From positions 1 to 64,000 of IMG/VR virus record IMGVR_UViG_3300049793_000366: a DNA stretch of 64,000 nt. One strand, written 5' to 3'. The position numbers and the translations under genes are program-made. Of the stretch, positions 1 to 64,000 are shown piece after piece; within the stretch, counting starts at the first letter, position 1; every line of letters begins with the position of its first letter. The notes beneath the pieces are model-generated. The model had not been told where the DNA came from and did no database searches. It saw only the letters and a list, made by a program, of their open reading frames with translations.

Positions 1-417
1 CTATTTGTTTTCTTTTTCTATCTGTAAAAGCCATTTCAAATCTTCTTTTACTTGTTTAGGGAACCATTTTACTAAATAATCTATATCTTCTAAACGCAGA
101 CCATAGTATCTAAGTAGCATCATTTTTTCCTTCTCACTAAATCCATCATCTTCGCTTTCTGTTGGTTTGTTTGTAGCTTTAGACCAGATCCATTTTGGAT
201 AAGGTTTATTATATAAAAAATAATACCAACAATCGAATGCTAATGATTTATCTATTTTCTTATGATTTAACTCACTCGCAAACTCAGGAAAACCTTTGGA
301 TAAATATCGATTAATTATGAAGAAGTATTTCTCTTTAAGAGCATCGCTTAAATCTGGAAATTTATTCTTATCCTTAATCAAGACGTTACAAACGTCAAAT
401 AATGTATCATTTATCAT
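1..417 (-). CDS. putative clamp loader small subunit (T4 gp62-like)
   Basis: FFIINRYLS..ASELN..DKSLAFD..KWIW..LLRYYG resembles the gp62 FMINRALS/ANEMN/YYG pattern; 138 aa. Confidence 0.5.
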   Translation of the reverse strand: MINDTLFDVCNVLIKDKNKFPDLSDALKEKYFFIINRYLSKGFPEFASELNHKKIDKSLAFDCWYYFLYNKPYPKWIWSKATNKPTESEDDGFSEKEKMMLLRYYGLRLEDIDYLVKWFPKQVKEDLKWLLQIEKENK

Positions 418-446
418 AACATTTTATTTTTTAATTTGTAAAAGTT

Positions 447-971
447 TTAACAGATTAACGAGTTTATACGCATATCTCTATATTCAGACATATCCAATAG
501 CTTAACAAAGTCTTCTGGGAATGCTGATATTATTTGAGCGCGAGTTAGTTCACCTGAGTATTTACCTGGTGTTTCATTCGCAGTAACATATTCACCATTG
601 TCTAATTTATATTCAAATCGATGACTTAATGCGTTGTAATAATACGGACTGTGTTCTACTTTAGAACGTATTGCGGGTAATTTATTAATCTCAGTGAGTA
701 TTTTGACCAAATTTTGACCAAGTTCCTTATGATTATGTGGATTTGGGTTTGATGAGCCATAACCATATGACATACCAGAAGTCATACTGGACATAGTAGG
801 ATTATGTATATTTTGTTGATTCGCCAAAGTCTCATAATATTCACAGTAACAAGCAAGTAGCTCTACTACTGTATTATTCTCTACACCTAATTGTGAACTT
901 AAAACTGGCTTCCACCTTTTAACGTGTTTAGCACAATCCTTTAAAATTAAATCCAATTGATTTTTTGTCAT
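447..971 (-). CDS. hypothetical protein with C-terminal RDMRINSL motif
   Basis: 174-aa ORF; carries the shared C-terminal motif. Confidence 0.7.
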   Translation of the reverse strand: MTKNQLDLILKDCAKHVKRWKPVLSSQLGVENNTVVELLACYCEYYETLANQQNIHNPTMSSMTSGMSYGYGSSNPNPHNHKELGQNLVKILTEINKLPAIRSKVEHSPYYYNALSHRFEYKLDNGEYVTANETPGKYSGELTRAQIISAFPEDFVKLLDMSEYRDMRINSLIC

Positions 972-1015
972 ATCAACATTTTTTTGTATTTTTATACAAA
1001 ATTTAATAAAAGTTT

Positions 1016-1675
1016 ATGAAACAGTACCCATCCATACCTTATTGGTCATCCGATTTACTCGGTGAGTCTTGTATTGCATTTGATAAGCTGGATGGATCTA
1101 ACATTCGCTGTGAATGGAGCAGAAAGCGTGGTTGGTATAAATTTGGCACCAGAACACAAATGATTGATGAACGAAATGAAAACTTCGGTGATGCTATACC
1201 ATTATTTCTTGATAAGTATGGTGATGATTTGGGTAGAGTTTTTCATGACAGACAATATAAATCAAAACCTAATTATGTCGCTTTCTTCGAATACTTAGGA
1301 CCTAATTCATTTGCTGGCCAGCATTCAATAACTGATAAAAAAGATGTTGTTCTTCTCGACATATCAGAATATAAACGTGGTTTAATACCACCAAAAGAAT
1401 TTGTTCAAAACTTCGGACATCTACATATTCCGAATATAATCTATCAGGGATATCTAAATCAACAATTTATCGATGATATTAAAAATGGGCAATACCCAGT
1501 AGATGAAGGTGTTATGTGCAAAGGTACTCGAAAAACCAAGGGTAGTGAGCTTATTTGGATTGCTAAAGTCAAAACAAAATCTTGGGTAGATAAAGTAAAA
1601 GCCAAGTATGGCGCAGAATGGACAAGGAAAGAACTTAATGGTGATAAAAATCTCATAGATTATTTTAATATATAA
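1016..1675 (+). CDS. ATP-dependent RNA ligase family protein
   Basis: Ligase motifs: I KLDGSN, III FFEYLG, IIIa LLDI, IV EGVMCK, V AKVK. Confidence 0.75.
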   Translation: MKQYPSIPYWSSDLLGESCIAFDKLDGSNIRCEWSRKRGWYKFGTRTQMIDERNENFGDAIPLFLDKYGDDLGRVFHDRQYKSKPNYVAFFEYLGPNSFAGQHSITDKKDVVLLDISEYKRGLIPPKEFVQNFGHLHIPNIIYQGYLNQQFIDDIKNGQYPVDEGVMCKGTRKTKGSELIWIAKVKTKSWVDKVKAKYGAEWTRKELNGDKNLIDYFNI

Positions 1676-1678
1676 TTT

Positions 1679-2035
1679 GTGATTCTGTTTAAGTGGTTAA
1701 ATGAGCAATATATACAACTTAGCTCTTATTTGCGTACTATACAAAAAGCCAAAACCAGTAGAATAGAAGTTGAAAGTGATGTCAAAGGTATCATTGATTT
1801 CTTTCACTACAATGGTGTATATAGCATAAGAGACTACCATGAGTTGAATGATTTAGAAAAATCATTCATAAAATCGATGCTTCGTACCAGAAGCAGACAG
1901 CATCAAATCGAAGTCGAGTTTCATTTAGAATTAGAACTTGCCAATAAGCAACAGTTGAAGCGTATGTTAAAAATGTACGAAGAAGAAGAGAATTATGAAA
2001 AGTGTTCTGTGATTAAGAAGAAGATTGATTCGTAA
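1679..2035 (+). CDS. hypothetical protein with C-terminal UVR (UvrB/C)-like motif
   Basis: Ends EEENYEKCSVIKKKI; start codon uncertain. Confidence 0.5.
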   Translation: MILFKWLNEQYIQLSSYLRTIQKAKTSRIEVESDVKGIIDFFHYNGVYSIRDYHELNDLEKSFIKSMLRTRSRQHQIEVEFHLELELANKQQLKRMLKMYEEEENYEKCSVIKKKIDS

Positions 2036-2480
2036 CATACTTTATGTTATAGAATATTTGAATTGGACATTTGTATTTCTTAAAATCTTTAAATTGAAGC
2101 ATATCAAAGTCAACACAATGATAGGGACCGAAATCATCTTCTCCTTTTAAATCTTGTTCATCGCAAAATTTGAAATCATATTTTAATGTAAACCTTACAA
2201 ACTCCTTTAATAAATAATCTCTTATAAAGAGTTTAGCCTCTTCGTAACTGGAATTATTATACATCGCTGTAATAGTTTCAATATCTGAATCATTCGGAAC
2301 AATTTCAGCACTTATTGTAAATACGTTACTTGGTTCATCAACTACATCGTAGTATACCTCTAATTCATTAACTTCATACGAACACTCTTCGAAATATAGA
2401 GATACCCATTCTTTAACTTTCTGTGTTGATAGAAATTCAGAATTCTCCGTAAGAAGCTTAAATGACTTTAAATATTTCAT
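2013..2480 (-). CDS. hypothetical protein, N-terminal MKYLKSF family
   Basis: MKYLKSFKLLTE; TAATATATA directly upstream. Confidence 0.7.
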   Translation of the reverse strand: MKYLKSFKLLTENSEFLSTQKVKEWVSLYFEECSYEVNELEVYYDVVDEPSNVFTISAEIVPNDSDIETITAMYNNSSYEEAKLFIRDYLLKEFVRFTLKYDFKFCDEQDLKGEDDFGPYHCVDFDMLQFKDFKKYKCPIQIFYNIKYVTNQSSS

Positions 2481-2484
2481 AAAT

Positions 2485-2528
2485 TATATATTAAAAATAA
2501 CCATACAAGATTTGGATTATAATATATA
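2485..2528. promoter_or_regulatory. back-to-back TAATATATA motifs (putative late promoters)
   Basis: Minus 2485-2493, plus 2520-2528. Confidence 0.6.
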
Positions 2529-2532
2529 CCTT

Positions 2533-3252
2533 ATGATTGAATTGAATAAGGTTTACCACGACGATTGTATAAATATTCTAAAGCAAATCAGCGATAAGTC
2601 AGTAGACTTAATACTTACAGACCCTCCGTATATAATTTCACGCAAGAGCAATTTCATTCACGCAACTGAGAATATAGATCCAGTAGTGGTTGGTAAGTTC
2701 TACAAACATTCAATCGATTTTGGTGATTGGGATAAAGAACAACTTAACATTGATGAATTGTTTGCCGAATTCAGTAGAATATTAAGACCCGGTGGAACAG
2801 TGATATGGTTCTATGATGCTTGGAAGATTGGTGAGATAAAGGATATAGCGGAAGGCTTAGACTTTAAGCAACCAAGAATATGTCAATGGGTTAAGAATAA
2901 TCCAGTACCAGTAAACTCTAAACACAATTACCTATCAAATGCTATTGAGTTCTTTGTAACATTTGTAAAGAGAGGTAAGCCAACATTTAATTCGCAATAT
3001 GATAATGGAATTTATAATTACCCAATCTATCACGCGAAAGATAGATTTCACCCAACTCAAAAGCCAATAGAATTATTTAAGGAATTGATTATAAAGCATA
3101 GTGATGAAAATATGATTGTACTTGATCCATTTGCGGGTTCTTCCACGACAGCCATTGCGGCTATGGAAACAAACAGACGATGGATTATGATTGAAAAAAA
3201 TATTGAATATTATGAGAAATCCATCGAAAGACTTAAGCTCGTATATCAGTAG
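2533..3252 (+). CDS. DNA N6-adenine/N4-cytosine methyltransferase (beta class)
   Basis: LTDPPY, HPTQKP, LDPFAGS in beta-class order; ATG 2533 preferred to TTG 2512. Confidence 0.9.
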   Translation: MIELNKVYHDDCINILKQISDKSVDLILTDPPYIISRKSNFIHATENIDPVVVGKFYKHSIDFGDWDKEQLNIDELFAEFSRILRPGGTVIWFYDAWKIGEIKDIAEGLDFKQPRICQWVKNNPVPVNSKHNYLSNAIEFFVTFVKRGKPTFNSQYDNGIYNYPIYHAKDRFHPTQKPIELFKELIIKHSDENMIVLDPFAGSSTTAIAAMETNRRWIMIEKNIEYYEKSIERLKLVYQ

Positions 3253-3412
3253 TATCGTAGATACAATAACAAAGGATGACCCTGTAAGAAAAAGGTGGTT
3301 TCCGGAATATCTCAAGATGAAGTATGTGGATAGATTATCTGCTGAAACATTAGAGGGATTCTGTTTCAGAATGGAGAGAGACAGAAAAATAGATTACATT
3401 ATTAATATATAA
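3212..3412 (+). CDS. small hypothetical protein with C-terminal RDRKIDYII motif
   Basis: Overlaps the methyltransferase end; shared C-terminal motif. Confidence 0.55.
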   Translation: MRNPSKDLSSYISSIVDTITKDDPVRKRWFPEYLKMKYVDRLSAETLEGFCFRMERDRKIDYIINI

Positions 3413-3415
3413 ATT

Positions 3416-4072
3416 ATGAAACATATTAGAACATTTGAAGAGTTAAACTTCGATACATACTACAATGCTGGTAAGAAGCTAAAAGACGAAGCTAAAGTAC
3501 CGGGCGGTAAAAGCTGGGAAAGAGATAAAACAAACACGCATTATAAAAGAGGTGCTGAAATACATAAATGGGCTTATACTAAAGAGTATAAAGATTTAGG
3601 TATTTTGGATGTTTATAGCAACAAAGGTGGTGGTAAAGCTGAGGCTATGATATCATCTTTACATATAGACCCTCTTAGTTTTTTTGAGAGTTTTATAGCT
3701 GAGGATGACCGTCCAGAGACAGGGTATATCACTATGTTTACTCAGGTATATAATATGAGTAGTGATGACGTTGAAGATTTATATTTTATAAACCTTCCAC
3801 TTAGATGGACTAACGATAAATTTCATGTAGATGGTGAACCAAACATAGACACAGATATGATAACATTGAAAGATAGACAATCAGCTATGAAGTTACGTAA
3901 GGCATTGAGTCTTGGGAATTGGATATCTGAGTTATCAAGCGATCCTAAGCTTGATAACTACGATGAGGATCTTGATATTAAGCACCAGTTTATGTTATAC
4001 TCTACACCAGATGAGTATGAAAAAATGATTAATGCATTCAAGAATATATCAGTAAATAAACTATATAAATAA
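3416..4072 (+). CDS. hypothetical protein, N-terminal MKHIRTFEE family
   Basis: N-terminal motif; TAATATATA at 3403. Confidence 0.7.
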   Translation: MKHIRTFEELNFDTYYNAGKKLKDEAKVPGGKSWERDKTNTHYKRGAEIHKWAYTKEYKDLGILDVYSNKGGGKAEAMISSLHIDPLSFFESFIAEDDRPETGYITMFTQVYNMSSDDVEDLYFINLPLRWTNDKFHVDGEPNIDTDMITLKDRQSAMKLRKALSLGNWISELSSDPKLDNYDEDLDIKHQFMLYSTPDEYEKMINAFKNISVNKLYK

Positions 4073-4074
4073 AT

Positions 4075-4362
4075 ATGAACTTTAGAAAAAGAACGAAAGA
4101 GGAAGTTGACTACGCAGTTGACGTTAAAAAAGATTTTACCGGAGGTTATGAATTCATGCCTTGGTTATTATGGATGAGACCTATGTACGTAGTTGGTATG
4201 TTTGGTAACCTAGCATTTGGTATAGCTGGGTGGAAAATAGGAATTGTTGAACAGGATCCTATCGGTTTTGCTGTTGGTGGATTTTTCACAGCCGCATCAA
4301 TATTAATATTCTTCTTACTTAGAAGAGATTTCAAAGAAGGAAAGCAAGGAAAAACAAGATAA
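4075..4362 (+). CDS. small membrane protein
   Basis: Two hydrophobic segments. Confidence 0.6.
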   Translation: MNFRKRTKEEVDYAVDVKKDFTGGYEFMPWLLWMRPMYVVGMFGNLAFGIAGWKIGIVEQDPIGFAVGGFFTAASILIFFLLRRDFKEGKQGKTR

Positions 4363-4363
4363 T

Positions 4364-4399
4364 AAAAAAAGCACTCAATCGAAATCGAGTGCTTTTTTT
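4364..4399. terminator. bidirectional intrinsic terminator
   Basis: AAAAAAAGCACTC..GAGTGCTTTTTT between convergent genes. Confidence 0.8.
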
Positions 4400-5165
4400 A
4401 TTTCCAAATACTTCCTAAATCAATCTTATTATTTATCTCCACTACTTTATTATTATTCTTAACTGAATATTTTGAGAAGCCTTTAAAGCGTTCAATTATA
4501 TTATTGATTCTTGCTTTTTCTGAATCATCCATATCATTATTAAATATCTCTATTAAATTATCAATCTCTGAAAAAGTCAACAATTTTTTATTACCCAAGA
4601 AGTACATAAAATTATAATCATATGTATTGTAAATCTGTGAATTTGGTGCCTGTGACTTTTCTATTAAATAGTGAGTCAATGAAGTTTCTATACCAATTGA
4701 TGGAATAGAATATCTATAACCTTCTATTGTAAATTCTTTAGTATCGATATTAAAACTATCTTTTAATAAATCAGTTAAATTGAAGTAATTGAATTTATCA
4801 GGTGTGAAATCTACAAACTCTTGCTTACCAGTTACATCATTATAATACTCAATCTTAATTGTCTTGTTTTGAGAATAAGATACTATTTGTAAGAATATGA
4901 ATACAACATCAATGCTCTTAATATCTTCAAATGTGTATTTTGATGGCATAGTAGTGTATTTCCTAACTATGTTTTTAACCAGACTCAAAACAACAGCTAT
5001 ATCATTGGTATATAGTTTTTCATATTCAAGAATATCCTCAACTGATGCCTTCTTAATCCATAACCTAAAATCAGCATTGTAGAATATACCCTGAGAAGGT
5101 AAGCTCTTTATCACTATTTCCTTTCGTTTCCTTATTCTATCAAGCCAGTCGAATATAACCTTCAT
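4398..5165 (-). CDS. baseplate hub/tail assembly protein (T4 gp26-like), paralog of 62130..63071
   Basis: LPSQGIFY..IKKASVEDI..IKSIDVVFIFLQI..YSIPSIG parallels LPLGMFY..VRAAQVKEI..VKDGDRIYLIFLI..IAPPTIG. Confidence 0.55.
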   Translation of the reverse strand: MKVIFDWLDRIRKRKEIVIKSLPSQGIFYNADFRLWIKKASVEDILEYEKLYTNDIAVVLSLVKNIVRKYTTMPSKYTFEDIKSIDVVFIFLQIVSYSQNKTIKIEYYNDVTGKQEFVDFTPDKFNYFNLTDLLKDSFNIDTKEFTIEGYRYSIPSIGIETSLTHYLIEKSQAPNSQIYNTYDYNFMYFLGNKKLLTFSEIDNLIEIFNNDMDDSEKARINNIIERFKGFSKYSVKNNNKVVEINNKIDLGSIWK

Positions 5166-5260
5166 TGAGAAATTTTTATTTCTTTATATATCCAAGAAAT
5201 TGCCTTTTGTTCACAGTCAAATTGTAAAAAACCTTAAATTTTAACTTAAACCGCTATAAT

Positions 5261-5292
5261 TTTGCCGATTTAGCATAAAGTTTGTATATTAG
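5261..5292 (+). promoter_or_regulatory. Bacteroidota-type promoter (variant)
   Basis: TTTG-N20-TATATTAG just before ORF 5298. Confidence 0.5.
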
Positions 5293-5297
5293 CATAT

Positions 5298-5774
5298 ATG
5301 AGTATGAACAGAAATAGGGAATATACTAAGGAATTAGCCCAGCGTATTAAGCTTCACTATGAGCATTCCGACTTCAGTAAAAAGTTTATAGAAACTTTAC
5401 TTGAGGATAGAAAATACTGCACTGATAGAATACTCAAAATAGCCAGCGAAGAGTTTAATCGAACACTTTCACATAAAGATGCAATCACGGTTCTACAATA
5501 TGTTCAATTAAATATACATAGACTTGCGGAAACAAGTGGTGTATATGCTGATAGTAGAACAATCGATGCTGTTATGTTTGGTGAACAAGAAGAAGAGATA
5601 AATTACACAAAATTAAACTTCGTACCATCTGCTAAAATCCTATATGATGAAGGATTTTATACAGAAAGCATGAAGCGTTATGGTAATAGTGGGTATATCG
5701 GTTATAACTTAGATTACATCGGTGTTAAAGTAGACCTAAGTGAAGATATTTTAGATTCAGCTCTTACTTATTAA
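5298..5774 (+). CDS. hypothetical protein
   Basis: 158-aa ORF with upstream promoter. Confidence 0.65.
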   Translation: MSMNRNREYTKELAQRIKLHYEHSDFSKKFIETLLEDRKYCTDRILKIASEEFNRTLSHKDAITVLQYVQLNIHRLAETSGVYADSRTIDAVMFGEQEEEINYTKLNFVPSAKILYDEGFYTESMKRYGNSGYIGYNLDYIGVKVDLSEDILDSALTY

Positions 5775-6792
5775 ACCTGTTATAGGCTTGTGTAGTAATC
5801 TGAACGAAGTTTGCATTGCCTTTGAACTCTTCAATCGTTCTGAATCCACAATAGCTCATGTTAGATTTTAAATAATCAGTGAAGTTTTCAACCCAAGAGT
5901 TAAGTGAGTATTCTACTCTATTATATTTAGTGATTCCCTCAGCAGTTTTCAAATCGTCTTTCTTCCAAGTCTTTTGAACTTCTTTAGTTGACATTCCTCT
6001 GTAATACTTATAAATATCTTCACCTAAAGAAAAGCGATTTAAAGCGTCTTCTGAGCCAATTTTGATATATTGCTCACCTACTTTAGTATAACTGTCTGAA
6101 ACGCTCTCTAAACACTTATTAAGTATACCACCAATCATAACTGCATCGGCACCTAAGCCAATTGCTTTTATTATATCAGAGAAGTTTCTAAATCCACCAT
6201 CAGCTATAATCTTAGTAGGATTAGTAAACTCTTTACTGATTACACCACATTCGAATATCAGTGATGCCATAGGGTAGTGAATTGCTACATTAGCTGACGT
6301 TGTGCAAGCAGAACCACCACCAATACCACAGCGCACCCAATCAACACCAATTTTACAAAATTCTCTGTATGTTTCTGGGTTAGCGATATTACCAACCATT
6401 AACTCAACATCGTATTCTTTTTTAATTCGAGAAGCTATATCAAATAACTTCTTCATATGCCCATTCGCGATATCAATAAGAACTTTTTTGGGTAATAATT
6501 TACCCGCTTCTACAATTTCGATTATCTCGTCTAAACCATATGCGTAAAATAAATGTGTATTGCTACCTGTGAAGTTGATACCTCTCGGTAGACAAATATT
6601 TATACCCTTTTCATAAAATTGATTAGCATTATCAGAGCCAATAACAGTGTCCATTGGTGCTGTGAAGAGTGGTAACATATTGATACCATTCTCTACTTTA
6701 AGTGTTGGGCTTACTTCTTTGCGACTATCTATATCACTAATTGTTGCCGGAACAATAGTAATATCGTTCCAATCGAATTTAACTTGACTCAT
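5764..6792 (-). CDS. IMP dehydrogenase/GMP reductase family enzyme (probably GMP reductase)
   Basis: TAPMDTV, DIANGH, GIGGGSACTT catalytic loop, IIADGG, YRGMST..AEG; no CBS domain and no flap RY dyad. Confidence 0.85.
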   Translation of the reverse strand: MSQVKFDWNDITIVPATISDIDSRKEVSPTLKVENGINMLPLFTAPMDTVIGSDNANQFYEKGINICLPRGINFTGSNTHLFYAYGLDEIIEIVEAGKLLPKKVLIDIANGHMKKLFDIASRIKKEYDVELMVGNIANPETYREFCKIGVDWVRCGIGGGSACTTSANVAIHYPMASLIFECGVISKEFTNPTKIIADGGFRNFSDIIKAIGLGADAVMIGGILNKCLESVSDSYTKVGEQYIKIGSEDALNRFSLGEDIYKYYRGMSTKEVQKTWKKDDLKTAEGITKYNRVEYSLNSWVENFTDYLKSNMSYCGFRTIEEFKGNANFVQITTQAYNRFNK

Positions 6793-6821
6793 TTATGTTA
6801 TTTCTTTTTAAGAGGATCCTG

Positions 6822-7085
6822 TTATGGATAGATTGTATAATCCTCTTCAATAGTTACTTCTGCGAATTTGTAACCATCATTTTTCTTAGCAACAAAAAAT
6901 AGTTCGACTGTCTTAAGCTTCAATTCATCAGAATCTTTACCTACTAAAAGAACGTTGAATTCTTTCTCCCACTTCTTACCTATATTATAGGCTTCTGACA
7001 ATTTTTCAATAGCCGTTCTTGATGATTTGTGTGAGTCATAATAAAGTCTTACACTTGCTTCGAATGTTCTGTTCTTAATTTCCAT
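6822..7085 (-). CDS. hypothetical protein
   Basis: 87-aa ORF in a minus-strand gene run. Confidence 0.6.
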   Translation of the reverse strand: MEIKNRTFEASVRLYYDSHKSSRTAIEKLSEAYNIGKKWEKEFNVLLVGKDSDELKLKTVELFFVAKKNDGYKFAEVTIEEDYTIYP

Positions 7086-7116
7086 GTTGGTTATATGAAT
7101 TTAGTAGAGTGAAAGT

Positions 7117-7425
7117 TTAATTAAATAGCCTGTTTATTTGCGTATCTCTGGCTGATTCTGTATCTAAAACATTAAATACGTGAGCATCAAGTTCATAGAA
7201 CATACCAGATTCATAGATTCTGAGCGTACCACGGTCATTTAACACAGATATAGAACTACCATTCAGTTTAATTATTTTGTATATCTTCCCAGGTGTTAAT
7301 GCCGCATTGGCATACGCTCCCCATCTTGGGTTATCAAACCTATAATAAGCATATCGGGATTCACTTGTAACCCTGGCTTGTTTTTTAATTTTAGCTTTAT
7401 CTACTTTTAATCCGTTAAACCACAT
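7117..7425 (-). CDS. hypothetical protein with C-terminal RDTQINRL motif
   Basis: LTPGKIYKI core plus shared C-terminal motif. Confidence 0.65.
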   Translation of the reverse strand: MWFNGLKVDKAKIKKQARVTSESRYAYYRFDNPRWGAYANAALTPGKIYKIIKLNGSSISVLNDRGTLRIYESGMFYELDAHVFNVLDTESARDTQINRLFN

Positions 7426-7427
7426 TT

Positions 7428-8918
7428 TTAATATAGCTGTTCAAATGTTTTTATTTCATTACTTGATACTCTTCGCACTACTTGTTTTTTATTTATGCTG
7501 TGTACCGTTTTTAATCCCATCGCGCCTGCTAAATGCATAACTGAATGAACTGTATTCTTGTGAAAGTTTTTAACTCTCTCTGACTTTCTAACTGGGTCAA
7601 GTGAGTTCCATTTATTTTTATTTTGTGTTGCTACACCAACTGGACATTCATCTGTATTACAAAGTCGTGCTTGAATACAACCCAATGATAACATAAACCC
7701 ACGAGCAGAGTTAACAAGAGACGCACCCATCGATAGGGCTTTCAATACATCAAAGGCATCAATCATTTTACCAGATGCTATGATTTTAATCTCATTTTTC
7801 TTACCATACATAATCATCAGTTTATCAACAATACTAAGCGCATCAATCAATGGTGTTCCAACATTATTTGTAAACTCTAAAGGCGCGGCTCCTGTGCCAC
7901 CCTCTGAACCATCTATTGTTATAAAGTCAGGACAAATATTTAATTTATTCATTGCGATAAATATATCCTCTAATTCAGATGCATTACCAACACATAGTTT
8001 AAATCCAACTGGTTTACCACCTGATAATTGTCTTAACTTCTCAATGAATAAAATTAAACCTTCGGAGTTGTTGAATGATGTATGATAAGGTGGTGAATCA
8101 ATTTGTATGAATGGTTCAACACCTCTGATGTTAGCAATCTCTGGTGTGTTCTTTTTTGCTGGTAAAACACCACCGTGTCCGGGTTTCGCACCTTGTGATA
8201 GCTTAAGTTCAATCATCTTCACCTCTGGTCTTGTTGCGTTCTTAGTAAACATATCGATGTCAAAGTATCTAACACCATTTATTGTTTTACCTGCGCCAAA
8301 ATAACCAGTACCTATTTGAAAGCATAAATCACCACCTTGTAAATGATATTCTGATATCCCACCTTCACCAGTATTATGGTAGAATCCACCCAATTTAGAA
8401 CCTTGATTTAATGATTTGATAGCTGTTGGTGATAAAGCACCATATGACATTGCTGAGATATTTAATATTGATGCGCTGTATGGTTGTTTACAGCGAGAGC
8501 CACCAATTAAAACTCGCGGTTCATCGGCTATCTTAGTAGGATATATTGAATGATTGACCCACTCAGTACCAACTTTCTTTAAATCATGTTGTGTACCGAA
8601 TGGTGTAGAATCTATCTCATTTTTAGAACGCTGATATACGACAGACCTCTGTTCTCTTGTGAACGGAGTTCCGTCGATATCTGTCTCAATAAAATATTGA
8701 AGTAATTTAGGTCTTAGTATTTCTGCGAACCATCTGCCTCGACCAATAATTGGATAATTTCTCCAAAGTGTGTGCTTTGTTTGTTTTACATCAAACAGTG
8801 CAATCACGGCTAACAAGAGAAATATAACGCCCAGTGATAGTAATGATACAGAGCTACTTGTGTAGCCAAAAAATGTAGTAGCGAGTGCTAATGCTAATAG
8901 TGTGTATGTAATTTTCAT
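7428..8918 (-). CDS. FMN-binding glutamate synthase family protein (YerD-like) with N-terminal membrane segment
   Basis: ISAMSYGALS, HNTGEGG, ELKLSQGAKPGHGG, DGSEGGTGAAP, Fe-S motif CIQARLCNTDECPVGVATQ. Confidence 0.92.
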   Translation of the reverse strand: MKITYTLLALALATTFFGYTSSSVSLLSLGVIFLLLAVIALFDVKQTKHTLWRNYPIIGRGRWFAEILRPKLLQYFIETDIDGTPFTREQRSVVYQRSKNEIDSTPFGTQHDLKKVGTEWVNHSIYPTKIADEPRVLIGGSRCKQPYSASILNISAMSYGALSPTAIKSLNQGSKLGGFYHNTGEGGISEYHLQGGDLCFQIGTGYFGAGKTINGVRYFDIDMFTKNATRPEVKMIELKLSQGAKPGHGGVLPAKKNTPEIANIRGVEPFIQIDSPPYHTSFNNSEGLILFIEKLRQLSGGKPVGFKLCVGNASELEDIFIAMNKLNICPDFITIDGSEGGTGAAPLEFTNNVGTPLIDALSIVDKLMIMYGKKNEIKIIASGKMIDAFDVLKALSMGASLVNSARGFMLSLGCIQARLCNTDECPVGVATQNKNKWNSLDPVRKSERVKNFHKNTVHSVMHLAGAMGLKTVHSINKKQVVRRVSSNEIKTFEQLY

Positions 8919-8935
8919 TTATGTGTAATATTGTC

Positions 8936-8967
8936 CAAATATACGGAACATAAATGAAAAATACAAA
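8936..8967 (-). promoter_or_regulatory. Bacteroidota primary-sigma promoter
   Basis: TTTG-N20-TATATTTG upstream of the glutamate-synthase-like gene. Confidence 0.75.
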
Positions 8968-8971
8968 TATT

Positions 8972-9100
8972 TTAGTGATTAACTAAAAGATATGAACCGA
9001 TTATGAAAGCACCTAATAATACAAGCCATCCAATTGGAATTGTTTCGCCTTTACTGTGGTCAACCACAAATAATTTACCGGCAAGTTTTAATTTTCTCAT
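8972..9100 (-). CDS. small membrane protein (42 aa, not in ORF track)
   Basis: MRKLKLAGKLFVVDHSKGETIPIGWLVLLGAFIIGSYLLVNH; fills a gap in the minus-strand run. Confidence 0.45.
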   Translation of the reverse strand: MRKLKLAGKLFVVDHSKGETIPIGWLVLLGAFIIGSYLLVNH

Positions 9101-9230
9101 CGAGGTTTAAATTTAATTGTTCATTATTACTTACAGCAAGAATTTCCTTTTCTTGTTTATCCTGTTTGAGATTTTCAACATATACCTTTAACTCACGCTC
9201 CCAAAAATCTCTTCTTTCTATATCATTCAT
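9075..9230 (-). CDS. small hypothetical protein (51 aa, not in ORF track)
   Basis: MNDIERRDFWERELKVYVENLKQ...; begins 5 nt after the stop of the preceding minus-strand gene. Confidence 0.5.
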   Translation of the reverse strand: MNDIERRDFWERELKVYVENLKQDKQEKEILAVSNNEQLNLNLDEKIKTCR

Positions 9231-9235
9231 ATACT

Positions 9236-9538
9236 TTAGTAGAATATATACCTATCATTTTCAGTGATACAGTATATAGACGTTGCGATTATTCTTACAT
9301 CACCTTGTGTCTCATCAACAATAAATCTCATCGCTCCATCGATTAAATCATTGTTAAGAATTTTAATTGGTAGATTATTCATACCATTTAAAATTGTCCA
9401 TATAATGTCACCCTTATCAATCGTGATTGAGTGTTTACCTGTTAATTTACCTTTGTCTCCTTCTTCGTAGTAGGATTTCTTAATAAACTCACGCAATGTT
9501 TCAGCGTTGTCAAATTCAATCTTTAATTCGTTTTTCAT
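9236..9538 (-). CDS. hypothetical protein
   Basis: 100-aa ORF. Confidence 0.6.
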   Translation of the reverse strand: MKNELKIEFDNAETLREFIKKSYYEEGDKGKLTGKHSITIDKGDIIWTILNGMNNLPIKILNNDLIDGAMRFIVDETQGDVRIIATSIYCITENDRYIFY

Positions 9539-9580
9539 AGTAGTATGTTTATTAGTTCATACTTTCTATAATCTAAACAA

Positions 9581-9904
9581 TTAAAAGTTGTTAGAAATCT
9601 TCCTATCCCTCATTTCTGATATTGCTTCATTCAATAATTCCTGTAATGTATCAGCAGATGTACTCCAATGTGAGTTACTATCAACCTCTATAAAAAAATC
9701 ATCAATGAACGAATCAAGTTTAAAATATTTACCATAGTTCTCAACAAGCCAAATCAATTTCTCTTTAGACTTTATATAATCCTTTGATACGCTACTTAAA
9801 TGAACATCATTTTTAACGGTACAACATTGTCCAAATATATGAGTACGCAATTCATCTTTGATGTATTTAGCCGCTTCTGGTGTGTGTTCGAGAGTTTCTA
9901 ACAT
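9581..9904 (-). CDS. hypothetical protein with C-terminal RDRKISN motif
   Basis: ATG 9904 overlaps the upstream gene end; shared C-terminal motif. Confidence 0.6.
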   Translation of the reverse strand: MLETLEHTPEAAKYIKDELRTHIFGQCCTVKNDVHLSSVSKDYIKSKEKLIWLVENYGKYFKLDSFIDDFFIEVDSNSHWSTSADTLQELLNEAISEMRDRKISNNF

Positions 9905-10410
9905 TCTAAATATTTTAAAATTGATTCCCAATCTGGAAATCTACCAGTACCGAAATGTATATGTTCTCCTTTAAACTCAGTAACACCATATTTTGTCCTA
10001 TCATCAATCAATGCTTTTCCGGCGAATAAGCTTTTGTCATTTGATAATATCAATCTTTTATAAGCAACATCACCAAGGTATTTCTCAACCCATAATCGCT
10101 TATCAATGTAGCATGATGGATTTTCCCAAGATGGTGCTGATAGAATATAGACTTCGTATTTAGCAGCTAATCGATGAAATGCTTCTACTGCTCCTTTTAT
10201 TGGCGGAACATCTGCGTAGAAGCCAGGTGTGTGATAAAATTTTTTATCGAATAATGTTTTCGTATCAATTCCTAATTTAGTTGACCATTCAGACATCCTA
10301 ACCTCAAGGTCAACTATTACTCCGTCCATATCGACAAATAATAATTCTTTTGGATTTTCTAAGTAACCATAAACTGGATCTCTTTCGGAGTTTCCGTGTT
10401 GTTCTTTCAT
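9898..10410 (-). CDS. 5'(3')-deoxyribonucleotidase (NT5C, HAD family)
   Basis: FVDMDGVIVD, ILSAP, DKRLWVEKYLG, LIDD. Confidence 0.88.
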   Translation of the reverse strand: MKEQHGNSERDPVYGYLENPKELLFVDMDGVIVDLEVRMSEWSTKLGIDTKTLFDKKFYHTPGFYADVPPIKGAVEAFHRLAAKYEVYILSAPSWENPSCYIDKRLWVEKYLGDVAYKRLILSNDKSLFAGKALIDDRTKYGVTEFKGEHIHFGTGRFPDWESILKYLEC

Positions 10411-10709
10411 ACTAATGTACTAATTTTTTTGTGCCGAGCTATTTGCTTCTCGGTTAAGTTCGAATCACAGAAATGAATGTCCGCCTCTTTAGCTGTGAAG
10501 TAATATAATTTAATCGGTAGTCTATGATTCCACCAATCATAAAATCTCTTATCATATCTTTCAACTTCTATTGAAAAGCCAAACCCAGTTTTGCGAGTAC
10601 CGTGTAACAACGTTAAGTCACCACAACCTTTTATTCGATAAGTTTTACCTTCTTCGATAAAGCCGCGGGATTTAATGCAATATAGTTCTGTGCCTATTTC
10701 TAATTCCAT
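10407..10709 (-). CDS. hypothetical protein with C-terminal RHKKISTL motif
   Basis: GTELYCIK..EGKTY core plus shared C-terminal motif. Confidence 0.65.
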   Translation of the reverse strand: MELEIGTELYCIKSRGFIEEGKTYRIKGCGDLTLLHGTRKTGFGFSIEVERYDKRFYDWWNHRLPIKLYYFTAKEADIHFCDSNLTEKQIARHKKISTLV

Positions 10710-10937
10710 TTAAAATTCTACTGGTCTGAGTATGAATAACTTATCAAGTGTTACTTCATCTGTTTTTTCTAATACTTTAGAAACAATAAACTCATCGATG
10801 ATATTGATGTCTTCGTCGGTGTTGATACCTTGTATTGTTTTTGAAATAGCAGTTCCGAGATTGGGGAACTTTGGGTCATATTTACTCATTATCTCAAAAA
10901 GCTCACCCTTATTACTGTTGTTGAAGTTTAGTATCAT
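10710..10937 (-). CDS. hypothetical protein
   Basis: 75 aa; TATATTTG -7 element at 10958-10965. Confidence 0.6.
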   Translation of the reverse strand: MILNFNNSNKGELFEIMSKYDPKFPNLGTAISKTIQGINTDEDINIIDEFIVSKVLEKTDEVTLDKLFILRPVEF

Positions 10938-10983
10938 ATTTTATCGTATCTTATAAACAAATATAAGGATAAAATCCGAACTT

Positions 10984-11625
10984 TTAGCTCCTACGATTAA
11001 ATCTTTTCAACGTTTTTTTGAACAATGTTGATTTTTTGTAAATCTCATCATTCAAGTGTAGCGGAGAAGTAGAAAGGTATGCTTGTGATTCATCAATATG
11101 AACTTTGTCCGGATATCCAGCATCAGATAGATATTCTTTCAATAATGCTTTACTCTGATGTGTGAAAGAGTCCCATATTTTATTAACCTCTTCCTTATAT
11201 TCAGTATTTATGTAATATAATCCATGTGCTACTTCATGTTCGAGTGTTTTATCATCATCTTCCTTTATACCAATCAAATAAAAGTCACCATCACCGTGAA
11301 TCATACGAGCTTCATCATATATGTCAAACATTCTCGTATCGTGTTGATTTAAATCAAGAATTCCAATTCTCTTTACTTCTTCAATAACGGTTGATGGTAT
11401 ATTGAAACCAGTCCAGTCTTCGTGATATGAAAATGCACCATTGTCGCAAACTTCTTTAACGTACCAATCCATGTATTGAACTATCGTGAACTGTTTACCT
11501 CTTATTTGGTCACTATTAGATTCGTAGAATTCTTGATATCGTAAGAACGTCATTGCTAAATCATATGACTCTTCAAATTGAACCAGATAGATACCATCTA
11601 AATATTTGCTGAGTTTATACATCAC
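10984..11625 (-). CDS. putative zincin-like metallopeptidase
   Basis: HEVAH (HExxH) followed by DESQAY. Confidence 0.5.
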   Translation of the reverse strand: MMYKLSKYLDGIYLVQFEESYDLAMTFLRYQEFYESNSDQIRGKQFTIVQYMDWYVKEVCDNGAFSYHEDWTGFNIPSTVIEEVKRIGILDLNQHDTRMFDIYDEARMIHGDGDFYLIGIKEDDDKTLEHEVAHGLYYINTEYKEEVNKIWDSFTHQSKALLKEYLSDAGYPDKVHIDESQAYLSTSPLHLNDEIYKKSTLFKKTLKRFNRRS

Positions 11626-11999
11626 TCTCCAAGAGCTTCTATTTTAATATCTCTTCTTATTTGTTTCAGTATTGTTTTCATTTCGGTTGAGATGTAATCA
11701 GAAGCATAAAATAATTGATATACATCATCATGGTTTGTCTCTGATATACTCATAGACATATTTCTATGTTCAGAGTTAATAGTCATTGTTATCTCAAACG
11801 CATAACCAAGTGTTGCCTTAGCTGGTAGAAACTGTGTATCAATCTTTTCAACTGAAATTGGCGACTCATCAAATATTTGCTCAGATGTATCATACAATAA
11901 TATTCGAGCCTCTGTTGAGGCAAGTATACCAGTCTCTTTCTCAATGAGAACAGCATAATAAGTAGCATTTTTATAAACCAACTTATTGTTTATTAACAT
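11622..11999 (-). CDS. hypothetical protein with C-terminal RDIKIEAL motif
   Basis: Shared C-terminal motif. Confidence 0.65.
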   Translation of the reverse strand: MLINNKLVYKNATYYAVLIEKETGILASTEARILLYDTSEQIFDESPISVEKIDTQFLPAKATLGYAFEITMTINSEHRNMSMSISETNHDDVYQLFYASDYISTEMKTILKQIRRDIKIEALGE

Positions 12000-13507
12000 T
12001 AGTCTTTAGTTGCGATTATCAGTCGCTTACCATTTTGTTGTCTTTTAAAAATGTGGATTGGAAAGCCCCATAAGTATTTAACATATGGTAAAACTTTATC
12101 AACCTCTTTCATATTTAAATCCTTATTATCTGTTGGTATATATTCAAGAGTCAGTGACCTTGTACCGTAGACATCAACATCGAATACTTGAATATCTGGT
12201 ACATATCTGGATCTTGAGTAGTGAGCAGATAAAGCTTCTCTTACTCTTTTGTAACCAGTTTCGTTATGAATAGCAGATACCACATAGTTTTCCTCATTAG
12301 CTGCTTCATCATCTATTAAGAATAACTTCATATCTCGCATAACCTTTGGTGAAAGGTATTGTAAAACAAAAGATTCATCTTTGAAATTATTCATAGCAAA
12401 GTGAACTTCATCTAACCAATCCTTACCGATAAGATTTGGAAACCATTTCTTATCTTCTTCTGTTGGATTTTCACAAATACGTTTAATATCCTGTAACATA
12501 TTGAATCCTAAAGTATATGGATTTAATCCTGAGTAGTACTTAGAATCAAATGCTGGTTGTGATAATACGTTTGAATGATGATGAAAAAATTCAATCATAA
12601 CACCTTCGTCTAAATAACCATCGTCAAACATTTTATTCATTATGTGATAGTGAACAAATGATGCACACCCTTCATTCAAAACTTTTGTTTGACCTTGTGG
12701 GTAGAAATATTGGCTTATCTTTCTTACGATTCTTACAATTTCTCTCTGCCAAGCTTTAAGTGTTGGTGAATTCTTTTCGATGAAGTATAAAATATTTTCC
12801 TCTGGTTGTTCAGGGAATCTACTTTTACTCATTCTTTCTTTCTTTTTACTATTATCTGGTAGAGTTCTCCAAATATCAGAGAAATTAATTCTATCGTCTT
12901 CAATAGTCTTCTGAAGTCTTTCATTTTCTTCTTTAGGCGATAGCTTACGTGGTTTCTTATACTTATCTACACCATAGTTCATAAGTGCGTGACAAGCATC
13001 CAGAGTAGCTTCAACTTCTTCATAACCATATCTTTCTTCACACTTATTAATGAAGTCTTTTGCGAAAACTAAATAGTCAATTATAGAATCTGCTTGAGTC
13101 CATAATTTAAACATATAATTATTTTTAAAGAAATGATTATGACCATAATTGGCATGAGCTAATACGAGCAACATTAAGCAAGTCGTATTTTCTTCCATGT
13201 TATATGAGATACAAGGATTAGAATTAATAACTAATTCATAAGCTAATCCCATTTGACCTCTTTTATATTTATTCTGATTTATAACGAAGTCTTTACCGAA
13301 TTTCCAGTGATTGTATTGAAGAGGTAATCCAATTAATGAATACGCATCTAACATTTGTTCAGCAGTAACAATTTCGAATTGATTCGGGTAAGTATCGAGC
13401 TTAAGATAATCCTTAGCAATCTTTGATATTATCTTATCTGCTTCCTCTACTGTTTCTATGCTCCATTCGGGAGTAGAAAACATTTTCTTAAGTTCCTTCT
13501 TTGTCAT
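11999..13507 (-). CDS. spoVR: SpoVR/YcgB family protein
   Basis: LDTYPNQFE, YNHWKFGK, LAYELVINSNPCISY, HANYGHNHFFKNN, QYFYPQGQTKVLNEG, NPYTLGF. Confidence 0.92.
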   Translation of the reverse strand: MTKKELKKMFSTPEWSIETVEEADKIISKIAKDYLKLDTYPNQFEIVTAEQMLDAYSLIGLPLQYNHWKFGKDFVINQNKYKRGQMGLAYELVINSNPCISYNMEENTTCLMLLVLAHANYGHNHFFKNNYMFKLWTQADSIIDYLVFAKDFINKCEERYGYEEVEATLDACHALMNYGVDKYKKPRKLSPKEENERLQKTIEDDRINFSDIWRTLPDNSKKKERMSKSRFPEQPEENILYFIEKNSPTLKAWQREIVRIVRKISQYFYPQGQTKVLNEGCASFVHYHIMNKMFDDGYLDEGVMIEFFHHHSNVLSQPAFDSKYYSGLNPYTLGFNMLQDIKRICENPTEEDKKWFPNLIGKDWLDEVHFAMNNFKDESFVLQYLSPKVMRDMKLFLIDDEAANEENYVVSAIHNETGYKRVREALSAHYSRSRYVPDIQVFDVDVYGTRSLTLEYIPTDNKDLNMKEVDKVLPYVKYLWGFPIHIFKRQQNGKRLIIATKD

Positions 13508-13552
13508 TATTGATTGCTTATTTTAGTGCTAATAGAATAGCTATGTATTTTA

Positions 13553-13888
13553 TTAGAAATAAATTGAAAAAGTTGAGAGTGTTTTTACTTTCAATTCATC
13601 TGGTAAGAAATCTCCAACTCTCTGAACCTTATCTTCGCCGATTAATTCATCAAGTTTTTGTTCTCTAACCCTTTCTGGTGAGTTCATATACCAATCATAC
13701 CAATAATCACTACTGTATGGTTGACACATTGCACAATTGCAATAATCATAGTCTCTTTCATCTTGTTCTATACACCAATAGCATCCGTCAGCGCAGATAG
13801 AACCACAATAAGCACAACCGTGTCTTAGTTCCTTATCGATTCTTTCTTCTTCTTTTTCTACTTTTGTTTTATTTTTACTAAGTGACAT
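13553..13888 (-). CDS. Cys-rich hypothetical protein with REQKLDEL motif
   Basis: CAYC..C..CYWC..CNCAMC suggests metal binding. Confidence 0.55.
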   Translation of the reverse strand: MSLSKNKTKVEKEEERIDKELRHGCAYCGSICADGCYWCIEQDERDYDYCNCAMCQPYSSDYWYDWYMNSPERVREQKLDELIGEDKVQRVGDFLPDELKVKTLSTFSIYF

Positions 13889-13930
13889 AATTGTATATAT
13901 CATTGGATAAAACTAGTTGATATCCAAAAT

Positions 13931-13963
13931 AAAAAAATCCCGATGAAATATCACCGGGATTTT
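13931..13963 (-). terminator. intrinsic terminator after gltX
   Basis: AAAAAAATCCCG..CGGGATTTTT hairpin. Confidence 0.75.
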
Positions 13964-13983
13964 TATTTAACATTTATGACTTA

Positions 13984-15510
13984 TTATAGACAGTTTTTTA
14001 TTCTATCACTTGTTTGATTACTACCTATAATGAACATAGTAGAAATCAAATCTGGTCCAGGAATACCACCCGTTACAGCAATTCTAAGTGAAGGCATTAC
14101 TTTACCCATCTTTATACCGCTTGATTCACATGAGTTATAAATAGCATTTTTAATACTATCAATATCCCAATCAATGGTTCCGAAATCTATTTTAGAAAAA
14201 ACAGTTTTGAAATCATCACTTATTGATTTCTTATCTGCTAAGTCAATAGCATCGTTACTGAAAAATAATCTCGCAGTTGGTAATAGGTCAATCATAAATG
14301 TTGCTCTTTCTTTACAGATAGTAGCAATCATAGAAGTCTCAACTGAACCATATTCAAACTTATCAGATCCATCGATATTATCTTTGATGTACTTAATAAG
14401 CACATCATCTGGAAGCAATCTTAGATAGTGAGAGTTGAACGAATCTGCTTTCTTGTGGTCAAACTTAGCACCGTGATGAACACATCCTGATAAACTAAAT
14501 TTATCAATAAGTGTATTCATATCCATAAACTCAACATCATCACCCGGATTCCAACCAAGTAGTGCTAAGAAGTTAATGAACGCATGAGGGTCATATCCTT
14601 TTTCTTTCCAACCAGTAACGGTTGTAACATCACCTTTATCATCGCTAACATCACAAGTCAATGGGAATACAGAGAAGCCATATTTATCAGCCATACGCTT
14701 TGATAACTTACCTTTACCATCTGGGTTTAATAGAAGTGATAAGTGAGCAAACTTAGGTGGTGTCCAACCAAAAGCATCATATAAAAGTACGTGAATTGGT
14801 GTTGACGGTAACCACTCTTCACCGCGAATAACGTGTGTGATTTCCATCGTGTGGTCGTCTACTACGTTAGCAAAGTGATATGTTGGAATACCATCTGATT
14901 TAATCAATACTTTATCATCAACTTCGTTTGTACTAATGGTGATGTCGCCACGAATTTCATCGTTGAATGTTACATCAATATTCGCATCAACTTTGAAACG
15001 AACAACATAAGTAGCACCAGAAGCTATTAAAGCATCAACTTCGTCTTTTGATAATGTTAATGAATTCTTACCATACATACGGGTTTTGAATCCGTATGAA
15101 GCCGGGAATCTATTTTCTTTACCGTCTTTAATAACAACGGCGGCAAAACGTTCAGCGAGTGCATCGATTTCATCTTTGCTATCAAACGCAATATAGGCTT
15201 TACCATTCGCGATTAATTCATCAACGAGTGGTTTATAAACATCAAGCCTTTCGGTTTGTCTGTAAGAGCCATATTTTGGATTTGGGTTCCACGGTGATTC
15301 ATCAGGTGTGATACCTACCCAATCAAGAGATTTTTTAATGTAGTCTTCTGCCCACGGTACAAAGCGTGTTCTATCAGTATCTTCGATCCTTAGGATGAAT
15401 GTACCATTGTTCTTTTTAGCAAAGAGATAGTTGAATAGTGCTGTGCGTAAACCGCCTAAGTGTAAAGGCCCTGTGGGTGATGGTGCAAAACGAACTCGAA
15501 TATTTGACAT
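13984..15510 (-). CDS. gltX: glutamate--tRNA ligase
   Basis: RFAPSPTGPLHLGG (HIGH), RIEDTD, PTYHFANVVDDH, HVIRGEEWLPST, KLSKR. Confidence 0.97.
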   Translation of the reverse strand: MSNIRVRFAPSPTGPLHLGGLRTALFNYLFAKKNNGTFILRIEDTDRTRFVPWAEDYIKKSLDWVGITPDESPWNPNPKYGSYRQTERLDVYKPLVDELIANGKAYIAFDSKDEIDALAERFAAVVIKDGKENRFPASYGFKTRMYGKNSLTLSKDEVDALIASGATYVVRFKVDANIDVTFNDEIRGDITISTNEVDDKVLIKSDGIPTYHFANVVDDHTMEITHVIRGEEWLPSTPIHVLLYDAFGWTPPKFAHLSLLLNPDGKGKLSKRMADKYGFSVFPLTCDVSDDKGDVTTVTGWKEKGYDPHAFINFLALLGWNPGDDVEFMDMNTLIDKFSLSGCVHHGAKFDHKKADSFNSHYLRLLPDDVLIKYIKDNIDGSDKFEYGSVETSMIATICKERATFMIDLLPTARLFFSNDAIDLADKKSISDDFKTVFSKIDFGTIDWDIDSIKNAIYNSCESSGIKMGKVMPSLRIAVTGGIPGPDLISTMFIIGSNQTSDRIKNCL

Positions 15511-15528
15511 ATTTTTTTAGATTTAATA

Positions 15529-15560
15529 CAAATGTAATACAATCCTTTAAAATATGCAAA
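15529..15560 (-). promoter_or_regulatory. Bacteroidota primary-sigma promoter of gltX
   Basis: TTTG-N20-TACATTTG. Confidence 0.75.
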
Positions 15561-15573
15561 TATTCGGACGTTT

Positions 15574-15969
15574 TTATTTGCTGTTTTCAGCAAATTTATC
15601 AAGATATTTTTTCTCTAACTTAGTCAAAGAGTCAATACCTTTTTTACCAATTTTATCCAATAGTTTATCACATTTTTCTTGTGATACTGCTTCGATAGAA
15701 TCAGTAGATAAGTTTGGTAATTTCAATAGTTCGTCACCGAAGTCTTCGGTAATTTCAACGTGCTTACGATTCTTCTTAGTAGTATAAGCTACTATAAGTC
15801 CTGTTCTTTTATCAATAAAAACTTTAACAAACCCACACTTCTTACTCGCTTTCAAAATTTCAATCGATAGTTCCTCTGAGACTCCTACTGACGTAGCAGC
15901 TTCAAGGGCTTCTGGTAATCTTTCATAGTTAAACTTTGTTAGGTCAATGGCTACGCAATTTTGAAACAT
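15574..15969 (-). CDS. hypothetical protein with C-terminal DUF6576-like motif
   Basis: DKLLDKIGKKGIDSLTKLEKKYL; TAAATTTG element at 16000-16007. Confidence 0.6.
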   Translation of the reverse strand: MFQNCVAIDLTKFNYERLPEALEAATSVGVSEELSIEILKASKKCGFVKVFIDKRTGLIVAYTTKKNRKHVEITEDFGDELLKLPNLSTDSIEAVSQEKCDKLLDKIGKKGIDSLTKLEKKYLDKFAENSK

Positions 15970-16097
15970 AGAGTTGTTTTTTTATGGGTTAGTGAATTAC
16001 AAATTTACAAGTTAACATTATACTAAAAATTATTCTTCTTAACTTTTACTAACAGCGATGAAGAAGATATCAACATCGCTGCTATTAAAGTTGAAAT

Positions 16098-16928
16098 TTA
16101 TTTTGCTCTAAAAGTTTCGTACTGAATTTGTCCGTTTTTGTAGAAGAATCTTAACCATCTTCCACCTAATGATGGCGGTGCAAATCCTTTCATGTTTTCC
16201 CACTGACCATTTGTTGAGTCTTTGTAAGTTCCCAACTGAAGGTGTTCTTGTTCGTAAATAACTTGATTACCTTGGTCATTAAGTTTCATTCTTGGACGTG
16301 ATAAAGCAAACTCGGTGTGAATGTGACCCGATACTAAAATATCAGCATCAATAAAATCTTGTCTACGTGCTGTTGATAACACACCTCTTGTTACTGGAGA
16401 GTTACCACCTGAACCGTGAGTGTAGTACATAGTTTTTGCTACTCTAGATCCACCAGCTTCGTGTTCGAATTGGAATCTAATCCAACCAGTGTATTTTCCT
16501 TTGATGATATTTGGATTAACTTTCTCAATTAATCTATCAGTCAAATTAATTTCCTGACGATTTTGAATACTGATTTCGTGGTTACCCTCAGCAATCATAA
16601 TGATATTATCTTTATACTTTTGTAAGTATGAAGCCGCATCATTTACAACAGCATCGAAATAACTACCTTTACAATACTCTGGTCTGATGTCTGATTTCCC
16701 AGAACGTGGGTCATACTTACCACCCATTACATCGAAGAAATCACCGAAGTCTAAAATACCGGCTCCTTTTTCAAGTGCTTCATCGTGGTGTATCTTTAGC
16801 ATACCCCTTTCACATTTTTTATTATCGTAATGTACGTCTGAGTGCAATAAGAACCACTGCTCCCAATCTTTTTGATAGGTCATTCTAATAACCACACAAT
16901 CATTTTTAATTTCGGTTTTGTAAGCCAT
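16098..16928 (-). CDS. calcineurin-like metallophosphoesterase
   Basis: SDVH, GDFFD, GNHE, THG, GHIH; likely start MAYKTE at 16928 after CAATATATA. Confidence 0.85.
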   Translation of the reverse strand: MAYKTEIKNDCVVIRMTYQKDWEQWFLLHSDVHYDNKKCERGMLKIHHDEALEKGAGILDFGDFFDVMGGKYDPRSGKSDIRPEYCKGSYFDAVVNDAASYLQKYKDNIIMIAEGNHEISIQNRQEINLTDRLIEKVNPNIIKGKYTGWIRFQFEHEAGGSRVAKTMYYTHGSGGNSPVTRGVLSTARRQDFIDADILVSGHIHTEFALSRPRMKLNDQGNQVIYEQEHLQLGTYKDSTNGQWENMKGFAPPSLGGRWLRFFYKNGQIQYETFRAK

Positions 16929-17331
16929 CTTGGATTGTTTTGTTTTGTACTGTATATATTGAATCCTGATGGTGTTTACTTGAAAGATATTATTTTGTGA
17001 AATTATTCGACCAAAGCTGTTTTTTTGTAGACGGACTTCATTTTCTTTACTACCAAAATTGTAGAAACTTTTCCACGGATTATACCCTGGTAAAGTGGTA
17101 TGAGTATTTTGATAATTAGTGAAGTTCATTCCGTAAAGAGTTGTGTGTCAGTGTGTTACTTATCGATGTACGGATGGTATATTATTTGAGAGACCAGAAA
17201 TACTCGAATTGTGTGAGCAAAAATAACTCTTTTTATGTAACATTTTCTACAATGTTCATTAATCTTTTCAACACTCATTTGTTAATAATGCGAAAAAGTC
17301 GATTCACCGAACCTCTGAAAGCCTTTATCGA

Positions 17332-17628
17332 CTAGCGATTCGATGGCATATCCATGCGAATTTCTATCTGAATATTTAATTGGTCGTCAACATTAACGCT
17401 TTTAACCTCTCTGTTGGTTAGTCTATCGCCTGGTTTAGGAGCAAATCTATACTGATTATTAGTACTTTGTGTATTTAAATAGCTTTTAATCTGGTCTTCT
17501 TCATCAATAAAGGGATTCTGATTGGCACCATTTTTTGTAAGGTACTCTTGAATTACTTCGTTGGGATTATTTACAACCTTGTCTTCTATGTGTTGGTCTT
17601 CTATGACTCTTATTTGAACGTTACTCAT
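17332..17628 (-). CDS. hypothetical protein
   Basis: 98-aa ORF downstream of the endolysin. Confidence 0.6.
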   Translation of the reverse strand: MSNVQIRVIEDQHIEDKVVNNPNEVIQEYLTKNGANQNPFIDEEDQIKSYLNTQSTNNQYRFAPKPGDRLTNREVKSVNVDDQLNIQIEIRMDMPSNR

Positions 17629-17643
17629 AATTAAAAATTATTT

Positions 17644-18210
17644 TTAAGCTACTAAATCATTTCCTTCACCAGGAACGACTTTACCGAATACAGCTTTTGC
17701 TTTCACTAAATATTTCTTTCTATCATCGAAGCCATTTAACCCACCATTAACAAGCTTAGTTATTTTGGTAACATCATCTAAGTCAGCATACTTATTTAGA
17801 TTTCTCTTATTCCAAAACCATCCTGCTGAGATAATTCCCCACTGATGATTTTCTAATAATAAAGGTTGATTTACGAAATCAACACCAAGGTCTTTAGTTA
17901 AAGATGCGTAGTTTGCTCTTCCTGTGATTTGAATAACACCTCTTCCTTTAAATCGGACACCATCACCAGGATTAACATTACCTAAATCTTTTCTACCTTC
18001 GTATGCTGTACCAGAAGCAAGCTCTCTGAAGTAAATAAATGAACCTGACTCATGTAACACTTGTGCTAAAAAGTGACACACACGCAATGTGGTGTTTATC
18101 TGATACTTTTCTAAGCACTCGTTAAGAGGACCAACTAATTCAGTTAGTAATGTAACGTTTTTGGTAGATGCTATTGCTTTTAATTGCTCAAGTGTTATAT
18201 ATGTTTTCAT
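17644..18210 (-). CDS. glycoside hydrolase family 19 endolysin
   Basis: FLAQVLHESG..RE, YEGRKDLGN, GRGVIQITGRANY, AGWFW, TKLVNGGLNG. Confidence 0.9.
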   Translation of the reverse strand: MKTYITLEQLKAIASTKNVTLLTELVGPLNECLEKYQINTTLRVCHFLAQVLHESGSFIYFRELASGTAYEGRKDLGNVNPGDGVRFKGRGVIQITGRANYASLTKDLGVDFVNQPLLLENHQWGIISAGWFWNKRNLNKYADLDDVTKITKLVNGGLNGFDDRKKYLVKAKAVFGKVVPGEGNDLVA

Positions 18211-18263
18211 TGTAATACATAGTTTTTTTATATATTAAAATGAAAACAGGGATTTGTGCTAAT

Positions 18264-18291
18264 AAAAAATCCAGCAATTATGCTGGATTTT
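18264..18291 (-). terminator. intrinsic terminator
   Basis: AAAAAATCCAGCA-ATTA-TGCTGGATTTT. Confidence 0.75.
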
Positions 18292-18296
18292 AAGGC

Positions 18297-18452
18297 TTAT
18301 TGGGATTCTTTACCTGATTGGTAAATTGTGTTTATCAACGTGACCAACTTTTTCTGTTCAGTTTTGTTGAGCGATGTGTTAATTAAAAATAAGTCTAACT
18401 TCTTTTTAATTTCTGCTGGTATATCAGCGTTTAACTCTTTTGTTGCTTCCAT
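18297..18452 (-). CDS. small hypothetical protein (51 aa, not in ORF track)
   Basis: MEATKELNADIPAEIKKKLDLFL...; lies between a gene and a terminator. Confidence 0.55.
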   Translation of the reverse strand: MEATKELNADIPAEIKKKLDLFLINTSLNKTEQKKLVTLINTIYQSGKESQ

Positions 18453-18457
18453 GTTTG

Positions 18458-18961
18458 TTATTTTAAAATGTTATCAATCCTGAGTTCTCTCATTTCATCT
18501 TTGGTTAATACCTTATTGAGTACATCACTGAGTATATATGGATTGAAGAATTCAATTATCGTATTGGTGCTATCGCCTTCTCTATCAAATAAGAATATAT
18601 TAACAATGCCATTTTTGGCTAATTCGATCCTAATTCGCGCCTTTTCTCGCTCAAGTGAATAAAACTTATTCAATGCTAAGTCATTATTATAAGGTGAAGC
18701 TTCAAAGCCGAGTTCATATAGTTTATTAATAATAAAACCTCTTCTCTCTTCTTGTGATTCACTCTTAGTATAAGTATCGTAGTAAATATTAAGACTTGGG
18801 TAATGTCTAATCGTATCTACTCCAATTACCAACCAATCAATTATGTCATTAGTCTCGCTCATATTAAGCGTAGCAAAAGAGTTTGAGTTAACTACACACT
18901 GATGTATGTTAGTTTTCTCATATTTACTTTCAGCTTCTAATATTGCGTAACCTAATTGCAT
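18458..18961 (-). CDS. hypothetical protein with C-terminal RELRIDNIL motif
   Basis: Shared C-terminal motif. Confidence 0.65.
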   Translation of the reverse strand: MQLGYAILEAESKYEKTNIHQCVVNSNSFATLNMSETNDIIDWLVIGVDTIRHYPSLNIYYDTYTKSESQEERRGFIINKLYELGFEASPYNNDLALNKFYSLEREKARIRIELAKNGIVNIFLFDREGDSTNTIIEFFNPYILSDVLNKVLTKDEMRELRIDNILK

Positions 18962-19203
18962 TAGATATAATAGTTTGAATCGTGGTCTAGTATCTTATTC
19001 TTCTCTTTCAAAAGTGCTGAACATTTTTCATACTCTTCGCGCTCTTGGAAATAATCTATAATCAAATCGATATAATCAGTCGTATATGTTTCCATTAGTG
19101 GATTATGTCTCAACCCCTTTTTAATTCTTTCGTAGTCTTCTTGCATTACGTAATCAAGGTTTTCTTGTATTATAGCAGACATTATCTGACTCTTGTTGTT
19201 CAT
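18961..19203 (-). CDS. small protein with UVR-like motif
   Basis: IDYFQEREEYEKCSALL. Confidence 0.55.
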   Translation of the reverse strand: MNNKSQIMSAIIQENLDYVMQEDYERIKKGLRHNPLMETYTTDYIDLIIDYFQEREEYEKCSALLKEKNKILDHDSNYYI

Positions 19204-19205
19204 TG

Positions 19206-20408
19206 TTAGTTCTTATTTTCATAGATTGACTTCCTAACATCCAACATTAATTCGCCAACTAATTCGTGGTGAACTTCATCTGGGATATCGGCATTATCAA
19301 ATGCTTGGTCAATTTCTTTTATTTTCACTTCTGCTTCATTAATAAGAGTTTGTAAATCAACTTGTCCCTTTCTTATAGAAATTAAATATTGAGCATCCGG
19401 TCTTCTAACAATAACACCTTTCCCATCAGCTATCTCTTTAGCCATATTCAAAAGTCTTTGACAGTGTAACATATTCTTACCGTCTATTTTTTGACCATGT
19501 GCTTCAACATCTACCCAACGAGCATCGTTTTTGTTTTTCAACCAATCTTGATAAGACCTGTAATCATCGCAGTGCTGTGAATAACCATCCCTATTATATG
19601 AGATATAACCCAGAAATCCATCAGTATCTTTTGGTATAGAAGAAAGTCGTATTGTATTCGAATCTTCAAATGCAATACCCTTATATCCTTTACCTGGAGA
19701 CAGTTTGAATCCGTTCAAAGTAAGTAGGTTTGAAAGTTTAAATATAAACTTTGTTACTTTTCTCGCTCTTAATGATATCTTCTCAGAATGTAATGCAACT
19801 GAGTCATAATCATAAAACATAGAATAAACATCCCTTGCGTGTGGAAGAGCAGCTAAGCCACAAAACATTTGGTCAAGACCTCTATCTGTTAGATATTTAT
19901 TTAACGGAATAGATTTTTCACCAGCGAAAAAATATGCGAAGTCAATTGGATGTTTCCTTTCAACTTTACCCTTTTCCCAGTTTACTTTTTTATTCTGACC
20001 CTTTGCTTTAGAAATTTGTTGTCTCGCATAACCACCAAAACTCTGCTTACATTTTTTTGTAATGAATTTGTCTTTTTCTTTTAAAATTAATTCAAAAGCT
20101 GGGTGCTTATAGATTATACAATCTTCTGGTGTGTTTAACAGCTCAATCATTGTAGGATTGGCGGTTGCCAGTAATTCTAAGAATCTTTTCAATTCATAGA
20201 AAACTGTATCGTTCTTATCATCATTGACCTGCTCTTTATAATTATTACTTAGGATATCATCTTGACTTTGTATGTAAACACCAGCATAATCTTCATCAGA
20301 AGATGCAATATTTGTCCCATACGCATGAGAACCCCTTAGTGTAATAAACAGAGGGATGGCGTTTGGACAACGCTGGTGTATAAAGTCTTTGAAGTATTCT
20401 AATTTCAT
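19206..20408 (-). CDS. Pol-beta superfamily nucleotidyltransferase (RlaP/NrdC.11-like)
   Basis: GSHAYGTN..SDEDYAG, ANPTMIELL, FGGYA..Q, DGKNMLHCQRLL. Confidence 0.85.
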   Translation of the reverse strand: MKLEYFKDFIHQRCPNAIPLFITLRGSHAYGTNIASSDEDYAGVYIQSQDDILSNNYKEQVNDDKNDTVFYELKRFLELLATANPTMIELLNTPEDCIIYKHPAFELILKEKDKFITKKCKQSFGGYARQQISKAKGQNKKVNWEKGKVERKHPIDFAYFFAGEKSIPLNKYLTDRGLDQMFCGLAALPHARDVYSMFYDYDSVALHSEKISLRARKVTKFIFKLSNLLTLNGFKLSPGKGYKGIAFEDSNTIRLSSIPKDTDGFLGYISYNRDGYSQHCDDYRSYQDWLKNKNDARWVDVEAHGQKIDGKNMLHCQRLLNMAKEIADGKGVIVRRPDAQYLISIRKGQVDLQTLINEAEVKIKEIDQAFDNADIPDEVHHELVGELMLDVRKSIYENKN

Positions 20409-20548
20409 AATTTTCGTAAAGATACAAATTGTCCATTAATGAACAACACTTTTATAATTATTTTCACAAAAGGTTTACACACAAAGGAAAAAAAATTGAA
20501 ATCCACTGGTTTAAATAAGAGTTGAGTGAATTAGTAAAAATATAATTT

Positions 20549-20557
20549 TAATATATA
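20549..20557 (+). promoter_or_regulatory. putative late promoter of the fibre cluster
   Basis: TAATATATA. Confidence 0.6.
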
Positions 20558-20580
20558 CTCTAAAAACAGGATTAAAAGGT

Positions 20581-21486
20581 ATGCCTAATACATATAGCTT
20601 TTTCGGATCAGCAACGTACTCAACAACTACTGCTACACTAGACGAGTTAATGGCAAATTTGCCAGATAACAACGCTAACTTAATTGATCCAAAAGATTTA
20701 AGAGATACTGCTTTCACATTATGGGATAGAATCGATATATTATCCGCTTCTGTTTCAGCGGGTGGCTCCTTTTCTGCTGAGTACTTAAGACCAACGCCTA
20801 CCGCAATAGCAGTTGGCGGAGCATCTATTGGTACTACATTTAGCGGAACTGTTCAAGATGCTTTGGATAAAATATTATACCCATACATAGGACCAGATTG
20901 TTCTTTATCAGGTGGTGGTAATAGAGAATTCGGTTCAACTACCTCAGTTACATTAACTTGGTCAGTTACCAAAAATTCCAATCCAATTGCGACAATCACA
21001 GTTGATGGTAATCCTATTTTTCCAACAGGAAACAATCAATCTGGCGCTCAAGGTGCTACTGCTACTGCTAACGTTAATACAACATTCAATATGTCAACAA
21101 CTGACGGTACATCATCAGATAGCGCGAGTACAACAGTTACTTGGTTGAACAGAAGATATTGGGGTATATTCCCAACATTCACAGCGTTGAATAGCGCACA
21201 AGTACTTGGTTTAACTGGTGCTGGTTTAGGTACGGGTAATGAGTTGTCTTCAACAAGAGTTCAAACAAGAAACGGTATTAATGGCGGAGGTAACTACATT
21301 GTATTTGCTTGGCCAACAACATTCGGTACACCAACATTTATTATAAATGGTTTACCTAACTCAGCATGGACTAAAATAAATAATTCATTCTCATTTACTA
21401 ATGCGAATGGGTATGTAAATAATTATGATGTTTGGATTTCTAACACGATTCAAAACTCACCAATAACAACGTTTCAAATTAATTAA
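20581..21486 (+). CDS. virion structural protein (fibre/appendage)
   Basis: Thr/Gly/Ser-rich, beta-rich; first gene of a co-oriented cluster behind TAATATATA. Confidence 0.65.
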   Translation: MPNTYSFFGSATYSTTTATLDELMANLPDNNANLIDPKDLRDTAFTLWDRIDILSASVSAGGSFSAEYLRPTPTAIAVGGASIGTTFSGTVQDALDKILYPYIGPDCSLSGGGNREFGSTTSVTLTWSVTKNSNPIATITVDGNPIFPTGNNQSGAQGATATANVNTTFNMSTTDGTSSDSASTTVTWLNRRYWGIFPTFTALNSAQVLGLTGAGLGTGNELSSTRVQTRNGINGGGNYIVFAWPTTFGTPTFIINGLPNSAWTKINNSFSFTNANGYVNNYDVWISNTIQNSPITTFQIN

Positions 21487-21491
21487 GCAAT

Positions 21492-23423
21492 ATGTCACAG
21501 AATATAGGTACATTAATAACCGCTCCAATTAGACCAAACGATTCATTAGATCCAATCGCATCAGCGTATTCAAATGAGTTACTTGGTGGTTTGCATTCTG
21601 TTACGTCAAGTTCAGACCGTGATGCTATCATGTCAGTTAGAAGAACTTGGGGTATGATGTGTTATGTAGTCAATGATGATACAACGTATCAATTAACTTA
21701 TAACTATGTTGATAATACATTAACTAATAATAATAACTGGAAAGAATTCACTGGTGGTTCTGGTGGCGCGGCTTCAACTGAGTGGTTGGATTCTGCTATA
21801 TCTGCTACATATACAGCTCCACCAGCAACATATTCAGTTGGTGATAGATATTTAATAATAGGAGCAGGAAGTGGTGCTTGGTCTGGTAATACAGATAAGG
21901 TAACTGAATATAAATCTTCACCATCTCTTGGTTGGTATTATACTGAGCCAACTGATAACACAGCACTAAGAATTGATAATCAAGATAATGCTGTTTATAG
22001 ATATGAAGGTGTTTATCCTTCTGGCCAATGGGCTGCTGATAGAGCAAATCAAATTCTTTATGTTACGACTACTACATCTGATGCTATGGCATACAGTGGT
22101 ACTGTTTTACCTGTGTTAAATTATTACACAAAAGATACGATATACTTAGTACAACCAATACTTACAAACGTTGGTCCTGTTACGATAGATGTCAATGCTC
22201 TTGGTGCGGTTAATGTTAAGAAAGATAATGGTTCAGGTAGCTTAGTTGACTTAGATGCTGGTGAATTTAAATCTGGTATAATTTATAACTTAACATTTGA
22301 TGGATCTTACTTTCAAGCACAGATAGCACCTAATACGTTACCTGCACCTGATAAGTTTACGATTAGTGCGTTGGGTACTAACTCATATGTTGGTACAGCA
22401 TCACCTACACTTGGTACATATTCTGCTGGTCATATTTATTTAGTTGATTTTGAATATTCAAATACCAGCTCAGTAGTCAGTTTAGACATCGATTCTTTGG
22501 GTCCAATTGACTTAATTAAATTTGATGAAACAGGTCCTGTTCCACTAGTAGCAGATGATTTGGAACCTGGTCAGATATATTATTTAGTTTATGATGGTAG
22601 TAACTTCCAAGTTAATACGAGTGACCCAGCAGCGGCTCCTGTATCATATACAAACTTAGCACCAGTTCCAACTACAATGGGTGGAATTTCTGCTGGTACA
22701 ACATTTAGTAATACATCAATGCAACAGATGTGGACAATGTTATTATACCCATATCAAGTAGCTAACTTCACCGGTTTTTCAATCGGTGGTGCGGCTCCTG
22801 CTACATTTGAAGTTGGATATACAATATCAGCGGGTACATATTCGTTCGTATGGTCAGAGTCTTATCCAGCTAACGTTACTAACTCTATTACACTTAGAGA
22901 TATATCAAGTAGTAAAATTTTATTAACTGGTACAGCTAATGATTTCAATGCTGCTATTGGTATTACATATTCAATTCGTAAAACTGTTGCTACATCTCAT
23001 GTGTGGAGAGTATCTGGTACTAGAACAAACGGAACACCTATTTCGAGAGATGTATCATCATCTTGGAGATGGAGACTATTCTATGGTGCTACAACATCTA
23101 CATCACCAACAGCGAGTGGTGTACAAAGTTTATCAAATCAGTCATTAGCAACAACATTTGCTGGTACTTATAACTTCACTAATGGTGGTTATAAATATGT
23201 GGGATATCCAAGTGCGTTTGGTAATGTAACATTATTTAAAGATTTCAATACAAATTTATCTATTGCTATGGCTGATGCGTCTGATGGTTACACATCAGTT
23301 CAACCAAATGGATTAAATTATAAATCAGTGAACATAACAAACGTACACGGTGTTACAACTGGGTATAAGTTGTTTAGAACAAAAAATATATTAGGTGGTA
23401 CTATTAGTATAGTAGTGTCATAA
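21492..23423 (+). CDS. modular tail fibre/appendage protein with DUF2793-like domain
   Basis: YLIIGAGSGAWSG..GWYY segment; duplicated LDIDSLG..L.A..L..G.IY.L.YDG..FQ module. Confidence 0.65.
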   Translation: MSQNIGTLITAPIRPNDSLDPIASAYSNELLGGLHSVTSSSDRDAIMSVRRTWGMMCYVVNDDTTYQLTYNYVDNTLTNNNNWKEFTGGSGGAASTEWLDSAISATYTAPPATYSVGDRYLIIGAGSGAWSGNTDKVTEYKSSPSLGWYYTEPTDNTALRIDNQDNAVYRYEGVYPSGQWAADRANQILYVTTTTSDAMAYSGTVLPVLNYYTKDTIYLVQPILTNVGPVTIDVNALGAVNVKKDNGSGSLVDLDAGEFKSGIIYNLTFDGSYFQAQIAPNTLPAPDKFTISALGTNSYVGTASPTLGTYSAGHIYLVDFEYSNTSSVVSLDIDSLGPIDLIKFDETGPVPLVADDLEPGQIYYLVYDGSNFQVNTSDPAAAPVSYTNLAPVPTTMGGISAGTTFSNTSMQQMWTMLLYPYQVANFTGFSIGGAAPATFEVGYTISAGTYSFVWSESYPANVTNSITLRDISSSKILLTGTANDFNAAIGITYSIRKTVATSHVWRVSGTRTNGTPISRDVSSSWRWRLFYGATTSTSPTASGVQSLSNQSLATTFAGTYNFTNGGYKYVGYPSAFGNVTLFKDFNTNLSIAMADASDGYTSVQPNGLNYKSVNITNVHGVTTGYKLFRTKNILGGTISIVVS

Positions 23424-23439
23424 AAATAAAGGTTAAAGA

Positions 23440-24147
23440 ATGGCTCAAATACCGGGAAGTATACCAATTACAGGTCTCTTAGCAACGACTGACTCAACTG
23501 ATAACTATGCTATCATTGATCCTCAATATGGTATTGATGGTTTAAGAAACGTTGCCACACAGGCTGACCGAAATAATATCTCTCTTCTTAGAAGAAGGGA
23601 AGGTATGATTGTTGGTACACTTGATGATGGTTCTTATTGGAGGCTTACTGCTTCAACAGGAAGCAATACGTGGGCATTGGGTTCAGCTAGTAACTGGGAG
23701 CTATGGACTGTAGCTGGTGGTAGTGGTAATGCTTCACAGAATAAATATTATATTGCGCCGAGTGATACCGTTATCGTTGCTACATATTCACAATACTGGA
23801 TATATGGTAACTTAACCATTGATGGTGTATTGGAAAATTATGGACAAGTAGTTATAGCAAACGGTATTATGGATTTAAGTGGCGGTGGAACATTTTCTAA
23901 TAGTGGTACATTATTATTTGAGACTCTTAGTGTTGGTGATAATATGACTAAATACTCAGCTACATTTTCATCAAGTGCTAACACACCTTTTACGATTTCA
24001 CATAATTTAAATACATTAGACTTTGTAGCATCTGTTAGAGAAGGTACAAATTTAATAAATGTAGATATCAATATTGTTGATAATAATAGTATAGAAGTGA
24101 CTTCTTCACAGAATGTAACTGCTAGGATAAACATAATTGGACTATAA
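23440..24147 (+). CDS. virion structural protein (fibre module)
   Basis: Shares modules with 21492 and 24147. Confidence 0.65.
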   Translation: MAQIPGSIPITGLLATTDSTDNYAIIDPQYGIDGLRNVATQADRNNISLLRRREGMIVGTLDDGSYWRLTASTGSNTWALGSASNWELWTVAGGSGNASQNKYYIAPSDTVIVATYSQYWIYGNLTIDGVLENYGQVVIANGIMDLSGGGTFSNSGTLLFETLSVGDNMTKYSATFSSSANTPFTISHNLNTLDFVASVREGTNLINVDINIVDNNSIEVTSSQNVTARINIIGL

Positions 24148-24725
24148 TGGCAAGTAATAAAATATACAACATACAAGATTGGGCTAATGTAGGTTCGGTT
24201 AGTGTACCAGGGGCTTCTTCATCTAAGATTTATCCTAAGGTAGACGGTTGGTACGTTATGAATTCTGGTGGAGTGGAAAGTAAACTTGCTACATCAGGTG
24301 ATACAAGCGATATTCAGAATAAGTATTATATAGAGCCTACTGAATTTGTTAGCGTTGCTACATATTCACAATATTTAGTATATGGTGACCTTAAGGTAGA
24401 TGGTATACTTGAGAACTTTGGTCAAGTAGTTATTTTAAACGGTACTTTAGATTTAACTGGTGGTGGAACATTTTCTAATAGTGGTACATTGTTGTTAAAA
24501 ACATTACAAACTGATTCTGAAAAGAAATATTCAGCAACGTTTTCATCAACTGCTAATACACCATTTACTATTACACATAATTTAAATACATACAGCTTTG
24601 TTCATTCATTCAGGTCTGGTTTAAATATAATATCAGCACAGGTTAATATAGTTGACACAAATAGTATTACGGTAACCACAACACAAAACGTAACGAATGT
24701 TGAAATAAATATAATTGGCATATAA
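24147..24725 (+). CDS. virion structural protein (fibre module)
   Basis: Shares modules with 23440 and 24725. Confidence 0.65.
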   Translation: MASNKIYNIQDWANVGSVSVPGASSSKIYPKVDGWYVMNSGGVESKLATSGDTSDIQNKYYIEPTEFVSVATYSQYLVYGDLKVDGILENFGQVVILNGTLDLTGGGTFSNSGTLLLKTLQTDSEKKYSATFSSTANTPFTITHNLNTYSFVHSFRSGLNIISAQVNIVDTNSITVTTTQNVTNVEINIIGI

Positions 24726-25219
24726 TGGATAACATGATATATCATATACCTGATTGGGCAAATATAAGCACTGTAAGTAATCCAACAGCATCATCATCTA
24801 AGATTTATCCTAAATCCGATGGGTGGTATGTTATGGATGATACTGGTACTGAGAAGAATATTGTAGTGGGAACTGGTACTTTAAATTACCTACCTAAATT
24901 CGCCAGTGGTGGATTATCAGATAGTGTAATATCAGATGATGGTACTAATGTTAATATTTCAATACTTTCAGGAACAGGCGACAGAATGGTTGAATCTGAT
25001 TCAAGTGGTACTATTACCGCGAGTAGAAGTGTTATAAATACATTTGGTATACCAAATACCGAGAAGTTGAAACTTGAAAATCCAAGTAATTGGGATGTAA
25101 ATGGTGAATACATAGGTACTGCTATTACAGGTACATACCAAGGTCAGAAACACTATGATGATAATTATCTATACGAGGCTGTTGCTAATGATTTTTTCAT
25201 AAGATTAATAAGAGGATAA
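24725..25219 (+). CDS. virion structural protein (fibre module)
   Basis: GTGTLNYLPKF..LSDSVI.DDGTNV fibre-type segment. Confidence 0.65.
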   Translation: MDNMIYHIPDWANISTVSNPTASSSKIYPKSDGWYVMDDTGTEKNIVVGTGTLNYLPKFASGGLSDSVISDDGTNVNISILSGTGDRMVESDSSGTITASRSVINTFGIPNTEKLKLENPSNWDVNGEYIGTAITGTYQGQKHYDDNYLYEAVANDFFIRLIRG

Positions 25220-25223
25220 TAAT

Positions 25224-26612
25224 ATGTCATATAACGGGAATATACTACAAAGTGTCGGTACACCAGATGAAAGAATCATAGCTTATGGTGCTTCATTTGA
25301 TAGTACTAACTGTGGATTATTTAAAGGTTCTGTTGATTATGATTTTAATCTTAGTACTCCTGTAGATTCTTTCTATCTAGTAACTCCATATACATCTGAT
25401 TTCGATTTATCAGTTAATAACTTTTCAATAGAGGCATATTTTAATGCTAATAGTTTCACCAATGATATGGCAATTTTAGCTAAAGATACATATGGTTCTA
25501 ATTTCGATTGGACTATTATAATAGTTAATAATACTACATTGAGAATGGCGACATACGCCACATCACAAAATCTATACGTTACCGTTCCACCTATGAATGT
25601 AGGTCAATGGTATCACGTTAAATTTCAACGTGTAGCTGGAGTAAATACATTCTATTTAGATGGTGTGTCTTATGGTAGTAATTCGATGCTTATATCTAAC
25701 AGTAGCCAAGTAAATATAACAATAGGGTGTACATCTTATAATAATCCAGGTTTACACTTTGATGGTTATTTAGATAAGATAAAGATAATTAATAACGGAA
25801 TAACTGTTTTAAATTTAGAATTTGAGTCTATTGACACAGGTAATTTAACAATAACAGATGCTACCGGAAAAGTATTTGAAATACTACCTGAGCCTATCGA
25901 TATACCAAAATATATCTTAGATGTAAATGACATCGTAAGGTCAAGTTTAGTTTTAGAATTAGATCCAGTGAGTATAAACACATATACTAGAAGCGGCACT
26001 ACCGTTAGTAATATAGTAGATGAAAACGAAACTGGGTCTTTAGACGGAGCAACATGGAATAGCACAACTGGTGTTATTGATTTAGATGGTGTTGATGATA
26101 AAATAGAATTCTCAACAGTTGGAACTGGTTTTAATCCAGATGGATTAGCCAACTATTCAATACAAGTTTGTATTAATAACACTACTGATACTGGTGGCAT
26201 CATTAACATATATGACTACCCTAATCCATCAGGTAATGGAATAGAAATGGAATTGTTTGGTGGAGTTATCTATGTAGCTTTTACTACAAGTGACTATGGT
26301 TATTTTAACTATGGTGCCACTGGTCAATGGGTTAATATTTGCTTCACATATGATGGCGCAGAAAGTGGTGATTCAAATATTTTAAAATTATACATCGATG
26401 GTGTAGAAGTTGCGGGAAGTTATAGTGGAACATTACCATCAACAATTGATAACTCAACAAATCTACCAATGATTATTGGCCTATTGCGTCCAGGTGCGAG
26501 TTCATTCAGATATCTACAAGGTTCATTTGGACATGGTTTAATATATTCGAAAACATTATCATCAGAAGAAGTAATGCAAAACTATAAAGTAACAAAGACT
26601 AATTTTTTATGA
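25224..26612 (+). CDS. LamG/concanavalin A-like lectin domain fibre protein (two domains)
   Basis: FSIEAYF, GQWYHV..R..YLDG, FDGYLD; second domain GQWVNICFTYDG..LYIDG, YSKTLSSEEVMQNY. Confidence 0.8.
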   Translation: MSYNGNILQSVGTPDERIIAYGASFDSTNCGLFKGSVDYDFNLSTPVDSFYLVTPYTSDFDLSVNNFSIEAYFNANSFTNDMAILAKDTYGSNFDWTIIIVNNTTLRMATYATSQNLYVTVPPMNVGQWYHVKFQRVAGVNTFYLDGVSYGSNSMLISNSSQVNITIGCTSYNNPGLHFDGYLDKIKIINNGITVLNLEFESIDTGNLTITDATGKVFEILPEPIDIPKYILDVNDIVRSSLVLELDPVSINTYTRSGTTVSNIVDENETGSLDGATWNSTTGVIDLDGVDDKIEFSTVGTGFNPDGLANYSIQVCINNTTDTGGIINIYDYPNPSGNGIEMELFGGVIYVAFTTSDYGYFNYGATGQWVNICFTYDGAESGDSNILKLYIDGVEVAGSYSGTLPSTIDNSTNLPMIIGLLRPGASSFRYLQGSFGHGLIYSKTLSSEEVMQNYKVTKTNFL

Positions 26613-27730
26613 TATTAAGTAACATTGACATAATTCGAGATAATTTGGTTTTAAACTATGAAACCATAAATAGTAGGTCTTATCCCCGTGTAGGAACTTC
26701 TATTTATGATTTAACTACATATGGTCATACTGGAAGTCTTGTTAACGGAACATCATTTGATTCAACTGATGGTACTTTTGTATTTGATGGTGTTAATGAT
26801 TATATACAAGTCAACAACGATGGTGAAATTACACCTAGTAGTGTATCAATCGAAGTTTGGGTTTACCCTACTGGTTTAACTGCTACTACAAATCAAAATG
26901 TTTTTAGAAATGATGACAGCGGAACACCAAATCAAATGATTGCATTTCAAAATTCAGGAACTATTTTAAGCTTTGGATTAAATACAGAAACAACTGGTTA
27001 TTCAGAAATGGAACACACAATAAACCCAGCTACATATTCAAATACATGGATGCATATTGTTGGGACTTATGAAGATGGCTTAAAAAGACTTTATATAAAT
27101 GGTCAAAAGGTTGAAGAAGCAACGGTATTAAATGTTGGTAGTCCATACGGTACGTTATGGAATAGAGATGGTTGGAATGATTTAAGTGATTATAATACTA
27201 CGAGGGTTTATACTGATTGGCAATTAACATCTGGTTCCAACCCACCATCAATGGTTGGTGAAGAATGGGTTATGTTTGATTACATTAATAATAAATACTA
27301 TAAAATTATGTTCACTTCATGGACTGCTGGTAATTCCGGTGGTGGATTTGCTTATGAAAGACAAGAAATATTATCATCTGTTTCATTTGGTACTCTTGTG
27401 TCATTTAGTAAGCCTAATTATGCTACTGGTACGGTGGATAATATAGATACTGGTTTAACGATTAAAAGAAATAATAATCAAGGTATTTATAATTCAGCAT
27501 CCGAAGTAGGATATGTTGCTTATTATTCAGTTGGTCATTATGTTTATGGGTCTGGTTCTGCTGGTGATGCGGTATATGATGATACTAATGATTTATCTAT
27601 TGGAACTTGGATAAGCAATATAAGTGAAAGTTTTACTGGAAAGATTGGAGCGATACGAATATATAATACATCATTACAACCAGAAGGAGTATTGCAGAAT
27701 TATAATGCAAATAAAAATAATTATTCATAA
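26609..27730 (+). CDS. LamG domain protein with an inserted domain
   Basis: FDGVNDY, SIEVWVYP, WMHIVGTY..LYING, FTGKIGAIRIYN..QNYNA. Confidence 0.8.
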   Translation: MILSNIDIIRDNLVLNYETINSRSYPRVGTSIYDLTTYGHTGSLVNGTSFDSTDGTFVFDGVNDYIQVNNDGEITPSSVSIEVWVYPTGLTATTNQNVFRNDDSGTPNQMIAFQNSGTILSFGLNTETTGYSEMEHTINPATYSNTWMHIVGTYEDGLKRLYINGQKVEEATVLNVGSPYGTLWNRDGWNDLSDYNTTRVYTDWQLTSGSNPPSMVGEEWVMFDYINNKYYKIMFTSWTAGNSGGGFAYERQEILSSVSFGTLVSFSKPNYATGTVDNIDTGLTIKRNNNQGIYNSASEVGYVAYYSVGHYVYGSGSAGDAVYDDTNDLSIGTWISNISESFTGKIGAIRIYNTSLQPEGVLQNYNANKNNYS

Positions 27731-27732
27731 AG

Positions 27733-28011
27733 ATGTCATTCATTCAAAACATAGACGCATCCAGAATTAAAGGCATTGATGCTTTAATAACTTTAGGTAA
27801 AACACAATCAAGCGGTGTTACATTTAGTGCATCTGTTACTAATACAATTACACACAATCTTAATAGCACAGGTATTGTTGTTCAGATGTGGGATGTATCA
27901 ACAGGTGAAGCTATTTATGGAACACTAGATAACAGAACTTTAACAACAGTTGATATAACACTTTCGGCTACATTTAGCTCACCTGGTGTTGATATAATCA
28001 TTATTGGATAA
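27733..28011 (+). CDS. small virion structural protein
   Basis: TITHNLNS module shared with 23440 and 24147. Confidence 0.6.
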   Translation: MSFIQNIDASRIKGIDALITLGKTQSSGVTFSASVTNTITHNLNSTGIVVQMWDVSTGEAIYGTLDNRTLTTVDITLSATFSSPGVDIIIIG

Positions 28012-28126
28012 ACTTTATTTTTAAACTTAATATATAATTGAATAGAAACCCTTTTGTGTAGTTGATTTGTGTGGTGGGTTAAAAATAAACAGTATATGGA
28101 TTCCTCGGATACCGATAAACAATTAA

Positions 28127-28399
28127 ATGAAAATGAGCAAACAAAGACTAGCAACAATATGTCTAATGTTGGGGATGTTTTTCAACCCCTTTGGCTTCGA
28201 TGCAGTACAGGTGATGTTAATAAATTCAACTGGCAGTTATTGGAAAGCCAATTTAGTATTGTATTGCCTTGCGGGATTCTGTTTTGGGCTGTACTTCTTA
28301 TTTTCGGGTAATAATCCATTCACATCAATCAAGAATATTCTTTCAGATTTGTGGTTAAAGAGAAAAAGAAAATCTAAACTAAATAGTCTATTTAAGTGA
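28127..28399 (+). CDS. small two-TM membrane protein (holin-like candidate)
   Basis: Two hydrophobic helices, basic C-terminal tail, TAATATATA at 28028. Confidence 0.5.
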   Translation: MKMSKQRLATICLMLGMFFNPFGFDAVQVMLINSTGSYWKANLVLYCLAGFCFGLYFLFSGNNPFTSIKNILSDLWLKRKRKSKLNSLFK

Positions 28400-28702
28400 G
28401 CTTAGAATTTCATCGAATGTAGCTGGTGTTAAATCTTCAATCTGTGATATAACTGGCTCACACTGTCTTTCTCTACATAATTGTAAATACTTAGCAACTA
28501 ATTCTTTTACTTCATCATTGTCGTAAAACTCACCAGTTAATTCAGAAAATAAAAATGACGTATCACCCTTATCTATTGTTGGTGGTATATTATCATATCC
28601 GTAGTTAACACCACCTAATCCAAATGCTGGTGCGCCTGAGCCACCAGAGAATCCATGTGTTAATGATGTTTCGAATACTTCAAATGATTTTAAATACTTC
28701 AT
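28388..28702 (-). CDS. hypothetical protein, N-terminal MKYLKSFE family
   Basis: MKYLKSFEVFE; TAATATATA 4 nt upstream of the ATG. Confidence 0.7.
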   Translation of the reverse strand: MKYLKSFEVFETSLTHGFSGGSGAPAFGLGGVNYGYDNIPPTIDKGDTSFLFSELTGEFYDNDEVKELVAKYLQLCRERQCEPVISQIEDLTPATFDEILSSLK

Positions 28703-28745
28703 TGTCTATATATTAAACAAACAATTTAATTTAACTATAACATCT

Positions 28746-29396
28746 ATGTTCAGTTACTATGGCTCAAAGAGCAAAATTGTGGATCACTACCCAAGTCCTA
28801 AACACGATACAATCGTTGAGCCGTTTGCTGGCTCAGCCAGATATGCGTTAAAATATTGGGAAAAAGATGTAGTTCTCATAGAGAAATTCGACAAGGTATT
28901 TAAGATTTGGAAATATTTACAGAGCGCATCAACAGATGATATCTTAAAACTTCCGGTATTAGAAGTTGGTCAAACATTAAATGACTTTCAACTACTTTGT
29001 GATGAAGAAAGATGGTTAATCGGATATCACCTTAGAAGAGGTTGTGCGAGACCATCATTATCAAGTGGTGATAGATGCTCTTGGGATAAAGATAAAGTGA
29101 GAATCGCGAATGATTTACATAAGATAAAACATTGGGATATTAAATTCGGTGATTTCTTCGAGCAAGATATTATACCAAATGCTACCTATTTCATTGATCC
29201 ACCATATACTGTTCAGAAACATAAATATAATCATCATAAGATTGATTATGACAGACTAAAAGGAGTTATTGATACGATAGATAGCCAAGTTATTGTATGT
29301 GGTAATTCAGATGATAAATGGCTTGAATTTGTACCATTAAAGAAGATGTTTGGTAATAAGAAGAGCCATATAGAATGTATATGGACTAAGAACTAG
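28746..29396 (+). CDS. DNA adenine methyltransferase (D12/Dam-like)
   Basis: FSYYGSK, EPFAGSA, FIDPPY. Confidence 0.85.
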   Translation: MFSYYGSKSKIVDHYPSPKHDTIVEPFAGSARYALKYWEKDVVLIEKFDKVFKIWKYLQSASTDDILKLPVLEVGQTLNDFQLLCDEERWLIGYHLRRGCARPSLSSGDRCSWDKDKVRIANDLHKIKHWDIKFGDFFEQDIIPNATYFIDPPYTVQKHKYNHHKIDYDRLKGVIDTIDSQVIVCGNSDDKWLEFVPLKKMFGNKKSHIECIWTKN

Positions 29397-30115
29397 CTTC
29401 GATAAATTCCTAATTTACTGAATATTTCTTTTCGAGTATAAGTTATACCGTTATATGTTAGTGTAAAGTCTTTTGGGTCTTCTAATTTAAGTTTCTCACC
29501 ATCTATAAGAACAGTTAACCAAGGATTATCACCAGCCATTTTCCATTTTAATAATGGTGCTTCAATATTAACATCTTTGTATATAACATCAGATTTTTTA
29601 ATATTGTCAACGAATTCCTTTCCAAAGTCTATCATCCTTTGTCCACCAGAATCTAAGAACATTTGCTTGTAATCAATAGCATTGTCGTTCTTTAGCTTCT
29701 TTAGTTCATCCGATTTCTGTTTTACTAATTCATCTGAGTCTTCTTTTGTAATAAGTTTGTAGAATTCTACTAAATCCCATTTATCAGTTTCTTTATCATA
29801 GATACCCTTTGCCCAAGCATCTTTTATACCTTCTTGTTTTGTTTTACAATGAAATCTTCCTTGTGCAAAGAAATTCCAATGGTCAGATATACGAATAGTG
29901 CCATCATGTGTTAAATTCCAACCTTTCTTCTTACTGTAAAATGAATTAGAGATAGGACTTTTGAATACGAATTCCCAATCTAATATTTCTCGCGTAGCTT
30001 CAACAGGGAAATTATTAAAAAATCCACTACTAACCCATTTCATCAATAAATGCTTAGGAATAGGTTCACCATTTTTGAATTTGGCTTCTGTTATAAACTC
30101 TAAATATTTTAGCAT
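29393..30115 (-). CDS. hypothetical protein, N-terminal MLKYLEFITE
   Basis: N-terminus close to T4 CTS MKTYQEFIAE; contains IRISDHWNF. Confidence 0.65.
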   Translation of the reverse strand: MLKYLEFITEAKFKNGEPIPKHLLMKWVSSGFFNNFPVEATREILDWEFVFKSPISNSFYSKKKGWNLTHDGTIRISDHWNFFAQGRFHCKTKQEGIKDAWAKGIYDKETDKWDLVEFYKLITKEDSDELVKQKSDELKKLKNDNAIDYKQMFLDSGGQRMIDFGKEFVDNIKKSDVIYKDVNIEAPLLKWKMAGDNPWLTVLIDGEKLKLEDPKDFTLTYNGITYTRKEIFSKLGIYRS

Positions 30116-30597
30116 TAATCCCCTTTAACTGGTATTTTTTCAAAATATTCGCTATGTGGCTCAAGTGACCACTTATTATTTCCTTTATTGAAAAGGTTAT
30201 ATAAATATTTATCATCAAGTAAATACTTTTCACCTTTATCTAAGGTAAGTTCTACTGTTTCGGAATCCCAATTCATTTTCTGATTAACTATCTTCAAACC
30301 AATTGGTCCATTTCTATCAACCATATTACAGATAATAATAGCACCGTTGTCAATTAATTCCTGAATCTTTTCTGCTACTGACTGCTTCGATAAGAGAACA
30401 TAATCTTGAACATCCCTGTCCTTTAATGTGTTATAAAGATCCAGAAAACTCTGTTCTTTATCAGTTAATATATTACCGGCAGAAATCTTATCAAGAATTC
30501 TGTTGAGTTCCGCTTCCTTAACTGATTCGTTTAAGAATACGTGGCGCAGCCATCCTTTGAAGTTCATAATGTGCGATGTTTTTTGATTGTTACTCAT
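30115..30597 (-). CDS. hypothetical protein with DUF6576-like segment
   Basis: ELNRILDKISAGNILTDKEQSFL; TAATATATA upstream. Confidence 0.6.
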   Translation of the reverse strand: MSNNQKTSHIMNFKGWLRHVFLNESVKEAELNRILDKISAGNILTDKEQSFLDLYNTLKDRDVQDYVLLSKQSVAEKIQELIDNGAIIICNMVDRNGPIGLKIVNQKMNWDSETVELTLDKGEKYLLDDKYLYNLFNKGNNKWSLEPHSEYFEKIPVKGD

Positions 30598-30601
30598 AAA
30601 G

Positions 30602-30634
30602 TATATATTAAAAGAGCAAAGTATTTAATATATA
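30602..30634. promoter_or_regulatory. back-to-back TAATATATA motifs
   Basis: Minus 30602-30610, plus 30626-30634. Confidence 0.6.
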
Positions 30635-30706
30635 CCTTATATAATAAACTCTACAATTTGATGGACAAGTTAAGCATAATTTATAAGGAACCAAAATAAA
30701 TTTAAT

Positions 30707-33700
30707 ATGGATAAAAAGAGTATAGACGCACTTTCAAATCTATCCGATGCGATTGACCAATTGAGTCAGGCTATCATCGATGCCAAGCAAAAGCCTGGTA
30801 ACGCTGGTAATCCATTAACTCAAGCGGTTGACTTGGTTAATCAGTTAAAAGAAATAAACCAGAGTTTATCAGAGATTAAGGATGATAATAAGAAGATGAT
30901 GTCCAAACAAGACGAAATTCTTAAGCTCTCTAAAGAAATAAAAAACAGCAAAGAGAATAACAATGTGTTCTCACAAGCTGGTGACAATAAGCAAAAGATA
31001 AAAGATGGTGTTTCATCCATCGTAGTTATAGCAGTTGGTGTTCTTGCCATTGGTATGGCTTTCAAATTAATAGGTAAGGTAGACTTTCTATCAGTAGTTG
31101 CTTTGGGTCTTGCTATTCCATTAATAGCACTTGCTTTCAGTGAGGTTATTAAAGCGAAGATAACAATAAAAGATGCGCTACAAGCTAGTGGTGCTTTAGT
31201 CATCATATCAGCTGCTATTGCTTTAGCTTCGATGGCATTGTCATATGTACAAACATTATCATTTACACAATTAGTAACTACTATTGGAATTGGTTTTGCG
31301 TTCTCATTATTATCAGAGTCAATTGGTGACTTATCCAGAAGTGTAGCTAAAGCATCTATTAAAGGTTTATTAATTATGCCATTTGTTTTAGTAGCGGCTT
31401 CAACTGCTATCATGGCATCTTCATGGATTTTAAAAGCTGTTCAACCAGTTGGGTTCTTCCAATTGCTTACTACTATTGGTATTGCGGCGGCTTTCGTTGT
31501 TCTGAGTTATGGTATTGGTAAATTAGCACATAGTCTAAAGGATGTTAGTATTAAAGGTGTAATATTATTACCTCTTGTATTGGTAACAACAGCATTCGCA
31601 ATATTAGGAGCATCATATTTATTAAAAGATGTTCAACCAGTTGGATTCTACCAGTTGCTTACTACTATTGGTATAGCCGCGGCATTCACTGTATTAAGTT
31701 ATGGTATAGGCAAACTTGCTAGTAGCTTGAAAGACGTTAGTATAAAGGGTGTAATATTATTACCTCTTGTATTGGTAACAACAGCAATGGCTATATTGGG
31801 TGCCTCGTATTTCTTAAAAGATGTTCAACCAGTTGGGTTAGTTCAGTTGTTGACATCAATAGGTATAGCCGCAGTATTTGTTGTTATATCGTTTGGGTTA
31901 GGCTTATTAGTTAAAGCTATGTCTAAGATTGATTGGGCTGATATATTGAAGTTACCATTAATGATGATAACAATCTCTGGTGCTATATGGGCATCATCAC
32001 ATATTTTAAAAGACACAGCAGTAATTCCATTTAGTAACTTATTTAATATTGTTCTATTTAGTATAACATTAACAATAGCTACAATAGCTGTTGGTGCCGC
32101 GATGTGGATTTTTGATAAGATGGGCTTATCAATATCAAATGCTATAAAGGGTGGATTGGTAGTAGTATTAGTTGCTCTTACAATCATGGCGGCATCACAA
32201 ATATTATCGATGGGTGATTATACTAACTTCCCAAGTATTGATTGGGCATTAGGTACAGGATTATCAATTGTTGCCTTCGGGTTATCAATGGCTGTATTAG
32301 GTTTTATTGCTATATCTGGTGTTGGTGCTGTTGCTCTTTTGGCTGGTGCTGTTGCTGTCTTAGGTGTAGCCGCTACAATAGTTGGTGTAGCCGAGATTCT
32401 TAATATGGGTAACTTTAAAAACTTCCCATCAGTTGCTTGGTCAACAAGTGTTGGTCTATCAATGACAGCATTCGCATTGGGTATGACTTTATTAGGTGGT
32501 ATCATAGTAGGTACATTTGGTCTTGGTGGTATTATGTTAGCGGCTGGTTCGAATGCGATGCTCACAGTAGCTCAAACAATCGTTGATGTTGGTGCTATTA
32601 TAGCTGGTGGTAAGTTTACTGGTGGTCCTAGTAAAGAATGGGCAGAGGGCATAGGATTAGCTCTGGGAGCATTTTCTCCAGTGTATGGATATCTAATGCA
32701 ATCACAAGTTATGAGTATATTTGGCGGTGATGCTATGAGTGGTGAAGAATATGGTCAAGTAATGGTTGATATAGCACAATCGATAATTAAAGTGGCTGGT
32801 GTTTTCAATGCGGCTGGTGTTAGTGTTTGGGCAAATGCTCCAACTAAAGAATGGGCAGAAGGAGTTGGTATGGCAATTGGAGCATTTGCTCCTGTTTATT
32901 CAGCTTTGGATAAAGGATTAGGTGATAGGTTGATGGATATGTTTATGGGAGAAACCGATAAGGCAAAACAGATGAGTGATGCTATGGTTACTATCGCTAA
33001 AGCAATCATTGACGTAGCTGCTATATTCGCGGCATCAACACAACAATATAAAGGAGGTCCGTCAAAAGAATGGGGTGAGGGAGTTGGTTCCGCTATTTCA
33101 GGATTCGCAGTAGCGTATGCCGCATTAGAAGAAGCTGACTTAGAGGACTCTGATGATATATTAGAATATGACGGAGCATTGAATGAAATTGTTAACTCAA
33201 TTATTAAGGTAGCTCGTAAGTTTAATGTTGCTGGTGATATATTCAAAACAAGTGTAAATAAATCATTCTTTGAAAATATAGCTGGAAACATAGAATCTTA
33301 TTTAGATTTAATTGATGATGTTTCGGTTGGATCTTCTGTAAGTACAATGGTTCTTAATAACATCGTTGACCAAATTATATTAATAGCTAAGAAGTTTAAC
33401 TCACTTGGTGACAACTTCAATGTTTCTATACCTAAATCATTCTTTGATAGCGTAGCCGCTAACGTAAAAGCATACATAGCAATTACTGATTCAATTCCTA
33501 TGTCAAGTGGATTATTCGGTGGTTCTAAGCTTAAAAATATAATTAGTGATATAGCTCTTATGGCTGTTGCTTATAAGAAATTAGCTAAATCAATCGGTGA
33601 GGTTGGTAGTAACTTAACTCAATTGGGTGAAGAGCAATTTAATAATTTAAAATATCTAACTGCTAACATAGCAATGTTATCACTTGGTGATCCTGACCAG

Positions 33701-34006
33701 TTAGAAGCTAATATTGATTTATTAGAAGAGAAGTCAGAAACTCTTGCTGAGACATTCCAAAAAATGTCTGAAGAGTTAGCTAAACAGAATGATATCTCAT
33801 TATCATCATCTACTGATATTAAAGCAAGCACATCCGTTAAGACTGGTACCGCTAATAAAGTTACTAAAACTAACGATGATTTATATAGCGCACTTCAACA
33901 AATAGATGCTAAATTGGCTACAATAGCTTCTAGTGCTAATAATTTAGCGAGCTATGTTGATGAACTTAGAGGTAAAACTAAACCAACAATTACTAATAAA
34001 CGATAA
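30707..34006 (+). CDS. tape-measure-like protein with many hydrophobic helical repeats
   Basis: 1099 aa; coiled-coil ends, 64-aa hydrophobic repeats, three P[ST]KEW.EG.G repeats; TAATATATA upstream. Confidence 0.6.
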   Translation: MDKKSIDALSNLSDAIDQLSQAIIDAKQKPGNAGNPLTQAVDLVNQLKEINQSLSEIKDDNKKMMSKQDEILKLSKEIKNSKENNNVFSQAGDNKQKIKDGVSSIVVIAVGVLAIGMAFKLIGKVDFLSVVALGLAIPLIALAFSEVIKAKITIKDALQASGALVIISAAIALASMALSYVQTLSFTQLVTTIGIGFAFSLLSESIGDLSRSVAKASIKGLLIMPFVLVAASTAIMASSWILKAVQPVGFFQLLTTIGIAAAFVVLSYGIGKLAHSLKDVSIKGVILLPLVLVTTAFAILGASYLLKDVQPVGFYQLLTTIGIAAAFTVLSYGIGKLASSLKDVSIKGVILLPLVLVTTAMAILGASYFLKDVQPVGLVQLLTSIGIAAVFVVISFGLGLLVKAMSKIDWADILKLPLMMITISGAIWASSHILKDTAVIPFSNLFNIVLFSITLTIATIAVGAAMWIFDKMGLSISNAIKGGLVVVLVALTIMAASQILSMGDYTNFPSIDWALGTGLSIVAFGLSMAVLGFIAISGVGAVALLAGAVAVLGVAATIVGVAEILNMGNFKNFPSVAWSTSVGLSMTAFALGMTLLGGIIVGTFGLGGIMLAAGSNAMLTVAQTIVDVGAIIAGGKFTGGPSKEWAEGIGLALGAFSPVYGYLMQSQVMSIFGGDAMSGEEYGQVMVDIAQSIIKVAGVFNAAGVSVWANAPTKEWAEGVGMAIGAFAPVYSALDKGLGDRLMDMFMGETDKAKQMSDAMVTIAKAIIDVAAIFAASTQQYKGGPSKEWGEGVGSAISGFAVAYAALEEADLEDSDDILEYDGALNEIVNSIIKVARKFNVAGDIFKTSVNKSFFENIAGNIESYLDLIDDVSVGSSVSTMVLNNIVDQIILIAKKFNSLGDNFNVSIPKSFFDSVAANVKAYIAITDSIPMSSGLFGGSKLKNIISDIALMAVAYKKLAKSIGEVGSNLTQLGEEQFNNLKYLTANIAMLSLGDPDQLEANIDLLEEKSETLAETFQKMSEELAKQNDISLSSSTDIKASTSVKTGTANKVTKTNDDLYSALQQIDAKLATIASSANNLASYVDELRGKTKPTITNKR
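31350..31920 (+). repeat. 192-nt coding tandem repeat (about 3 copies)
   Basis: GTTCAACCAGTTGG at 31439, 31631 and 31823; spacing is exactly 192 nt. Confidence 0.85.
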
Positions 34007-34045
34007 ATAGATGCATCAAATCTAATTTATTTAATATAATCATTT

Positions 34046-34462
34046 ATGAAAATATCATTATGGAAAAAAATAAAGCTATACTTTGTCTATAAAAAGATTG
34101 TAAAGCAAGCGTCTTTTCTTTTACAGAATGAGACAAACCTTAGACTGGATAAAGTCGGTAGACTATATACAGTGTTGAATGTAAATGTTGAAGATATTAA
34201 GAACTACGGTCCTAAATTATCAGCACAGATTATTCAAAAATATGTAAATGATTACATAGCAACAGTCGATAAAGCATTCTTTCAAATCGGATTAACTGAG
34301 TTAGTTGGATTATTAGACATCAAAAAACTTGATGAAACTAACTATCTTATTATATTCGGTTACTCATTCTTGAATACTAAAAGAATTGCCAATATCATAT
34401 TAACTGTTGGTATAACAGCCATCCTGGCTATTTTATATTTACTTTTTTTTAAATTTCTTTAA
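34046..34462 (+). CDS. membrane-anchored hypothetical protein
   Basis: C-terminal hydrophobic helix. Confidence 0.65.
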   Translation: MKISLWKKIKLYFVYKKIVKQASFLLQNETNLRLDKVGRLYTVLNVNVEDIKNYGPKLSAQIIQKYVNDYIATVDKAFFQIGLTELVGLLDIKKLDETNYLIIFGYSFLNTKRIANIILTVGITAILAILYLLFFKFL

Positions 34463-34510
34463 ACTTACATCCCAGATAGGATATAACTTAAAAATTAAAA
34501 CTTAAAAACA

Positions 34511-34942
34511 ATGGATAAATTTTATGACCTGTCACAGGACAGTATCGACCAATTCTATGACGTTTTCAATAAGAAAGCTTTTCCGGTTAACGTAGGATTC
34601 TCTTTCACGGGCAATAGTAAACAGAAAAAGGCAATCGCAATAGCGAAAATACCAGACCAATACGCATTTAAAATGCAAAAGGAATTATTGGTATCAATGA
34701 ATGAAGACTTAATGAATAAGTTTGATGATACAGCTCTTCAAATTTTAATCGAACAAGAAATCGACAAGTTAACAATTAATGCTGGTGATGGTAAAATCAA
34801 AATGGTTAAACCAGATATTTCTACATTCTCTGCTCTTATTAATAAATACGGTATTGAAGAAGTTAGTAGAGCTAACCAAGTTGAATTATTAAGTGTTCAA
34901 CAGAAAGAAGACCAAGATTCGGATGACGAATTTATTGTTTAA
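34511..34942 (+). CDS. phage metallopeptidase-like protein with degenerate active site
   Basis: ILIEQEIDKL..KPDISTFSALINKYG matches the pattern L.DHEL.H..HD.EEF..IV.RYG without the His residues. Confidence 0.4.
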   Translation: MDKFYDLSQDSIDQFYDVFNKKAFPVNVGFSFTGNSKQKKAIAIAKIPDQYAFKMQKELLVSMNEDLMNKFDDTALQILIEQEIDKLTINAGDGKIKMVKPDISTFSALINKYGIEEVSRANQVELLSVQQKEDQDSDDEFIV

Positions 34943-35016
34943 AAGTTGTAAACAAATTAATTATTAAATATAAAAGATAATCTAAACCAAAAGGTTAAAT
35001 AAAATCAAAAAAATAA

Positions 35017-35709
35017 ATGGATAATCAAATTCAAACACACACTGTTAAGCCAGAAGTATCATCTATTATTAACGGGACAACAGTAAGATTCATTTCTACT
35101 GAGTCAGAAGTTAACTTAGATAACAAGCTTAAAGCTATCGAAGATTACATGGCATCTAACAATGCTCGTGGTAAATCAGAAGAAGAGAAGAACAAAGCGT
35201 ATGGTGAAGCACAAAAGTTTCACAAAGAATACTTACACGAGTTCTTAGATACGAAGTATAACTTCTATTTAAATCGCGTTCAGTATAACTTCCTTACTGA
35301 TTTATTACTTTCTAAATTAGAATATGATGTAAATACAGTATTCATCGCAATCGAATTAAGTAATTTACTTGGTTCAATGAAAAACACTGGAAAATATACA
35401 AATGACAAAGAAGTAATTTCTTACGAGATTAATGCTACTGAGTTAACGTATATCTATCACTTAATCGCTAAACATACAGTAAAAGGCTTATCAAAACAAG
35501 CTTATACATTTGCTGAAATTCTTAGCAAGATTGGTGAACTTAGCAAGATTTTCAACTATTATGAAACTGCTAACAAGAATTCAGTTGATGATATCAGTCA
35601 TTGGGTTTACTCATTTGATGAGTCAATTCAGATTGAAGGACAAACACTTGAGCCTACTGAGACTTCTGAAAAGAAATCTAAGTCAAAGAAAAAAGAAGCG
35701 GCTGAGTAA
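35017..35709 (+). CDS. hypothetical protein
   Basis: 230-aa ORF followed by a terminator. Confidence 0.7.
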   Translation: MDNQIQTHTVKPEVSSIINGTTVRFISTESEVNLDNKLKAIEDYMASNNARGKSEEEKNKAYGEAQKFHKEYLHEFLDTKYNFYLNRVQYNFLTDLLLSKLEYDVNTVFIAIELSNLLGSMKNTGKYTNDKEVISYEINATELTYIYHLIAKHTVKGLSKQAYTFAEILSKIGELSKIFNYYETANKNSVDDISHWVYSFDESIQIEGQTLEPTETSEKKSKSKKKEAAE

Positions 35710-35728
35710 TCAGATTATTCTTTAAATT

Positions 35729-35762
35729 AAAAGCCCTCAATTATAAAATTGAGGGCTTTTTT
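35729..35762. terminator. bidirectional intrinsic terminator
   Basis: AAAAGCCCTCAATT..AATTGAGGGCTTTT. Confidence 0.8.
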
Positions 35763-35763
35763 A

Positions 35764-37749
35764 TTAGTCTAATGGTGGTAACTCGATGTCTCCACCGCCA
35801 CCTCCACCACCACCGGATGCGTAGTATGCCACAGTTGTGTATTTACTTTCAACCATCCAATCAATGTTAGTAGATGCTATACCTTTAACAGAAACTTTAA
35901 CAACTTTCGCTGTATTATCAACTGTATAAGAAGCCGAACAACCAGACATAGAACCATCAAAGTGATAAAGAGTTAATGATACTGGTTTAGGATTTGTAAT
36001 AGAGTTTAAAGCAACATCATATCTTGCTACACCTTCTCCTTGTGCTATGTATGCTAATCCGTTTGAAGATACACCCATTATCTGAACGTTAAACTTATAT
36101 ACAACACCAGATACTCCAGTAGGTGGATATAAACCAAATTTCTCAGACACACCATCACAGAATATTTCAGTTAATGTTGCATTAGACGTTGTACCATGAT
36201 GTGTTACGAATCCATATTGATTTCCAATACGAGGACCTCTTGACCATTCTGCGTGTCTATTTGAAGCCGCTAAACCACCAGCGTGTGAGTAGCTAGAGTT
36301 TGCGTGTGCGCTACCTTCTGCGTGAGAAGCCATACCAGCAGCGATAGAAAATGCACCTTCTGCGTGAGAATAAGTAGCACTTGCTGTCGTATAATAACCC
36401 TGTACGTGTGATGCTACACCAACTGCATTTGCTCTAAGACCTTCTGCGTGAGAATAATCACCAGTAGCTAAATTTAAAAATCCTTCAACGTGTGTTGATA
36501 CTCCACCACTCACGTTACTTACACCCTCAACGTGTGAGTATGAACCAGATGCTATATTAAGATAACCTTCTGCGTGAGAACCCAAACCTGAGGCAATATT
36601 ATAACGACCTTCTGCGTGAGATGCTAAATTACTCGCTGTTGTACCACTACCTTCTGCGTGAGAAGATGTACCAGTAGAAAATGTGTTATCACCTTCTGAA
36701 TATGAATAGTTACCTGATGCTACTGTTGTATTACCAGAGGCATGAGAAGCGGAACCAGATGCTACGTTACCATATCCCTCAACGTGAGAGTTAGCACCAT
36801 CAGCAGAGTTATTATGTCCTTCTGAATGTGAGTTAGCAGCACTGGCTGTTGTGCCACTACCTTCTGCGTGAGAGTTTATACCATCAGCAATTGTTGAATT
36901 ACCTTCGCTATGTGAGTTATTACCATTCGCAGTAGTACTTAAACCTTCTGAATGTGAGTTATCTCCGTTAGCTGTTGTTAATGAACCTTCTGAGTGTGAA
37001 TTATCACCATCAGCAGTTGTTATGTTACCCTCTGAGTGAGAGCTAATACCATTAGCAGTAGTTGTATTACCTTCGCTATGTGAATAGTTACCTATTGCTT
37101 TTGTGCTTACACCTTCTGAGTGAGCTGAGTTACCAGAAGCAATAGTTAATGAACCCTCTGAGTGAGCGCCATTATTAGTAGCTGATGTACCAAATCCCTC
37201 AGCGTGTGAAAAATGTCCACTCGCTGTTGTACCACTACCTTCTGAATGTGATGCTGTTGCTGATGAATATGTACTTAAACCTTCTGCGTGAGAACCCACC
37301 CCAGTTGATTTAGTATAAACACCCTCTGAGTGTCCACCACTACCACTTGCTGTTGTACCAAGTCCTGTTGCTTGTGCGGCATATCCACTCGCTTTTGTAT
37401 TATATCCAGAAGCCATTGCGCTTTCACCAGAAGCATTTGCTGAATTACCGTGTGCGAATGACGCTGCTCCGGTAGCTGATACGATAATACCACTCGCAAA
37501 TGAATAAGATCCTGATGCGTTATTTGTTTCACCTATTGAAAATGAGTAAACCCCATTATCAGCAATAATAGAACGTGTACCTATGGTACCTTTGTCTATG
37601 AAGGCAGTATAGATAACATCTCTGAAATCCTTAGCCGTGATATCCCCTGTTACGTTATCTTTCAATACGTATAACATTGATGAAAGTGAGGTGTCTGGGC
37701 TTTGACCCAGTGGAGATGATCCTAAATAAGTACTTGTTGTCCCTGCCAT
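35764..37749 (-). CDS. tail fibre/adhesin with YadA-head-like beta-roll repeats
   Basis: About 29 copies of the 14-aa unit SH[AS]EGxxTxAxGxx. Confidence 0.8.
   Translation of the reverse strand: MAGTTSTYLGSSPLGQSPDTSLSSMLYVLKDNVTGDITAKDFRDVIYTAFIDKGTIGTRSIIADNGVYSFSIGETNNASGSYSFASGIIVSATGAASFAHGNSANASGESAMASGYNTKASGYAAQATGLGTTASGSGGHSEGVYTKSTGVGSHAEGLSTYSSATASHSEGSGTTASGHFSHAEGFGTSATNNGAHSEGSLTIASGNSAHSEGVSTKAIGNYSHSEGNTTTANGISSHSEGNITTADGDNSHSEGSLTTANGDNSHSEGLSTTANGNNSHSEGNSTIADGINSHAEGSGTTASAANSHSEGHNNSADGANSHVEGYGNVASGSASHASGNTTVASGNYSYSEGDNTFSTGTSSHAEGSGTTASNLASHAEGRYNIASGLGSHAEGYLNIASGSYSHVEGVSNVSGGVSTHVEGFLNLATGDYSHAEGLRANAVGVASHVQGYYTTASATYSHAEGAFSIAAGMASHAEGSAHANSSYSHAGGLAASNRHAEWSRGPRIGNQYGFVTHHGTTSNATLTEIFCDGVSEKFGLYPPTGVSGVVYKFNVQIMGVSSNGLAYIAQGEGVARYDVALNSITNPKPVSLTLYHFDGSMSGCSASYTVDNTAKVVKVSVKGIASTNIDWMVESKYTTVAYYASGGGGGGGGDIELPPLD
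36280..37530 (-). repeat. 42-nt coding tandem repeat
   Basis: ACCTTCTGCGTGAGA-type units recur with 42-nt period and encode SHAEG repeats. Confidence 0.85.
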
Positions 37750-37769
37750 GATTTTATATATTTAATTTT

Positions 37770-40700
37770 TTAACTAAAAGACGAACTAAACGCCGAACTA
37801 TATGCTGTATTTAAGTTTGTAACAACTACTGTTGGTGCAACCTGAGTCGTATCAATATTTTCAACAATTAAGTTATTCGGTGGTCTTAATTCATAATTTT
37901 TCTTTGATGTATATATCTGTCCATAGCCGTTATCTGAGGTTACTTCCACAAGAATGTATGGGTCGATTAATGTATCTACTGTAAAATGATATTGAGTTAA
38001 GTCACCACCAACTCTATATTCATTGAATGTTTGAACTGGACTTAGATTAATTTCTCTCCATTCAGTTATATTAAACCACTCATTCGTAGCTGAATATGGA
38101 ACACCAGTTAAGTATGAAGCCGTACCAGAAGATGTAGCTGACATTGTAGCTGATGAAGTAAACCCATATTCATAAACATTACTATTGTAGCTAACAAGCT
38201 GACCAAGTAAATAAGCTCTATCTGGTCTCCATTCCTGAATACCTTCGTGCTTTTTAGGATTGATTGTTCTATTTGGTACTGCTGATGAACCTGTTGCTGA
38301 TTCATATAATTTACCCAAGTATTGAATTCTTGAACCAACTGTATAATTTTCAAATGGTAACCACTCTTTATAAGTTTGGTATGTTCTGATATTTACATTG
38401 AAGTAGTCAGGCATATCACTCATAGTAGCTGATTTGAAATCAATTGCAACATTGAATACTGATGAACCAGAGTTAATAGGCATCACATATGCTTCATTGA
38501 TATCGAAGTCAACTGGTACCATACTCTGTTTAACGTTGAATATAGCTATATCATTATTTCTATGAGTTATCGTTTTTTCACCAACGAAATCAGTTCTACC
38601 AGTAATGTCTAATATCTTATGAGAGATTGGAATGACATTTCTCTGTAACCATCTCTTCAATCCAAGTAATTTAATAACTACTTCATCAATGGAATACATA
38701 AGTATGTAATTACCTTCTTTATCCGTAATATGGTACGTCAAATTAAATAAATTTGTACCATCAAAATTTGGATTAGGTAATGTATGTGATAGGAAATCCT
38801 TAGGAGTCCAGCCCTCAACAGTATTATCAAATATATCAGGAATTTCAACCTTGAAAAGTTTCCCATTGTTGATTGACCTTTTATTTACGTTTCTATAATA
38901 CTCATATAATTCTAAATCATTATAACCAAAGAAGTTTATGGCATTTATGATAGCTTTATAAGAACCAACATAAGGGAAAATGTCATGACGAGTCATTAAC
39001 ATCTCTTTTCTCTTTTTATTTAAATAGTTCCAATCAACACCTTGTTCATTGATATCATATTCCTTGAAGATGAATACATCCTGTGATGTGACATTCTTAC
39101 CAACATTCGTTAATTCGATATCATAACGAACATCTTCAATCTCTGTTTGACCAATCACATTGAATCTCGCAATCTCTCTATCCATTACCGTTATTGTAGT
39201 CTTTAGATAAGCTGTCTTACCAACAACTGGGTAATCATCTACAATTGTTTTCTCTGGTACTAAATCAGAACCACCTTCAAATGGTAATAACACAAGTATT
39301 CTTGTATAGATTTGGTCAATGATAAATTGTTTACCATTATTAAATGATATGAACTGTTTCTTTACATTAGTAGTATCTTTTAAACTAACTTTAATACGTT
39401 GACCCTTTTGTAATCCATTACCAGTAAACACCTCCAATGAATTCACATCTAAGTAGATATAAGAATATGTAAGACCACTATTTGCGTCAAACGATGATGT
39501 AAATGTTAAAGTATTATTGGAAACATTATCTGATGTTATATCAAGAACGATATTCTCAACCTTCATTAATTGTAATGTAGATTGGTAAACACCTTCATCT
39601 AATGAATTAAATCCAACGAAAAGCTCTAACGGCTCTGGCATGAATGAAACATTCTCAGTAGAGTCTATGTAATCTAACTCGTAAGTTATTTCATCAAAAA
39701 CAGTTTGTTGATATTCAGGTAATGCTACCTTATTAATATCTTTATTTGGTGAGTTAATTAATGAAATTTTTGTAAGTGGTTTAGGTCCAACATAAGCATA
39801 TGAACCAGTTATTGGTAATTGAGTACCAGAGAAGTCATAAATAAACATATCTGGTTTTGTATCATCAACCCATTTCCACTTGTAGCTAACTTGACTATCA
39901 CCTTCGAAATTCTCTCTTGGTCTTCTTAAGTATTCACGAGTTTTAATCCAGAAATTTTGTTTCTGAACGTAGTTTGGATCTAATGTACCATACATATTAC
40001 CAGCATTAGCAGTAGCATAATTACCTGGTAGAAGAGTAATAGTTGAACCAAGAGTAACAGATACTTCCGAAATTTGGTCTGTTGCTGGCATTATACCCCA
40101 CATACTTCTTCTGCGCGGGTTATAGATAATCTTGCTCATAACATCCGGAACAAGAATTGTTTGCTTAATCTGACCTACGATTGGGTCGATAACTAAAACG
40201 TTATTCGTACCTTGACACGCCATATAAATATCAGTATCATACTGATTAACTTCTAATGGTCCCCAGTTACCCATCAACATCGTGTAATTTAAATTACCAG
40301 ATTGGTCAAATGAATAATAGTTGTTATTATCACCAGATTGATATAGATTCGTAGTATATGGATTTACCACCATCGAATTATTAGTACCCGATGCTGGTAA
40401 TAAAGAAGATATTGAACCAGAGATTATTCGGAATGTATTATTATCAAATCCGTAAATATAATTACCTAAATCATCAAAGTATAATTGATGTTTTAAGTTT
40501 GGTACTGAGTAACTTGCTTGTATTGCTCTTGTCGCACCATCAATTTGTAATAATGTATTAGTATCAGTTGTGACATACACATCATTATCAAACGTATTGA
40601 ATTGTAACTTATAAGTATTACCACTACCGAATCCAAGTGTCTGAACTACTGGTCCCATTGAGTTTCCTGATGTCCAGAAGTTTAATCCTTGGTAGTTACT

Positions 40701-43493
40701 ATATGATACCCATATATCACCATTACTTTCGTTGATAGATAAGTCAAAAGCAATTCTACCAGAAGGTAAGTTTATAGTAGTTATAATTGTATTTAAAATA
40801 GGGTCTATACAGAACAATTGTGTCTGAGTTAAAGCATATAAATAATTATTAATAGGATTAAATCCTAATGATACAGATTGTGTATTACCACCTAAGTTAA
40901 TAACACTTATTTGTGCGCCATTGTTAGCATCGATAACTGTTATGTTATCACCCAACGCGAATATAGATTGAGATAAATGTACATATTCAATGTCAACCAT
41001 ATTATCTTGACCCACATAAGTGTAAGTATTGTATGTATTTAATGAGTTATAGTTAATGCTGAATGAACTTGTTCCAAACGCACCAATCATATAAGGACCA
41101 GCAGTTCCAGAAATAACTGGAATGATAGGACAACCAGTTTGACCAAATCCAGCATTGAACGCTAACGTAAAGAATGCTGATGTCAAACAAGCCTCATCAG
41201 TTGTTCCCCAAAACGGACCTTGATAACTAAGAGAGAATCTGAATGGATCTAAGTATGTAATATTGTACTGTTGATTCTGTACCTGATGTACTGTATTTTG
41301 TACAGATACTAACATACCCGTAGCGAAACCAGCTTCTTCTAAAGAAACAGTACCGTATGACGATGATGTACCACTTATTATAACTTCGTTAGAAGTAATT
41401 AACGAACCATTATTACCCTTGAATTGTTTAAGTATTGAAACTGATTTCTGACCAGGTAAAAATGCTTTACCCAATTTGATGTCTAAGTTTACTCTTTGAT
41501 GCATACTATTAACATCAAACTCTAATGTGTTGTTTATATTAATTACACGTATTTGAAAATCTCTTAACTCATCAGCATATTCATCAACCCAATCAGCTAA
41601 TGTTTGAGCTATTGTACCGTTGAATAACTTAGTATAAGTTCTGTTATTTACAGTGATAGTAACGAAGTTACCCATGTCATAGAAAATAACTTTAGTATGT
41701 GGGATATCAAAATCTGCCGTTGTACCAACTTCAACTGAGAAGTCAAATGGTACGTTAGGATATTCAGTTCTTAAATTAATTGTGTTGTAATAAATCGATG
41801 GAACTGAACCAATGTATGTTAAATCTGCGATTATACCCAATGATACCAATCTTGAGAAATATGATGTATACCAATTTCTTAAGGTCTTATCTATTGTACG
41901 AGCCATATCAACGTTGACACCAATGTAAACCCATTCGATGTCCATATCGTATACCATACCATTTATTCTTACGATAATACCAAATTCATCAATATCAGTG
42001 AATATTATATCATAGTCAAAATTCTCAGATTTATTCTTATTTAATTCAGTTGTTAGTTCTTCTTTAACAGTTGTAAATTTTTCATAGTGTAGAGATGGTA
42101 TTGTCTTATCAACTAAACTAGGTCCGAATAAGTATTTAACTTCTGCGTATTTAGATGGGTAATGTAGTTTCGAAACAAGTTCATTAGTAGTCTCATCGTA
42201 GAATAAATCTATATTGAAAATACTGAAATCAGCCTTGAATTTCTCAGCAGCACCAGCTAAAGTATAAGCAGTAGATGATGTACCTGATGATGTACCACTT
42301 GTTGAAACAGTAGCAACGTGTGTGAAGAACAGATGATTACTTGTAAGGTATACATCAGTGTTCAATAATGTTTCATTGATTAATGGTTGTTCTATTGGTA
42401 AATATGTAGGTGCTGACCAACGTGTAGTATCTAAAGGAGATACAGTTAAGCCAACGCTTTGTGTATATGCTTGAATACACTGGAATATTTTATTATTAAA
42501 TAATACTTGTGATTGTGTAGCATAGTAATTAGGCGCACCAAATGGAGCAATAGCCGCTACTTTATAGAAATTAGTATTGGATATTGATGATGGTACTTTA
42601 AACTCAACACCTGGCTTTAAATAGCTTGGTATAGTCGATGAAAATCCGATTATATTAGAAGTTGAATTGAATACTAAACCACCAGTATATACTTTTGGTA
42701 AATCAGTGAATAACAATAATTCAATTGCTATATCATCCGATGATACAGTTGTTCCCTTTGTTCTATATTGATTATAAATTTTATCATATGAGTCCTTATT
42801 CTCAACAGACACAACCTTTTCATTGTACGTTGTATTAATAAGAGATAACTTCTTTCCATTATAAAGCTTATCATAGAAAGTAGGCTCAGACCAGAAAGAT
42901 ATTAAGTTAGTAAATGTTACCGATTCAATATAATCATAAACACCAACAGCATTTACACCACTGATTGATATATTTTGAAACGATGATGTTGCAGAATAAG
43001 ATGCGTTCCATGTTGTTTCGAATGTAGCATTATCCACATTTGAAATAATCATAATTGCTCCTTTTTTAGTATTAACTACTGTGAAGCATTCATTTGGATT
43101 ACCAAATTCAAATATATTCTGATTGAATTTTACTTGAGACCCAATTGGGTATTTAGTTTCGAAGTCAAAACCATATATCCATTTAGAATAGAATGATGGG
43201 TCTGGATTTGTAGGTTCAATCTTTGTTACAGACTGTGTAGTATAGTTATTACCATAGAAGTTAAATCCATATTCATTGAATAATTGATATTTATCTAATT
43301 GTAAGTCACCTGGTATTTCATAATCAAATGCTGGGATTTTCTCAAACATATATAGACCAATGGTCTTGAATGTATCAGATGAATTTTCGTGAAATATAAC
43401 ATTCCCTTCGAATCTTTCCGCTGGTTCATTGTACGCGAAGTTCATATAATCACCTTCTTTGTTAAACCAGATTAAATTTTTATGTTGACTCAT
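37770..43493 (-). CDS. large baseplate/structural protein with beta-propeller and CBM-like repeats
   Basis: 1907 aa; YVTN-like NPINNYLY/NPYTTNLY repeats; W....Y..G..[IV].Y....YE modules; GSYKAIINAINFFGY wedge-like segment; TAATATATA upstream. Confidence 0.65.
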   Translation of the reverse strand: MSQHKNLIWFNKEGDYMNFAYNEPAERFEGNVIFHENSSDTFKTIGLYMFEKIPAFDYEIPGDLQLDKYQLFNEYGFNFYGNNYTTQSVTKIEPTNPDPSFYSKWIYGFDFETKYPIGSQVKFNQNIFEFGNPNECFTVVNTKKGAIMIISNVDNATFETTWNASYSATSSFQNISISGVNAVGVYDYIESVTFTNLISFWSEPTFYDKLYNGKKLSLINTTYNEKVVSVENKDSYDKIYNQYRTKGTTVSSDDIAIELLLFTDLPKVYTGGLVFNSTSNIIGFSSTIPSYLKPGVEFKVPSSISNTNFYKVAAIAPFGAPNYYATQSQVLFNNKIFQCIQAYTQSVGLTVSPLDTTRWSAPTYLPIEQPLINETLLNTDVYLTSNHLFFTHVATVSTSGTSSGTSSTAYTLAGAAEKFKADFSIFNIDLFYDETTNELVSKLHYPSKYAEVKYLFGPSLVDKTIPSLHYEKFTTVKEELTTELNKNKSENFDYDIIFTDIDEFGIIVRINGMVYDMDIEWVYIGVNVDMARTIDKTLRNWYTSYFSRLVSLGIIADLTYIGSVPSIYYNTINLRTEYPNVPFDFSVEVGTTADFDIPHTKVIFYDMGNFVTITVNNRTYTKLFNGTIAQTLADWVDEYADELRDFQIRVININNTLEFDVNSMHQRVNLDIKLGKAFLPGQKSVSILKQFKGNNGSLITSNEVIISGTSSSYGTVSLEEAGFATGMLVSVQNTVHQVQNQQYNITYLDPFRFSLSYQGPFWGTTDEACLTSAFFTLAFNAGFGQTGCPIIPVISGTAGPYMIGAFGTSSFSINYNSLNTYNTYTYVGQDNMVDIEYVHLSQSIFALGDNITVIDANNGAQISVINLGGNTQSVSLGFNPINNYLYALTQTQLFCIDPILNTIITTINLPSGRIAFDLSINESNGDIWVSYSNYQGLNFWTSGNSMGPVVQTLGFGSGNTYKLQFNTFDNDVYVTTDTNTLLQIDGATRAIQASYSVPNLKHQLYFDDLGNYIYGFDNNTFRIISGSISSLLPASGTNNSMVVNPYTTNLYQSGDNNNYYSFDQSGNLNYTMLMGNWGPLEVNQYDTDIYMACQGTNNVLVIDPIVGQIKQTILVPDVMSKIIYNPRRRSMWGIMPATDQISEVSVTLGSTITLLPGNYATANAGNMYGTLDPNYVQKQNFWIKTREYLRRPRENFEGDSQVSYKWKWVDDTKPDMFIYDFSGTQLPITGSYAYVGPKPLTKISLINSPNKDINKVALPEYQQTVFDEITYELDYIDSTENVSFMPEPLELFVGFNSLDEGVYQSTLQLMKVENIVLDITSDNVSNNTLTFTSSFDANSGLTYSYIYLDVNSLEVFTGNGLQKGQRIKVSLKDTTNVKKQFISFNNGKQFIIDQIYTRILVLLPFEGGSDLVPEKTIVDDYPVVGKTAYLKTTITVMDREIARFNVIGQTEIEDVRYDIELTNVGKNVTSQDVFIFKEYDINEQGVDWNYLNKKRKEMLMTRHDIFPYVGSYKAIINAINFFGYNDLELYEYYRNVNKRSINNGKLFKVEIPDIFDNTVEGWTPKDFLSHTLPNPNFDGTNLFNLTYHITDKEGNYILMYSIDEVVIKLLGLKRWLQRNVIPISHKILDITGRTDFVGEKTITHRNNDIAIFNVKQSMVPVDFDINEAYVMPINSGSSVFNVAIDFKSATMSDMPDYFNVNIRTYQTYKEWLPFENYTVGSRIQYLGKLYESATGSSAVPNRTINPKKHEGIQEWRPDRAYLLGQLVSYNSNVYEYGFTSSATMSATSSGTASYLTGVPYSATNEWFNITEWREINLSPVQTFNEYRVGGDLTQYHFTVDTLIDPYILVEVTSDNGYGQIYTSKKNYELRPPNNLIVENIDTTQVAPTVVVTNLNTAYSSAFSSSFS

Positions 43494-43519
43494 CTCTGTT
43501 CCCGATTCTGAATTTTATG

Positions 43520-43555
43520 TATATATTATTTGTTAGCCGTTACATTTAATATATA
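43520..43555. promoter_or_regulatory. back-to-back TAATATATA motifs
   Basis: Minus 43520-43528, plus 43547-43555. Confidence 0.6.
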
Positions 43556-43560
43556 AACAC

Positions 43561-43950
43561 ATGAGATTCTTAAAGAAATTTAAAGAGGTATTTAAAAAAC
43601 CAGAAGATAAGAAGGAGACAAATGAAATTTTGCTCAAAAAGCTAGAATCCGAGGTAGATGTTTACTTTCAAGGATTGATTGACGAGAGTGAATTATGGGA
43701 AAAGGAAGTTGAATATAGTTTCATAACTGGTATACAAACATTACAAATTGCTTTCAGATTCAATGAAGAAGATAAAGCTGTTATGAGAAATAATATGGTT
43801 TCTCTAAAAAAGGAAGCAAAAAGATGTTGTTCAGTACTTATGAGTGACCATCCATATATAAAATTTGAAATATATGCTGGGCCAGATATATCAATAGCTT
43901 TTGATGAGCTACAAATACACATAACAATAGAGAATGAAAGGACTAATTAA
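43561..43950 (+). CDS. hypothetical protein, N-terminal MRFLKKFKE
   Basis: N-terminal motif; TAATATATA at 43547. Confidence 0.7.
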   Translation: MRFLKKFKEVFKKPEDKKETNEILLKKLESEVDVYFQGLIDESELWEKEVEYSFITGIQTLQIAFRFNEEDKAVMRNNMVSLKKEAKRCCSVLMSDHPYIKFEIYAGPDISIAFDELQIHITIENERTN

Positions 43951-44377
43951 GAAATTCAATGACTATATAAAGTCTATAAATCCGGAAGAAAAAGAACCTA
44001 TTGACCCAAGAACTTTAAAATTGGAAGACATCAATAGACATTTTCAACTACTATGTGATACAGCATCAAATATTAGATTTAGTGAAAATGATTCATTCAG
44101 CATACCAACTCTACAAGGGCATCTTGGATATCCATGTATTGCTGTTGTGTATGAATTCACAGGGGAAGAAGTAGATGAGTTCGATTCGTGTGCTAAATAT
44201 GCAAATAGAGCATCAAATATATTTGAAAAGGAAACAGAATTTACAGTATATGTAGAAGAAGGAACTATAAATGATTATGTATATGGTTTGGATAATAATC
44301 CAGTAGAAAAGGTTATTGGTAAAACCATTATAATTAAAATCTTTAATAAAAAAATACCAAATGTACGTGCGAGATAG
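43934..44377 (+). CDS. hypothetical protein, N-terminal MKGLIKKFND
   Basis: N-terminal motif. Confidence 0.65.
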   Translation: MKGLIKKFNDYIKSINPEEKEPIDPRTLKLEDINRHFQLLCDTASNIRFSENDSFSIPTLQGHLGYPCIAVVYEFTGEEVDEFDSCAKYANRASNIFEKETEFTVYVEEGTINDYVYGLDNNPVEKVIGKTIIIKIFNKKIPNVRAR

Positions 44378-44780
44378 TAGGAATATTAAAAAATTCGTAG
44401 ATTATTACAAGAATGATAAGAATATATCAGGTGATGATAATAGGAAGCTAGTCAAATATGTAGACGAGAATATGATGTTTGACTTCAAAGACAATGATAT
44501 CGAATATAGTATATATGGTCACTACGACTTTAACTACGGTAGTTATCAGGGTTTAGTTGTTCAAATATTCAGACATAGTAATAGTGATTCAGAACTTGGT
44601 GCTTGCTTCAATGGTAAGGAAAATTGCGTAATCTATGATGATGCGTGTCCATTATATCCATATATACTTAAGCTACACCAAAAGGTAAATACTCTTATTA
44701 AGACTGAGCTTCATGTTGAGTCAGACACAACAGTAGTTACTATTACTTTTAGTTTTCTGGATGGCAAAATTAATATATAA
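44361..44780 (+). CDS. hypothetical protein (RNIKKFVDY near N-terminus)
   Basis: Variant of the N-terminal motif. Confidence 0.65.
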   Translation: MYVRDSRNIKKFVDYYKNDKNISGDDNRKLVKYVDENMMFDFKDNDIEYSIYGHYDFNYGSYQGLVVQIFRHSNSDSELGACFNGKENCVIYDDACPLYPYILKLHQKVNTLIKTELHVESDTTVVTITFSFLDGKINI

Positions 44781-44798
44781 CAAAAATAAAGCATCTGA

Positions 44799-46202
44799 AT
44801 GAAAAAGTGGATTAAATCTTTCGAATCATTTAAGCAAACATATGAGGCATTTTCATCGAGAGATAAAGAAGCCGCAATTGTTCAGGTATTATCCTACATC
44901 AAGAATAATACAGAGATTGACTTCTACCCATACGGTGAACATTTCAACATAGAAAAAGGTCCCAGAAGCTTTCAAGGTGAACTATATTTATCAATAATGT
45001 CTGAGAAAGCTATACGCTTTAACTGGGCTATTGATTCAACTCGCTCAGAGATACATTCTATTGATTTATGGAGTAACTTTAGCTTTGATTCTAATCCTGA
45101 TTATACATTAGAATTGAATGGTAATTCAATTATACAAGTACTTAAACAAGTATTCACATTCTACATTAGTCCGGAAGATTCTTTAGCGAAAGCAAAATAC
45201 GAACAAGAATTAGAATTACAAGAAGGTAAGTTAAATGAAGAAATTCTTAGAAAAGCATTAGATGATGAAAAGGCAAGATTGTCTAAAATGTCAAATGCTG
45301 AAGCTATTGAAAAGCAGAAGAAACTTATTAGTACCATCGAAGCACATTTGGCTGACCCTGAGTTTACAACAACTTATACAATTGAAGAAGCTGAGGTAGA
45401 AGCTAAGAAGGATCCTAAAATGGATGTATTCAAAACAATTGAATTAAATACAATTCAGGTTGCTCGTGGTAGGTCAAATTCATTGATTATAACAGGACAA
45501 GCCGGTATCGGTAAGACTAATACTGTAACTGAGACTTTGAGTAGTATTGGTTTAAGACAAGGTACTGCTTACTTTAAAGCAACTGGTGATATTTCAACAC
45601 CAGGATTATATGAGATTTTATTCAAATATCGTAAACGTTTAATATTATTCGATGATTGTGATGCGGTTTTTAATGACCCTGATTCAGTGAATATGTTAAA
45701 GGGTGCTTTAGATACTTATGAAAAAAGAACCGTAACAAATCTTAAAAAGGGTTCATCATACTATGATGCCGAAGGAAAAGATGATATGGAGTTAGATGAA
45801 ATATATGACAAAGACGGTAAGCTACCAAAAAGCTTTATCTTTCAGGGTCAAATTATTTTCGTGTCTAATTTACCAGAAAATAAATTTGATGCTGCTATCA
45901 TTTCACGTTCATTACACGTAGATGTGACTTTATCAAGAGAAGAAGTAATTAAACGAATAAGACAAATTATGGTTAGAATTTCACCAGAAGTTGAACCAGT
46001 TAAAAGAGAAGAAGCTTTCGCATATTTATTAGAGATAACAGCTAATTATCCTACTAAATTTGATTTGAACATCAGAACATTAATACACACTATTAATCTT
46101 CGTTCAAGTCCGGAAAATGAAGAAATCATCACAGTGGCAGATGTTTCGATGCCTGCATGGAGATGGTTGGTTAAACAATACCTCATTAAGGATAAAAAAT
46201 AA
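44799..46202 (+). CDS. AAA+ ATPase with N-terminal MKKWIKSFESF leader
   Basis: Walker A GQAGIGKT, Walker B LILFDDCD, IIFVSN sensor, AIISRS Arg finger. Confidence 0.8.
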   Translation: MKKWIKSFESFKQTYEAFSSRDKEAAIVQVLSYIKNNTEIDFYPYGEHFNIEKGPRSFQGELYLSIMSEKAIRFNWAIDSTRSEIHSIDLWSNFSFDSNPDYTLELNGNSIIQVLKQVFTFYISPEDSLAKAKYEQELELQEGKLNEEILRKALDDEKARLSKMSNAEAIEKQKKLISTIEAHLADPEFTTTYTIEEAEVEAKKDPKMDVFKTIELNTIQVARGRSNSLIITGQAGIGKTNTVTETLSSIGLRQGTAYFKATGDISTPGLYEILFKYRKRLILFDDCDAVFNDPDSVNMLKGALDTYEKRTVTNLKKGSSYYDAEGKDDMELDEIYDKDGKLPKSFIFQGQIIFVSNLPENKFDAAIISRSLHVDVTLSREEVIKRIRQIMVRISPEVEPVKREEAFAYLLEITANYPTKFDLNIRTLIHTINLRSSPENEEIITVADVSMPAWRWLVKQYLIKDKK

Positions 46203-46213
46203 CACACTATGTA

Positions 46214-46357
46214 ATGAAAAAACAAGCAAGCAATGCCACCTCAAGTGGACTTTCTAAACCGAAAATTAAAAGAAGTGGTATTCATTCTAAGAAGAAACAC
46301 TCTGCTAGTAAAAGGTCTAAGAATTACAAAAAGAAGTATAGAGGACAAGGTAGATAA
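46214..46357 (+). CDS. small, very basic protein (47 aa, not in ORF track)
   Basis: MKKQASNATSSGLSKPKIKRSGIHSKKKHSASKRSKNYKKKYRGQGR. Confidence 0.7.
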   Translation: MKKQASNATSSGLSKPKIKRSGIHSKKKHSASKRSKNYKKKYRGQGR

Positions 46358-46375
46358 TCTTGTCACAATAATAGC

Positions 46376-48112
46376 ATGAAATACATAAGAAGCAGACAAA
46401 CCCATTTGACATTGGAAGAAGCAAAGCTTCGTGATGTTTTACTTGAACCACAAAAGAGGCGAGTTGCCGCAGTTTGGGGTGATAAGTATTTAGATTATGA
46501 AGAGATTGAACCTACTAAAAAGATAACACAGGGTAAATGGAAGCTATCTGATGAAGATAGAGATAAGGCTATTAATGAGTTTTTCGCAACAGATTATAAA
46601 TGGGTAATGGATTCATTGAATTCACTTCCTGATGAGTTTGTGACGGCGGCACAGAAATGCTTATCACCGGATAATAGAACAGTTGAGTCTTGGATGCTTA
46701 GTAGATTAAAAAAAGCATTCAATACAAGCGAATTCAATATTCGAAGACTAAGTATTTCACAATTATCAAGTTTTAATTTTCCAATATTTGCGTTGATTAG
46801 TGCTTCTGAAACAAAAGCAGATTCAAAAATTGTAAGAGATGAAGCCGGAAAGCCAATAAAAGATGAAGCTGGTAATATGATGCGCGAACCTAAAGAGGTT
46901 GGTGAAATTGTACGTTCTGGTAATTTTGGTAATATCAACACATTCATAAATTCTTACAATGCGGCTTTCCCATCTAAGAAGATAAGCGAAGACTTATTTA
47001 CTAATGAGAATTTTGCAAATATTGTTAATATGGTTAATGATAATCCTGATGTAATGGATTTTGATTTATTTGGAAATCACGACATATACTTGATGATTGA
47101 GCATAACGCTGTTCATATTATGAATATGTCAGTGTCTAAGTTTTATAAATCATGTCAGGAGTTATACTTCGGTGGTGGTCACGGTACTGAATATATGATT
47201 AACTTACTAATGAATGTATTTGACCCAAATACAATTCCTGCTTTTTTAGTTTTTGATACACCATATTATAACGTATCACAAGGTGGTGGTGAAAAAGAAA
47301 AATTATCTGATGTTCTACCACTATGTAGAAGATTAATTAGGTCAATTGAAGGATTTGATTGTGAATATGATGATAAGTCTGAGCCAGTATTATTTTTTGA
47401 TAAATGTTATCCTGAAAGAATGTCTGATGTCGCACAAGATATCATTGAGAAATACAGTCATAATTTTAGAACAGAACAAGGTATTAGAAGTTACATATTA
47501 GCACCAGATATTGATATGTCTGATGCTGATTCTATGAGCGACCCTTATATGGATCACTTATCTATAACTAAAAAACAGAGAATTGGTAGAAATACTAAAT
47601 GTATTTATTTAAGCAGAAACATTGATTGGCGTAATGTTATCATTACACCAAATACGGTAGTTAAGGAAATCATTGTTGAAACAACAAAGTTACCGTCTAA
47701 TTTCTTCGAACATAATATAAAATCAGATTGGGTTAAGTTTAAATACTTAAAGATAGATGACTTCACTCCATTTAAAAACTTACTAACTGATTCAATAGCA
47801 TTTTATCAATGTAATTTGAATAGTGATTTTATATCACAGTTAAAAGAAGCTTGTCCAAATATTAAAAAATTATCACTGGGTTCAGTTGATGCTAATATTA
47901 AAAATTTAAGCATCTTAGAAAATATAGAAGAATTAGAATTAATTTATTCTCTGTCTCGTAGAGATAAAATAGAAGAGTACATTGGTGGATTAAATAATTT
48001 AAAGAAACTAACATTATCAGGTGATTTAACAAAGAATCCATCTAATGTTGAGTATATTTCACGATTAAGAAAAAGTGAAGTAATAGTAGAATTAAAGGGA
48101 TTGGTTATATAA
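46376..48112 (+). CDS. hypothetical protein with C-terminal leucine-rich repeats
   Basis: MKYIRS..LEE start; CPNIKKLSL, LENIEELEL, LNNLKKLTL. Confidence 0.65.
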   Translation: MKYIRSRQTHLTLEEAKLRDVLLEPQKRRVAAVWGDKYLDYEEIEPTKKITQGKWKLSDEDRDKAINEFFATDYKWVMDSLNSLPDEFVTAAQKCLSPDNRTVESWMLSRLKKAFNTSEFNIRRLSISQLSSFNFPIFALISASETKADSKIVRDEAGKPIKDEAGNMMREPKEVGEIVRSGNFGNINTFINSYNAAFPSKKISEDLFTNENFANIVNMVNDNPDVMDFDLFGNHDIYLMIEHNAVHIMNMSVSKFYKSCQELYFGGGHGTEYMINLLMNVFDPNTIPAFLVFDTPYYNVSQGGGEKEKLSDVLPLCRRLIRSIEGFDCEYDDKSEPVLFFDKCYPERMSDVAQDIIEKYSHNFRTEQGIRSYILAPDIDMSDADSMSDPYMDHLSITKKQRIGRNTKCIYLSRNIDWRNVIITPNTVVKEIIVETTKLPSNFFEHNIKSDWVKFKYLKIDDFTPFKNLLTDSIAFYQCNLNSDFISQLKEACPNIKKLSLGSVDANIKNLSILENIEELELIYSLSRRDKIEEYIGGLNNLKKLTLSGDLTKNPSNVEYISRLRKSEVIVELKGLVI

Positions 48113-48113
48113 T

Positions 48114-49772
48114 ATGAGAAAATTACTTTTATATGAAGCTTTCACAGCTAAGTCTATTGTTAAAACAATAGGATTTTTGAAAAAGAATGTCGGAGACGAA
48201 GGTACTCAAGAATTCATATCAGCACTAAAAGATATGAGAACTGCGTTTGATATATCAATCGATAAGATTGATGACCAATACATGGATTACATGGGTAAGA
48301 AAGATGCTTTAGCTATATCCGGAAAAACAGATGACCCAGAGGATAAAGAAGGTATTTTTTGTTTAAAGTTTTGGTTCTCAACTGAACTTGGATTTTTGGG
48401 ATATACTGGAACTGGTAATACTGAATTTAAATTTAATGATCCAGAACTTATTATTAGATTAAAACAAAATGGTATTCCAACACCATCTATATTAGAAAGC
48501 ATTGGTATAAAGAGTGGTGTTGTTACGCCATTGGGTGATGATGACGATATGTTTCAGGATTTAAAAACCGGAGATACAATAGTTGGTTACTTCGATGAAG
48601 ATAGAAAAGATAGTAGATTCTCTAAAGCTACTATATTTGTTGATAAAAGACATGATGATAGAATATTTGTATATGCTATACAAGATGTAACAGATGGTAA
48701 TACACCTGAGAATGAGGGTTGGGAGCAATACGGTAGCTATGGTCACGTCATATACACTTATAATAGAGGTAAAAGAGATGATTGTAGAGATATTTGTTTA
48801 TACACTAATGATGATAGTCCTTTAAAATTAGGAAATGAAATATTAGGTGACGATGCTAATAATCCACTTAAGCATAACCTACCATTTGATAAATATAAAC
48901 ACATAACAGATTGGAATGTAGAAAGCCATAGAAGTATGAGTACTGCTAAATTAAAAAAGGCTGACTTCGCTATTATACTTTATGTAAATGACTTGAAGAA
49001 GTCTGATTTAGTAAAGCCAAGCACGGTAATGAGTTATAGAGAAAAGTCAAAAGAAGGTGCATCAAGACTATTAACAAATGATGAGTATAGAGCAATTAAT
49101 TTACAGAGATATGTTGAGCATATTGCTAAGTCTATTGGTATATCAGCAAAAGATATTAATTTTAAAAATTTAGAAAAATTACCAAAAAGTTTATTAGCTG
49201 GTAAATTTGCTTTAGTAGCATTAAAAGGAACTGACGTAATACGTAAGTTAAATTCATTTATTGATTCTACTAATAACTTATTCAAAACGTATAAAGCATA
49301 CCAAGAAAGTGGTGGAGAAGTAGATTTGGATTATTACTTTGATGATTTCAAAAGACTTTACTTTAGTGTTATGAGAGATAATAATCATCATAGATATGAT
49401 GTCAATTACAACGAATGTATTAGAGTATTAGATGAGTCGGGTCATCGTAATACCGAAAGAGTAAAAGGATTATTAGCTAAGATAATTAGCATTGGTGAAA
49501 TGATACAACAATATATTGGTAGCGAACCAATAACAACACCAACACATCTTAAGATGCTTAAATTTAAGTTGGATAACATCAGAGATGTATCAACAACAGA
49601 TGAGTTTGGTATTGATGGTAGATTAGACTATTGGATAGACCATTTACATTATGCTGATTCAGATAGTCCAGTTTCGGATGCTGAACGCTTATTAAATCAC
49701 AGTGATGAGCAACTACAAACATATGAAGAGAATTTAGATAATTTATCTACATACATTCGTAGTTTAACTTAA
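48114..49772 (+). CDS. hypothetical protein, N-terminal MRKLLLYEAF
   Basis: 552-aa ORF; variant of the N-terminal motif. Confidence 0.7.
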   Translation: MRKLLLYEAFTAKSIVKTIGFLKKNVGDEGTQEFISALKDMRTAFDISIDKIDDQYMDYMGKKDALAISGKTDDPEDKEGIFCLKFWFSTELGFLGYTGTGNTEFKFNDPELIIRLKQNGIPTPSILESIGIKSGVVTPLGDDDDMFQDLKTGDTIVGYFDEDRKDSRFSKATIFVDKRHDDRIFVYAIQDVTDGNTPENEGWEQYGSYGHVIYTYNRGKRDDCRDICLYTNDDSPLKLGNEILGDDANNPLKHNLPFDKYKHITDWNVESHRSMSTAKLKKADFAIILYVNDLKKSDLVKPSTVMSYREKSKEGASRLLTNDEYRAINLQRYVEHIAKSIGISAKDINFKNLEKLPKSLLAGKFALVALKGTDVIRKLNSFIDSTNNLFKTYKAYQESGGEVDLDYYFDDFKRLYFSVMRDNNHHRYDVNYNECIRVLDESGHRNTERVKGLLAKIISIGEMIQQYIGSEPITTPTHLKMLKFKLDNIRDVSTTDEFGIDGRLDYWIDHLHYADSDSPVSDAERLLNHSDEQLQTYEENLDNLSTYIRSLT

Positions 49773-50884
49773 TCTTCCTTTTTGAATTTATAATTTGTAT
49801 TGTAAATATCAATGATGTGTTCATATTCACCCAATACACCTAATTTGGTTTTATCCGCATCATATGTTTGTTGCTGAATGTAATCTTTAATCATTGATTC
49901 AAATTCAAAGTTTGTTTCAGTTGTGAATTCTGTTTCACGTAATCCCTTTTCGACATCGGTTTCAACTTGCTTTGCTTCATTGATATCATCGATGTATTCT
50001 ACTGATGAAAATCCACCAGTTTCAAGAATTTTCTCAAGTTTTCGTCTAAGCTTACGGTTACCAATTAATAAAGAGTTAGAAATATATAAATCTATATAAT
50101 TATTAGTATTGATAACTCCCAAATCTTCTACATCCATCTCTGTTAATATTGATAGCTTTTCAAATCGAGGTGATAATGTATTAGGAATAAACTTCTCACT
50201 CATATCATCAAAATCCAATATGAATATACCCTTCTGGTTACTCATATCATTTCTATCCATCTCATAAGGAGAACCGACGAAGGTAAAGTTAGCACTTCTT
50301 TGTACTAAGTGAATATGCCCTGAGTACACTTTCTTGAAACCACCAAATTCAACAACTTCTATTTTATCTCTATTTTTATGAGCTACTGATTTAAGATGTA
50401 ATCTTGCGCCATTCAAATCAGAGTGACAGAATAAGTAATCACAACCACTATACTTACGCAATAGTGCTATTTGCTCATTCTTATGTTCAACCCAAGGCAT
50501 CATTAGAACATCCCTGTTATCGAATCTTACTTTAGTAGTAGTTTCATATAGTGTTATGTTTGGAATGAATTTAATAGACTTTGGTGAGTTTATATCATTG
50601 GTTGATTTATTTGAAATGTCGTGGTTACCAATCAACATATGAACTGGTAAGATTTGACCAATCTCTTCGAATAAGTCGATAACGGTGGATATTACTTCTA
50701 CCGGAATCTGATTTCTATTATCGAATAAGTCACCACAGTGTATTACGATATCACCCGGTAATGATTCTTTTTTTAAAAGAGGAATAAAAAATTCCTTAAA
50801 GTATTTTACCATCATTTTAAGCCATTTATCCGAGTTTATGGGATAAACACCAAAGTGGGTATCAGAAATTACAAATGCTCTCAT
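49769..50884 (-). CDS. recombination endonuclease (T4 gp47/SbcD/Mre11 family)
   Basis: ISDTHFG, GDLFDNR, GNHD, MMPW, SGHIH, VGSPY. Confidence 0.9.
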   Translation of the reverse strand: MRAFVISDTHFGVYPINSDKWLKMMVKYFKEFFIPLLKKESLPGDIVIHCGDLFDNRNQIPVEVISTVIDLFEEIGQILPVHMLIGNHDISNKSTNDINSPKSIKFIPNITLYETTTKVRFDNRDVLMMPWVEHKNEQIALLRKYSGCDYLFCHSDLNGARLHLKSVAHKNRDKIEVVEFGGFKKVYSGHIHLVQRSANFTFVGSPYEMDRNDMSNQKGIFILDFDDMSEKFIPNTLSPRFEKLSILTEMDVEDLGVINTNNYIDLYISNSLLIGNRKLRRKLEKILETGGFSSVEYIDDINEAKQVETDVEKGLRETEFTTETNFEFESMIKDYIQQQTYDADKTKLGVLGEYEHIIDIYNTNYKFKKED

Positions 50885-50946
50885 TTAATTAAAAAGTTCT
50901 TTTGTTATTGTATTGATAATCCACGCATTTGTTTAATATATAACAC

Positions 50947-51171
50947 ATGAAGAAGCACAGATATACCGGAGAATTTGTCATACTCAAAAGAGACCTGAGA
51001 AAGGTCACAATTGACAAAATAAGCGTAGATGGAGATAGCTACTTCATATCATATTTTACAGAATATAATAAGGTCACTTATGAAATAATAACTGAATCGG
51101 ACATATTAACAGAAGAAGAATATGATAAAATAAAGGATAGGACGAATAAAATTAATAGATTATTCGAATAA
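50947..51171 (+). CDS. hypothetical protein with C-terminal RTNKINRL motif
   Basis: Shared C-terminal motif; TAATATATA at 50934. Confidence 0.65.
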   Translation: MKKHRYTGEFVILKRDLRKVTIDKISVDGDSYFISYFTEYNKVTYEIITESDILTEEEYDKIKDRTNKINRLFE

Positions 51172-51172
51172 T

Positions 51173-51204
51173 TTTGGTCACATATAAACTTTTGTTTATA
51201 TTTG
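51173..51204 (+). promoter_or_regulatory. Bacteroidota primary-sigma promoter
   Basis: TTTG-N20-TATATTTG. Confidence 0.7.
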
Positions 51205-51210
51205 TGTATT

Positions 51211-51543
51211 ATGTCAATGAAAATAGCACTATCTGGTAAATTCTCATGTTATGAGTTAATCTGTGACGATGATGGATTGATTAGGTGTCATAACTTAAAG
51301 GATGATACTACTCAAACATTATGTACATTTGATCCTACATATTTGAGTATTAGATTTAAGTCTGAGCGTTACAAAAACTTAAGAAAGTGGATGGACCGTA
51401 AAGTAAGAATACTTTATGAGTTAAATAAATCACGCCGCTCTTCTTACTCAATGACATCTGGTGAGAAAACCAGGATAATCAATGAGTTCTATTCTACTCT
51501 TAAAACAGAGGTTAGAGAGTTCAAATTGAAAGACTTAGAATAA
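51211..51543 (+). CDS. hypothetical protein with C-terminal REFKLKDL motif
   Basis: Shared C-terminal motif. Confidence 0.6.
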   Translation: MSMKIALSGKFSCYELICDDDGLIRCHNLKDDTTQTLCTFDPTYLSIRFKSERYKNLRKWMDRKVRILYELNKSRRSSYSMTSGEKTRIINEFYSTLKTEVREFKLKDLE

Positions 51544-51545
51544 AA

Positions 51546-51577
51546 TTTGCTTATTCTGAATTAATTACATATATTTG
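51546..51577 (+). promoter_or_regulatory. Bacteroidota primary-sigma promoter of the ileS leader
   Basis: TTTG-N20-TATATTTG. Confidence 0.75.
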
Positions 51578-51618
51578 TAGTCAAGAAAACAAATGAAATA
51601 AATTTCAATATATACAGT

Positions 51619-51681
51619 ATGAACTTTAACAGTATTATAATTATTCGTAAATCAACTCCTTGGTATAAACCAATTGGATAA
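51619..51681 (+). CDS. Ile-rich attenuator leader peptide MNFNSIIIIRKSTPWYKPIG
   Basis: Four consecutive Ile codons (ATT ATA ATT ATT) upstream of a terminator and ileS. Confidence 0.8.
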   Translation: MNFNSIIIIRKSTPWYKPIG

Positions 51682-51702
51682 CGAATAGTTATTACCCAAC
51701 TG

Positions 51703-51737
51703 AAAAGCCCAAGGACATTAAGCCTTGGGCTTTTTTT
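51703..51737 (+). terminator. attenuator terminator in the ileS leader
   Basis: AAAAGCCCAAGG-ACATTAAG-CCTTGGGCTTTTTTT; the 5' arm can alternatively pair with TCCTTGG at 51657-51663. Confidence 0.85.
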
Positions 51738-51774
51738 ATTGCAAAAAATCTAAAAACAAAATAAACTTAAAAAT

Positions 51775-54003
51775 ATGAAAGAGAAAAACCTAAATATGCC
51801 TCAAACAGACTTCACACAGAGGTCAGAGTCATTGAAACGAGAACCAGAATTACTTAAACTCTGGAATGAGCTTGATGTACTTAAGCTTAGAAATGAATTA
51901 AATAGTGATACATTCACTTTACACGATGGACCGCCGTATGCTAACGGTGATGTTCACGTTGGTCACGTACTTAATAAAGTATTAAAAGATATGGTTGTTA
52001 AGTATCAACTAATGAGTGGTAAGAAAGTCAATTTCAGACCAGGATTTGACTGTCATGGTTTACCAACTGAATTAGCTGTTCTCAAAAAGCATGGCAAACT
52101 TGATGTGTCTGAACTGAGAGTTAAATGTAAAGAGTGGGCAACTGAGTATTCAGATAAGCAACGCGAATCATTTAAATCATTGGGTGTTTTCGCTGAATGG
52201 GATAACCCGTATTACACGATGTCACCTGAGTTCGAAGTTGGACAGCTTAAAGTATTATATAAGCTCTTAAACGATGGATTGATGTATCTTGATAGTAGAC
52301 CTGTGTATTACTCACCATCATCAAGAACTGTTTTAGCCGAATCAGAGCTTGAATATAAAAACAGAAAAGACAAATCTGCCTATTTCACCTTGGATGCCGA
52401 AGATGGTAGATTATTATTGGTTTGGACTACACAACCTTGGACAGCGTTAGGTAACGTAGCTGTTTGTGTTAATAACAGACTGACGTATGTAACAGTTGAA
52501 CAAGATTCTAAACTATATGTTGTTGCTAAGGATTTAGCTCACGTATTGAGTGGTGTTGTTGTAGATGAATATAGTGGTGAGAGTCTTGTTGGTCTTAAGT
52601 ATCACAATAAACTAACTAATACAGAGGGTGTTGTTGTGTCTGATAAATTCGTTAAGTCAAATAGTGGTACTGGTTTAGTACACTTATGTCCAGCACATGG
52701 TGAGGATGACTTCGATGTGTGTCAGAAACATAATCTATCATGTGATGATTTGACTGATTCTGGTGGTAAACTTCTTCTGAATGGGTTATTCTGTTTAGAC
52801 CAAGGTTCAGAGTCAGTTCTTGATATGATGAAAGAAAATGGTATGTTATATTCAACGTCTGAATATGAACACTCTTATCCACATGACTGGCGAACAAACG
52901 GACCTGTTTATTTTAAGCTAACTGAGCAATTCTTCCTTGATTTGGCTGAGTTAAAAGAGAAAGTATTAGCTGTCCTACCTACTGTTGATTTCACAGAAGA
53001 GCGTTGGAAAAACAGATTAACGAATATGTTGAATTTAAGAGACCGTTGGTGTTTATCGCGTCAAAGAAAATGGGGATTCCCTTTAGCTGTATTTCTTAAA
53101 GACGGTAAGCCATTTACGCATCCAGAATTAGAAGCTCACTTATTTGAGTTGTTTAAGCAGAATGGCTCTGATGTTTGGTTTAACTCAACAGAAGATGAAT
53201 TATTACCTGAGCAATTTAAGAATACTGGTTTAGTTAAGTGTGATTATACATTAGATGTGTGGTTTGATTCTGGTGTTAGTTGGTATTCAGTTGTGGGTGG
53301 TCAATCAGATGTTTACTTCGAAGGTTCAGACCAACACAGAGGTTGGTTTCAGTCTTCATTACTAACATCAGTAGCAATGACTGGTGAAGCACCTTACAAA
53401 AAAGTACTTACACACGGATTTGTATTGGATGATAAGGGAAGAAAGATGTCTAAATCATTAGGTAATGTTGTAGAACCAAAGACTGTTCAACAAAAGTATA
53501 ATACTGATGTGCTTAGATTGTGGGCGGCTGTTGTTAACTATGGTGATGATGCACAATTAGGTGATGGTGTGTTGAAGAGCTGTTCTGAATATTATTTCAA
53601 ATTTAGAAATACGCTTAAATATTTACTTGGTAATATGTATGGGTATGATTTTAGAGAGGTACAGCTAAATGAAAAAGATAGACTGGCTCTTACTCGATGT
53701 GATGCTATGTATAATAATTGTTTAAAGTCATATTCCGAGTATAACTTCAGAAAAGTATTTGAAGAATTAATGTCGTGGGTTTCAGAATTTTCAAGTCAGT
53801 ACTTAGACAATCAAACAAAATCCTTTTTATATGAATATGATGTTAATTCCGATGAACGTCAACAATGTCAATATGTTCTTAGGTATGCATTAGAGCGTTT
53901 TATGAAAGTACTTGCTCCTATGTGTTCATTTTTAGCAGAAGACGCTTATCAACATTATGAGTTCAAACAAGATGTTTCTGTATTTATGGAAAAAATGGAA
54001 TAA
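51775..54003 (+). CDS. ileS: isoleucine--tRNA ligase (type 1), C-terminally shortened
   Basis: HDGPPYANG, HVGH, PGFDCHGLP, WTTQPWT, GTGLVH.CPAHG.DD, WCLSRQRKWG, EGSDQHRGWFQSSL, KMSKSLGN. Confidence 0.95.
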   Translation: MKEKNLNMPQTDFTQRSESLKREPELLKLWNELDVLKLRNELNSDTFTLHDGPPYANGDVHVGHVLNKVLKDMVVKYQLMSGKKVNFRPGFDCHGLPTELAVLKKHGKLDVSELRVKCKEWATEYSDKQRESFKSLGVFAEWDNPYYTMSPEFEVGQLKVLYKLLNDGLMYLDSRPVYYSPSSRTVLAESELEYKNRKDKSAYFTLDAEDGRLLLVWTTQPWTALGNVAVCVNNRLTYVTVEQDSKLYVVAKDLAHVLSGVVVDEYSGESLVGLKYHNKLTNTEGVVVSDKFVKSNSGTGLVHLCPAHGEDDFDVCQKHNLSCDDLTDSGGKLLLNGLFCLDQGSESVLDMMKENGMLYSTSEYEHSYPHDWRTNGPVYFKLTEQFFLDLAELKEKVLAVLPTVDFTEERWKNRLTNMLNLRDRWCLSRQRKWGFPLAVFLKDGKPFTHPELEAHLFELFKQNGSDVWFNSTEDELLPEQFKNTGLVKCDYTLDVWFDSGVSWYSVVGGQSDVYFEGSDQHRGWFQSSLLTSVAMTGEAPYKKVLTHGFVLDDKGRKMSKSLGNVVEPKTVQQKYNTDVLRLWAAVVNYGDDAQLGDGVLKSCSEYYFKFRNTLKYLLGNMYGYDFREVQLNEKDRLALTRCDAMYNNCLKSYSEYNFRKVFEELMSWVSEFSSQYLDNQTKSFLYEYDVNSDERQQCQYVLRYALERFMKVLAPMCSFLAEDAYQHYEFKQDVSVFMEKME

Positions 54004-54042
54004 AAAGTTAATATATAATTATAATAAAAATATTATAAATAC

Positions 54043-54471
54043 ATGAAGCATATAAAAACATTTGAACAATATTCACCAGCAACCGAAGTGAATGAAGAAC
54101 TATTTGGTAAATTATTACAAGGTGGTAAAGACTTCATCATCGATGGTAAATCGTTAGCAGAACTTAAAACTAAATATGCTAATGTAGTTAAAGATGGTCA
54201 GGTTATTTCTAAAGCTAAAGAACAACCACTTGTTACTATTGAAGAAGGTAAACCATTAAGAGGTAACCCACCTACGATGGCTCGTATTAAAGAACTTAAA
54301 GCAAAATATAACATGGATGATGCACAAGCTTTAGAAGCGACATTAAAGATTTACGATTGGAATGGTAACATTTTAATGGATGGTGAGAAGTCAACATTTG
54401 ACACTAACACTAAGAAGTTCACAGTTATTCAAGCTAAAAGCACAAGAGGAACAGGTTTTAACGTAAGTTAA
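54043..54471 (+). CDS. hypothetical protein, N-terminal MKHIKTFE family
   Basis: MKHIKTFEQY..EVNEE; TAATATATA at 54009. Confidence 0.7.
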   Translation: MKHIKTFEQYSPATEVNEELFGKLLQGGKDFIIDGKSLAELKTKYANVVKDGQVISKAKEQPLVTIEEGKPLRGNPPTMARIKELKAKYNMDDAQALEATLKIYDWNGNILMDGEKSTFDTNTKKFTVIQAKSTRGTGFNVS

Positions 54472-54947
54472 ACAATATAAAACTTTATTTGAAAATTACA
54501 GAAGCCGACCATACGATATCCGTACTGGTCGTTTTCTGTATATTGGTTAAACCCCTTCCATTCAATGATGTTATTCTTATATTCAGCGGGGTTATATGAA
54601 TTTTGTATTGTATCATTTATTTTAAACTCATACTGAGTCTTAAATCCGTCTTTTTCTAAAAACTTTCTTCTTCTATCTAATAATGTTTTGATAGTATCGA
54701 ATTCTTTTTTAGCATCATCTTCTGGTATTCTTCTTTTACAAACAATTAATAAATATCCTGCTCCTTTTTCTGGAATCAACTGATATCCTTCTTCTGCTAA
54801 TGGGAAAAATAATTCATGTTCTATTTGCTTTACGTCAGTCATGTTTCTAATCATGCGTCTTAAAGCATTGTGCAATTCGTCAAGAACACCACCTATTTTA
54901 TTGTAGTACTTATCATCAAATGATTCGAATGTTTCTAAATTTCTCAT
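54468..54947 (-). CDS. hypothetical protein, N-terminal MRNLETFESF
   Basis: N-terminal motif. Confidence 0.7.
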   Translation of the reverse strand: MRNLETFESFDDKYYNKIGGVLDELHNALRRMIRNMTDVKQIEHELFFPLAEEGYQLIPEKGAGYLLIVCKRRIPEDDAKKEFDTIKTLLDRRRKFLEKDGFKTQYEFKINDTIQNSYNPAEYKNNIIEWKGFNQYTENDQYGYRMVGFCNFQIKFYIV

Positions 54948-55696
54948 TCTACTAATTTTGGCATTGTATCTATTCGAGATTCTGCTAAATCCAATAGTTT
55001 TTCTTTATATGTGTTTAATGTTTGTAAATTACTTTCCGTTAACTCTTTTCTATTTAACATTGGTTCTAAATCCGGGTAATGTTTGATTATACCAGACTTT
55101 GTATAAGAATCTGGTTCATTACCATCGATTAGAGAAAAGAATTGACCAAACTGAAAAGCCATTACTTTATAGATATCTTTAATAGACTCTTTCTTTCCTG
55201 GAAAGTCAGTCATAGTTACGAAATCAATCTGTCTTATTACAGGAAGTTTTAATCTTAAATCGCCGCGCAATGCTGGTTTAACTACTGTTCTAAGATGAGA
55301 ACGAGAATAGAATGATAAGATACCTCTACACACTCTTAATAACTTTTGATTAGTGTCTCTTTGTACTACTGATTTTATTTGGTTATCAAAATATTGTTTG
55401 TGATTATCATAAGTATAATACAAAGCATTATTTACCTCATCAGCAGTGCCTTTGAATACTTTAACAATATGACCATTCTCAAGAACAGCTAAATTGCAGT
55501 TTAAAACCTTATCAGATAAAAGATTAGATAATTCAGCATTATAATGTTTACATATGTTATGAGCCGCATCAATATTTTGAGGAATATCATCAACAAATAT
55601 CATTACGTCATAGTCTTGACTATTCTCAGATCCAAAGATTTGAAAAACATAGTCTATATTTTCAGCCATTTCATTGAACTTTTTAAGATATTTCAT
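54944..55696 (-). CDS. putative Pol-beta-fold nucleotidyltransferase with MKYLKKFNE leader
   Basis: IFGSENSQDYDVMIFV fits hG[S]xxxxDxDhhh. Confidence 0.55.
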   Translation of the reverse strand: MKYLKKFNEMAENIDYVFQIFGSENSQDYDVMIFVDDIPQNIDAAHNICKHYNAELSNLLSDKVLNCNLAVLENGHIVKVFKGTADEVNNALYYTYDNHKQYFDNQIKSVVQRDTNQKLLRVCRGILSFYSRSHLRTVVKPALRGDLRLKLPVIRQIDFVTMTDFPGKKESIKDIYKVMAFQFGQFFSLIDGNEPDSYTKSGIIKHYPDLEPMLNRKELTESNLQTLNTYKEKLLDLAESRIDTMPKLVE

Positions 55697-56075
55697 TAAT
55701 GAGTAGTTTTATGTCAATTGTTTTAAATCTAAATAAAATTGATGTATAAGGACCCGTTAAATATTCAGAATTACCCTCTGTTAATTCTAACTCATATTTC
55801 TTAGCAAATTTAGTCAATTTATTTCTAATATCCTCAATTAATGGATCATTTATTATAAATTTAAAGTCATAGCAAATGTTACCGTATGAATCTTTAGCTA
55901 CTCTATCTTCATCTAAACCAGGATAGGGTTTTTTATATATAAATTGTACTTGTTCATCAGCGTCATATTCCTCAAACTCAATGTATAAAAGCCTTTCAAG
56001 TGAACCTTTAGCTACTGAAAAATCTGAAAATGTTACTTGATTTTCATTTATAAATTCGGAGTAGTTCTTCTTCAT
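55683..56075 (-). CDS. hypothetical protein, N-terminal MKKNYSEFINE
   Basis: CTS-like N-terminus; TTTATATATA upstream. Confidence 0.7.
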   Translation of the reverse strand: MKKNYSEFINENQVTFSDFSVAKGSLERLLYIEFEEYDADEQVQFIYKKPYPGLDEDRVAKDSYGNICYDFKFIINDPLIEDIRNKLTKFAKKYELELTEGNSEYLTGPYTSILFRFKTIDIKLLINEIS

Positions 56076-56111
56076 GTTGTATATATAAAGAAGAATTCTC
56101 GTTTTTTTATT

Positions 56112-56120
56112 TAATATATA
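56112..56120 (+). promoter_or_regulatory. putative late promoter of the tail tube gene
   Basis: TAATATATA. Confidence 0.6.
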
Positions 56121-56197
56121 CTAAAGAGTTAATGCCCAGAATAGGTTGGAACATAAGCTTGATAAATATATAGAGTAATAAAAATAATATAGAAGAT

Positions 56198-56815
56198 ATG
56201 CCATTACCGCATTTTACAAACGTAACCAGTCATTTCGGTGATAACCAAGGTCCATTCGAAGCAGTGTACCCAGGGTTATTCGAGATATCATTTGTTTTGC
56301 CTGCTACATTAGTAGCTCAAAATAGAGATCCATTAATGTTGTTAGAAAACGCAACTAACATTTCAGGATTCGAGTTAACACCAACTATCAATGAGCAGTC
56401 TCAAAGATTCAAGTACTCTACTAGAGTTTACTTACCTCTTCCTGAGAAGACTCACACTACGTTTGATATTACATTCAACGTAAATGTGAATCACGCTGGT
56501 TCTATGTACACATGGAATACACTTAGGTCTTGGTATGACTTACTTTGGAATTCACAAGTAGGTACTAACTTCTACAAAAGAGATATGGTAGGTACTGTTA
56601 TCGTTAACCAACACGATAAGAAAGGTTTCATCATTAGAAGAATCACTTTCCACAATACTCAAATTAAAGGTATTGATGGTGCTGTATCTGAACTTGACTG
56701 GTCAAAAACTGGTGATATCGTAACTGGAACAAAGGCATCTTTCGTATGTGATTACTGGACTGATGAATGGATTGATCCAAACTACGCTCAAGTATTACCA
56801 CCATTATCGGTATAA
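56198..56815 (+). CDS. tail tube protein (T4 gp19-like)
   Basis: MPLPHF start, FEISF..P, ITFNVN, LRSWYDL..N, ELDW, F.CDYW; TAATATATA upstream. Confidence 0.7.
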   Translation: MPLPHFTNVTSHFGDNQGPFEAVYPGLFEISFVLPATLVAQNRDPLMLLENATNISGFELTPTINEQSQRFKYSTRVYLPLPEKTHTTFDITFNVNVNHAGSMYTWNTLRSWYDLLWNSQVGTNFYKRDMVGTVIVNQHDKKGFIIRRITFHNTQIKGIDGAVSELDWSKTGDIVTGTKASFVCDYWTDEWIDPNYAQVLPPLSV

Positions 56816-56862
56816 TTCTAAACTAAAGAAGCTAATATATGAAAAATATAAAATCAATAGAT

Positions 56863-57459
56863 ATGAAACATTTAAAGTCTTTTCAGATGTTTGAAAACGA
56901 AGGGCAAGTAGCCCCAGCAGAAGCTACAAAAGCACCTGCTGAAATGCCAGTTGACAGAGCGGCTGTTGAAGCTGTTGTTAAAAAGCAATCACCAGAGCAA
57001 TTACAACAATTTGTTAATGAGTTAGCACAGAAACTTGGTTTAAGTGTCGAACAACTTAAAGACGAAGAGTTGGTTAAGTCTAAATTGGCTGAATTGACAA
57101 AGAATGAATCTTTTGAAGTTGATGAGACAAATGAAGGTTTAAAAGATATGTTTGCTTCTTTAAAAGCTAAAGCTGCTAAAATACTTACTTGGGCTGGTTT
57201 AGGTACAGTGGCGGGTGGTCTTATTAATTTGGCAATTGATGCTGGATTTAACGAACACGCTATAAACGCGGCTGATTATACAGGTGCTACATTACACATG
57301 AGTAGTATGGCAATAGCTTCAATTATAGCTTTGGTAGCTGGTACTGCAATGACTGTTGTTGGTATGAAGAATCTACCAAAAACTGCGACAGCGGGTGCTG
57401 AGTTATCCGATGCTCAAAAAGCTCAAATAGCAAGAAGAAAAGCAAGATTTGGTAGATAA
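56863..57459 (+). CDS. membrane-segment protein with MKHLKSFQMFE leader
   Basis: Alternative start 56839 (MKNIKSID); acidic N-half with NES/NEG sites; two C-terminal hydrophobic helices. Confidence 0.7.
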   Translation: MKHLKSFQMFENEGQVAPAEATKAPAEMPVDRAAVEAVVKKQSPEQLQQFVNELAQKLGLSVEQLKDEELVKSKLAELTKNESFEVDETNEGLKDMFASLKAKAAKILTWAGLGTVAGGLINLAIDAGFNEHAINAADYTGATLHMSSMAIASIIALVAGTAMTVVGMKNLPKTATAGAELSDAQKAQIARRKARFGR

Positions 57460-57677
57460 TGAAACACTTACAATCATTTAACGAACATAACGCTACACCT
57501 GCAATCTACCACAGTAGAATTACAAAGGGTAAGACCAAAGTCTCTTATGATGATAAAAAGGGTGTTATAATTGACACTGATGTAGACTCAGAAAAAATAC
57601 TAAACGTACACATCAAATATGAAGATGGTACTGATGGATGGGAAGTCGCTGATGATACTAAGATGAAATACATTTAA
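57459..57677 (+). CDS. small protein, N-terminal MKHLQSFNE
   Basis: N-terminal motif. Confidence 0.7.
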   Translation: MKHLQSFNEHNATPAIYHSRITKGKTKVSYDDKKGVIIDTDVDSEKILNVHIKYEDGTDGWEVADDTKMKYI

Positions 57678-57678
57678 T

Positions 57679-57711
57679 AAAAACCCTCAAAAATCAATTT
57701 GAGGGTTTTTT
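57679..57711. terminator. bidirectional intrinsic terminator
   Basis: AAAACCCTCAAA..TTTGAGGGTTTT. Confidence 0.8.
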
Positions 57712-58072
57712 ATTTAGTTTCGAGTTTAATGCGCTTTATTTCGAGAATACATTCTAATGAATATCTTTCTTCTTCTGATTTAATTAAATCTTTCTCAGAT
57801 TTCTTATTATATTTAGTAAAGATGAATGCGTGAAATGCTACGTTTATAATTAATGCGATAGGGTGTGTTAAGTTCTCCCACTTAGCTCCACATAAATAAG
57901 CACTAAACATACCAAGACAAACACATAGAGTTGCAACTATGAAAGCAAATAATTTAGAATCTAAAAAAATAAGAGTCTTAAGTAATAAAATAGCTAAGTT
58001 TACTTCTTTCATAGATTTATCTCCAAACTCAGTTTGAATTTCTGCTAATATTGTAAGTTTATCTTTTCTCAT
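57710..58072 (-). CDS. membrane protein
   Basis: Two hydrophobic helices. Confidence 0.6.
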   Translation of the reverse strand: MRKDKLTILAEIQTEFGDKSMKEVNLAILLLKTLIFLDSKLFAFIVATLCVCLGMFSAYLCGAKWENLTHPIALIINVAFHAFIFTKYNKKSEKDLIKSEEERYSLECILEIKRIKLETK

Positions 58073-58101
58073 ATCTTTTTAGTTTAGAGTTATTGTGAAT
58101 A

Positions 58102-58133
58102 CAAATATATATTAAATAATCCGGATTTCCAAA
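58102..58133 (-). promoter_or_regulatory. Bacteroidota promoter overlapping a TAATATATA motif
   Basis: TTTG-N20-TATATTTG; TAATATATA at 58106-58114. Confidence 0.7.
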
Positions 58134-58217
58134 TTTTCATCCACTATTTTTGGACATTTTTTAAATTTTCTTCAATTTTACTATTAAATATACAACAAAA
58201 GTACCATAAAAGCAAGC

Positions 58218-58247
58218 AAAAAACCCAGTCTAAATAGACTGGGTTTC
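58218..58247 (-). terminator. intrinsic terminator
   Basis: AAACCCAGTCTA-AA-TAGACTGGGTTT. Confidence 0.75.
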
Positions 58248-58249
58248 AA

Positions 58250-59197
58250 TTAGTTAAGCTTAATACCCGTTACTGGGTCATAGTTTAAAATAAGAATTTC
58301 TAAACCTTTTGTTTGTTCTCCTTTATTTTCGTGATTATTACCACCTTGAGCAGAACTTCTGAATACTTCCTTTTCAGTCCAGTAGTATTTATCTCTTGGT
58401 AGAATTTCTTCAAGTAATGGGAAATAGTAATATGATAATGACCAACGACTCTTAGTAGTTTTCAATAACTCTAATAATCTTCTATGTGATTGAGGTCCAA
58501 ATACACCCTCAGCATCACAGCCATACCAAAATAATCTACGAGCATCATCTTCGCCTTTCTCTTCGTTAAATCTCGCATATGGAGGGTCTAAGTAGATATA
58601 AGTATCATCAGCATCATATTTAGTAATAAGCTCTTCAAAATCGATGTTATACCAATTGGTGATTGAATTAAGTTTGTCTGTGTATGTATTCTTTTTAAGT
58701 TTATTGATTAAAATCTCTAACTTAAGTTTGTCGTGAGATTTCTTATAACCATTGAAACCAGCACCGCGAGGATATACTGAATTATGAGCAGATGTAATTA
58801 AGAAAGCATACATAGCCGCTTTTTCAAAGTCACCAATCTCAAAGTCTGAATTATCTAAGAAGTCATTCTTAACATACTCTCTGTATATTGCTTTAAAGAA
58901 ATCCCATTTCTTTAAAGGGTCTGTTTCAGTAGTGAATAATACTGTTGATTTAAGTTTATCAATAGCATTAAGCATTTTCTCTGGTTCAGAGCAACATCTA
59001 TAAAGATTTACTTGATGCCTATTTTTATCATTGTAGACAACCGTATCAAATATAAGTGATGGGTCATCCATATATGTTCCCATTGAACCGCTAAATGGTT
59101 CGAGATATGTGTTTATACCACTTTTGGGTATTTTAGAGTTAATGAACTCAATAAAGGCGTTTGATGATTTACCACCGAAATAACTGATAACAGACAT
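58250..59197 (-). CDS. DNA adenine methyltransferase (Dam/D12 class)
   Basis: ISYFGGKS, EPFSGS, VYND, IYLDPPY. Confidence 0.88.
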   Translation of the reverse strand: MSVISYFGGKSSNAFIEFINSKIPKSGINTYLEPFSGSMGTYMDDPSLIFDTVVYNDKNRHQVNLYRCCSEPEKMLNAIDKLKSTVLFTTETDPLKKWDFFKAIYREYVKNDFLDNSDFEIGDFEKAAMYAFLITSAHNSVYPRGAGFNGYKKSHDKLKLEILINKLKKNTYTDKLNSITNWYNIDFEELITKYDADDTYIYLDPPYARFNEEKGEDDARRLFWYGCDAEGVFGPQSHRRLLELLKTTKSRWSLSYYYFPLLEEILPRDKYYWTEKEVFRSSAQGGNNHENKGEQTKGLEILILNYDPVTGIKLN

Positions 59198-59284
59198 TTT
59201 TCCATTGCTTATTTTTATAAGTCTTATAGAAGTTGTATTTCCAAAAGTTTAATATATACTAAAATTAAGTCCTGTAAGAACTGT

Positions 59285-59797
59285 ATGAAATACATTAAAA
59301 TGTTTGAAAATTACGATGAGCGATTTTCTAAAATAGAAAGAGTTTTGCGTAGTTTAAACTTTAGAAAGAATAGAGATCCTAAGCCTATACATATCGTTGG
59401 TGGTGGTAATGGTAGTGGTAAAATGCACTCAATTAAAACTGTATTAGACCAGATGGACGAGGAATATATTATAATAAATACAAACGAAGCTACACCAACA
59501 TCATTCTATATGACCTTATATGAGTATAGTGATAGTGATACTATCGTTGTTATTGATGAGATGTGTAATAATTCAAGCACTAATAATCAAGCAAGAATAA
59601 ACAAAACCATTGCTCAATTGTGTAAGGGTGAAATGATAACACATCCATATCCCAATGCTCCAAATCCACCTAATACTATATTACAATTTGAATTTAAAGG
59701 AAGAGTAATATTATCAACAGCAGATTTGACAAATACCAGAGATATTAGTGGACTATACGATAAAAATTTAAACACTATATTTTTGGGATTTAGTTAA
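59285..59797 (+). CDS. short degenerate AAA-like ATPase with MKYIKMFE leader
   Basis: GGNGSGKM Walker A variant, VVIDE, FEFKGRVILST; resembles the 44799 protein. Confidence 0.55.
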   Translation: MKYIKMFENYDERFSKIERVLRSLNFRKNRDPKPIHIVGGGNGSGKMHSIKTVLDQMDEEYIIINTNEATPTSFYMTLYEYSDSDTIVVIDEMCNNSSTNNQARINKTIAQLCKGEMITHPYPNAPNPPNTILQFEFKGRVILSTADLTNTRDISGLYDKNLNTIFLGFS

Positions 59798-59800
59798 AGT

Positions 59801-59826
59801 AAAAAATCCAGTCATTGACTGGATTT
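59801..59826. terminator. bidirectional intrinsic terminator
   Basis: AAATCCAGTC-ATT-GACTGGATTT. Confidence 0.8.
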
Positions 59827-59827
59827 C

Positions 59828-59954
59828 TGGTCTCATTTATCACCGTAACTCGTAAGCAAGAAGACCAATTCTCTTACTCACCACCTAATGAACAACAGAT
59901 ATTAATCTGAGCCCCATCTTTCCGATGGCATGATAAAGTGTATCTCTCGATACA
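59828..59954 (-). ncRNA. putative structured ncRNA downstream of tmRNA
   Basis: GAGA-tetraloop hairpin; closing stem TTTATCAT/GTGATAAA enclosing three hairpins; possible TGGTCT/AGACCA pseudoknot. Confidence 0.5.
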
Positions 59955-59955
59955 G

Positions 59956-60348
59956 GGTGGAGAAGACGGGAATCGAACCCGTGTCCAATGATATCAGTGA
60001 ACTACTTTCTACAAGTTTATTTTAGTTTTCTAACTAAACCAAATAATCAATTTTTTTAACGACTAAAGAGATAATATGTCGCCGATTCAGTTATATACCA
60101 CTTGTGTCGAGAACTGTGGTTCCGAAGATTTTGTCGATTTTAAGCAATCTCAAGTTCTTCAACTTGAGTAGCAGTAGTCTTAGACTTTGCTAATACACTT
60201 AAAATATCGGATAACGATCCGACTTCGTTTGTAATTACGTTGCCGTTTACAGATTTTATCTACTAATTTATTAATCGCACGTTTTATTAGACAAAGCGAT
60301 ACTTGCTTATAACTCTCATCTCATCACCGTCGAAGCCTTAACTTCCCC
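59956..60348 (-). ncRNA. ssrA: tmRNA
   Basis: 5' GGGGAAG pairs with 3' CTTCTCC-A giving G3:U; TTCGAC D-loop analogue; T arm ACGGG-TTCGATT-CCCGT; internal tag frame 60244-60140. Confidence 0.93.
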
Positions 60349-60368
60349 GTTTACTGATTAAAGTATGA

Positions 60369-60377
60369 TATATATTA
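60369..60377 (-). promoter_or_regulatory. putative late promoter of tmRNA
   Basis: TAATATATA 20 nt upstream of the tmRNA 5' end. Confidence 0.6.
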
Positions 60378-60411
60378 CAATGGAAAAGGAAAGTTTTTCT
60401 ATTTTGAATAT

Positions 60412-61143
60412 TTATTTTCTTAATTTATCTTGTTCATCCATTATTCTCAACATTTCTGGTTCATTACCAGCTTGAATAGCCTTTCTCAACTCTTTATTTA
60501 AGTCATCATATCTTTTATTATTAGCCCACTTTTGTAATTCACCTTCATCACTACCTAAGCCATATCCATACCTATATACTTGAATAACTAATAATAAAAG
60601 CTCTGGATATTCTTCATCTTCATGGTCTTCTATAAACTTTTTATAAATATTTCTATCATTTATTGATTGTTGTATATCTATACACGTAGCTAATACCGAT
60701 CCAGATTTTATCTCTGGCCCTTTATAGTTTAACTTCTTATCATCTATTTTATCAAAATTAGCCATCTTCATCATATCCGACATTAGCTCTTGAAAATCCA
60801 CTCTGAAATCTGAATTTGGATTTAATGGTTTATGATAACCAATACTATACCCAACATTAATTATGTATGCTACTAATTGCTGAGTGGATGATTTTGGTGT
60901 ATTAAATATCTCAGTATATGTAATATCACCGAAGTGTTCATCAATAATACTTTTTATTTTATTATCATCAAGATAATCTAATTGATAGTTTGTTGTTATT
61001 AGTTTAGTTATAACATTCACAAATTCTACTAAATGTTCCTTAGCATATTCAACGTCAGCTTGTGTACTAGCATTCATAGCCGCTATTTGTTTATCAAGCT
61101 CATCTCTATCAAAGCTTTCGTTAAATTTCTTAAGATATTTCAT
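60412..61143 (-). CDS. hypothetical protein, N-terminal MKYLKKFNES
   Basis: True start likely 61143; TAATATATA at 61149-61157. Confidence 0.7.
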   Translation of the reverse strand: MKYLKKFNESFDRDELDKQIAAMNASTQADVEYAKEHLVEFVNVITKLITTNYQLDYLDDNKIKSIIDEHFGDITYTEIFNTPKSSTQQLVAYIINVGYSIGYHKPLNPNSDFRVDFQELMSDMMKMANFDKIDDKKLNYKGPEIKSGSVLATCIDIQQSINDRNIYKKFIEDHEDEEYPELLLLVIQVYRYGYGLGSDEGELQKWANNKRYDDLNKELRKAIQAGNEPEMLRIMDEQDKLRK

Positions 61144-61156
61144 ATAATTATATATT

Positions 61157-61191
61157 AAAAAAGCCACTTAAATTTCTTTAAGTGGCTTTTT
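61157..61191 (-). terminator. intrinsic terminator
   Basis: AAAAAGCCACTTAAA..TTTAAGTGGCTTTTT. Confidence 0.8.
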
Positions 61192-61207
61192 AGAAAAAAC
61201 TAACAAA

Positions 61208-61912
61208 TTATTTAGACGTAGCATCCTTATCTTCATCAGATAGGAAATCCATTGACGCATAAGTATCATTAGCAATAGACGAAGCTCTCATAGAGAAAGA
61301 CTTAGACATACTCTTATATACTTTAGCATTAGATTCAACATCAGAACTAAATTGCATTACGTTGCTTACGTTGATACCATAGTTTCTTGCAGTCGATATA
61401 GAATCGATATTTGCTCCAACAAATGTAAATGTCCAACGCTCAGTTTTTTGTAATTCTTCAATCATTGATTTAACTTTACCACCATCGAATTCTCTTGATG
61501 CGTTCTCTTCACCATCAGTGATGATTACTACAACAGCAGATGCTTCACCAGTAGCGATTTTATCTTTAATTGTATCATTAAGTCTTGTAACACCAACACC
61601 AATAGCATCTAATAATGCTGTCATACCATTACAATTATAATTACTTGTAGTGATATGCTCTAATAAAGATGCACTTCTATCATTATATTCAATTGTTACG
61701 CTGTTATTGAAATGTAAGAAAGACATTGTATATTTTTGGTCAGGAAATTCCTTCTCCAATTGTTTAACGGTATCTATTTGTTCATTAACACCACTAATAG
61801 TGCTTTTTGATAAATGACCCATTGATGAACTACCATCTACGATAAGTAAATAGTGAGTTTCTTTCACTGCCATTTTAGTTCCTGTTTTGTCAATTACGAT
61901 TGCTTTGCTCAT
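61208..61912 (-). CDS. von Willebrand factor A (vWA) domain protein
   Basis: MIDAS DGSSSM, TALLDAIG, IITDGEENASRE, FVGAN. Confidence 0.88.
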   Translation of the reverse strand: MSKAIVIDKTGTKMAVKETHYLLIVDGSSSMGHLSKSTISGVNEQIDTVKQLEKEFPDQKYTMSFLHFNNSVTIEYNDRSASLLEHITTSNYNCNGMTALLDAIGVGVTRLNDTIKDKIATGEASAVVVIITDGEENASREFDGGKVKSMIEELQKTERWTFTFVGANIDSISTARNYGINVSNVMQFSSDVESNAKVYKSMSKSFSMRASSIANDTYASMDFLSDEDKDATSK

Positions 61913-61921
61913 ATTTTATAT

Positions 61922-62158
61922 TTATTTTTTAAATTTGCCCGCCATCGAGCTAAAATCCCTCATATATGAACTTGGATTCATATTAGGTTGATTTTTTTCT
62001 TGTTTATCTCTGTCCTTATTCTCTTCTTCTGTTAATTCATTTACCAATTTGACAACTTCTTCAAATTGCCAAAAAGGTAAATTATTAGCATCCGTCTCAG
62101 ACATATGATAGTGCTTACTAAGCAATAGTTTATTTTTTAATAAACTGGTCAAAGGCAT
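61922..62158 (-). CDS. small baseplate hub assembly protein
   Basis: LSKHYHMSETDANNLPFWQFE..L..EEENK resembles the short gene that follows gp26 in T4-like phages; ATG 62158 overlaps the upstream gene. Confidence 0.55.
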   Translation of the reverse strand: MPLTSLLKNKLLLSKHYHMSETDANNLPFWQFEEVVKLVNELTEEENKDRDKQEKNQPNMNPSSYMRDFSSMAGKFKK

Positions 62159-63071
62159 CTGGAAGAGAGAAAATAGCTGACGGTCCGTTGGGAAATACCA
62201 TATCAGTGTGGACCTCCTCGCCACACTGGGTACATTTCTTTTTTAAATTCTTAATACCAAACTGCATTTTATTAACAGCCGCATTTAAGAATTGGAAAGA
62301 AGGAATAGACATTTGTTGGAATTCTAATAACTTAGATTTAATACCATCAACTGTAATACCATTTCTACCAACTAATGTGAATGGAATAATTTTCAAGAAT
62401 GATAAGTTTGGTGTTTTCTTATCATTGTATTCCTTTACAATATATTCAGTGAATGACTTCTGTAACCCAATTGTTGGTGGTGCAATTTTAAACACAGAAC
62501 CTTCAACTGTTTCGAAGATAAATTGTTTTTCAATGCTATCGAAATACTTATCAAGTGCTTCCGGCATTAAATGATGTTCAAAGTTTTGACGCTTTAATTC
62601 AACTGATAATTCGCACCCACATTGACAAGTAGCATTTGTAGACAATATGTTACCAGCTTGGAATGTTAACTCACGAATTAAGAATATTAAGTATATTCTA
62701 TCACCATCTTTAACATCCATGTATGAACCAACTCTATCATCAACATACTTTACACGAACGCAAGCAGATAGCATATCATTCATTTTTTCAATCATATCAT
62801 AGAAGTTTTTATCATCTACCATTGAATATGCTTGAATTTCTTTTACCTGTGCCGCACGTACCATTATTTTAGTACCGTTTTGATAGAACATACCAAGCGG
62901 TAAATCTTTAGCATCAAACGCGAAATACTGTAAATCTGCTATACGACCAGTATCTTCTTGTTTTAGCCCTTTAATAGATTCCTCAAATTGTGGAACCTTT
63001 GTTTTATTTACGTCAGTTTCATCTAAATACTTTTTTAGAAATTCTTCTTCGTTAATCTGAGATTGTGTCAT
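62130..63071 (-). CDS. baseplate hub protein (T4 gp26-like)
   Basis: LPLGMFY, D..YLIFLIRELT, CQCG and CTQCG zinc knuckles; next to the tail sheath gene. Confidence 0.7.
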   Translation of the reverse strand: MTQSQINEEEFLKKYLDETDVNKTKVPQFEESIKGLKQEDTGRIADLQYFAFDAKDLPLGMFYQNGTKIMVRAAQVKEIQAYSMVDDKNFYDMIEKMNDMLSACVRVKYVDDRVGSYMDVKDGDRIYLIFLIRELTFQAGNILSTNATCQCGCELSVELKRQNFEHHLMPEALDKYFDSIEKQFIFETVEGSVFKIAPPTIGLQKSFTEYIVKEYNDKKTPNLSFLKIIPFTLVGRNGITVDGIKSKLLEFQQMSIPSFQFLNAAVNKMQFGIKNLKKKCTQCGEEVHTDMVFPNGPSAIFSLPDAFDQFIKK

Positions 63072-63155
63072 ATGACTTTATTATTTTTATCGATATCCTC
63101 TATTATAGAATTATATATTGGATTGTTTTCGATTCCCACCTCAATTGATGCAAAT

Positions 63156-63183
63156 AAAAAAGCCTTGATTTCTCAAGGCTTTT
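63156..63183 (-). terminator. intrinsic terminator after the sheath gene
   Basis: AAAGCCTTGA-TTTC-TCAAGGCTTT. Confidence 0.75.
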
Positions 63184-63204
63184 GAATTATTAGTTTTTAA
63201 GTGA

Positions 63205-64000
63205 TTATGGGTTTAAGAAACCACCTGACTGAATAGCACCAGTTCTAAGAACCGTAACGTTATTCACAATAACACCCATACCTTTTATCGGTTCAACATA
63301 AGTATCTAAGACACCAAATTGATTATCGATAATTTCAGAAGTATTATTTTCTTCGTCAATCTTATTGAAGAAATTAAATAAACCATTTCTGTTTACAAAT
63401 CTCTCGCAGATTGCGTCAGCTTTTAACTTAATCTCTGCTCTAACATCTGGAGTATTGTACTTCCATTGGTAGTTTAATAACATAGCAGCTATTTCTTTCT
63501 CAAGCTCAATTAGAACCTCTCTAACGTGAATGAATGATAAAGCTGACCTTAATAATGTCTGAGCAGTGTTTTCAGTTTCAATTACGAAACCTCTGTTCTT
63601 CTTAGACACGATTGGATTGGCGTGCATTCCATTCAAGTTTTCAATGTCTTCTGAGTTGAAATTCATCTCAAGAGCGCCGATACCAGTAACAACACCGTTA
63701 GTAACACCAGCCGCGATTGTCCAAGGCGTAACGTTAGTTTGATTGCTGTTAATCTTTCTCATATACGTTGTCGCAACGAATGATGCTGGTGGGAATTCAG
63801 TAGGTCTTCCATTATCGTTTATGATAACATAAGGAGCGAAATAACCAACTGTTGACACACCTGCTCCTTCTGCGAAAGAGTATAAGAATGCTGGGCTTGA
63901 CTCAGGATCTCCACCTAAAGCTATATAGCTTGTTTGTAGAACACCTTCTGTATTTACGAATGTAGGTGATGTAGAGTTCTTAAAGCTTCTCATAGAAGGC
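63205..64000 (-). CDS. tail sheath protein, C-terminal part (T4 gp18-like); extends beyond the window
   Basis: PPASFVA, PWTIAAG..G, ANPIV, SALSFIHVREVLI, DEENNT.EIIDN, YVEPIK. Confidence 0.88.
   Translation of the reverse strand, partial: PSMRSFKNSTSPTFVNTEGVLQTSYIALGGDPESSPAFLYSFAEGAGVSTVGYFAPYVIINDNGRPTEFPPASFVATTYMRKINSNQTNVTPWTIAAGVTNGVVTGIGALEMNFNSEDIENLNGMHANPIVSKKNRGFVIETENTAQTLLRSALSFIHVREVLIELEKEIAAMLLNYQWKYNTPDVRAEIKLKADAICERFVNRNGLFNFFNKIDEENNTSEIIDNQFGVLDTYVEPIKGMGVIVNNVTVLRTGAIQSGGFLNP

What the first reader, a model, noticed from the sequence alone, without database searches (positions are those of the whole stretch)
51546..51775. Isoleucine-sensing leader-peptide attenuator controlling a phage IleRS
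Seen in order: host-type promoter (51546-51577), leader ORF MNFNSIIIIRKSTPWYKPIG with four tandem Ile codons (51634-51645), a strong terminator (51703-51737), then ileS. TCCTTGG (51657-51663) inside the leader ORF is fully complementary to CCAAGGA in the terminator 5' arm. Known: this is the layout of ribosome-mediated attenuation (his, trp, ilv, pheST). Inference: stalling at Ile codons exposes the antiterminator, so the phage makes IleRS only when Ile-tRNA charging fails (starvation, IleRS inhibition or host tRNA attack). One codon is ATA, so lysidine-tRNA status could also be sensed. Such regulation is unusual in a phage.
Basis: partly seen in the sequence, partly recalled or inferred. Interest (0 to 1): 0.85.

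Follow-up and report, generated by a model that had tools for sequence, protein, structure and literature searches.

The report
Isoleucine-sensing switch before isoleucine-free phage IleRS
A giant soil phage puts its isoleucyl-tRNA synthetase gene behind a classic ribosome-stalling switch made of four isoleucine codons, and the enzyme itself has no isoleucine, so it can be switched on and built just when charged isoleucine tRNA runs out; the phage clade treats several other tRNA synthetases the same way.

Summary
The parts run in order: a Bacteroidota-type promoter, a 20-codon leader ORF with four tandem Ile codons, a strong intrinsic terminator 37 nt before ileS, and a 7-nt leader segment complementary to the loop-proximal part of the terminator's 5' arm.

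The same layout precedes the homologous ileS in 19 of 20 distinct relatives (46-89% protein identity). The Ile run is kept through synonymous changes. The terminator sequence differs between subfamilies and the leader segment changes with it.

The regulated IleRS has 0 Ile in 742 residues, against 7.5% Ile in neighbouring genes. The whole short-form phage family is Ile-free or nearly so.

In the related 635-kb phage LR745206, the genes for AspRS, AsnRS, a ValRS-like protein and a PheS-like ligase each lack their cognate amino acid. Each sits behind a leader peptide rich in that amino acid, followed by a terminator. The window's own phage does the same for AspRS.

No transcript data could be found. 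The mechanism is inferred, not shown. The attenuator is a known kind of switch. A phage setting and a cognate-free, self-bootstrapping enzyme appear to be new.

The parts
51546..51577 (+). Promoter-like site of Bacteroidota type (TTTG, 20 nt, TAtaTTTG)
   Evidence: Read directly. The pattern TTTG-N19-21-TAnnTTTG has 5 matches in the window against 2.1 expected, and all 5 lie just upstream of ORF starts in the right orientation. Only 10 of 19 relatives keep a -7 box.
51608..51614 (+). ATATATA box starting 11 nt before the leader ATG
   Evidence: The same heptamer starts 11-12 nt before the ATG of 9 long ORFs in the window. It precedes the leader ATG in 11 of 19 relatives. The leader ORF therefore carries the phage's usual gene-start signal. 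Its role (promoter or initiation signal) is unknown.
51619..51681 (+). Leader ORF, 20 codons, MNFNSIIIIRKSTPWYKPIG, stop TAA
   Evidence: An ORF of 18-26 codons rich in Ile is present at the same place in 19 distinct relatives.
51634..51645 (+). Regulatory codons: ATT ATA ATT ATT (four tandem Ile)
   Evidence: Relatives vary only at the third codon position among A, T and C. There are 74 run codons and none is ATG.
51657..51663 (+). Segment 2 (5' strand of the antiterminator), TCCTTGG
   Evidence: It pairs with 51709-51715 at -11.2 kcal/mol, p=0.01 against shuffles. It is kept at the DNA level even where the reading frame over it differs (L004, L135). RNAalifold predicts this helix in 15 relatives.
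51671..51702 (+). Central AT-rich hairpin H, overlapping the leader stop codon and enclosed by the 2:3 helix
   Evidence: Masked folds. The composite antiterminator (2:3 helix plus H) is -15.8 kcal/mol in the window. An equivalent hairpin is present in all 19 loci with varying sequence.
51709..51715 (+). Segment 3, CCAAGGA: the loop-proximal part of the terminator 5' arm, shared by antiterminator and terminator
51704..51737 (+). Intrinsic terminator: 11-bp G+C-rich stem, 8-nt loop, T7 tract
   Evidence: All 19 relatives have a hairpin of -14 to -22 kcal/mol with a T-run ending 12-41 nt before the ileS ATG.
51775..54003 (+). ileS: short-form IleRS (742 aa, HVGH and KMSKS motifs, no C-terminal zinc domain) with zero Ile codons
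   Evidence: TIGR00392 scores 695.6 bits, above the 621.4 cutoff. It has 0 Ile, binomial p=7.5e-26 against 7.5% Ile in the window, and is the only such ORF among 79. HVGH is at residue 61 and KMSKS at 557.

Best explanation
This is a classical leader-peptide transcription attenuator that senses charged tRNA-Ile and controls a phage IleRS built without isoleucine.

Proposed sequence of events:
1. Transcription starts upstream of the leader, from the Bacteroidota-type promoter and/or the phage ATATATA signal.
2. A ribosome translates the 20-codon leader close behind the polymerase.
3. When Ile-tRNA is plentiful, the ribosome runs to the TAA stop. It melts hairpin H and covers the 3' part of segment 2. 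Segment 3 is then free to pair with segment 4. The terminator forms and transcription ends at the T-tract near 51737.
4. When Ile-tRNA is scarce, the ribosome stalls on the four Ile codons, and its front edge stops short of segment 2. Segment 2 pairs with segment 3 around hairpin H before segment 4 is made. That pairing blocks the loop-proximal nucleation site of the terminator, so the polymerase reads into ileS.
5. ileS has no Ile codon, so the enzyme can be translated even with no charged tRNA-Ile. Charging is restored and the switch closes again.

Shown here by computation: all sequence parts, their conservation, co-variation, spacing, and the Ile-free composition. Inferred: translation of the leader, coupling to transcription, and the response to Ile-tRNA.
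For: - Parts and coordinates.
- Conservation: the same leader, terminator and complementarity lie upstream of ileS in 19 distinct relatives with 46-89% IleRS identity and different upstream genes.
- Peptide-level selection: the Ile run varies only synonymously.
- RNA-level selection: TCCTTGG is kept where the frame differs.
- Co-variation: five terminator sequence classes each have a matching leader segment (TCCTTGG/CCAAGGA, TCTTGGGG/CCCCAAGA, GTGTTTAGG/CCGAAACAC, GGTCTGG/TCGGACC and others). Cognate duplexes average -12.2 kcal/mol against -7.3 for non-cognate ones. The cognate assignment ranks 1 of 120 permutations in three representative sets.
- Masked folds: in all 19 loci a ribosome stalled at the Ile codons allows a 2:3 helix of 7-13 pairs around hairpin H (-12 to -23 kcal/mol). 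A ribosome at the stop largely removes it, leaving the terminator free to form. RNAalifold predicts the same helix.
- No space for a downstream promoter.
- The enzyme is Ile-free. The window ORF has 0 of 742. In the family, 65 of 104 clusters have 0 Ile and 91 have 2 or fewer: 0.18% Ile against 5.1% in cellular IleRS.
- The one relative without the attenuator (L122) has 9 Ile.
- Parallel cases: in LR745206, AspRS, AsnRS, a ValRS-like protein and a PheS-like ligase have 0 Asp, Asn, Val and Phe respectively. Each has a leader with those residues repeated, a terminator and an antiterminator match of different sequence.
- The window's own phage has an Asp-free AspRS with leader MTIKRIKLADDCLTCLTVTD.
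- A distant lineage, L024 (35% identity, sigma-70 promoter and Shine-Dalgarno site), also pairs an Ile-free IleRS with an IIII leader.
Against: - There is no transcript or ribosome data. No RNA run was listed.
- The basal 2:3 helix is only 7 bp in the window. The full terminator state is thermodynamically favoured (-28.8 against -15.8 kcal/mol), so the switch must work kinetically.
- In L128 the complementarity is weak (p=0.26). In L024 it is not significant.
- The promoter is not conserved across relatives.
- The host is only inferred to be Bacteroidota. Transcription-translation coupling in that host is assumed.
- No Rfam leader family reaches its threshold. The best, Phe_leader, scores 23 bits against 55.
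- Some relatives that keep the leader have 8 Ile in the enzyme (L129, L132).
Confidence: 0.88

Rival explanations
1. The hairpin is simply the terminator of the upstream gene (51211-51543) or of a small independent transcript. On this view the short ORF with IIII is an accident of an AT-rich genome, and ileS is constitutively expressed by leaky read-through.
For: - The window is 33% G+C and (ATH)4 occurs 15 times on the two strands.
- Rfam gives weak, terminator-driven sRNA-like hits (MicC, Spot 42) over the same span.
Against: - The leader, Ile run and terminator travel with ileS in 19 relatives whose upstream genes differ.
- Variation in the run is strictly synonymous.
- The leader segment co-varies with the terminator.
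- Four other aaRS genes have leaders enriched in exactly their own amino acid.
Confidence: 0.03
2. The short ORF encodes a functional hydrophobic micropeptide, for example a membrane peptide or toxin. On this view the hairpin is its terminator and there is no sensing role.
For: - The peptide is partly conserved beyond the Ile run (a PW and a C-terminal PIG in many relatives).
- It carries the same ATATATA start signal as real genes.
Against: - PW and PIG coincide with RNA-level elements: TCCTTGG and the CCAATTGG part of hairpin H.
- They are lost in subfamilies where the RNA partners change (L126, L131, L132, L134).
- In L004 and L135 the frame over TCCTTGG differs but the nucleotides stay.
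- The paralogous leaders before AspRS, AsnRS, ValRS and PheS-like genes share only the logic of repeating the cognate residue, not a sequence.
Confidence: 0.03
3. Ribosome stalling in the leader controls ileS mainly at another level, such as translation initiation, mRNA stability or Rho. On this view it does not act through the intrinsic terminator.
For: - In lineage L015/L016 (IleRS with 1 Ile) the Ile-rich leader MKTLNLIKNIRIIKAR has no clear intrinsic terminator.
- There the leader's 5' part is complementary to the ileS Shine-Dalgarno region. That suggests translational attenuation.
Against: - In the window and 18 relatives a canonical hairpin with a T-tract lies between leader and gene.
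- The conserved complementarity is to the terminator arm, not to the ileS start region.
Confidence: 0.06

Closest known systems
pheST (pheM leader) attenuator of E. coli, and the predicted trpS and leuS attenuators of Streptomyces (PMC1262725)
   Same: A leader peptide with tandem codons for the cognate amino acid, followed by alternative antiterminator and terminator hairpins, placed upstream of an aminoacyl-tRNA synthetase gene. It senses charged tRNA through ribosome stalling.
   Different: - This one is in a phage, for ileS, with a Bacteroidota-type promoter and no Shine-Dalgarno site.
- There is no sequence relationship: the Rfam Phe_leader model scores 23 bits against 55.
- The regulated enzyme is purged of the sensed amino acid.
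- The design is repeated for several synthetases in one genome.
trp, his, ilv and leu biosynthetic operon attenuators of proteobacteria
   Same: The four-segment logic, the regulatory codon run and the position of the stop codon relative to segment 2.
   Different: - It regulates tRNA charging, not amino acid synthesis.
- No clear 1:2 pause hairpin was identified.
- The antiterminator is a composite of a short basal helix and an enclosed AT-rich hairpin that contains the stop codon.
T-box riboswitches upstream of ileS in Firmicutes and Actinobacteria (PMC1262725)
   Same: The same physiological input (uncharged versus charged tRNA-Ile) and the same regulated gene.
   Different: No T-box sequence or specifier structure is present, and there is no Rfam hit. 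Sensing is through translation of a leader, not through direct tRNA binding.
Cognate bias of amino acid biosynthetic enzymes (Fasani and Savageau 2014, PMC4209129)
   Same: Proteins needed to recover from lack of an amino acid avoid that amino acid, which prevents a stalemate.
   Different: - There the effect is a statistical depletion in biosynthetic enzymes of cells.
- Here it is complete absence (0 of 742) in tRNA synthetases of phages.
- Here it is also coupled to a cognate attenuator.

Membership tests
Ribosome-mediated (leader-peptide) transcription attenuator | Short ORF with tandem codons for the amino acid related to the regulated gene | tested here: met
   There are four tandem Ile codons in a 20-codon ORF before ileS. 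The feature is conserved in 19 relatives.
Ribosome-mediated (leader-peptide) transcription attenuator | Intrinsic terminator between the leader ORF and the regulated gene, with no promoter after it | tested here: met
   The hairpin scores about -18 kcal/mol with a T7 tract, 37 nt before the ATG. In relatives the gap is 12-41 nt.
Ribosome-mediated (leader-peptide) transcription attenuator | Alternative antiterminator pairing that excludes the terminator | tested here: met
   51657-51663 pairs with 51709-51715. The pairing co-varies across five sequence classes and the cognate assignment ranks 1 of 120 permutations. RNAalifold predicts the helix.
Ribosome-mediated (leader-peptide) transcription attenuator | Geometry: a ribosome stalled at the regulatory codons leaves segment 2 free, and a ribosome at the stop masks it | tested here: met
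   Segment 2 starts 5-12 nt after the run in 17 of 19 loci and ends 6-14 nt before the stop in all 19. Masked folds were run in 19 loci.
Ribosome-mediated (leader-peptide) transcription attenuator | The leader ORF is translated | tested here: inconclusive
   The ATATATA box sits 11 nt before the ATG, as in 9 real genes, and variation in the run is synonymous only. There are no ribosome or peptide data.
Ribosome-mediated (leader-peptide) transcription attenuator | Read-through rises when the cognate charged tRNA is limiting | not testable with these tools
   This needs reporter assays or an in vitro coupled system. No RNA run was listed.
Rfam leader families (Phe_leader RF01859 and others) | Score at or above the family gathering threshold | tested here: not met
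   The best match, Phe_leader, scores 23.4 bits against 55, with E=0.54. The element works like these leaders but belongs to no curated family.
T-box riboswitch | T-box sequence and specifier loop upstream of an aaRS gene | tested here: not met
   There is no T-box match even at E up to 10.
Isoleucine-tRNA ligase (TIGR00392) | Score above the equivalog cutoff and class I signature motifs | tested here: met
   The score is 695.6 bits, above 621.4. HVGH and KMSKS are present. The match covers profile positions 2-803 of 861, so the C-terminal domain is absent.

The most novel reading that the evidence does not exclude
Huge phages of this clade carry a demand-induced module that can restart tRNA charging from zero.

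Each phage tRNA synthetase has been purged of its own amino acid, so it can be made with no charged cognate tRNA. Each is switched on by ribosome stalling at cognate codons.

The module would let the phage take over tRNA charging after host synthetases fail. Possible causes of that failure are shut-off by the phage itself, a host defence that targets tRNA or charging, natural synthetase inhibitors in soil, or starvation.

The pattern (cognate-free enzyme plus cognate leader for Ile, Asp, Asn, Val and Phe) is already seen here. The purpose is the open part.
Probability: 0.4. Interest if true: 0.95.

Novelty: new variant of a known kind. Interest (0 to 1): 0.88.

Why it matters
Leader-peptide attenuation is textbook biology. 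I found no report of it controlling a phage gene, and none of a tRNA synthetase that lacks its own amino acid (seven literature searches).

- **Why these phages carry synthetases.** The two features together say the enzymes are emergency equipment, made when charging of one tRNA collapses. They are not constitutive boosters.
- **An extreme form of the cognate bias idea.** The bias is extended from biosynthetic enzymes to the charging step.
- **A sequence-only way to read specificity.** The leader names the amino acid. For example, the PheS-related 'mystery ligase' SrmL sits behind an FNFFF leader and contains no Phe.
- **Direct testability.** The idea can be tested with reporter fusions and with a reconstituted translation system that lacks IleRS.

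Tried and rejected
- **Rfam at permissive thresholds.** It gave only sub-threshold hits: Phe_leader, MicC and Spot 42. A T-box was rejected.
- **The single metagenome-contig scan.** It was swamped by a universal IleRS motif and returned only relatives of 35-40% identity. I reused them as a background set. None of the roughly 95 distant loci has both features except two phage lineages.
- **RNA evidence.** Two run searches listed only the source DNA run.
- **MAFFT alignment of all 19 leaders.** It misaligned segment 2 in the divergent subfamilies. I measured co-variation by duplex energies and permutation instead of using count of structure pairs. No covariance model was built.
- **PheS-like ligase in viral contigs.** The scan found nothing.
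- **L024 antiterminator.** The complementarity is not better than shuffles.
- **Stop-codon recoding.** ORFs in the window are intact under table 11 and TAA dominates (40 of 47 stops), so the leader stop is taken as a stop.
- **Foreign origin as a cause of Ile loss.** ileS is 35.6% G+C against 32.9% for the window, so this was rejected.
- **ATA/lysidine sensing.** All 19 runs mix ATA with ATT or ATC. My own calculation gives about 0.02 for this under independence, but the loci are related and usage is near genomic. The question is left open.
Full report
**1. What is in the window**

The window is the first 64 kb of IMG/VR contig 3300049793_000366, 508 kb. An identical protein sits on a 712-kb contig. 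The source is a soil metagenome.

The closest deposited genome is the uncultured phage LR745206, 634,780 bp. Al-Shayeb et al. 2020 (PMC7162821) place the genomes above 634 kb in the Mahaphage clade, with predicted Bacteroidetes hosts.

Between ORF 51211-51543 and ileS (51775-54003) lie the following parts:
- TTTG, 20 nt, then TATATTTG at 51546-51577;
- an ATATATA box at 51608-51614;
- a 20-codon ORF at 51619-51681 (MNFNSIIIIRKSTPWYKPIG), with ATT ATA ATT ATT at 51634-51645;
- TCCTTGG at 51657-51663;
- an AT-rich hairpin over the stop codon, about 51671-51702;
- a terminator, with arms at 51704-51714 and 51723-51733 and a T7 tract to 51737.

CCAAGGA at 51709-51715 is the exact complement of TCCTTGG. 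The gene is a true IleRS: TIGR00392 scores 695.6 bits, above the cutoff of 621.4.

**2. Chance**

- IIII occurs in 3 of 955 short ORFs of this AT-rich window.
- A terminator directly before a long ORF occurs 3 times in 47.
- The leader/terminator-arm duplex has p=0.01 against shuffles.
- The Bacteroidota promoter pattern has 5 matches against 2.1 expected, and all five sit just before ORF starts.

On one sequence this would be suggestive only.

**3. Relatives**

A protein search found a family of short-form IleRS (about 730-750 aa) with more than 100 clusters at 45-100% identity. Many lie on contigs of 0.1-0.7 Mb.

I fetched the upstream DNA of 20 distinct members. Nineteen carry an Ile-rich leader ORF of 18-26 codons, an intrinsic terminator 12-41 nt before the ATG, and a leader segment complementary to the terminator's 5' arm.

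Examples of the leaders:
- MNFNTIIIIRYSIPWSIPIG (LR745206)
- MKMKRNIIIIHRLNPWIPQR
- MKRLNNNIIIIISMNPWRLPMGIS
- MSNNYIIIISIIIISKLMCLGIIM
- MNTQSLNIIQIIIAIIISISPGLNIV

Upstream genes differ between loci, so the element travels with ileS. Within the run only the third codon base varies (ATT 38, ATA 32, ATC 4, never ATG), which points to selection on the peptide.

TCCTTGG is retained in L004 and L135, where it is read in another frame. That points to selection on the RNA.

One member, L122/L123, has a promoter directly before ileS and neither leader nor terminator.

**4. Alternative structures**

The terminator stem differs between subfamilies, and the leader segment changes to match. The pairs (terminator arm / leader segment) are:

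| Terminator arm | Leader segment |
|---|---|
| CCAAGGA | TCCTTGG |
| CCCCAAGA | TCTTGGGG |
| CCGAAACAC | GTGTTTAGG |
| GCTCTGAGGA | TCCTTGGAGA |
| TCGGACC or TCGAACC | GGTCTGG or GGTTTGA |

- Cognate duplexes average -12.2 kcal/mol against -7.3 for between-class pairs.
- In three sets of class representatives the cognate assignment is the best of all 120 permutations. The cognate sum is about -65 kcal/mol, against means of -33 to -37 for derangements.
- With a ribosome placed on the Ile run, the RNA available before the 3' arm emerges folds the same way in all 19 loci. A basal 2:3 helix of 7-13 pairs encloses a central hairpin that contains the leader stop codon, at -12 to -23 kcal/mol in total.
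- With a ribosome on the stop codon this structure is largely lost, and the terminator is the only stable fold.
- RNAalifold on 15 relatives predicts the 2:3 helix on its own.
- Segment 2 starts 5-12 nt after the run in 17 of 19 loci and ends 6-14 nt before the stop in all 19. This is the classical geometry.
- The full-length RNA favours the terminator (-28.8 against -15.8 kcal/mol in the window). The choice must therefore be kinetic, as in known attenuators.
- Segment 3 is the loop-proximal half of the 5' arm, where hairpin folding nucleates.

**5. The enzyme has no isoleucine**

While comparing Ile codon usage I found that ileS has no Ile codon in 742. ORFs of the window average 7.5% Ile. 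The binomial p is 7.5e-26, and no other of 79 ORFs is depleted like this.

- The HIGH motif reads HVGH.
- At 27 alignment columns where cellular IleRS keep Ile, the phage enzymes have mainly L, V, M or T.
- G+C content is native.
- Of 104 family clusters, 65 have 0 Ile and 91 have 2 or fewer. That is 0.18% overall, against 5.1% (34-74 residues) in the 16 cellular-type hits of the same search.
- The member without an attenuator has 9 Ile.
- Among about 95 distant IleRS loci only two lineages are Ile-poor, and both are phage lineages with Ile-rich leaders:
  - L024: 841 aa, 0 Ile, leader MKTLNTFVNSIIIIPKLPMS plus a terminator, a sigma-70 promoter and a Shine-Dalgarno site.
  - L015/L016: 851 aa, 1 Ile, leader MKTLNLIKNIRIIKAR.

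An enzyme that is induced when Ile-tRNA is missing, and that needs none to be made, is what the attenuator model predicts. No rival explanation predicts it.

**6. The same design for other synthetases**

I read all of LR745206 and asked which long ORFs lack one amino acid. After ileS, the top hits were ORFs with 0 Asp (433 aa), 0 Asn (392 aa), 0 Val (443 aa) and 0 Phe (359 aa).

NCBIfam identifies them as follows:
- AspRS, 475 bits (cutoff 353);
- AsnRS, 394 bits (cutoff 343);
- a ValRS-like protein;
- the 'PheS-related mystery ligase SrmL', 423 bits (cutoff 300).

Each is preceded by a short ORF that repeats that residue, then a terminator: MKNIRLNDDRFLLTNCKADW, MKTMTINNRNRLTDII, MKTINLNNLVVVNVSV and MNTNTTFNFFFSHKMV.

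Each leader also has a segment of 8-11 nt complementary to its own terminator arm, with a different sequence in every case.

Of 459 ORFs in that genome only 17 have a terminator just upstream. The five synthetases are the ones with cognate leaders.

The window's own phage has:
- an Asp-free AspRS with leader MTIKRIKLADDCLTCLTVTD and a 10-bp antiterminator match;
- an AsnRS with 1 Asn that follows two tRNA-like sequences without a leader.

Relatives of the ValRS-like gene with 0-1 Val have V-rich leaders, while a 46% relative with 19 Val has none. AspRS relatives with 15-22 Asp have none.

**7. Comparison with what is known**

Classical attenuators before synthetase genes are known for pheST. 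They are predicted for trpS and leuS in Streptomyces (PMC1262725). ileS itself is known to be under T-box control in Gram-positive bacteria.

This element works like the first group. It matches no curated RNA family.

The absence of the cognate residue is an extreme form of the 'cognate bias' described for biosynthetic enzymes (PMC4209129).

Seven full-text searches found no report of attenuators in phages or of cognate-free synthetases. The held library is not complete, so prior description cannot be excluded.

**8. Why the phage might need it (inference)**

Candidate triggers are host starvation, natural synthetase inhibitors in soil, host defences that hit tRNA or charging, or shut-off of host synthetases by the phage itself. 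Al-Shayeb et al. note a phage CRISPR spacer against a host glycyl-tRNA synthetase. Nothing here discriminates among these.

**9. Limits**

There is no expression data. The host is inferred. The promoter is only partly conserved. Two loci have weak complementarity. Loci are phylogenetically related, so p-values from counts are indicative only.

Noticed in passing
window 51775-54003: The IleRS ORF contains no Ile codon in 742 codons, while every other ORF of the window has normal Ile content. The whole short-form phage IleRS family shares this. This became the main added finding.
   Followed up: yes
LR745206: L142:42643-43944 (+), L143:47522-48700 (+), L136:34378-35709 (-), L148:25818-26897 (-): AspRS, AsnRS, a ValRS-like protein and a PheS-like ligase have 0 Asp, 0 Asn, 0 Val and 0 Phe respectively. 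Each lies behind a cognate-residue leader ORF and a terminator.
   Followed up: yes
L148:25818-26897 (-): NCBIfam names this protein 'PheS-related mystery ligase SrmL'. Its FNFFF leader and total lack of Phe suggest that its substrate is phenylalanine.
   Followed up: partly
L143:48720-49898 (+), L144:16154-17752 (+), L143:24172-24912 (+): Three further depleted ORFs in LR745206: a 392-aa weak ArgRS-like ORF with 0 Arg directly after AsnRS, a GlnRS with 1 Gln (14 expected), and a GlyRS-like fragment with 1 Gly. None has an obvious cognate leader or terminator.
   Followed up: partly
L149 (contig 387661-390153 of the window's phage) and L155 (contig 322857-325232): The window's own genome has an Asp-free AspRS with a DD-containing leader and a terminator. 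It also has an AsnRS with 1 Asn that follows two tRNA-like sequences without a leader.
   Followed up: partly
window, e.g. 51608-51614, and before ORF starts at 2533, 3416, 43561, 28702(-), 61143(-), 37749(-), 30597(-), 56075(-), 2480(-): An ATATATA box starts 11-12 nt before the ATG of nine long ORFs and of the leader ORF. It may be a phage promoter giving nearly leaderless mRNAs, or a translation start signal.
   Followed up: partly
window 59956-60348 (-): A phage-encoded tmRNA with tag peptide AKSKTTATQVEELEIA. A system that rescues stalled ribosomes in the same genome may interact with switches that depend on ribosome stalling.
   Followed up: no
L015/L016, about 2896-3000: A third phage lineage has an IleRS with 1 Ile and an Ile-rich leader but no clear terminator. 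The leader's start (AAAACTCTT) is complementary to the ileS Shine-Dalgarno region (AGGAGTTTT). This suggests translational rather than transcriptional attenuation.
   Followed up: partly
L024/L121, about 2690-2990: A 181-kb phage contig has a TTGACT-17-TATGAT promoter and an AGGAG ribosome site, which implies a different host type. It also pairs an Ile-free IleRS (841 aa) with an IIII leader and a terminator. The design is therefore not confined to Bacteroidota phages.
   Followed up: partly
L122/L123 1357-1500: This is the one family member without a leader or terminator. A promoter-like TATATTTG sits directly before ileS, and its IleRS has regained 9 Ile. The purge appears to relax when the switch is lost (one case only).
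   Followed up: partly
L134 160-843: A release-factor gene next to ileS is called in two pieces (PCRF 44 aa, RF-1 134 aa). This could be the usual programmed frameshift of prfB or a recoded stop.
   Followed up: no
window 51173-51204, 8936-8967 (-), 15529-15560 (-), 58102-58133 (-): Four further exact matches to the Bacteroidota promoter consensus TTTG-N19-21-TAnnTTTG, each just upstream of an ORF start. They support a Bacteroidota host.
   Followed up: partly

What the first reader, a model, noticed from the sequence alone, without database searches (positions are those of the whole stretch)
51775..54003. Compact type-1 IleRS lacking the C-terminal zinc-finger region
Seen: 742 aa with intact HVGH, KMSKS and editing motifs. 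It ends about 20 aa after APMCSFLAE, with no C-terminal CxxC..CxxC, and the next promoter motif follows immediately, which argues against an accidental truncation. Known: type-1 IleRS is normally over 900 aa and its C-terminal zinc domain helps tRNA recognition; many Bacteroidota use type-2 IleRS. Inference: a minimal enzyme with altered anticodon discrimination, possibly not acquired from the host lineage.
Basis: partly seen in the sequence, partly recalled or inferred. Interest (0 to 1): 0.6.

Follow-up and report, generated by a model that had tools for sequence, protein, structure and literature searches.

The report
Isoleucine-free, tail-less phage IleRS
A huge soil phage encodes a real, conserved isoleucyl-tRNA synthetase that lacks the tail thought essential for reading tRNA and contains not one isoleucine, and eight other synthetases in the genome likewise lack their own amino acid.

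Summary
Window 51775-54003 (+) is an intact 742-aa type-1 IleRS. It has HVGH, KMSKS, the editing-site motifs and the helical anticodon domain (ARD1). It stops exactly where cellular IleRS1 continues with the junction domain (ARD2) and the zinc-binding domain (ZBD).

It is not an artefact. About 100 protein clusters (727-779 aa, down to 45% identity) end at the same residue, many on 0.3-0.7 Mb phage contigs. One is the curated 634,780-bp huge phage LR745206. They form one clade inside IleRS1. No separate tail gene exists in either genome.

The protein has 0 isoleucines where 59 are expected (p about 1e-27). Almost the whole family is Ile-free, against 3-8% Ile in cellular IleRS.

In the same genome ValRS-like, AspRS, ThrRS, PheRS-like and TyrRS have 0 cognate residues. 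GlnRS, LysRS and AsnRS have 1.

Best reading (inferred): a working Ile-tRNA ligase built to be translated when Ile-tRNA(Ile) is scarce. It would recognise tRNA without reading the wobble base. Charging activity is untested, and laboratory C-terminal truncations of IleRS lose it. I found no prior description.

The parts
51775..54003 (+). Complete CDS of the 742-aa phage IleRS (P0001), with 0 isoleucine codons
   Evidence: Ile count 0 against 59 expected, binomial p = 1.4e-27. AlphaFold model has mean pLDDT 94.1 and TM 0.96 to PDB 8c9f.
51955..51966 (+). Class I signature motif HVGH (residues 61-64). It is the HIGH motif with its Ile replaced by Val.
   Evidence: H61, G63 and H64 are invariant in a 66-sequence alignment.
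52390..52959 (+). CP1 editing domain (about residues 206-395)
   Evidence: Matches isolated IleRS editing-domain structures 1wk8/1wny/1ue0 at query residues 213-370. pN is far below pS in this segment.
52423..52443 (+). Thr-rich editing peptide WTTQPWT (residues 217-223)
   Evidence: W217, T218, T219, W222 and T223 are invariant across phage and cellular sequences.
52666..52710 (+). Editing-site motif GTGLVHLCPAHGEDD (residues 298-312), ending in the conserved Asp
   Evidence: G298, G300, H303, P306, H308, G309 and D312 are invariant.
53443..53457 (+). KMSKS loop (residues 557-561)
   Evidence: K557, M558, K560 and S561 are invariant.
53677..53994 (+). Helical anticodon-binding domain ARD1 (Pfam Anticodon_1, residues 635-740). 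It is the last domain present.
   Evidence: PF08264 at 63.4 bits, profile positions 1-103 of 148. R611, L618, N620, S673, L685, Y686, R695, Q699 and E722 are invariant and shared with cellular IleRS1.
54001..54027 (+). True end of the gene: TAA stop plus three further in-frame TAA. This is where ARD2 and ZBD would start in cellular IleRS1.
   Evidence: All 94 short homologues end at positions 780-786 of a 918-aa Bacillus IleRS1.
51703..51742 (+). Terminator-like GC hairpin plus T-run, about 35 nt upstream of the start codon. It probably ends the upstream transcription unit.
   Evidence: This is a consensus match only.
54043..54471 (+). Downstream 142-aa ORF of unknown function. It is not the missing IleRS tail and is not a conserved neighbour.
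   Evidence: No Pfam or PHROG hit. No match to the ARD2+ZBD HMM. The downstream gene differs in relatives.

Best explanation
The gene encodes a genuine, selectively maintained phage isoleucyl-tRNA synthetase. It descends from bacterial type-1 IleRS. It keeps the catalytic Rossmann (HUP) core, the CP1 editing domain and the first anticodon-binding domain (ARD1). It has lost the junction domain (ARD2) and the zinc-binding domain (ZBD) that reads the wobble base N34. Every isoleucine has also been purged from it. Shown: the domain content, the conservation, the clade, the Ile-free composition, and the same cognate-residue purge in eight other aaRS of the genome. Inferred: the enzyme activates Ile, edits Val and charges tRNA(Ile). 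Candidate substrates are the phage's own GAU and UAU isoacceptors and possibly host tRNA(Ile). Recognition would use ARD1 (A35) and acceptor or D-arm elements but not N34. Because its mRNA has no Ile codon, it can be made when Ile-tRNA(Ile) is scarce, for example in a starved host, when host IleRS is lost or inhibited, or when tRNA(Ile) is depleted. It could then restore decoding of the Ile-rich phage proteome (8% Ile, 37% of it AUA).
For: Real and conserved:
- The identical protein is on a second assembly.
- A 735-aa orthologue sits in the curated 634,780-bp phage LR745206.
- About 100 clusters of 727-779 aa, down to 45% identity, all end at the same alignment position.
- pN is far below pS in every domain, including editing and ARD1.
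- Catalytic, editing and ARD1 residues are invariant.
- The model has pLDDT 94 and TM 0.96 to IleRS1.

One ancient loss: the family is monophyletic (100) inside ZBD-bearing IleRS1. All 72 complete cellular hits are at least 902 aa.

No detached tail: there is no PF06827 hit and no ARD2+ZBD HMM hit in G000, in complete LR745206, or in 12 family loci, while positive controls are found.

Ile-free composition:
- 0 Ile against 59 expected.
- The family median is 0 Ile, against 3.0-8.2% in cellular IleRS1.
- Flanking genes have 7-10% Ile.
- 323 of the 742 codons are one substitution away from an Ile codon.
- The state is held over 9.8 substitutions per site of family tree.

Link to the canonical function:
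- Nine of ten aaRS in the genome lack their own amino acid. The same holds in LR745206 and in a distant contig.
- 116 of 120 GlnRS homologues have exactly one Gln.
- Ile-free IleRS arose independently in two other viral lineages.
- A purge of the cognate residue only makes sense if the enzyme's product, the cognate aminoacyl-tRNA, is what limits its own synthesis.

Substrates: the phage carries tRNA-Ile(GAU) and tRNA-Ile(UAU) and no TilS.
Against: Published work says C-terminally truncated IleRS still activates Ile but cannot transfer it to tRNA. It also says the ZBD is essential for N34 recognition and for aminoacylation (PMC11685878; PMC4861432 citing Glasfeld 1996). A tail-less enzyme is therefore expected to be a poor tRNA charger unless something compensates. 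I found no compensating insertion and no gain of positive charge in ARD1. Only the 396-600 segment is about 6 charge units less acidic than in cellular enzymes. No RNA or expression data exist for this phage. Without N34 reading the enzyme could mischarge tRNA(Met). The host is unknown. The purpose of the Ile purge is inferred from composition alone.
Confidence: 0.6

Rival explanations
1. It is an activation and editing enzyme only. It makes Ile-AMP and/or deacylates Val-tRNA(Ile) in trans, or transfers Ile to a non-tRNA acceptor, and does not itself charge tRNA(Ile). Non-translational aaRS paralogues work this way.
For: Engineered C-terminal truncations of IleRS keep activation but lose transfer (PMC11685878). 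IleRS paralogues with other jobs exist, for example SbzA (PMC9437257). Other class I aaRS-like genes of this phage are even more reduced: a ValRS-like gene without an editing domain and a LeuRS-like gene of 421 aa.
Against: ARD1, whose only known role is tRNA anticodon-arm binding, is under purifying selection with invariant residues shared with cellular IleRS1. The cognate-residue purge across nine different aaRS, including full-length GlnRS, AspRS and TyrRS that score above curated cut-offs, points to a common canonical role in aminoacyl-tRNA supply. Several aaRS genes lie next to their cognate phage tRNA genes.
Confidence: 0.2
2. The tail function is supplied in trans. A separate phage or host protein with no detectable similarity to ARD2/ZBD docks on ARD1 and provides anticodon-loop binding.
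For: Most of the roughly 470 ORFs of 120 aa or more in the 508-kb record have no recognisable function, judging from the few I sampled. The 508-kb record is a trimmed part of a 711,805-bp contig, so about 200 kb were not searched.
Against: Neither phage genome has an ARD2/ZBD homologue, and LR745206 is complete. G000 has no tRNA_bind (PF01588) domain. No gene is a conserved neighbour of the family across six contexts.
Confidence: 0.12
3. It is a decoy or resistance factor, for example a sink for an IleRS-targeting antibiotic or host toxin, or a tRNA(Ile) binder that shields the tRNA from a host nuclease. In this reading it is not a catalyst.
For: Soil is rich in aaRS inhibitors, and the HUP-1 type is the mupirocin-sensitive type (PMC13752280). 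Phage tRNAs are known to counter host tRNA-targeting defences (citation seen).
Against: All catalytic and editing residues are invariant over a very deep family, which a mere binder would not need. This reading does not explain why nine different aaRS each lack their own amino acid.
Confidence: 0.05
4. It is a pseudogene, frameshift or assembly error of a full-length ileS.
For: None beyond the short length.
Against: Dozens of independent assemblies give the same length and the same end. Four in-frame TAA follow the coding sequence. No tail-like sequence occurs in any frame downstream. Purifying selection is strong.
Confidence: 0.01

Closest known systems
Bacterial type-1 IleRS (P. megaterium IleRS1, PDB 8C9E/8C9F; S. 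aureus IleRS, 1FFY/1QU2)
   Same: Same fold over all 742 residues (TM 0.96, 38% identity). It has the canonical H-x-G-H and KMSKS motifs, the CP1 editing site and ARD1, and it groups inside the IleRS1 clade.
   Different: It lacks the last ~135-165 residues, ARD2 plus the Cys4 ZBD whose Trp/Arg read G34 (PMC11685878). It has 0 Ile instead of 34-74. It is 35-41% identical to the nearest cellular enzyme found.
Laboratory C-terminal truncations of IleRS (E. coli minus the zinc peptide; T. thermophilus 1-821 crystal form 1ILE; yeast and Candida constructs)
   Same: Same domain content, ending after the helical anticodon domain.
   Different: Those are artificial and are reported active in Ile activation but inactive in transfer to tRNA (PMC11685878; PMC4861432). 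This one is natural, ancient and under purifying selection.
Natural C-terminal remodelling of IleRS: exchange of ARD3 for ZBD, and recurrent loss of the INS subdomain (PMC13752280, Oct 2026)
   Same: The C-terminus is again the evolvable part of IleRS, and shortening is the trend.
   Different: That census (97,678 cellular sequences) required at least one type-specific C-terminal domain and included no viruses. A total loss of ARD2+ZBD was therefore outside its net and is not described there.
aaRS genes of huge phages (Al-Shayeb et al. 2020, PMC7162821)
   Same: Same kind of genome: the Mahaphage-like relative LR745206, up to 15 aaRS and about 60 tRNAs per genome. The proposed role is charging phage tRNAs.
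   Different: That paper does not mention truncation (0 occurrences of 'truncat'). The passages I retrieved from it (a term search, not a full read) say nothing about amino-acid composition of the enzymes.
'Cognate bias' of amino-acid biosynthetic enzymes (PMC4209129; Alves and Savageau 2005, from memory)
   Same: Same logic: an enzyme that supplies amino acid X contains less X, so it can still be made when X is short.
   Different: There it is a modest statistical depletion in biosynthetic enzymes of cells. Here it is a near-total purge (0 or 1 residues) in aminoacyl-tRNA synthetases of phages.
Giant-virus (Nucleocytoviricota) IleRS
   Same: A virus-encoded IleRS.
   Different: Those are IleRS2-type, full length (945-1084 aa) and have normal Ile content of 5.6-10.3% (loci L137, L147, L151, L185).

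Membership tests
Isoleucine--tRNA ligase (TIGR00392 ileS equivalog) | Profile score above the curated cut-off | tested here: met
   695.6 bits against a cut-off of 621.4. The next best family is valS at 382 bits, below its cut-off.
Isoleucine--tRNA ligase (TIGR00392 ileS equivalog) | Class I signature motifs HIGH and KMSKS | tested here: met
   HVGH at 61-64 and KMSKS at 557-561, invariant in the family.
Isoleucine--tRNA ligase (TIGR00392 ileS equivalog) | CP1 editing domain with Thr-rich peptide and conserved His/Asp | tested here: met
   WTTQPWT at 217-223. H303, H308 and D312 are invariant. It matches isolated editing-domain structures.
Isoleucine--tRNA ligase (TIGR00392 ileS equivalog) | Isoleucylation of tRNA(Ile) | not testable with these tools
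   Needs enzyme assays. No RNA or expression data were found.
Type-1 IleRS (IleRS1, HUP-1 synthetic domain plus type-1 C-terminus) | Catalytic-domain phylogeny groups with IleRS1, not with IleRS2 or ValRS | tested here: met
   Supports of 99-100 separate it from IleRS2 and ValRS. It nests with cyanobacterial and Bacillota IleRS1. IleRS-A archaeal sequences could not be included.
Type-1 IleRS (IleRS1, HUP-1 synthetic domain plus type-1 C-terminus) | Canonical HIGH arrangement (not the swapped GIHH variant) | tested here: met
   H-V-G-H. Criterion taken from PMC13752280.
Type-1 IleRS (IleRS1, HUP-1 synthetic domain plus type-1 C-terminus) | C-terminal ARD2 junction domain plus Cys4 zinc-binding domain (PF06827) | tested here: not met
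   The protein ends at IleRS1 position ~782. There is no PF06827 hit and no ARD2+ZBD HMM hit in the gene, its flanks or two phage genomes.
Type-1 IleRS (IleRS1, HUP-1 synthetic domain plus type-1 C-terminus) | Mupirocin sensitivity | not testable with these tools
   Biochemical property.
Type-2 IleRS (IleRS2 / eukaryote-like) | HUP-2 catalytic domain and ARD2(+INS)+ARD3 C-terminus | tested here: not met
   305 bits to PmIleRS2 against 571 bits to PmIleRS1. MupA/MupB models score far below their cut-offs. It is separated from IleRS2 in both trees. No C-terminal domains are present.
Huge-phage (Mahaphage-like) translation gene set | Encoded on a phage genome over 200 kb together with many tRNAs and other aaRS | tested here: met
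   G000 is a 507,910-bp IMG/VR record with 61 tRNAs plus a tmRNA and 10 aaRS-like genes. Its orthologues in LR745206 are 71-82% identical. Neighbouring genes hit PHROG families.

The most novel reading that the evidence does not exclude
Huge phages of this clade carry a self-starting translation kit. Each phage aaRS has been purged of its own amino acid, so it can be synthesised when exactly that aminoacyl-tRNA is missing. The IleRS member has also discarded the ARD2-ZBD module. If so, a natural IleRS charges tRNA(Ile), including the phage's rare UAU isoacceptor, without reading the wobble base. The field regards wobble-base reading as indispensable for telling tRNA(Ile) from tRNA(Met).
Probability: 0.4. 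Interest if true: 0.92.

Novelty: new variant of a known kind. Interest (0 to 1): 0.85.

Why it matters
There are three reasons.

First, the C-terminal zinc domain of bacterial IleRS is textbook-essential for aminoacylation and for separating tRNA(Ile) from tRNA(Met). A deep, conserved natural family without it either overturns that requirement or reveals a new job for an IleRS core. Both outcomes are directly testable with one recombinant protein.

Second, the near-total absence of the cognate amino acid in nine phage synthetases is a simple rule, and I found no description of it in the papers searched. It implies that phage aaRS are emergency enzymes meant to work when a particular charged tRNA has collapsed. 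That speaks to the open question of why phages carry aaRS at all.

Third, naturally residue-free and minimised synthetases are ready-made parts for bootstrapping cell-free or reduced-alphabet translation systems. They may also serve as candidate orthogonal pairs.

Tried and rejected
- Split gene or detached tail: PF06827 and a custom HMM of the ARD2+ZBD region found nothing in G000, in complete LR745206, or in 12 family loci. tblastn of 15 cellular tails against G000 also found nothing. Controls L116 and L127 were detected.
- Read-through or recoding: the stop is TAA followed by three more in-frame TAA. The phage's suppressor tRNA reads TAG, so no alternative code was invoked.
- Conserved partner next door: the downstream and upstream genes differ in six contexts. 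The 142-aa downstream ORF has no Pfam or PHROG hit. For that reason no complex prediction was sent.
- Trans tRNA-binding domain (PF01588) and TilS: absent.
- Compensating insertions or extra positive charge in ARD1: none. Only residues 396-600 are less acidic than in cellular enzymes.
- Promoter claim: hits are at chance level.
- Expression: only one DNA run holds the sequence, a soil metagenome that may be the source sample. There is no RNA run.
- Host inference from GlnRS relatives: the top 120 hits are all unnamed metagenomic or phage sequences, so they give no host signal.
- dN/dS: dS is saturated (above 1), so only the qualitative result pN << pS is used.
- Archaeal IleRS-A sequences could not be obtained for the tree.
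- Eight of the nine literature searches used were aimed at prior description of tail-less or cognate-free phage aaRS, and they found none. A ninth, on 'SrmL' or 'mystery ligase', found nothing relevant.
Full report
**1. The observation**

Window 51775-54003 (+) is an uninterrupted ORF of 742 codons. It ends with TAA at 54001. Three more in-frame TAA follow within 27 nt.

The protein scores 695.6 bits on the NCBIfam ileS equivalog, whose cut-off is 621.4, but it covers only profile positions 2-803 of 861. Pfam sees tRNA-synt_1 at residues 26-594 and Anticodon_1 at 635-740.

Its best solved relatives are P. megaterium IleRS1 (571 bits, aligned to residues 6-777 of 921) and S. aureus IleRS (residues 4-782 of 917). 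Type-2 IleRS scores 305 bits.

HVGH (61-64), KMSKS (557-561) and the editing peptides WTTQPWT and GTGLVH..P.HGEDD are all present. The chain stops 20 residues after APMCSFLAE, and there is no CxxC pair.

Only the 'promoter motif' argument fails, because promoter-like hits are at chance level (16 found against 17.0 +/- 3.6 in shuffles).

**2. Where it sits**

The window is the first 64 kb of a 507,910-bp IMG/VR virus record, estimated 97% complete. The same protein is also recorded on a 711,805-bp contig.

GC content is about 32%. The record holds 61 tRNAs and a tmRNA. Neighbouring genes hit PHROG families of unknown function.

The only sequencing run that holds the DNA is a soil metagenome. 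No RNA run was found.

The closest named relative is LR745206.1, a 634,780-bp 'uncultured phage'. That size matches one of the four largest curated complete genomes of Al-Shayeb et al. 2020. These belong to the Mahaphage clade, predicted to infect Bacteroidetes (PMC7162821).

The host of the present phage was not determined here.

**3. Not an accident**

- LR745206 has a 735-aa orthologue, 73% identical.
- A second assembly carries the identical 742-aa protein.
- The word-index protein search returned about 100 clusters of 727-779 aa, from 89% down to 45% identity, many on contigs of 0.29-0.71 Mb. The list then jumps to full-length (906-1000 aa) cellular IleRS1 at 39-42% identity that carry the zinc-finger domain.
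- In a joint alignment all 94 short proteins end at positions 780-786 of a 918-aa Bacillus IleRS1, just after a conserved SVF.
- Apart from the missing 135-aa tail there are only small indels of 8 residues or fewer.
- Pairwise codon comparisons give pN of 0.10-0.29 against pS of 0.57-0.83 in every domain, including editing and ARD1. dS is saturated, so only the direction is used.
- AlphaFold2 on a 66-sequence alignment gives mean pLDDT 94.1. Foldseek places the model on IleRS1 with TM 0.96 over the whole query.

**4. No detached tail**

PF06827 (zf-FPG_IleRS) has no hit in G000 or in the complete LR745206 genome.

I built an HMM from the ARD2+ZBD region of 15 cellular relatives. It finds nothing significant in six-frame translations of either genome or of 12 family loci. 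It does find the tail in two control viral IleRS.

The downstream 142-aa ORF has no family hit and is not conserved at that position in relatives.

There is no tRNA_bind domain and no TilS in G000.

**5. Origin**

The genome scan kept the best 80 of about 600 candidate stretches from 185,579 species-representative genomes. Those cellular hits are 35-41% identical and come from Cyanobacteriota, Bacillota, Pseudomonadota and other phyla. None is from Bacteroidota. All 72 complete ones are at least 902 aa.

In a FastTree tree (119 rows) and in an IQ-TREE tree restricted to 724 shared columns (81 rows), the short family is monophyletic with support 100. It lies inside IleRS1, separated from IleRS2 and ValRS by supports of 99-100. 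In the second tree it groups with cyanobacterial IleRS1 and one full-length viral IleRS (support 95), next to Bacillota (support 99).

The simplest history is one capture of a ZBD-bearing bacterial IleRS1, followed by one loss of ARD2+ZBD at the base of the family and long diversification in phages. The family subtree totals 9.8 substitutions per site for 22 tips.

Two caveats apply. The odd composition may distort the placement. Archaeal IleRS-A sequences could not be included.

**6.

The protein contains no isoleucine at all. The genome's ORFs average 8.0% Ile, so 59 Ile are expected (binomial p = 1.4e-27).

The HIGH motif is HVGH, and the usual WCISRQR is WCLSRQR. At 31 columns where cellular IleRS1 has Ile, the family has mostly Leu or Val, followed by Ala, Glu, Thr and Met.

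The trait is family-wide. Most clusters have 0 Ile, the median is 0 and the maximum is 18. Cellular IleRS1 have 3.0-8.2% Ile. Genes flanking family members have 7-10% Ile.

Of the 742 codons, 323 are one substitution away from an Ile codon, and the genome is AT-rich. The absence of Ile therefore runs against mutation pressure.

**7. A genome-wide rule**

An unbiased scan of all ORFs for depleted residues put IleRS first. It also flagged several other ORFs that each lack one residue. NCBIfam identifies each of them as the synthetase for exactly that residue:

| Enzyme | Length (aa) | Cognate residues observed | Expected |
|---|---|---|---|
| IleRS | 742 | 0 Ile | 59 |
| ValRS-like | 509 | 0 Val | 30 |
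| AspRS | 425 | 0 Asp | 29 |
| ThrRS core | 346 | 0 Thr | 21 |
| PheS-related ligase | 366 | 0 Phe | 18 |
| TyrRS | 359 | 0 Tyr | 17 |
| LysRS-like | 400 | 1 Lys | 34 |
| AsnRS | 392 | 1 Asn | 26 |
| GlnRS | 539 | 1 Gln | 16 |
| LeuRS-like (the exception) | 421 | 20 Leu | 35 |

LR745206 shows the same pattern for Ile, Gln, Val, Asp, Asn and Phe. A distant contig has a Lys-free class IIb synthetase beside its family IleRS.

Of 120 GlnRS homologues at 70% identity or more, 116 have exactly one Gln.

Two other viral IleRS lineages are independently Ile-free. One is an 851-aa IleRS1 that keeps its ZBD (L127/L128). The other is a 988-aa IleRS2-type enzyme (L153). A 727-aa tail-less viral IleRS (L129) has normal Ile content. 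The two traits are therefore separable, and both recur in phages.

**8. How it most likely works**

Shown: an IleRS1 core with intact catalytic, editing and ARD1 residues, no ARD2 or ZBD, no Ile, strong constraint, and membership in a set of cognate-free aaRS.

Established background (from the literature):
- In bacterial IleRS1 the ZBD reads G34 through Trp890 and Arg888.
- N34 is the sole discriminator between tRNA(Ile) and tRNA(Met).
- The ARD1 of S. aureus IleRS reads only A35.
- Truncated IleRS activates Ile but does not transfer it (PMC11685878; PMC13752280; PMC4861432).

Inference:
- A purge of the cognate residue pays off only if the cognate aminoacyl-tRNA limits the enzyme's own synthesis. 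The enzyme is therefore most likely still a supplier of Ile-tRNA(Ile), made to be translatable when that species is scarce.
- It would bind tRNA through ARD1 and the catalytic body, without wobble-base reading. That would let it accept both phage isoacceptors, GAU and the rare UAU.
- AUA makes up 37% of Ile codons here and 53% in LR745206, and there is no TilS.
- Keeping the editing domain, when the phage's ValRS-like, LeuRS-like and ThrRS genes have lost theirs, fits the high Val misactivation of IleRS.

I put 0.6 on this reading. The main doubt is the published inactivity of truncated IleRS, together with the lack of any visible compensation.

**9. Novelty**

aaRS in huge phages are known (PMC7162821). 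The passages of that paper retrieved by a term search mention neither truncation nor amino-acid composition.

The October 2026 census of IleRS architectures covered cellular organisms only and required at least one C-terminal domain, so this family was excluded by design (PMC13752280).

Eight literature searches aimed at prior description found no report of tail-less or cognate-free phage synthetases. The nearest concept is the mild 'cognate bias' of biosynthetic enzymes. A ninth search, on 'SrmL' or 'mystery ligase', found nothing relevant.

The library is incomplete, so prior description elsewhere cannot be excluded.

I class the finding as a new variant of a known kind, with high interest.

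**10. Housekeeping**

No alternative genetic code was used. Read laying, complex prediction and the large representative-protein search were not needed.

Noticed in passing
G000 (own genome, outside the window): 396695-398224, 388279-389556, 322160-323200, 415861-416961, 424433-425512, 409122-410324, 323457-324635, 394421-396040: Eight further phage aaRS genes each (nearly) lack their own amino acid. ValRS-like has 0 Val, AspRS 0 Asp, ThrRS 0 Thr, PheS-related 0 Phe and TyrRS 0 Tyr. LysRS has 1 Lys, AsnRS 1 Asn and GlnRS 1 Gln. Expected counts are 16-34 each. The LeuRS-like gene (128103-129368) is the exception, with 20 Leu against 35 expected.
   Followed up: yes
G000: 396695-398224 (ValRS-like, 509 aa), 128103-129368 (LeuRS-like, 421 aa), 322160-323200 (ThrRS, 346 aa): Domain minimisation is general in this phage's synthetases. 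The ValRS-like and LeuRS-like proteins lack the CP1 editing domain and C-terminal domains. The ThrRS matches only profile positions 218-562, so it has no N-terminal TGS or editing domains. The LeuRS-like gene is 82% identical in LR745206.
   Followed up: partly
L127/L128 (IMGVR_UViG_3300028603_002711 and 3300015214_000024), L153 (IMGVR_UViG_3300043411_001639), L129 (IMGVR_UViG_3300013121_000047): There are independent Ile-free viral IleRS lineages. One is an 851-aa IleRS1 with ZBD and 1 Ile. Another is a 988-aa IleRS2-type enzyme with 0 Ile. Conversely, a 727-aa tail-less viral IleRS has normal Ile content (56 Ile). Tail loss and Ile purge are therefore separable and recurrent.
   Followed up: partly
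G000: tRNA-Gln x4 at 394071-394390 then GlnRS at 394421; tRNA-Lys x3 at 408768-409099 then LysRS at 409122; tRNA-Thr at 321700-321872 then ThrRS at 322160: Several cognate-free aaRS genes lie directly downstream of the phage's tRNA genes for the same amino acid, 23-31 nt away for Gln and Lys. This suggests co-transcribed tRNA-synthetase pairs. IleRS is the outlier, about 270 kb from tRNA-Ile.
   Followed up: partly
G000: tRNA-Ile(UAU) 420871-420944, tRNA-Ile(GAU) 320683-320757; LR745206: tRNA-Ile(UAU) at 366228-366302 and 389428-389499: Both phages carry the tRNA-Ile(UAU) isoacceptor, which is rare in bacteria. G000 has no TilS (LR745206 was not searched for it). AUA makes up 37% (G000) and 53% (LR745206) of Ile codons.
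   Followed up: partly
G000: 415861-416961: The Phe-free 366-aa protein belongs to NCBIfam NF051887, 'PheS-related mystery ligase SrmL' (434 bits, cut-off 300). It also resembles monomeric mitochondrial-type PheRS. Its lack of Phe suggests that this 'mystery ligase' is a phenylalanine-handling synthetase.
   Followed up: no
window 59955-60348 (-): A phage-encoded tmRNA (Rfam RF00023, 83.6 bits) with tag peptide AKSKTTATQVEELEIA. A relative's contig (L014) encodes SmpB near its IleRS.
   Followed up: no
G000: 121630-121702: A suppressor tRNA with anticodon CUA, which reads TAG. This hints at stage-specific TAG recoding in part of the genome. The IleRS gene ends in TAA and is unaffected.
   Followed up: no
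L015: 470-1678 (JGI contig Ga0611982_000043): A 402-aa class IIb synthetase (PF01336+PF00152) with 0 Lys and 42 Arg lies 3.3 kb upstream of a family IleRS that is only 48% identical to the window's. The cognate-free rule therefore extends to distant relatives.
   Followed up: partly
G000 as a whole; window position 1: IMG/VR labels the 507,910-bp record a 'provirus', and the same proteins are recorded on a 711,805-bp contig. About 200 kb were probably trimmed by the virus-calling pipeline and were not available for searching.
   Followed up: no
G000: 258649-264231, 256546-258627, 141839-143719; window 35764-37749 (-), 21492-23423 (+), 30707-34006 (+): Several very large proteins are strongly depleted in Lys and Glu, for example 49 Lys against 158 expected in an 1860-aa protein. 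LR745206 shows the same. The cause is unknown. They may be structural or low-complexity proteins.
   Followed up: no
window 51703-51742 (+): A GC-rich hairpin followed by a T-run lies about 35 nt before the IleRS start codon. It looks like an intrinsic terminator of the upstream unit, so the IleRS gene may have its own start of transcription.
   Followed up: no

What the first reader, a model, noticed from the sequence alone, without database searches (positions are those of the whole stretch)
54944..55696. Putative nucleotidyltransferase carrying the capsid-type leader
Seen: MKYLKKFNE followed immediately by IFGSENSQDYDVMIFV (GS..DxD) and a helical C-terminal part, in a run of three tagged genes. 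Inference: a virion-delivered NMP transferase that modifies host proteins, RNA or signalling nucleotides at entry, analogous in role to T4 Alt but with different chemistry.
Basis: inference. Interest (0 to 1): 0.6.

Follow-up and report, generated by a model that had tools for sequence, protein, structure and literature searches.

The report
Tagged nucleotidyltransferase of a huge phage
A soil megaphage gene encodes an uncharacterised nucleotidyltransferase-fold enzyme that starts with a short tag resembling phage T4's capsid-targeting peptide, a tag found on about a tenth of this phage's genes, so the phage may load many proteins into its head, though this is untested.

Summary
The ORF (54944-55696, minus strand, 250 aa) is real. 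It reads MKYLKKFNE, then ten residues, then the FGS-x4-DYD motif.

Enzyme:
- It has no Pfam, PHROG or PDB sequence match.
- The AlphaFold model is confident (pLDDT 93.8). Its best matches in four fold or feature searches are Pol-beta-type nucleotidyltransferases with a helical C-domain (HalB, ANT(9)/AadA, NTP_transf_2 clusters).
- G22, S23, D28, D30, D86 and E87 are about invariant across a family of 751 clusters.
- In the phage collection only genomes of 440 kb or more hold it. Structural relatives also occur in klosneuvirus-like giant viruses.

Leader:
- About 84 of 725 genes carry it, in 77 unrelated families, and almost never internally.
- It resembles the T4 capsid-targeting sequence MKTYQEFIAE.
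- The genome has a T4-type portal, gp21-like protease and gp23-like capsid protein.
- Tagged genes share an ATATATA box with the head and sheath genes.

Limits:
- Most family members lack the tag, and it was gained or lost several times, so the enzyme's core role does not depend on it.
- Packaging, cleavage and substrate are untested.

Verdict: the nucleotidyltransferase call is supported. Virion delivery is plausible and unproven.

The parts
54944..55696 (-). ORF of 250 aa (plus stop): the tagged nucleotidyltransferase-fold protein.
   Evidence: ORF list. 236 word-search homologues. 751 clusters at 50% identity. AlphaFold model with pLDDT 93.8.
55670..55696 (-). Codons 1-9, the leader MKYLKKFNE (T4-CTS-like tag). 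E9 and E12 are candidate cleavage points.
   Evidence: Its leader PSSM score of 31.0 is the fifth highest in the genome. Residues 1-10 have pLDDT 47, so the leader is modelled with low confidence, unlike the confident enzyme domain. The T4 CTS is MKTYQEFIAE.
55667..55669 (-). In-frame ATG for Met10. It is a possible alternative start giving an untagged enzyme of the length of the leaderless homologues.
   Evidence: Sequence. The stop of the upstream gene (55683-55685) lies 13 nt before it. Met10 is kept in the two closest homologues.
55382..55654 (-). N-terminal alpha/beta domain (residues ~15-105) with the catalytic-type residues.
   Evidence: Strands 17-21, 28-35, 64-73 and 76-80; helices 42-56 and 85-98. 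It aligns to the NTase domains of HalB, ANT(3'')(9) and AAD(9).
55604..55636 (-). Residues 21-31, FGSENSQDYDV: the hG[GS] and DxD motifs, only four residues apart.
   Evidence: Invariant in A1 and at least 90% conserved in A2.
55436..55441 (-). D86-E87, a conserved acidic pair at the start of helix 85-98. It is a candidate third carboxylate or catalytic base.
   Evidence: At least 90% conserved in A2. The comparison with the catalytic Glu of AadA-type enzymes is inference from memory and was not superposed here.
54947..55360 (-). C-terminal helical domain (residues 113-250), rich in conserved Arg and Lys (R113, K118, R121, R124, R136, K140, K177, K200, R216).
   Evidence: Helices 115-244. It aligns to the AadA_C/KNTase-type and HEPN-like bundles. 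Conservation.
55683..56075 (-). Upstream gene of the same operon, 130 aa. Its leader MKKNYSEFINE is the closest in the window to the T4 CTS.
   Evidence: A weak PHROG 'internal virion protein' match covers residues 3-25 (E 0.093).
54468..54947 (-). Downstream gene of the same operon, 159 aa, leader MRNLETFESF. It overlaps the NTase stop by 4 nt.
56080..56086 (-). ATATATA box, 11 nt upstream of the ATG (56075) of the first gene of the three-gene operon. Read as a late-promoter-like element.
   Evidence: Sequence. -11/-12 is the modal position of this box before tagged genes. The same box precedes the portal, protease, MCP and sheath genes.
54043..54471 (+). Neighbouring tagged gene, 142 aa, MKHIKTFEQY.
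56863..57459 (+). Neighbouring tagged gene, 198 aa from the tagged Met, MKHLKSFQMFE.
57459..57677 (+). Neighbouring tagged gene, 72 aa, MKHLQSFNEH.

Best explanation
The gene encodes an active two-domain nucleotidyltransferase of the Pol-beta fold: an N-terminal alpha/beta domain with G22-S23, D28, D30 and D86/E87, plus a C-terminal basic helical bundle. It belongs to a large family that has no Pfam model or annotation. In the phage collection searched here, only phages of 440 kb or more hold this family.

In this lineage the enzyme has acquired the clade's portable N-terminal tag (MK[HY]LKxF[NE]E), which resembles the T4 capsid-targeting sequence.

The proposed pathway is all inference:
1. 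The three-gene operon is transcribed late, from an ATATATA box shared with the head and sheath genes.
2. The tag docks the protein into the scaffold core of the T4-type prohead.
3. The gp21-like protease clips the tag after a Glu (E9 or E12). This leaves a protein equal to the leaderless homologues.
4. The enzyme travels with the DNA into the next Bacteroidota host and transfers an NMP there.

The acceptor is most likely anionic: an RNA or tRNA end, or a nucleotide. This follows from the conserved Arg/Lys surface and from the recurrent RNA-repair and translation genes nearby.

Rough odds: NTase enzyme 0.8; tag is a capsid-targeting signal 0.5; nucleic-acid or nucleotide acceptor 0.4. The confidence given for this entry is for the NTase call and the capsid-targeting call together.
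For: Fold and motif:
- AlphaFold model with pLDDT 93.8.
- Foldseek on PDB: the top matches are ANT(9), AadA, HalB, LinB and CD-NTases, with probability 0.9-0.97.
- VIA-align: HalB Z 7.7, ANT(3'')(9) Z 7.5, AAD(9) Z 7.2, then DrrA, GlnE and ANT(4').
- ESM Atlas: TM 0.50-0.56 to PF01909 + AadA_C clusters, and a feature score of 0.93 to PF01909/PF18765 clusters.
- BFVD: Ralstonia phage RP12 'nucleotidyl transferase domain' at E 6e-4, and true relatives at E 1e-11 to 3e-14.
- Invariant GS/DxD/DE residues.

Tag:
- It is specific to N-termini.
- It sits on 77 unrelated families.
- Leu4 uses TTA, CTT, CTA and ATT codons, so selection acts on the peptide.
- It resembles the T4 CTS.
- The genome has a T4-type portal (PF07230, E 9e-59), protease (phrog_207, E 6e-30; aligned to CC31 gp21 at E 2e-6 with the HP and SSR motifs) and MCP (PF07068, E 5e-27).
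- An ATATATA box lies before 47 of 84 tagged genes against 115 of 641 untagged genes (p 7e-13). It also precedes the portal, protease, MCP and sheath genes, but not the DNA polymerase, IleRS or RlaP genes.
- Tagged genes cluster: 27 adjacent pairs against 9.7 expected.

Substrate hints:
- A class I aaRS lies near the gene in the window and in L033.
- RNA ligase, Thg1, RlaP and PTH2 are neighbours in other loci.
- There is one natural fusion to a PNKP-like HAD phosphatase.
Against: - No sequence-level link to any curated NTase family. No Pfam family is above threshold. PF18765 appears in only 3 of 134 members, at E 0.012. hhalign against the RlaP family gives probability 0.2%.
- The fold Z-scores of 7-8 lie in the range that the tool itself calls middling.
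- The GS-to-DxD spacing is 4 residues, with no helix between the two strands. This is atypical.
- The usual third carboxylate strand carries N66 and N68.
- Most family members have no tag. This includes relatives in genomes that use the tag on other genes and the homologues in phage G and LR756504.
- Tag state changed at least 3-7 times among close homologues.
- A tag on 10% of all genes is far more than in T4.
- Tagged proteins are acidic (median pI 5.3), whereas T4 internal proteins are basic.
- No virion proteome, no RNA data and no known cleavage specificity exist. The T4 gp23 cleavage site is not conserved in the MCP alignment.
- Neighbourhood hints are weak, because huge phages are full of such genes and no neighbour is conserved.
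Confidence: 0.4

Rival explanations
1. The enzyme is a cytoplasmic nucleotidyltransferase that works during infection, for example in RNA/tRNA repair or nucleotide metabolism. The shared leader is not a capsid-targeting signal. It would serve something else common to about 80 late genes: efficient initiation on near-leaderless mRNAs, a degradation or timing signal, or docking to another assembly.
For: - The family is mostly leaderless, and the tag is labile.
- The box sits 11-12 nt before the ATG, which implies very short 5' leaders. The first codons could therefore be under selection for translation.
- Tagged proteins are acidic and very numerous, unlike T4 internal proteins.
- A PolyA_pol/CCA-type enzyme carries a weak form of the tag.
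Against: - Synonymous Leu codons from two codon families, with conserved L4, F7 and an acidic residue at 8-9, point to selection on the peptide rather than the RNA.
- The tag resembles the T4 CTS, in a genome with T4-type head machinery.
- Promoter-like boxes are shared with the head and sheath genes.
- The tag is modelled with low confidence (pLDDT 47), unlike the domain it precedes.
Confidence: 0.3
2. In this particular gene the real product starts at Met10. The upstream nine codons are then a relic, or a minor alternative start, so the enzyme is untagged in practice.
For: - Met10 is in frame and lies 13 nt after the stop of the upstream gene, a good position for coupled re-initiation.
- It would give an N-terminus like those of the leaderless homologues.
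Against: - The nine codons score fifth best of all leaders in the genome.
- They are kept in the 84-85% identical homologues.
- 75 of 116 close homologues carry a tag, most without an internal Met.
Confidence: 0.1
3. The enzyme counters a nucleotide-based host defence. It might make or modify a signalling oligonucleotide, for instance by mimicking the HalB enzyme of the Hailong system, whose product keeps the effector shut. Alternatively it might nucleotidylate a defence protein.
For: - HalB is the top structural match, though only marginally: Z 7.7 against 7.5 for ANT.
- CD-NTases appear among the Foldseek matches.
- Delivery at entry would suit a counter-defence protein.
- PARG-like and GmrSD_N genes are neighbours in two loci.
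Against: - The HalB match is not distinguishable from the ANT matches.
- No sequence similarity.
- No conserved partner genes.
- The family is confined to very large viruses, including eukaryotic giant viruses. This fits a housekeeping role better than a counter to one bacterial system.
Confidence: 0.1
4. It is an ANT-like small-molecule O-nucleotidyltransferase acting on an aminoglycoside or lincosamide-type compound.
For: ANT(9), AadA, LinB and ANT(4') are among the best fold matches, with the same two-domain layout.
Against: - The conserved residues of the helical domain are Arg and Lys rather than the acidic pocket expected for cationic antibiotics (inference).
- Identity to these enzymes is only 6-11%.
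- The distribution in megaphages and giant viruses makes drug modification unlikely.
Confidence: 0.04

Closest known systems
AadA / ANT(9) / ANT(4') aminoglycoside nucleotidyltransferases and LinB (Pol-beta NTase domain plus AadA_C/KNTase_C helical domain)
   Same: They share the two-domain layout and size (about 250 aa), the GS and DxD residues on adjacent strands, and a conserved acidic residue after the sheet. They are top fold matches.
   Different: Identity is 6-11% and there is no profile match. The GS-DxD loop has 4 residues with no helix. The conserved surface is basic. The family occurs in giant viruses and megaphages, not as a resistance gene.
HalB, the oligodeoxyadenylate-forming NTase of the Hailong defence system (PDB 9DBH)
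   Same: It is the best VIA-align match (Z 7.7, 167 residues aligned) and the third Foldseek match. It is a small NTase plus helical domain acting on nucleotides.
   Different: Identity is 11%. The score is not separable from the ANT matches. There is no HalA-like partner nearby.
T4 capsid-targeting sequence (MKTYQEFIAE) of internal proteins IPI-III
   Same: A roughly 10-residue N-terminal peptide starting MK, with an aromatic or aliphatic residue at position 4, Phe at 7 and Glu at 9-10. It is portable between unrelated proteins. The genome has a gp20-like portal, a gp21-like protease and a gp23-like MCP.
   Different: It sits on about 84 genes instead of a handful. The tagged proteins are acidic rather than basic. 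Packaging and cleavage are unproven. The tag is present in only some Mahaphage-clade genomes.
T4 Alt (packaged ADP-ribosyltransferase)
   Same: Only the proposed role: an enzyme carried in the head and injected with the DNA.
   Different: The fold and chemistry are different. Alt has its own propeptide. Nothing here shows injection or a host target.
RlaP (PF10127), the RNA-repair-pathway NTase, also encoded in this window at 19206-20408
   Same: It belongs to the Pol-beta superfamily, is phage-encoded, and is a neighbour of the leaderless homologue in L008.
   Different: No profile-profile similarity (probability 0.2%). RlaP has the usual long GS-to-DxD spacing and no tag.

Membership tests
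Pol-beta superfamily nucleotidyltransferases | Alpha/beta core fold (mixed sheet flanked by helices) shared with solved NTases | tested here: met
   The top matches in PDB (Foldseek probability 0.9-0.97; VIA Z 7.2-7.7 over 167-180 residues), in ESM Atlas (TM 0.50-0.56 to PF01909 clusters) and by language-model features (0.93) are all NTases. The scores are moderate.
Pol-beta superfamily nucleotidyltransferases | hG[GS] motif at the end of the first strand | tested here: met
   F21-G22-S23 is invariant in A1 and at least 90% conserved in A2.
Pol-beta superfamily nucleotidyltransferases | [DE]h[DE]h on the next strand, usually 9-13 residues after GS with a helix between | tested here: inconclusive
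   D28-Y-D30-V is conserved and lies on strand 28-35. However, it sits only 4 residues after GS, with no intervening helix. The usual spacing is stated from general knowledge.
Pol-beta superfamily nucleotidyltransferases | Third carboxylate on a following strand | tested here: inconclusive
   Strand 64-73 carries the conserved N66 and N68, not an acid. The conserved D86 and E87 sit at the start of helix 85-98. No residue-level superposition was available.
Pol-beta superfamily nucleotidyltransferases | Significant match to a curated family profile (PF01909, PF18765, PF10127 ...) | tested here: not met
   No Pfam hit for the query. PF18765 appears in 3 of 134 members at E 0.012. hhalign against RlaP gives probability 0.2%. 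The PDB profile search found nothing.
Pol-beta superfamily nucleotidyltransferases | Metal-dependent NMP transfer | not testable with these tools
   Needs an enzyme assay.
T4-type capsid-targeted (CTS) head proteins | Short N-terminal peptide like MKTYQEFIAE, ending in Glu | tested here: met
   MKYLKKFNE here. The genome consensus is MK[HY]LKxF[EN]E. The neighbour reads MKKNYSEFINE.
T4-type capsid-targeted (CTS) head proteins | The same peptide on otherwise unrelated proteins (portable signal) | tested here: met
   84 tagged genes fall into 77 BLAST families once the first 15 residues are removed. The NTase family exists with and without the tag.
T4-type capsid-targeted (CTS) head proteins | T4-type prohead machinery in the same genome (gp20 portal, gp21 protease, scaffold, gp23 MCP) | tested here: met
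   PF07230 at E 9e-59. phrog_207 at E 6e-30, with an alignment to CC31 gp21 at E 2e-6. PF07068 at E 5e-27.
T4-type capsid-targeted (CTS) head proteins | Late expression together with head genes | tested here: inconclusive
   Tagged genes share an ATATATA box with the portal, protease, MCP and sheath genes. No transcript data exist.
T4-type capsid-targeted (CTS) head proteins | Presence in virions with the tag removed by the prohead protease | not testable with these tools
   The phage is uncultured and no particle proteome exists. The supplement of the phage G proteome paper is not held, and phage G lacks the tag anyway.
T4 internal proteins (IPI-III) | Small, highly basic DNA-associated proteins | tested here: not met
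   Tagged proteins have a median pI of 5.3. The NTase has pI 6.3, or 5.9 without the tag.
T4 Alt-type ADP-ribosyltransferase | ART fold | tested here: not met
   No ART among the fold matches. The fold is NTase-like.

The most novel reading that the evidence does not exclude
A subset of the largest known phages (this genome, LR756502, LR756504 and LR756500) uses a T4-like capsid-targeting peptide as a general address label. In this reading, 50 to more than 100 unrelated and mostly unknown proteins per genome are loaded into the prohead and injected with the DNA. They would include enzymes such as this nucleotidyltransferase and an ankyrin-repeat protein. This would be a protein payload far larger and more diverse than in any studied phage. 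The label would also give a sequence-only way to read the injected proteome of uncultured megaphages.
Probability: 0.35. Interest if true: 0.8.

Novelty: new variant of a known kind. Interest (0 to 1): 0.6.

Why it matters
If the tag is a capsid address, it marks from sequence alone which proteins uncultured megaphages carry into the cell. These would include an enzyme of a large, unnamed family found in the phage collection only in genomes of 440 kb or more. Structural relatives also occur in klosneuvirus-like giant viruses, which, from general knowledge, encode expanded translation machinery.

That would make two open questions testable: what huge phages do with their extra genes at the moment of entry, and what this conserved nucleotidyltransferase acts on.

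If the tag is not an address, it is still an unexplained N-terminal signal on a tenth of the proteome.

Tried and rejected
- Sequence searches for the query gave nothing usable: Pfam, PHROGs and PDB. A more diverse profile against PDB also failed.
- Profile-profile comparison with the RlaP family built from the window's own RlaP gene showed no relation.
- Near-identical DNA in the phage collection: none found.
- PF03420 searched in the genome rang nowhere, controls included. The protease was found instead by reading the head region and scanning that protein.
- PF05065, PF17289 and PF02867 searched in the genome: no match.
- Conserved gene neighbours of the enzyme across loci: none. Context hints are therefore weak.
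- Inferring the protease's cleavage rule from the MCP propeptide: the T4-type site is not conserved in the alignment.
- Phage G particle proteome for gp208: it is not in the text and the supplements are not held. Phage G has an HK97/lambda-type head according to that paper, so it would not test the tag.
- Pfam and PHROG scans of 20 larger tagged proteins: almost all are orphans. One has ankyrin repeats and one weakly tagged protein has a PolyA_pol head domain.
- Public runs: only the source soil metagenome holds the stretch and there are no RNA runs.
- One malformed call returned an error.
- No complex prediction was run. No alternative genetic code was needed.
Full report
**1. What is at the coordinates**

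An ATG-initiated ORF of 250 codons lies at 54944-55696 on the minus strand. It reads MKYLKKFNE, then MAENIDYVFQ, then IFGSENSQDYDVMIFV. The motif is therefore present, but it begins ten residues after the leader and not immediately. Residue 10 is an in-frame Met.

The gene is the middle one of three overlapping minus-strand genes:
- 55683-56075 starts MKKNYSEFINE.
- 54468-54947 starts MRNLETFESF.
- The overlaps are 14 nt and 4 nt.

Three further tagged genes lie on the plus strand at 54043, 56863 and 57459.

**2. The genome**

The window is the first 64 kb of a 507,910-bp virus record with 33% G+C. The same protein also sits on a 711,805-bp contig. The only public run that holds the stretch is the source soil metagenome.

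The genome has a T4-type head module:
- A portal (PF07230, E 9e-59).
- A 757-aa protease-plus-scaffold-like protein (phrog_207, E 6e-30; PF03420 weak).
- A gp23-like major capsid protein (PF07068, E 5e-27).

The N-terminal domain of the protease protein aligns with gp21 of the T4 relative CC31 (E 2e-6), including the HP and SSR(G/A) motifs. The capsid protein is 53-65% identical to those of the 634-735 kb phages of Al-Shayeb et al. It is more distantly related to those of Lak phages, Tenacibaculum phage PTm1 and cyanophages. These largest genomes form the Mahaphage clade, predicted to infect Bacteroidetes (PMC7162821).

**3. The enzyme**

Sequence searches are silent:
- No Pfam family, no PHROG and no PDB sequence match.
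- A profile of 134 diverse members also finds nothing in PDB.
- Only 3 of 134 members touch PF18765 (Polbeta), at E 0.012.
- hhalign against the RlaP NTase family, built from the window's own RlaP gene, finds no relation.

The family is nevertheless large and strongly constrained:
- 236 word-search hits.
- 751 clusters at 50% identity with E up to 0.001, of which 546 have E up to 1e-10.
- In 134 representatives sharing only 31-51% identity with the query, these residues are at least 90% conserved: G22, S23, S26, D28, D30, N68, K82, G83, D86, E87, N89, N90, T95, H99, Q101, R113, K118, R121, R124, R136, K140, K177, Q182, Q185, Y198, K200 and R216.

An AlphaFold model built on 58 sequences is confident (pLDDT 93.8, pTM 0.87). 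It has three parts:
- A low-confidence N-terminal helix, the leader.
- A four-stranded alpha/beta domain (residues 15-105).
- A helical bundle (residues 115-244).

Fold and feature searches agree on the class:

| Search | Best matches |
|---|---|
| Foldseek, PDB | ANT(9), AadA, HalB, LinB, ANT(4'), CD-NTases (E 6e-3 to 0.1, probability up to 0.97) |
| VIA-align, 48,161 chains | HalB Z 7.7; ANT(3'')(9) Z 7.5; AAD(9) Z 7.2; then DrrA, GlnE, ANT(4') |
| ESM Atlas fold search | TM 0.50-0.56 to clusters with PF01909 + AadA_C |
| ESM Atlas features | Top named clusters all PF01909/PF18765, score 0.93 |

The scores are moderate, and the tool warns that a Z of 7-8 can be a common arrangement. However, every line of evidence points to the same class, and the class-defining residues are the invariant ones.

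Two features are atypical:
- GS and DxD are only four residues apart, on a tight hairpin with no helix between.
- The strand that usually holds the third carboxylate carries N66 and N68. The conserved acids D86 and E87 sit at the start of the next helix. By memory this is where AadA-type enzymes place their catalytic base. It was not superposed here.

I therefore call it a new, unnamed family or variant of the Pol-beta NTase fold, very probably active.

**4. Distribution and hints to function**

In 50,697 phage records, only 19 hold a homologue, and all are 440 kb or larger: an uncultured 636-kb phage, 15 Lak phage records, the two Bacillus phage G records (gp208) and Salicola phage SCTP-2.

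BFVD adds clear structural relatives inside larger proteins of Indivirus, Terrestrivirus and Klosneuvirus (E about 1e-11, TM 0.7).

The genes nearby differ from locus to locus. They repeatedly include translation and RNA-repair genes:
- A class I aaRS in the window and in L033.
- Thg1, RlaP and PTH2 in L008.
- RNA ligase in L035.
- A PARG-like gene overlapping the 3' end in L010.
- One natural fusion to a PNKP-like HAD phosphatase.

Together with the conserved Arg/Lys surface, this makes an anionic acceptor the best guess: an RNA or tRNA end, or a nucleotide. It remains a guess.

**5. The leader**

It is real:
- A strict pattern starts 40 of 725 crude genes and never occurs internally in 155,111 residues.
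- Two looser patterns mark 84 genes, against 13 of 1998 internal Met positions.
- After removal of the first 15 residues, the 84 proteins fall into 77 unrelated BLAST families. The leader is therefore a portable module and not the head of a paralogue family.
- Leu4 is encoded by TTA, CTT, CTA and ATT, and Phe7 by TTT and TTC. Selection is on the peptide.
- Tagged genes cluster: 27 adjacent pairs against 9.7 expected.

The consensus MK[HY]LKxF[EN]E, the second register MxxxYxxFxxE and the neighbour's MKKNYSEFINE all resemble the T4 capsid-targeting sequence MKTYQEFIAE. That sequence is cut once by gp21 and can carry foreign proteins into T4 heads (PMC8442874; PMC5694885).

A DNA pattern for the leader shows which genomes use it:

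| Genome | Matches | Reversed-pattern control |
|---|---|---|
| This genome | 53 | 3 |
| LR756502 | 116 | 6 |
| LR756504 | 44 | 11 |
| LR756500 | 33 | 2 |
| Lak-A1 | 14 | 7 |
| PTm1 | 5 | 0 |
| Phage G | 4 | 2 |
| SCTP-2 | 4 | 3 |
| LR756501 (735 kb) | 2 | 4 |

The last five are near background.

**6. An independent link to late or structural expression**

An ATATATA box lies within 45 nt upstream of 47 of 84 tagged genes, against 115 of 641 untagged genes (p 7e-13). Before tagged genes it is sharply placed 11-12 nt ahead of the ATG.

The same box precedes the portal, protease, capsid and tail-sheath genes at -29 to -39. It is absent before the DNA polymerase, IleRS, RlaP and clamp-loader-like genes.

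The three-gene operon containing the NTase has the box at 56080-56086, 11 nt before its first ATG.

**7. What weakens the virion-delivery reading**

- The enzyme family is mostly leaderless.
- Among the 116 closest homologues, 75 are tagged and 41 are not, with at least 7 changes of state on a quick tree (at least 3 forced by well-supported branches).
- Leaderless homologues at 58-65% identity sit in genomes that use the same tag on neighbouring genes.
- Met10 could give an untagged product.
- Tagged proteins are acidic (median pI 5.3), unlike the basic T4 internal proteins.
- A tag on a tenth of all genes has no precedent.
- The capsid protein itself lacks this leader, so 'capsid-type' is a misnomer.
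- No proteome or transcript data exist.

**8. Verdict**

- The NTase inference is supported at the level of fold and motif.
- The tag is a genuine, portable, T4-CTS-like signal, in a genome with the matching head machinery and with late-type promoter boxes.
- Delivery in the virion is a reasonable but untested hypothesis (about 0.5).
- The target is unknown.
- The analogy with T4 Alt is one of role only.

Noticed in passing
window 56080-56086 and genome-wide (e.g. before genome 91592, 93393, 95750, 66996): An ATATATA (often TAATATATA) box precedes many genes in two position classes. One class lies 11-12 nt before the ATG, mostly at tagged small genes, which implies near-leaderless mRNAs. The other lies 25-39 nt before the portal, protease, capsid, sheath and many very large genes. 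It looks like the late promoter of this phage clade.
   Followed up: partly
window 51775-54003 (+): A 742-aa class I aminoacyl-tRNA synthetase (PF00133, E 3e-110, with an anticodon-binding domain) lies next to the tagged-gene cluster. A class I aaRS also lies near the leaderless homologue in L033.
   Followed up: partly
window 19206-20408 (-): A second, unrelated nucleotidyltransferase of the RlaP type (PF10127, E 1.5e-17; phrog_388). It is untagged, with 2914 word-search relatives, many on contigs of 200-700 kb.
   Followed up: partly
window 56198-56815 (+): An untagged 205-aa protein in the middle of the tagged cluster (phrog_32623, unknown function, E 3e-21), preceded by the box at -33. By eye its ends resemble T4 gp19-type tail-tube proteins. 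This is a recollection and was not tested.
   Followed up: no
window 63205-64000, continuing to genome 66996 (-): A 1263-aa ORF with a weak tail-sheath match (PF04984, E 8.5e-5) runs off the window end.
   Followed up: partly
window 58250-59197 (-): A D12-class N6-adenine DNA methyltransferase (PF02086, E 1.7e-13).
   Followed up: no
genome 67641-69392 (-), locus L028: A tagged 583-aa protein (MNLRKYNDFINKE) with C-terminal ankyrin repeats (PF12796, E 1.6e-20). If the tag means packaging, it is a candidate injected host-interaction protein.
   Followed up: partly
genome 118224-119441 (+), locus L027: A PolyA_pol/CCA-adding-type enzyme (PF01743, E 9e-28) begins with a weak form of the leader (MTKIQKFFQFNES). 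If genuine, a housekeeping tRNA enzyme also carries the tag.
   Followed up: partly
genome 93393-95666 (+) and 97610-98959 (+), locus L006: The prohead protease is fused to a long acidic scaffold-like C-terminal part (757 aa), as annotated in Tenacibaculum phage PTm1. An M28-family peptidase-like gene (phrog_4191, E 1e-68) follows the capsid gene.
   Followed up: partly
whole record: The collection labels the 507,910-bp record a 'provirus', while the same proteins lie on contigs of 709-712 kb. The provirus call may be a trimming artefact on a huge phage genome.
   Followed up: no
LR756502.1 (e.g. 10-36 kb and 418-426 kb): This 642-kb relative has 116 leader-pattern matches, many in dense tandem arrays of small genes that start MKHLK..Y. 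This suggests rapid expansion of tagged gene cassettes.
   Followed up: no
BFVD matches to the model: Proteins of 478-1039 aa from Indivirus, Terrestrivirus and Klosneuvirus contain a domain with this fold (E about 1e-11). The family therefore spans bacterial megaphages and eukaryotic giant viruses.
   Followed up: no
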